A stretch of 15,959 bases of DNA from Armatimonadota bacterium. GTDB taxonomy: Bacteria > Sysuimicrobiota > Sysuimicrobiia > Sysuimicrobiales > Humicultoraceae. The DNA lies in assembly GCA_037446215.1 (NCBI GenBank), contig JBBIJB010000054.1, positions 1 through 15,959 on the forward strand, given 5' to 3'. The translations under genes and the position numbers were made by a program. The notes beneath the pieces are model-generated. The model was not told the DNA's origin, did no database searches, and saw only the letters and a list, made by a program, of their open reading frames with translations. Below are positions 1 through 15,959 of the stretch, piece after piece; position 1 is the stretch's first letter; every line of letters begins with the position of its first letter.

Positions 1-64
1 GGGCACCAGCATGGTCGCCGCGACCGCTGCGCGGATCTAGGAGGGCGTCGACTTCGACCAACCC

Positions 65-1618
65 GTGATGGGCGCGTTCCTGGACAGGGCCCGGGCCGAG
101 ATCGAGGGGAGCATCTACGCGCGCATGGTCCGCGAGGGCCTCTGCAGGTTCGGGAACGACTACGCTCTCGGACTCCGATGGCTGCGCCACCTCGGCTTCG
201 AGCAGGTCTCCACCAATCCCGTGTTGGCCGCCCTGGCCTACAAGGACGATCCGGGGCTGGCGCGGGCGTTTGGGTGCGGGATCCGCGCGCACAGGAAGTT
301 CGAGGGGTGGGCCGCGTCACCCGATGGGGCGGCGGATGAGATAGCGCTACACGCGACCCTGCTGGCGCTGTGGGACAACCTGCACGTCTACCGCCCGATC
401 TTCTACAACCTCGCCGCCGAGTCGGGCGGAGGCGTGGTCTCCTTCCAACTCAACCCGAACGTGGCCCACCTGGTCGATGAGAGCATCCAGGATGTCTTCA
501 CGGCGTTCGAGGAGGCGGCGGACGATCTGCGGGTCTACGACGACCACCTGCTGGCGGGCTACCCTGCCACGCGGGAGCGGGCCAGGCCAAACATGGTCAT
601 CAAGATCGCGGCCTCCTCTCCCGCCGCGAGGGAGATCGCGCGGACGATCAACGGGTTTGGGTTCGGCTCCAACATAACGGTGATCTACACCTGCTCCCAG
701 CAGGTGACGATGATCCTCGAAGAGATGGTCGGGATGGCCGCCGCCATCAGGAAGGGCATCATCCCGACACAGCTCTACATGACCAACATGGGCGGGCGGC
801 TCGAGAGCCACCTGCGCGAGGCCAAGCTGGAGGAGCTTTTCGGGGATCTCGCCTCCAGGATCGGGGAGGATCGGGCGCTGGAGCGTGTGGCGCATCTCGC
901 GGAGGCGAACGGGACGTCCTCCGCGGTCGGGCGGGCCGAGGGCTACGCGGCCAAGGTCGCCGCCGCGACGCGCTTCTCGCACCAGCGCACGCTCGACGCG
1001 AGCGTCGCAGCGGCCCTTGAAGGGGTGGCCTCCGAGGAAGAGCTCGGGTCGTGGGAGGAGGCGATCGGCAGGTCGGGCACCCTCGTCGCCCGCCGGGTCT
1101 GGAGGGTCTTCTTCTCGGATGAGAACCGTGCGAGGTGGGTCAACTACCTCTGCTCCTGCTTCGGGCTGACCCATGAGCAGGCCGAGACGGTCATGGGCCG
1201 GATCTGCTACCTGCCGGCCTCCAAGCGCAAGCCACAGGACACCTACTGGACGCTCGCCTCCAGGAACATGGTCCACACCGAGTTCCCAAACCATCAGGAG
1301 AACGTGCGTCGGCTCGCCGAGAGCGAGGGCTTCCGCCTTGCCGACTACGTCGAGTCGATCACCGGGGAGTTCCCCACGGAGACGATGGGACTGCTCCGCC
1401 AGATCCCGGACTTCGTCACGGCGTACGAGCTCACACCCGAGCTCAACGGGATCCTCAGCGAGGTCGGCATAGAGGGCGACTTCGGTGAAGGCGGGCACAC
1501 GCCGGAGGCGTGGGGGGAGTTCGGTTCCGTCAAGAAGACCCTGGCCGAGTTCAAAGCTGCCTACGACGCGTTTCGATCCGAGATGCTGGAGCTGTTCAAG
1601 GAGGCCGCGACCAGGTGA
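65..1618 (+). CDS. Transaldolase-family (class I Schiff-base aldolase) protein, large divergent form
   Basis: Transaldolase motifs occur in the expected order: GND (Asp), VSTNP (cf. TTNP), VSFQLNP (cf. STEV), NMVIKI (Schiff-base Lys, codon 602-604), SNIT (cf. NxT), MGGRL (cf. FVGR), LPASKR (cf. ASFR/WAST). GC3-rich codons. The start is uncertain because there is no well-spaced RBS. Confidence 0.8.
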   Translation: MMGAFLDRARAEIEGSIYARMVREGLCRFGNDYALGLRWLRHLGFEQVSTNPVLAALAYKDDPGLARAFGCGIRAHRKFEGWAASPDGAADEIALHATLLALWDNLHVYRPIFYNLAAESGGGVVSFQLNPNVAHLVDESIQDVFTAFEEAADDLRVYDDHLLAGYPATRERARPNMVIKIAASSPAAREIARTINGFGFGSNITVIYTCSQQVTMILEEMVGMAAAIRKGIIPTQLYMTNMGGRLESHLREAKLEELFGDLASRIGEDRALERVAHLAEANGTSSAVGRAEGYAAKVAAATRFSHQRTLDASVAAALEGVASEEELGSWEEAIGRSGTLVARRVWRVFFSDENRARWVNYLCSCFGLTHEQAETVMGRICYLPASKRKPQDTYWTLASRNMVHTEFPNHQENVRRLAESEGFRLADYVESITGEFPTETMGLLRQIPDFVTAYELTPELNGILSEVGIEGDFGEGGHTPEAWGEFGSVKKTLAEFKAAYDAFRSEMLELFKEAATR

Positions 1619-2865
1619 CGCTCTCCAGGTACAGCATGGGAATCGGGGACAGGTTTGCCAGGCAGGGCCGCGCGCAGCTGGCGGCGTTCGTCGCAGCCAG
1701 GGAGCGGGGCGTGGAGATCACGCCCGTCTGGAACAAGTCCCACCGGGAGCACGCGATCGTGGGCTCACACCCCAGAGGCGTGAGAGCCGAGGCGGACGAC
1801 GCCGTGCGGGCACTTGGGTGGACCGGCCCCTACTGGGTGGACGCCGACCACGTGAGCGCTGGGAACGTCGATGCCTTCATCGAGTCATGCGACTTCTTCA
1901 CGATCGACATGGCCGACTTCGTGGGCCGGCCGGCCCCGGAGGCCGACATCCAGGAGTTCGTGGCGCGGCACCGCCGCTACGTCAACTCGCTGAGCGTGCC
2001 TGGGATAGACCGGCCGCTGGCGGTTACCAAGCAGAGCATCGCCGGCGTAGCGAGGAACTACCTCACCGCGGTCCGAGAGGCAGGGGAAGTCTATCGCCGC
2101 ATCAGGGCCGCCAAGGGGCACCAGCGATTCATCGCCGAGGTGTCGCTGGACGAGACGGCCTCGCCGCAGACGCCGGAGGAGCTGCTCTGCATCCTCGCCG
2201 CCCTGGCCGAGGAGAGGATCCCCGCCCGGACGGTCGCTCCCAAGTTCACCGGCCGGTTCAACAAGGGGGTGGACTACGCGGGCGACACGGGTGCCTTCGA
2301 GCGGGGGTTCAACGAGGTCCTGGCGGTGATCGCCTACGCGGTGCAGGAGTTCGACCTGCCCTCCGACCTCAAGTTGAGCGTTCACTCGGGCAGTGACAAG
2401 TTCTCGATATACGGAGCGATCGCGCGCGCTCTCAGGCGGCATCGCGCGGGACTGCACCTGAAGACCGCGGGCACCACCTGGCTGGAGGAGCTGGCAGGGC
2501 TGGCGGCGGCTGGGGGCGCCTCCCTGGAATTGGCCAAGACCATCTACGAACAGGCCCACGGCCGGATCGACGAGCTGTGCAGGCCGTACCTGGCCGTGAT
2601 CGACATCGATCCGAGCCGCCTTCCTTCGCCCGACGCCGTCCGGAAGTGGTCGGGTGAGGAGTACGCGTCGGCGCTTCGCCACAATCAGGCCTGTCCCGCC
2701 TACAATCCCCACTTCCGGCAGCTGCTTCACGTGGCGTTTCGGGTAGCCGCCGAGATGGGCGACGACTACCTCCGCGCGCTGGATGCGAGCGCGGGCGTGA
2801 TCGGCCCAATGGTGACCGAGAACCTGTTCGCCAGGCACATCGAGCCGCTCTTCCTGCGGGTCTAG
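1615..2865 (+). CDS. uxaE: Tagaturonate/fructuronate epimerase (UxaE family)
   Basis: N-terminus MTLSRYSMGIGDRF, plus motifs DADH, EVSLDET, HSGSDKF, HLKTAGTTWLEE and RQLLHV typical of UxaE. Start reassigned to GTG 1615, which overlaps the upstream TGA (GTGA) and has AAGGAGG at 1598-1604. Confidence 0.85.
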   Translation: MTLSRYSMGIGDRFARQGRAQLAAFVAARERGVEITPVWNKSHREHAIVGSHPRGVRAEADDAVRALGWTGPYWVDADHVSAGNVDAFIESCDFFTIDMADFVGRPAPEADIQEFVARHRRYVNSLSVPGIDRPLAVTKQSIAGVARNYLTAVREAGEVYRRIRAAKGHQRFIAEVSLDETASPQTPEELLCILAALAEERIPARTVAPKFTGRFNKGVDYAGDTGAFERGFNEVLAVIAYAVQEFDLPSDLKLSVHSGSDKFSIYGAIARALRRHRAGLHLKTAGTTWLEELAGLAAAGGASLELAKTIYEQAHGRIDELCRPYLAVIDIDPSRLPSPDAVRKWSGEEYASALRHNQACPAYNPHFRQLLHVAFRVAAEMGDDYLRALDASAGVIGPMVTENLFARHIEPLFLRV

Positions 2866-2878
2866 GGGACGGACACGT

Positions 2879-4273
2879 ATGCGCGACGACGATTGGGTCC
2901 TGGTATCCGCGACCGAGCTGGGCAAGAAGCTGCGGGCAGGCTCGGCCTCCTCGGTGGAGATCACACGCTTCTTCCTGAACCGTCTGGAGCTCAGAGCCCC
3001 AGGGTACAACGCCCTCGCCGCGCTCACCCCCGAGATCGCGATGGCACAGGCCCGTCGCGCCGACCGCCTGCTCAGGAGCCGCGAGGAGGGCTGGCCCCTC
3101 CTCGGGGTCCCGTACGCCGCCAAGGACCTGCTGGCTACAAAGGGGGTCCCTACGCGGTGGGGATCGCCCCCTCACCGCGATCAGGCCTTCGACTACGACG
3201 CGTCGGTGATCCGCAGGCTGGCCCGGGCCGGCGCCGTGCTCACGGGGAAGTTGGCGATGGTGGAACTCGCCGGGGGCGGCGGATACGAGTATGCGACCGC
3301 GTCACTGCACGGACCGGGGCTCAACCCATGGGACACCAATCACTGGGCCGGGGGCTCGTCGTCGGGCTCGGGCATTGCCGTGTCGGCCGCGCTGGTCCCC
3401 TACGCCCTCGGATCCGAGACCTGGGGCAGCATAGTAACGCCCTCGGCCTACTGCGGGATCACGGGGCTGCGCCCGACCTGGAGCCTGGTCAGCCGCCACG
3501 GCGCCATGGAGCTGGCGTGGAGCATGGACAAGATCGGCCCGATGGCGCGCAGCGCGGAGGACTGCGGGTGGGTGCTGCAGGCTATCGCGGGGCCCGACCG
3601 CAACGATCCAACCGCGGCGAGCCGCGGGTTTGAGTTCAACCCGAGCCCGTCGGGCAGGCGCTTCCGCCTGGGGATACTGCCGGCCGACTTCGGCGATGCC
3701 CCTGATCTAGAGCGGGCGTTTGAGGAAGCGGTGCGCGTGCTCCGGCGCGGGGGGATGCGGGTATCACAGGCCAAGCTGCCTGACCTGCCGTACGAAGCCA
3801 CGGCGCGGACGATCCTCAACGGCGAGATCGCCGCGGCGCACGCCGACCTGATAAGGAGCGATCGGCTCGAGCAGCTGGTGGACCGGGGCCAGAAGCAGGG
3901 CCTGCGCGACTCCCTCAATCTGACCGCCTCGGAGTATGCGAAGGCGGTGCAGGAGCGCCTAAAGATCAACCGCGCCCTGCTCCGGGTCTTCGAGCGGTTC
4001 GACGCCCTCCTCTCCCCTTCCCTGATGAACGAGGCGCTGCCGCTGGAAGCGAACATCAAGAAGGCACGGCGTAGGCAGGGCAACTACAGCGTCCTGGGCG
4101 CCCTGTGCGGCCTGCCCGCGCTCAGCCTTCCAATGGGGTTCGGGGGCAGCGGCCTGCCGCTTGGGATGGCGGTCACCGGAAACCTGTTCGACGAGGCGGC
4201 AATCCTGGAGATCGGAATGGCGTTCCAGAGAGAGACGGACTGGCACAGGAGCCTGCCGCCGGGCTGCACGTAG
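2879..4273 (+). CDS. Amidase signature family enzyme (GatA-like fold, substrate unknown)
   Basis: PLLGVPYAAKDL (catalytic Lys), GGSSSGS and GSETWGSI..PSAYCGITGLRPT give the Ser-cisSer-Lys triad. C-terminal GLPLGM. No gatB/gatC neighbours. Confidence 0.9.
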   Translation: MRDDDWVLVSATELGKKLRAGSASSVEITRFFLNRLELRAPGYNALAALTPEIAMAQARRADRLLRSREEGWPLLGVPYAAKDLLATKGVPTRWGSPPHRDQAFDYDASVIRRLARAGAVLTGKLAMVELAGGGGYEYATASLHGPGLNPWDTNHWAGGSSSGSGIAVSAALVPYALGSETWGSIVTPSAYCGITGLRPTWSLVSRHGAMELAWSMDKIGPMARSAEDCGWVLQAIAGPDRNDPTAASRGFEFNPSPSGRRFRLGILPADFGDAPDLERAFEEAVRVLRRGGMRVSQAKLPDLPYEATARTILNGEIAAAHADLIRSDRLEQLVDRGQKQGLRDSLNLTASEYAKAVQERLKINRALLRVFERFDALLSPSLMNEALPLEANIKKARRRQGNYSVLGALCGLPALSLPMGFGGSGLPLGMAVTGNLFDEAAILEIGMAFQRETDWHRSLPPGCT

Positions 4274-4291
4274 GCATGGTGGCCGTTGTCC

Positions 4292-4368
4292 TGGCGCGCC
4301 TGGAGGGACTCGAACCCCCGGCCCGCTGCTTAGAAGGCAGCCGCTCTATCCGACTGAGCTACAGGCGC
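4292..4368 (-). tRNA. tRNA-Arg, anticodon TCT (reads AGA), CCA encoded
   Basis: Reverse complement is GCGCCTGTAGCTCAGTCGGATAGAGCGGCTGCCTTCTAAGCAGCGGGCCGGGGGTTCGAGTCCCTCCAGGCGCGCCA (77 nt). Acceptor stem GCGCCTG/CAGGCGC, D-arm GCTC/GAGC, anticodon stem GCTGC/GCAGC with loop CT-TCT-AA, T-loop TTCGAGT, 3' CCA. Confidence 0.97.
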
Positions 4369-4381
4369 GCGGCCCGGAGAG

Positions 4382-4390
4382 AGTATATCA
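4382..4390 (-). promoter_or_regulatory. Extended -10 promoter element (TG-A-TATACT) for tRNA-Arg
   Basis: The minus strand reads TGATATACT, ending 13 nt before the tRNA 5' end. It is an AT-rich patch in GC-rich context. No consensus -35 seen. Confidence 0.6.
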
Positions 4391-4400
4391 CGGCGGCCCG

Positions 4401-5426
4401 CTACAGGAGCCGGTGCACCGACAGCGACGAGAGCGCCACGGCCGCCACGAGCGCCACCAGGGCGGTGCCGGCGGCGATGGCCGTCACCTCTGTCGGACGC
4501 CTCTCCCATCCTATCCGGCGCCCGAGCTGGCGGTAGACGTCTCGCAGCTCTCCCGCGTTCGTCGCCCTGTAGTAGGTCCCTCCCGCGATCTCGGCCACCC
4601 CGCGCAGGGTCTCTTCGTCGAGGCGGACCCATATCGTGCGCCCGCCCACCGTGAGCGAGGTGCCCTCTGGGGTGCCGATGCCCACGGTGTGCACCGTGGC
4701 GTTCTGCTCGCGGGCGATCCGGGCCGCCTCGAGCGGCAGCGTTCCGCGGTTGCTCTGGCCGTCGGAGAGCAGAACGACTACGCCTGGTGGGAGCCTGCCG
4801 TCGGTGCCTTCCTGCCGGGCCGGGCCCGGCGCCTGCGGGATCCCCGGCAGCAGCGGCTCACCCATCTGCGCCGGATAGGGGGGGCGCTCCCTTCCCGGCA
4901 GGGCCCAAACCGCCTCCAGCAGCCCATCCCCGATCGCGGTCGCGAACTCGGTGGCCAGACGGCCGAGCGCGTCCATGACCTCCGCGTGATCCGTGGTGGG
5001 TGAGACGACCGTCGTTGCATAGCTGCTGAACGTCACCAGCCCGACGCGGAACCCCCTGGGTAGGGCCTCCACGAACGCCTTGGCGGCCGCCTTCGCCGCC
5101 TCCATCCTGTTCGGCGACATATCGGCGGCGAGCATGCTCCGGCTCACGTCCACGGAGAGCACCACCACGCCGTCAGGAGAGGGCTGGGGAAGTGGGGCGA
5201 CCGGCCGAGCCAGGCCCAGGATGATCGCCCCCAGCGCAAGCAGGTAGAGCGCGGGAGGCGCCCACCTCCGTCGTCTGCCCGGCACCGAGGCCGCCCTCGC
5301 GACGAGGGCGAGGTCGGGCATCACCACCGCCCGGCCGGGAGGGCGCGACAGCACTAACAGGTACAGGGCGGCAAGCACCGGCAGGAGCACCAAGCCGACC
5401 AGCGCCGCCGGAAGCTGGAAGCTCAA
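4401..5426 (-). CDS. VWA domain-containing membrane protein (BatA-like N-terminus)
   Basis: N-terminal hydrophobic helices and LGLARP; MIDAS motif DVSRS...TAIGDG...LLSDG; VHTVGIG; C-terminal TM helix. TTG start with GGAG upstream. Confidence 0.9.
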   Translation of the reverse strand: MSFQLPAALVGLVLLPVLAALYLLVLSRPPGRAVVMPDLALVARAASVPGRRRRWAPPALYLLALGAIILGLARPVAPLPQPSPDGVVVLSVDVSRSMLAADMSPNRMEAAKAAAKAFVEALPRGFRVGLVTFSSYATTVVSPTTDHAEVMDALGRLATEFATAIGDGLLEAVWALPGRERPPYPAQMGEPLLPGIPQAPGPARQEGTDGRLPPGVVVLLSDGQSNRGTLPLEAARIAREQNATVHTVGIGTPEGTSLTVGGRTIWVRLDEETLRGVAEIAGGTYYRATNAGELRDVYRQLGRRIGWERRPTEVTAIAAGTALVALVAAVALSSLSVHRLL

Positions 5427-5451
5427 CCGAGGTCTCCCACCGGTGCCGGGA

Positions 5452-6516
5452 TCACGGAATCCTCCGGAACCAGGCCAGCGACAACCCGCCGCCGGTCAGG
5501 ATCAAGAGGCCGGCGAACCCGGCCAGAAGGAACGTGACCTCGGTTCGCCTGCGCTCCCAGCCCAGGGCACTCCGAAGCTCCGCGGCCACGGCCGCGATCT
5601 GCTCCTCCCCGGCCTCGGCGACGTACTTGCCTCCCGTATCCTGCGATATCCGCTCGAGGGTGGCGGCGTCGAAGGGGGCCAGGACGAGTTGGCCGTCGAC
5701 ACGCATCACCGCACCGGCCCTAGTGCCCGCGCCGAACGAGTAGATACGCACCCTGGCCTCTCGCGCGAGCGCCGCCGCCTGCGCGGGATCAGGACCGAAG
5801 TTGCTCACGCCGTCCGAGAAGACGACCACGAAGGCGGGAGGGAGGTCGTCGACCGAGAGGGGCTTCTCCGCGGGCTGACCGGCGGCCCCGCCGGGCGAAG
5901 AACCGCCTCCGGGTACCTGCGGCTCCCCAGGGCGTGCCCTCTGCCTCAGCCGCTCCAGGCGCTCTCCCAGGAACTCCGCCCGTTTGGGCAGCACTCGGAG
6001 CGCTTCGAGTATGCCCCCGCCCATCGATGTGGCGGTCTGGGGCTTGAGCCGATCGAGGGACTCAGCCAGGGCGGCCCGGTCCGTCGTGGGAGGTAGCAGC
6101 AGCGTCCCGTACTCGCTGAACGCCACCAGCCCGATCCGCATCGATCGGGGCGCGCGCCCTGCCAGGGCCAGGGCCGCCTGCCGCGCGTAGCCGATGCGCG
6201 TCGGCTGGACGTCCGGGGCGGTCATGCTCCTGCTGGTGTCGACCGCTATCACCATCGCGGCCAGGTTCACGGGAACGGGAATCACAACCAACGGCCGTGC
6301 CGTGGCGAGCGCCAGGGCCAGCGCGCCGGCTACGTAGAGGGAGGCGGGGAGCGCCCGATGCCAGGGCGGCGGCTGAGAGACGAGCGCGCCCACAAGCCTG
6401 CTGTCGGCAAGGAGCCCGGTCACGACCCGGCGACGCCTGGCCAGCCCCACGTATCCCCAGACGAGCAGGGGGACGACCGCGGTCGCCGCGAGGGCTAGCG
6501 GCCAGGCGAACTCCAC
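5452..6516 (-). CDS. VWA domain-containing membrane protein (BatA-like), paralog of 4401-5426
   Basis: MEFAWP start, LATARP, MIDAS motif DTSRS...TSMGGG...VFSDG, LGWERR followed by a TM tail. GTG start with AGGAGG upstream; overlaps the end of the DUF58 gene. Confidence 0.9.
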   Translation of the reverse strand: MEFAWPLALAATAVVPLLVWGYVGLARRRRVVTGLLADSRLVGALVSQPPPWHRALPASLYVAGALALALATARPLVVIPVPVNLAAMVIAVDTSRSMTAPDVQPTRIGYARQAALALAGRAPRSMRIGLVAFSEYGTLLLPPTTDRAALAESLDRLKPQTATSMGGGILEALRVLPKRAEFLGERLERLRQRARPGEPQVPGGGSSPGGAAGQPAEKPLSVDDLPPAFVVVFSDGVSNFGPDPAQAAALAREARVRIYSFGAGTRAGAVMRVDGQLVLAPFDAATLERISQDTGGKYVAEAGEEQIAAVAAELRSALGWERRRTEVTFLLAGFAGLLILTGGGLSLAWFRRIP

Positions 6517-7415
6517 AGACGCCTCCTGCGCTGCTGCACGAAGCGGACCAACGGATCCACCATCGATCCTGCCGTCGTCAGCGCGAGCGTATCCACCCGC
6601 GAGCGCCTGAACGCCTGTCGCACGAGTTCGTTCCTGGCGCCGACGAGCCTCTCGAACTCCGCCCGCACACCCGGGTCAGAGGTGTCTATCCAGCACTGCT
6701 CTCCTGTCTCGGGATCTCGCACCGGCATCACCCCCACGTCGGGCAGCGCCTCCTCGGCCGGATCCCTGATCCAAACCGCGACCACATCGTGCCTGCGGGA
6801 AAGGTGTCGGAGCGGGCGCTCCCAGCCCTCGGGGGCGATGAAGTCGGAGATGACGAACACCAGGTGGCGCCTGCGCATCAGCCCCGCGGCGGCCCGAAGC
6901 GTGGCGGCCAGGTCGGTGGTGCCGCCGTCGCCGAACTCGCCCGGCTCCGCCGCCTGCAGGGAGTGCAGGAGGCGCATCGCGTGGCGCCTCCCCGTGCGCG
7001 GCGGCACAAGCGGGGCTCCCCGCCCGGGGAATGCGATCGCCCCGACCTTGTCCCCATGGCGCGTCACTATGAAGGCCGCCACCCCGGCGAACTCGATCGC
7101 CAGCTCGCGCTTGAGCCTCCTGCGGGTGCCGAACGCCATCGAGGGCGAGAGGTCAACCATCAGCCAGGCCGTGAGCTCTCGCTCCTCGGCGTACTGCCGC
7201 ACGAAGAGACGGCTCATCCTGGCGGTCACGTTCCAGTCGATGCGGCGCACCTCGTCGCCGGGCTGGTACTCCCGCACCTCGGCCAGGTCCAGGCTGGGGC
7301 CATAGAAGAGCCCGCGGTAGTCGCCGAACAGGAAGCCGTCCAGGTGCCTGACGACCGTGAACTCAAGCCGCCTCAGCAGCTGTTCCGGGGTCTCCTTGAG
7401 CAGGGCAACGTCCAT
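6495..7415 (-). CDS. DUF58 domain-containing protein (MoxR-associated)
   Basis: Hallmark EVREYQPGDEVRRIDWNVTAR, plus VDLSPSM and VISDF. Start placed at ATG 7415 (MDVALL), preceded by GGGAG and just after the moxR stop. Confidence 0.92.
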   Translation of the reverse strand: MDVALLKETPEQLLRRLEFTVVRHLDGFLFGDYRGLFYGPSLDLAEVREYQPGDEVRRIDWNVTARMSRLFVRQYAEERELTAWLMVDLSPSMAFGTRRRLKRELAIEFAGVAAFIVTRHGDKVGAIAFPGRGAPLVPPRTGRRHAMRLLHSLQAAEPGEFGDGGTTDLAATLRAAAGLMRRRHLVFVISDFIAPEGWERPLRHLSRRHDVVAVWIRDPAEEALPDVGVMPVRDPETGEQCWIDTSDPGVRAEFERLVGARNELVRQAFRRSRVDTLALTTAGSMVDPLVRFVQQRRRRLWSSPGR

Positions 7416-7422
7416 CGTCCCG

Positions 7423-8472
7423 CTACTCCCCCGAGAACCTCTCTCTGTTCGCGATGGCGGCGGCCCGCATCGCCTCGTGCGGGTCCCCAAGCGCCAGCCG
7501 CGGCGCCGAGAGCGCGCCGATCACCTCTCCCACTATCGCGTCGGCGCTAACCTCGTCGGCCAGGGCCTCGTACGAGAGCACGATCCTGTGACGGAGCACC
7601 TCCGGGGCCAGGTCTCGGACGTCCTCGGGCATCACGTACTCCCGCCCCCTGACCACGGCCAGCGCACGCGCGCCGATCACCATGTTCAGGGAGGCGCGCG
7701 GGCTCGCACCGTAGGAGATGTAGCGTCCGAGCTTCGCCAGACCGACCCCACCGGGGTTGCGCGTCGCGGTGGCCAGGTTGACCGAGTACTCCGTGATCTT
7801 CGGGTCCACGTAGACGAGATCCGCGACCCGCTGCAGCTCGAGCAGCTCCGAGGCGGGCAGCACCGGCTCGGCCTCGGGCGGAGTCCGGCTCATCCGGTCG
7901 ACTATGGTGACCTCCTCGTGGCGGCTGGGGTAGCCGATCACGACCTTGAACATGAACCGGTCCACCTGGGCCTCCGGCAAGGGATAGGTGCCCTCGCTCT
8001 CTATTGGGTTCTGGGTGGCCATGACCAGGAACGGCTGGGGCAACTGGAAGGTCTGCTTGCCGATCGTCACCTGCCGCTCCTGCATCGCCTCCAGAAGGGC
8101 GGACTGGACTTTGGCCGGCGCGCGGTTTATCTCGTCGGCCAATACGAAGTTGGCGAAGACCGGCCCCACCTCGGTCTCGAAGGTCCCCGAGTGCTGATTG
8201 TAGATTCGGGTACCGACCAGGTCCGCCGGCACCAGGTCGGGCGTGAACTGGATACGCTTGAACTCGCAGTCTATGGCACGGGCCGCGCTCTTGATCGCGA
8301 GGGTCTTTGCCAGCCCCGGGACGCCCTCGAGGAGGACGTGTCCCCTCGCGAGCAGCGCCACCAGCAGGCGCTCGAGCATCAGATCCTGCCCCACGATCAC
8401 CTTCTTGATCTCGTAGAGCACCTTTCGCGTGGTCGCCGACGCCTGATGGAAAACCTCTAGCGGCATCTGCAC
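7423..8472 (-). CDS. moxR: MoxR-family AAA+ ATPase
   Basis: GHVLLEGVPGLAKT (Walker A), RIQFTPDLVPAD, LADEINRAPAKVQSALLEAMQE (Walker B), ATQNPIESEGTYPLPEAQVDRF, GASPRA. Likely start GTG 8472 (GGAGG 7 nt upstream); ATG 8496 or 8466 are alternatives. Confidence 0.95.
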   Translation of the reverse strand: MQMPLEVFHQASATTRKVLYEIKKVIVGQDLMLERLLVALLARGHVLLEGVPGLAKTLAIKSAARAIDCEFKRIQFTPDLVPADLVGTRIYNQHSGTFETEVGPVFANFVLADEINRAPAKVQSALLEAMQERQVTIGKQTFQLPQPFLVMATQNPIESEGTYPLPEAQVDRFMFKVVIGYPSRHEEVTIVDRMSRTPPEAEPVLPASELLELQRVADLVYVDPKITEYSVNLATATRNPGGVGLAKLGRYISYGASPRASLNMVIGARALAVVRGREYVMPEDVRDLAPEVLRHRIVLSYEALADEVSADAIVGEVIGALSAPRLALGDPHEAMRAAAIANRERFSGE

Positions 8473-8536
8473 AGCCGGTCCTCCCTGACTCGTCATTGTG
8501 TTGGCCGCGGCCGAGCCTGCTCCTAGTTGAGCAAAC

Positions 8537-8571
8537 GGCGGCTGGACCGGGCCCTATGCCCGGCAGCCGCC
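8537..8571. other. GC-rich stem-loop in the predicted moxR 5' leader
   Basis: GGCGGCTG-ga-CCGGGC-cctat-GCCCGG-CAGCCGCC forms a 14-bp stem with a 2-nt bulge and a 5-nt loop. Confidence 0.55.
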
Positions 8572-8593
8572 ACAGCCGGAGCTCTCACCTGAC

Positions 8594-8623
8594 ACGTTAG
8601 CACCGGGCCGAGAAGGGGGTCAA
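8594..8623 (-). promoter_or_regulatory. Sigma70-type promoter for the moxR operon
   Basis: Minus strand reads TTGACC (8623-8618), an 18-nt spacer ending in TGC, then TAACGT (8599-8594), i.e. a -35 plus an extended -10. Confidence 0.55.
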
Positions 8624-8651
8624 GGCGACGGGCGCCGAATCACTACGGGTC

Positions 8652-9533
8652 ATGATAGGGCATAAGGCAGCGAGGCGCCTCAGCGCACTGCTCACGGTCC
8701 TGGCAGCGGCGGCGCTGGCGTCGCCACAGTGGGGGCTCTGGCCGGTGGGAGGGACGCGGGCCAGCGCGGGGGCGGCCGACTCCACCGTCATCGTGCCGGG
8801 TCAGTCGCTCGGAGCTGTCCGGTTGGGCATGCCGTCTAGGTCGCTGCAGCAGATGTCGGGCTGGGGCCAGCCCGACTCGTCCAATGCCTCAGGCACGATA
8901 GTCTACATGGCCTACGCGAGGCAGGGCATCACGGTGGCGATCCGCGACGACCAGGTGGTCATGGCGCTGACTTCCAGCGAGCGCTACCGCACCGAGCGGG
9001 GGGTCGCGGTGGGGCGGCCCCTGTCGGCCGCGGTCGCGACCCACGGCCAGGCCCCGCCCTCGGGCGATGATCGCCTGGTCTGGTATGACAGCATCGGATT
9101 GGTGCTGGGGATCGGGAGCGGCACGATAATCCGAATAGGGGTGTTCGACCCCAAGAACTTCGTCCGCGCGATACTGGCGGATGAGCGGCCGGCGCGGGAC
9201 GTCTTCCTGACGGCCGCTCCCCCGAAGCTGGGGCCGGTCCAGGGGACGGGCGCCTCGGCGGTGCGCGAGGCCTCGGTGACCGTCACGCTGCGGAACCTGA
9301 GCCGCTCCTCGAAGGTATTGAACCCGAACTTCTTCGCGCTGGTCGACCGGGAGGGGCAGGTCCACCGGTACGACAAGGCGACCTTCCGGCTCGACGACGC
9401 GTGTCGATCGACGGTAACCGTCAGGGTTGGGGCGTCGGCCTCTTGCACGCTGCTGTTCGTCCTGCCCGCGGGACGCGCGCCACGCTCTATCTCGTTCGAC
9501 GACGGCGCCAGCGCGGACCAGCACTTCTTCTAG
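8652..9533 (+). CDS. Secreted hypothetical protein with an N-terminal internal repeat and a C-terminal DUF4352-like beta-sandwich
   Basis: Signal-peptide-like N-terminus (basic residues, then hydrophobic, then ASA); IVPGQSLGAVRLGM domain; C-terminal VTVTLRN..LNPNFFALVDREG...LLFVLP resembles DUF4352. Confidence 0.65.
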   Translation: MIGHKAARRLSALLTVLAAAALASPQWGLWPVGGTRASAGAADSTVIVPGQSLGAVRLGMPSRSLQQMSGWGQPDSSNASGTIVYMAYARQGITVAIRDDQVVMALTSSERYRTERGVAVGRPLSAAVATHGQAPPSGDDRLVWYDSIGLVLGIGSGTIIRIGVFDPKNFVRAILADERPARDVFLTAAPPKLGPVQGTGASAVREASVTVTLRNLSRSSKVLNPNFFALVDREGQVHRYDKATFRLDDACRSTVTVRVGASASCTLLFVLPAGRAPRSISFDDGASADQHFF

Positions 9534-9943
9534 CCCTCGACCACCACCTCGTAGGAGAGCTCCGCGGCCTTGCCCAGCATCGCGACGACCGAGCAGTACT
9601 TCTCCTGCGACAGCGAGACGGCCTTGCGCACCTGCTCCTCGGCCAGCCCCGGGCCTGAGGCGATGTAGCGCATCCGGACGGCCGTGAAGACCTTGGGGTG
9701 ATCGGCGGCGCGGTCGGCGTCGACCTCGATCCGCAGCTTCTCGATCGGCGCGCGCATCTTATTGAGAATGCTTATCACATCCATGCCGCTGCAGCCGGCC
9801 GCGGCCATCAGGACCGCCTCCATCGGGGAAGGGCCGGCGCCGCTGCCGCCGTGCTTTGGGGAGGCGTCCATCGTCAGGGTGACCCCCTCCGGGTTCACCC
9901 CTTCGAAGCGCATGCTGGGCTTCCAGTCAACGTTGACCTTCAT
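9530..9943 (-). CDS. OsmC/Ohr family protein (YhfA-like)
   Basis: GPSPMEAVLMAAAGCSGMDV and SQEKYCSV contain the two conserved cysteines; HPKVFT motif. ATGA overlap with the upstream peptidase. Confidence 0.92.
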   Translation of the reverse strand: MKVNVDWKPSMRFEGVNPEGVTLTMDASPKHGGSGAGPSPMEAVLMAAAGCSGMDVISILNKMRAPIEKLRIEVDADRAADHPKVFTAVRMRYIASGPGLAEEQVRKAVSLSQEKYCSVVAMLGKAAELSYEVVVEG

Positions 9944-11364
9944 CGCCTGTCGTCTCCCCTCTCTCGACTGCCTTGCGACCTGGAAGGCCTCGGCAGAGCG
10001 CCCTGCGCGTCTGCCTCCGCCAGGGCGCTGAACACCTCGGCGCTGGCGTGTATTCCGTCGAAGAACCTCTCGAGACTCAGGTTCTCGTTGGGGCTATGGT
10101 TGTTCTCGTCGGCGTTCGCGTAGGGAGCGCCGATGTGGTCGACCCCGAGGACATCAGGCCAGACGGCGTTGGGCAGGCTGCCGCCGCCCGAGAGGTTGAC
10201 GAAGGGTGCTACGCCCCGCGCCTTTTGGATGGCCGCGGCGACCACGCCGACGGCCGGATGGTCCGGGGACGTACGGCTGGCCTCCATCGAGCCGAAACCG
10301 CGCTCGATCACCTGGATCCTGGGATCCACCCCGGCCACGTGTGCCTCTACCTTCCGGAGGATGTCCCGGGTCTTCTGATCCACGACCAGGCGGATGTCTA
10401 TCCGGCACTCCGCCCTCGACGGGATGATCGTCTTCGAGCCGGGCCCGACGTATCCGCTGATGAAGCCGTTGATGTTGAAGTAGGGCTCGAGCATGATTCG
10501 ACGCCAGTAGGTAGGGCCATCTATCGTGAGGTTGTCCATCCCCATCGTCGCCGCGAACTCGCGTGGATCGTACTCCATCCCCGCGAGGAGCCGCTCCTCG
10601 GTAGGGCCGATCGGCCGCACGCCGTCGTAGAACCCCTCGATGAGTACCCGTCCCGATGGATCCACCATCGTCGAGAGCAGGTGGACGAGCATCCAGACCG
10701 GGTTGGGGGCGACGCCGCCCTTGTTGCCCGAGTGGTTGTCACGGTCTGCGCCCTGCGCGACCAGGGTGATGCCCAGTATTCCGCGGTTGCCCAGCGAGAC
10801 CACGGGCGCGCCGGTCGGGTGCAGCCCGCCGTCCGAGACGTAGACGAGGTCGGCGGCAAGCTTCTCCCTGTGCAGCCCGACGAACTCGCGGAGGTAGCCG
10901 GATCCCGACTCCTCCTCTCCCTCGAACACGAACTTGAGGTTGACCGGCGGGCCGCCCTCGGCGTCCATCCAGGCCTTGGCGGCGAGCACGTGCGCGATCA
11001 ACTGCCCCTTGTTGTCGCCGGTACCGCGGCCGTAGAGGCGTCCGTCGCGGACGGTAGGCTCGAAAGGAGGGCTCTCCCACAGCTCAAGCGGCTCGGGCGG
11101 CTGCACATCGTAGTGGCCGTAGCAGAGCAGCGTGTAGGCACTCGGGTCCTTGATGATCTCCCCGTAGACGATCGGCTGGGTCGGCGTCTCCATCACCTCG
11201 GAGGAGATCCCGAGGTCGCGCATGATCCCCGAGAGCAGGGAGGCGCACTCCCCCACGCCCTTGTCCTGGGCGCTGATGCTGGGCTGTCTAACGAGGTCCT
11301 TCAGTATCTCCAGCGATCTCTCGCGGTGGTCATCGACACGGCGGTGCACACGATCTGTGGACAT
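9940..11364 (-). CDS. M20/M25/M40 family metallo-hydrolase (dipeptidase-like)
   Basis: Metal-binding and catalytic motifs YGHYDVQP, GRGTGDNKG, EGEEESGS, YVSDG and NNHSPNE. Start placed at ATG 11364 (MSTDRV) with AGGAG 8 nt upstream. Confidence 0.92.
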   Translation of the reverse strand: MSTDRVHRRVDDHRERSLEILKDLVRQPSISAQDKGVGECASLLSGIMRDLGISSEVMETPTQPIVYGEIIKDPSAYTLLCYGHYDVQPPEPLELWESPPFEPTVRDGRLYGRGTGDNKGQLIAHVLAAKAWMDAEGGPPVNLKFVFEGEEESGSGYLREFVGLHREKLAADLVYVSDGGLHPTGAPVVSLGNRGILGITLVAQGADRDNHSGNKGGVAPNPVWMLVHLLSTMVDPSGRVLIEGFYDGVRPIGPTEERLLAGMEYDPREFAATMGMDNLTIDGPTYWRRIMLEPYFNINGFISGYVGPGSKTIIPSRAECRIDIRLVVDQKTRDILRKVEAHVAGVDPRIQVIERGFGSMEASRTSPDHPAVGVVAAAIQKARGVAPFVNLSGGGSLPNAVWPDVLGVDHIGAPYANADENNHSPNENLSLERFFDGIHASAEVFSALAEADAQGALPRPSRSQGSRERGDDRR

Positions 11365-11453
11365 CGGATGCGCTCCTCTCTCTGCTGTCGGGAGTCGTCC
11401 CAACCGCCGCTGAGTCATCTAGACTCCACTCAGCGCGTGGAGTTCGGCAAGAC

Positions 11454-12629
11454 TCAACTCCATCCCTTGCGGCCGAAGACCGAGGCCGGAACGCAGACAC
11501 TGCCTTCCATCAGTCGGCGCGCCGTCCGAAAAGCGACCCCCTTCTCGCACGTCCATCCTCCAGGCCGGCGCGTGACACGTGCGCCAACGGGCATTACCCC
11601 GCTGGGATGCCCTATGCTCAGCTGCTGTTCGGGCTCACCGTCTTCCAGCCGCGCCACGGAGTTGACCACGCTCCCCTCGACGAGCGCAGCCGCCGCCGTG
11701 GCAATGGCGCCGGTGATGGCATAGGTACGGTGCAGGGTTCCCATCGTCATGATGCGAGCGACAAGCGAGATCGCCCCACCGTCCACCTGCTCGCCTCTGG
11801 AGGAGTTGTAGTCCGACGGCGGCGAAACGAAAGCGACCTTGGGGGTGCCCGGCCTGCTCTTCGTGGCTTCGTCCGGCGAAGAGGCAAGACCCATCGCGAC
11901 CGCGCCGTGACTGCGAACCAGCTCGATGGTGCGAAGGATCTGCGGGGCGCCGTCGATTTGCTCGCTCAGCTCCGCGCCGCGCAGGCCGATCTCTTCCGCC
12001 CGCACGAAGACGACGGGATTGGCAGCGTCTGCCAGGGTAACCTGAACCCGGCCCAAGCCCGGAACCTCCAGCTCATCCGTGGGGTTCCCTGTGGGCAAGA
12101 AGCCGCGCGCGCACGAGCCCCCGGGATCCAGGAACTCCAGGCGGACCATCGCGCCGGCAAAGGGGACGCCGTCTATGATGAACTCCCCCTCCACTTCAGG
12201 GTGCCCGCTGGTCGTCGGCACATGGGCGACTATGCGCTTGCACGTGTTGACCTGCCAGATGCGCACCCGCGTCACCGGGTCGCTACCCGCTACCAGACCT
12301 TCCTCAATCGCGAACGGCCCCACGGCCGCGGCCATGTTGCCGCAGCTCCCGGTGTAGTCAACGAGAGGCCGCCTGATGTCCACCTGCCCGAAGAAGTAGT
12401 CCACATCGCATCCGTCCTGGGCGGAGGGCCCGATGATCGCGACCTTGCTGGTCACGGAGGTCGCCCCCCCCACCCCGTCGATCTGTCTTCCGTAGGAGTC
12501 GGGGCTACCGTATGCGCGCAGGATAACGCTGTCCATCGGCTCTCCAGGTGAGGGGAGCGCATCCCTGTGGAAGAAGATGCCCCGGCTTGTGCCGCCACGC
12601 ATCAACACCGCCGGGATGCGGATCTGCAT
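11454..12629 (-). CDS. PrpF-family isomerase (2-methylaconitate / methylitaconate / oxalomesaconate isomerase superfamily)
   Basis: MRGGTSRG, QIDGVGGATSVTSKV, GSCGNM (catalytic Cys), LPTGN, DAANP, HPSG and RTARRLMEG. Start at ATG 12629 (MQIRIP) with GGGGGAG upstream. Confidence 0.92.
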   Translation of the reverse strand: MQIRIPAVLMRGGTSRGIFFHRDALPSPGEPMDSVILRAYGSPDSYGRQIDGVGGATSVTSKVAIIGPSAQDGCDVDYFFGQVDIRRPLVDYTGSCGNMAAAVGPFAIEEGLVAGSDPVTRVRIWQVNTCKRIVAHVPTTSGHPEVEGEFIIDGVPFAGAMVRLEFLDPGGSCARGFLPTGNPTDELEVPGLGRVQVTLADAANPVVFVRAEEIGLRGAELSEQIDGAPQILRTIELVRSHGAVAMGLASSPDEATKSRPGTPKVAFVSPPSDYNSSRGEQVDGGAISLVARIMTMGTLHRTYAITGAIATAAAALVEGSVVNSVARLEDGEPEQQLSIGHPSGVMPVGARVTRRPGGWTCEKGVAFRTARRLMEGSVCVPASVFGRKGWS

Positions 12630-12640
12630 TGGGCTCCCCC

Positions 12641-14593
12641 CTATGGCCACTTCAACCCCAGCACGTTGTCTCCCAGGAACCACAGCGAGCCGATGGCAAC
12701 GGCGGTGTACAGAACGGCCTTGACCGGAGCCATCCGGGCAACCACGAGCAGCGCAGCAAGCATGTACAGCGCCGTGGCGGCGCGGAATCCAAGCACGCTG
12801 ATCAGGGCCGCGCAGGCGACGATACCCCCCAGGTGCGCTATGGCCCTGCCAGCGCGCCTCTTCCGCTCCAGGGGATCGGTCGCGGCGGGATCCTCGTCCG
12901 CCTCGTCATCATCCGCCTCAGTCGCACGCCCCCGCGACTCCTGGAACACCTGTGCCAGGACCACCAACAGTCCGGGGATCGCCACGGCCCAAGGCAGCAG
13001 CCGCGCCGCCGGCTGGTAGCGGTTCGCCTCCACCACTGCGCCGGCAAACAGGACGGCGAACAGCACGCCCACCAACGTAGGAAGCCGCCGGCGTTGCGGG
13101 GCGCTGGTCTGGCTGGTCGCAGGAACGGCACGATCCCGCCGGCGCCGGAGGAAGCCCCACGCGAACGGCGCAACGAGCAGCACGCCGAAGACGACGACCC
13201 AGGGCCGCAGCAGCCAGGTGTAGCCCTCGTAGAGGTTTAGGGTGAGCCAGAAATACCTCTCCATGGGCAGCGCCAGCACGTACCCGATGAGCAGTGGTGC
13301 GCGCGGCCAGCCAGTCTGCTTCATCCCCCAGCCGAAGAGACCCAGCAGGAGTAGCAGCCAGATCTCGCCCATCGCGTTCGAAACCTGGTAGGCACCCAGC
13401 AGCATGGTCAGCAGGACCGGGGGCGCGATGTAGGAGAAAGGCAACCGGGTCAGCCTGGCCAGCGACGGACTCAGCAGGAAGCACAGCCCGGCTCCGACAG
13501 CGCTGGAGAACGCGAACGACCAGACGATCACATACATCAGATCGAGGTGGTCGGTCACGAAGCGCGGACCGGGCAGGATGCCGTATCGCAGCAACGCGCC
13601 CACCATCAGCGCCGCGGTGGCGCTGCCCGGGACGCTGAACAGCAGTGTTGGGATCAGGTCTCCTGCCATGACCGAGTTGTTGGAGGCCTCAGCGGCGATC
13701 AGCCCGCGGATGTCGCCCTTGCCGAAGTTCTCCTTGTCCTTGGCCGTGGCCACCGCCTGCCCGTAGGCCATCATCGAGCCCGCGGTGGCACCCAGCGCCG
13801 GGAGGATACCCACCCACATTCCGACCAGCGAGCCGCGCACAACAAGCCAGCGGTGCCGAATCACGTCACGCACACCCTCGGCCCACCCAGTACCGAGGTC
13901 GATCCGCTGGCTGATGCCGCCACCCCTGGATAGGATTGAGATCATCTCTGCGATCCCAAAGAGGCCGAGGGCCACTATCACAACGTTGAACCCGTCGGCC
14001 AGGAACATCTGGCCGAAGGTGAACCTCAGTTCGGCAACCGCCGGGGTAGGGCCCACGGTCCCCAACAGCAATCCAAACAGGCCCGCGGCGATCCCCTTCA
14101 GCGGCGCCTTGCCGAGCAGGCCGCCGGCAAACGACACTCCCAGCGCACAAAGCATGAAAAGCTCTGGGGACCCGAAGGTCAGCACCAGGGGGCGCGCGAT
14201 GGGGATCGAAAGCGTGAGCCCAATCGCTCCTATGATCCCGCCGATGAGTGAGGCAAGATAGGCTGCGGAGAGAGCCCGCGCGGCTTGACCTCTCCTAGCC
14301 AGCGGATGCCCCTCAAGCGCCGATGGCGTGGAGGAGGCCGAGCCAGGCGCACCGAGTAGGACAGAGGTGATGGTGTCCGAGGTATGCACGACCGCAACGG
14401 CACCGGTCATGGTGGCGAGCGCGGCCATGGCGTCGAGCTTATAGATGAAGGGCAGCATGATGCTGACTGCCACGATCCCGCCCAGTCCCGGGAGGATGCC
14501 CACCAGGATCCCGGCGCAGATCCCAAGCATCATCAAGCCCAGGCGTACTGGATCCAAGAAGATAGCCGCGGCCGCGGCAATCGCCTCTGCCAT
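12641..14593 (-). CDS. tctA: Tripartite tricarboxylate transporter permease TctA with fused C-terminal TctB-like domain
   Basis: GILVGILPGLG, LLGAPG, EGHPLARRG, GILPALG, FGKG..G..AAEASNN, LFSVPG and PRAPLLIGYVL are TctA features (about 480 aa). The last ~150 aa carry about 4 TM segments ending in LGLKWP, like TctB. Confidence 0.88.
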   Translation of the reverse strand: MAEAIAAAAAIFLDPVRLGLMMLGICAGILVGILPGLGGIVAVSIMLPFIYKLDAMAALATMTGAVAVVHTSDTITSVLLGAPGSASSTPSALEGHPLARRGQAARALSAAYLASLIGGIIGAIGLTLSIPIARPLVLTFGSPELFMLCALGVSFAGGLLGKAPLKGIAAGLFGLLLGTVGPTPAVAELRFTFGQMFLADGFNVVIVALGLFGIAEMISILSRGGGISQRIDLGTGWAEGVRDVIRHRWLVVRGSLVGMWVGILPALGATAGSMMAYGQAVATAKDKENFGKGDIRGLIAAEASNNSVMAGDLIPTLLFSVPGSATAALMVGALLRYGILPGPRFVTDHLDLMYVIVWSFAFSSAVGAGLCFLLSPSLARLTRLPFSYIAPPVLLTMLLGAYQVSNAMGEIWLLLLLGLFGWGMKQTGWPRAPLLIGYVLALPMERYFWLTLNLYEGYTWLLRPWVVVFGVLLVAPFAWGFLRRRRDRAVPATSQTSAPQRRRLPTLVGVLFAVLFAGAVVEANRYQPAARLLPWAVAIPGLLVVLAQVFQESRGRATEADDDEADEDPAATDPLERKRRAGRAIAHLGGIVACAALISVLGFRAATALYMLAALLVVARMAPVKAVLYTAVAIGSLWFLGDNVLGLKWP

Positions 14594-14617
14594 CGGGATG
14601 GTCTCTTTGGCTTTGCC

Positions 14618-15748
14618 CTAGATCACAACGTTGAACTTCGTACGCAGTAGGTTCAGTATGTACTGCCGCACGTCCAGGGTGATGTTCAGCGACCGCAGAA
14701 CGGTCGCCTCGGCAAGATCCCCCCTGGTCACCGGGTAGCCCTCCAGGACAACCTTGGCCTGCTGCTGGAACGCGGGATCACGCTGCATGCGGTCGACGGC
14801 CTCGCGAAGCGCGCGGATCGCATCCTCAGGGGTGCCCTCCGGTACCCAGAAGGTCTTCTGGAAGGAGAACCCGGCGGAGAGGATAGACCGAAAGGCCTTG
14901 TAGCGAATGTAGCCGTCCGGCTTGTTCTTGTGGAGGATCTGGAAGGCCTCGTACACCGTCGGCAGGTCGGGGAACCCTGGATCGCGGACGATCTGCCCGC
15001 GCTCGTTGAGCTGGCCCAGCGAGAAGATGGGTACCGCCTTGCCTTCTCTGACCATAGGGCCCACCTGAGAGGAGAACGCCGGCGTCGTCTGGTGGTCGAT
15101 GCTGATCTCGCCGCGCTCGAAGGCCAGGCGTACCGGTCCGCGTCCCTCGAAGCCGAAGACCGCCTTGACGTCCATGCCGAGCACCTCGTAGGCGAGCAGC
15201 GTGGTGAGGTCGACCGAGGTGGGGCTTATGCTGCCGTAGACAAGCCGCTCCTGCGGCTTGAGGAGGTCCCCGACCTTGCGGATCCCGGTGCGGGGTGAGA
15301 CATATACGGCGCCGCCTACCCCGTTCACCTTTATGAGCTTCCATTTCCGGAAGTCATACTGCACCTGAGGCACGCCCAGGATGAACGGTATCTTGTTAGA
15401 GCCGGATGCCGCGATGATCATCAAGCCGTCGTTCTTGGCGTTGTTCCAGTACCAGTTCGCGCCGGTAACGCCCCCGCCGCCGGCCATGTTCCTGACCACA
15501 ACCCGTGGGTTGCCGGGCGTGTGCTTCTCGAAGAAGGAAGCGAAGAACCGTGCGTCCAGGTCGGTGCCGCCGCCGGGGGCAAAGGTGACCAGCAACTCGA
15601 TGGTCTTGCCCGCGTAGAACGGGGGCTGTGCCTGCCCCTCGGGAGGGATCGCAGCCAGGGTGCTCAGCATCAAGATGAGCGTAACACCGAGCACGGCTTG
15701 TCTGCGGGTGCTTGCGGCCGCGGGCGGGCCGATCAAAGACAATCCCAT
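14618..15748 (-). CDS. tctC: Tripartite tricarboxylate transporter substrate-binding protein (TctC/Bug family)
   Basis: Signal peptide (TRRQAVL, possibly Tat-like), FYAGKTIELLVTFAPGGGTD, VRNMAGGGG, DG motif, PDLPT and PEGTP. SD AGGAGG 6 nt upstream of the ATG. Confidence 0.88.
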   Translation of the reverse strand: MGLSLIGPPAAASTRRQAVLGVTLILMLSTLAAIPPEGQAQPPFYAGKTIELLVTFAPGGGTDLDARFFASFFEKHTPGNPRVVVRNMAGGGGVTGANWYWNNAKNDGLMIIAASGSNKIPFILGVPQVQYDFRKWKLIKVNGVGGAVYVSPRTGIRKVGDLLKPQERLVYGSISPTSVDLTTLLAYEVLGMDVKAVFGFEGRGPVRLAFERGEISIDHQTTPAFSSQVGPMVREGKAVPIFSLGQLNERGQIVRDPGFPDLPTVYEAFQILHKNKPDGYIRYKAFRSILSAGFSFQKTFWVPEGTPEDAIRALREAVDRMQRDPAFQQQAKVVLEGYPVTRGDLAEATVLRSLNITLDVRQYILNLLRTKFNVVI

Positions 15749-15752
15749 GCCA

Positions 15753-15959
15753 CACCTCCTGGACCTTCAGGCCGTCGTCCAGGACCGCCTTGATCCGGAG
15801 GTCGTAAGTCCCCTCCTGCTTCCCGTGCTCGCCGCAGACCCCTTTCGTCAGCATCCTCCTGCAGATGGGGCAGCGCTTGATGAGCCCCGACCCCTTCTGG
15901 ACGTCCACGATCGCTCCCGTGAACTTCGCCTCCTGGGGGCTGACCTCGATCGCCTCTTC
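15753..15959 (-). pseudogene. rpa: Truncated internal fragment of euryarchaeal replication protein A (zinc-finger RPA); open at the window edge and broken at ~15753
   Basis: The frame is open from the edge and reads EEAIEVSPQEAKFTGAIVDVQKGSGLIKRCPICRRMLTKGVCGEHGKQEGTYDLRIKAVLDDGLKVQEV. It contains CX2CX8CX2H (15872-15825) flanked by GSGLIKRCP and DLRIKAVLDDG, recalled as characteristic of methanogen/haloarchaeal RPA. After VQEV the frame runs out of frame into tctC. Confidence 0.8.

Follow-up and report, generated by a model that had tools for sequence, protein, structure and literature searches.

How a piece of an archaeal replication protein A (RPA) gene came to adjoin bacterial genes is the question raised by contig C54 of genome G000 (2.16 Mb in 149 contigs, about 68% GC, with a reported completeness of 91% and contamination of 1.9%). 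The entire contig of 15,959 nt was analysed and is referred to here as the window. A preliminary description of this DNA placed an archaeal RPA fragment in its last 207 bp, regarded the neighbouring genes as bacterial, and preferred a chimera over the real capture of archaeal DNA by a bacterium. The features of the window on which the answer depends are the following.

4401-8496, minus strand: MoxR, DUF58 and two VWA genes
14618..15748, minus strand: tctC/Bug-like gene for a periplasmic substrate-binding protein (376 aa; relatives named TctC/Bug)
15396..15959, minus strand: artefactual 187-aa open frame made by the join, in which the RPA frame runs on, out of frame, over tctC
15749..15775, minus strand: native bacterial 5' leader of the tctC-like gene, unchanged in sister-strain contigs
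15753..15959, minus strand: RPA reading frame, residues 265-333 of a 415-aa RPA, including a CX2CX8CX2H zinc finger
15754..15775, no strand: 22-nt stretch present in both parents (archaeal locus L001 and the sister-strain contigs), the bridge of the chimera
15776..15959, minus strand: archaeal-only DNA, 184 nt, an internal piece of a Methanothrix/Methanocrinis-type RPA gene that runs off the contig end

The RPA fragment and its bacterial neighbours

Translation of positions 15753-15959 on the minus strand yields 69 codons, EEAIEVSPQEAKFTGAIVDVQKGSGLIKRCPICRRMLTKGVCGEHGKQEGTYDLRIKAVLDDGLKVQEV, which is the peptide that had been quoted before without its strand, and the zinc finger claimed for it is present as C30-x2-C33-x8-C42-x2-H45. 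The fragment constitutes the last 207 nt of the contig and thereby its terminus. The similarity to RPA greatly exceeds what chance would produce. In a protein search, 560 of 586 scored longer candidates matched the fragment at E<=0.001; the best 120 of these 586 candidates were 71-99% identical to it, the organism names among these 120 were all Methanothrix, Methanotrichaceae or Methanosarcinales, and many of them were labelled replication factor A, replication factor A1 or replication protein A. Amino acid identity to the 414-416 aa RPA of Methanothrix and Methanocrinis amounted to 97-99%. Moreover, the NCBIfam model NF005553 ('replication factor A') was matched at E=3.8e-30 over model positions 162-232, a partial match that stays well under the whole-protein cut-off, as is to be expected of 69 residues. 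A search of PDB sequences with these 69 residues gave no match at E<=10.

The loci retrieved from genome_contigs that carry a full-length RPA belonged without exception to Methanotrichaceae, Methanosarcinales or Methanobacteriota (46 of 46). The best of these archaeal loci, L001 from a Methanothrix sp. MAG, displayed 96.6% DNA identity to the fragment over 206 nt, differing at 7 of the 206 positions, and 13 further Methanotrichaceae loci were 87-94% identical at the DNA level; the exact donor was not found among the 46 loci. Since the RPA frame is cut off by the contig end, it lacks a start codon, and it has no stop at the junction either. With 69 of about 415 codons and neither start nor stop it is therefore a gene scrap and not a gene; it lacks 264 residues at the N-terminus and 82 at the C-terminus, and a complete reading frame with OB folds, start and stop is not present. 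On the other contigs of G000, chance-level matches to RPA were the only ones obtained, and no match to the 46 archaeal loci (together 268 kb) was found. Base composition was dropped as a discriminator: the fragment has 65.2% GC and 94% GC3, the 207-nt tiles of the genome have a mean GC of 68.5% +/- 3.8, and since 20% of these tiles are as low in GC or lower, composition is uninformative.

The Bug/TctC and MoxR-DUF58-VWA neighbours named in the preliminary description were recovered, the TctC Pfam match of the 376-aa ORF being weak (21.2 bits vs a cut-off of 27) and its relatives named TctC/Bug sharing 87-47% identity with it. The organism names given for these relatives were mostly 'Armatimonadota bacterium' (MAGs), with a few Thermodesulfobacteriota. 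Downstream of tctC follow genes for a TctA-TctB protein, PrpF, an M20 peptidase and OsmC, and then MoxR, DUF58, two VWA proteins, an amidase and a UxaE-like protein. Genome G001, of the same genus, encodes a tctC-like orthologue (84% nt), and its 84-kb contig is syntenic with the window at 65-80% DNA identity. Judged by sequence similarity, the RPA family of Methanotrichaceae is the origin of the fragment, and the contig outside the fragment is bacterial. The bacterial flank and the archaeal fragment together place the meeting of two domains, as proposed before, at about 15753-15775.

Several further observations were made in the bacterial part. The TctA-TctB protein is encoded by a single ORF of 650 aa (12641-14593, minus strand) with a TctA domain at residues 18-435 followed by a TctB domain at residues 507-650; TctA and TctB are usually separate genes, and here they appear to be fused, with TctB at the C-terminus. 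Gene order at 9940-11418 of the window is unlike that at 6839-8184 of L055 (G001:C7): the M20-peptidase block lies between PrpF and a 293-aa ORF in the window, and beyond a tRNA-like element upstream of tctC in G001, a difference that may reflect a genuine rearrangement, a paralogue or a further problem of the assembly. Two ORFs, at 65-1618 (plus strand, 517 aa) and 8652-9533 (plus strand, 293 aa), had no Pfam family at E<=1e-5. A tctC-like paralogue of about 50% amino acid identity is found at G000:C45:4694-5781, where by tblastn it seems to be divided between two frames, with pieces that overlap at residues 66-98; a frameshift or an error of assembly could account for this.

The shared stretch and the native continuation

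Alignment to five full-length relatives revealed that the RPA similarity breaks off after ...LKVQEV, from where the archaeal proteins read LINRER... and the window reads WHGIVF.... At the DNA level, the archaeal homology ends at 15754, or at 15753 where the archaeal codon is GTG, and past this point archaea have CTGATCAAC... and the window has TGGCATG.... The exact 22-mer at 15754-15775 occurs in L001 (1 of the 46 archaeal loci), and the 22-mer extended by one position occurs in none of the 46; with a donor whose last codon here was GTG, the bridge would comprise 23 nt. In the archaeal RPA gene these 22 nt encode ..DGLKVQEV, and in the bacterial locus they contain the Shine-Dalgarno sequence AGGAGG (15755-15760 in plus-strand coordinates, read on the minus strand), 6 nt before the tctC ATG; G001 has GGAGG at the equivalent position. 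Since positions 15754-15775 also belong to the bacterial locus, archaeal-only DNA starts at 15776 and not at 15753, and the earlier boundary therefore stands near 15753 as the end of archaeal homology and has to be moved as the start of archaeal-only DNA. Outside the junction, G000 shares with the 268 kb of archaeal loci 55 stretches of at least 18 nt, 4 of at least 20 nt, 2 of at least 21 nt and 1 of at least 22 nt. This 268-kb sample amounts to about a tenth of a whole archaeal genome, and a community comprises many genomes. A chance origin of the shared 22-mer is plausible, and such chance sharing is to be expected.

A search of sequencing runs identified four runs of one study (X1-X4) that contain 31-58% of the sampled words of 15350-15959, and the Logan contigs of these runs were compared with positions 14900-15959 of the window. 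The contigs of X2 (651 nt, 6 differences from the window) and X3 (335 nt, 4 differences) do not differ from the window in 15703-15775, and beyond 15775 they continue for 204 and 64 letters, respectively, in a sequence that is unlike the window and identical between the two in its first 30 letters. Because both match through 15775, the bacterial locus natively contains 15749-15775 and then continues differently. The X2/X3 strain is a sister strain, about 1.3% different in this region. Within its continuation, 22 letters, TGGTCGGGGCGGGCGGACTCGA (by-eye comparison), are found in the 84-kb contig of G001, where TGGTCGGGGCGGGCGGACTCGAACC... lies 34 nt upstream of the tctC ATG; in X2/X3 these 22 letters are 35 nt away from the ATG.

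This upstream sequence in G001 corresponds, in reverse complement, to the 3' end of a tRNA and belongs to a tRNA-like element at about 9715-9795 of L055, of which the 37 nt at the 3' end are 92% identical to tRNA-Pro(ggg) of G000 contig C23. At this element ARAGORN called no tRNA and Rfam gave nothing at E<=0.1; since only the 3' 37 nt resemble tRNA-Pro and a whole tRNA was not called, it is treated as a partial tRNA, which may be the leftover attachment-site copy of an integrated element or a degenerate tRNA. The recurrence of the X2/X3 end upstream of tctC in G001 identifies the tRNA-like element as the native neighbour of the gene. The native upstream region was not found on other contigs of G000, where the G001 upstream sequence matched only tRNA-Pro(ggg) on C23 and tRNA-Ala on C79. 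The tRNA-Pro(cgg) gene at the end of C34 was rejected as a candidate for this region, as its sequence differs. Among the 32 tRNAs called by ARAGORN in G000, Pro(ggg) and Pro(cgg) are present and Pro(tgg) is absent.

X1 is the only run without differences from the window and is therefore possibly its source. Its single contig over the tctC start ends at 15759, has a depth of 3.1 and makes neither continuation visible, so that the native form is known only from the sister strain and the congener. In the assembled contigs of X1-X4, which were compared in place of raw reads, position 15775/15776 is not bridged, and the bacterial depth in these runs is about 3-7. For 15776-15959, no Logan contig of X1-X4 was found at a likeness of at least 90%, a gap that is no evidence in itself; the archaeon may be too rare in these runs, or other data may have been assembled. 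Exact scans of metagenome_contigs gave no match for 47 nt spanning the tctC start and the shared stretch, nor for 33 nt that begin in the shared stretch and extend into the RPA piece, and hence this collection yielded neither form in an independent copy, nor an exact donor.

Related genomes were likewise searched. Among the 93 further genomes available for the phylum, of which 53 are at least 90% complete and at most 5% contaminated, no match to a full-length RPA was found. The fragment DNA matched none of 40 relatives; 17 of the 40 matched the query, and matches to the tctC-like part were listed for 15 of the 40. Both tallies, of 93 genomes and of 40 relatives, include two genomes flagged as unpublished (G015 and G024). 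The presence in related genomes or independent assemblies by which a horizontal transfer is recognised was thus not found. The marks of a chimera were found: different organisms on either side, an exact shared stretch, and a different native continuation in independent data.

Origin of the join

The junction is almost certainly an artefact and not an inter-domain gene transfer, and is probably an in-silico assembly (graph) misjoin. We infer, rather than observe, that the assembler made the join, in the following manner. A low-coverage contig of an Armatimonadota-like bacterium would have ended in the 35-nt leader between the tRNA-like element and the tctC start, tRNA-like elements being typical places for contigs to break. 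The 22 nt of this leader that include AGGAGG (15754-15775) also occur, by chance, in a Methanothrix-type RPA gene, and a de Bruijn-graph assembler working at short k (about 21, which is a usual smallest assembly k) could cross these shared k-mers from the bacterial path to the archaeal path, which would add 184 nt before the contig stops. Misjoins through short k-mers usually leave such an identity at the join, here of 22 nt. That k-mers common to different genomes can connect their graphs and give rise to chimeric contigs is described in PMC7299287.

An artefact could also have arisen at the bench, if template switching or incomplete extension in library PCR or whole-genome amplification had produced a single chimeric library molecule. 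Priming would occur via the shared 22 nt, and the assembler would faithfully extend a low-coverage end with the resulting read. Such an event is consistent with a join that lies within a 22-nt identity able to prime template switching, with a foreign tail of 184-207 nt, about the length of one short read, and with a bacterial depth at the join of about 3 in X1, at which a single read could extend the contig end. However, 22 nt barely exceeds the smallest k of common assemblers, which makes the in-silico route the simpler one, and the bench origin is therefore considered unlikely, even though a library chimera formed via the same 22 nt would look identical to a graph misjoin here. By whichever of these two routes it was made, the junction is an artefact. 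Far less probable still is a real capture, in which illegitimate recombination at the 22-nt microhomology placed Methanothrix DNA upstream of tctC, where it replaced the tRNA-like neighbour in the strain behind the window. In its favour, the sequence is present in the deposited assembly, recombination at such a microhomology is possible in principle, the native continuation is not seen in the X1 contig, and the ribosome-binding site and ATG of tctC are intact across the join. The ribosome-binding site, however, is intact because it is part of the shared 22-mer. Capture is moreover opposed by the position of the fragment at a contig terminus, by the 96.6% DNA identity to the donor lineage that it retains, by the tRNA-like element that takes its place in the closest strain and the congener, and by the lack of RPA in all 93 genomes of the phylum; furthermore, an internal gene piece with neither start nor stop offers no function to select for. 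The earlier preference for a chimera over capture is borne out by the contig end, the 22-nt overlap, the native continuation seen elsewhere and the lack of RPA in these 93 genomes.

Practically no credence is given to the view that a cross-domain junction does not exist, either since the contig would be wholly archaeal or since the fragment would be a bacterial or phage RPA-like gene. Nothing was found in its favour; TctC, MoxR, DUF58 and VWA genes are present in some archaea. The named relatives of the tctC-like gene are bacterial, mostly Armatimonadota, synteny at 73-80% with the bacterial genome of the same genus extends over the 4.1 kb adjoining the junction and further parts of the window, and G000 itself encodes a bacterial SSB on C36 (124 bits, above the cut-off); the neighbouring genes are accordingly not archaeal. 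The organism names among the best 120 relatives of the fragment are all archaeal, and in place of bacterial or phage proteins that continue through WHG, archaeal proteins were retrieved that continue as ...VQEV-LINRER.... Explanations beyond a graph misjoin, a library chimera and a capture are left with very little probability.

Implications and comparison with known systems

With the graph misjoin as the preferred reading, the significance of this locus is confined to quality control, as one contig of a publicly available MAG ends in about 184 nt of archaeal DNA. The join creates a false ORF of 187 aa and a false signal of RPA in a bacterium that could be misread as inter-domain transfer, and an RPA fragment with a bacterial label could contaminate protein databases. 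Trimming of C54 after 15775 and disregard of the 187-aa ORF would remedy this. The case illustrates that a chance identity of 22 nt is able to bridge genomes of two domains at low coverage. A real capture, if true, would represent a very recent and unameliorated uptake of archaeal DNA by a bacterium, upstream of a tctC operon in a subsurface community.

Among known systems, the Methanotrichaceae RPA (414-416 aa) resembles the fragment at 97-99% over 69 residues, in the zinc-finger part of the last OB-fold region, but the fragment retains only 69 of its about 415 codons. Real archaeon-to-bacterium transfers have in common with C54 that archaeal sequence adjoins bacterial genes on one record; accepted inter-domain transfers, however, concern whole, expressed genes that are common to related genomes and lie inside contigs, and none of this applies to C54. 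The likeness is with inter-genome chimeric contigs of short-read metagenomes, which have sides of different taxonomy, a shared stretch at the join, a terminal foreign tail, low coverage, and a different native continuation in independent data. Such contigs are mostly discussed for related species with long homologous regions, whereas C54 combines a bacterium with an archaeon by a chance identity between a non-coding leader with a Shine-Dalgarno sequence and a coding sequence (DGLKVQEV). The chimeric end of C54 is thus no biological novelty, and is unusual only in its cross-domain partners and in the chance bridge between leader and codons.
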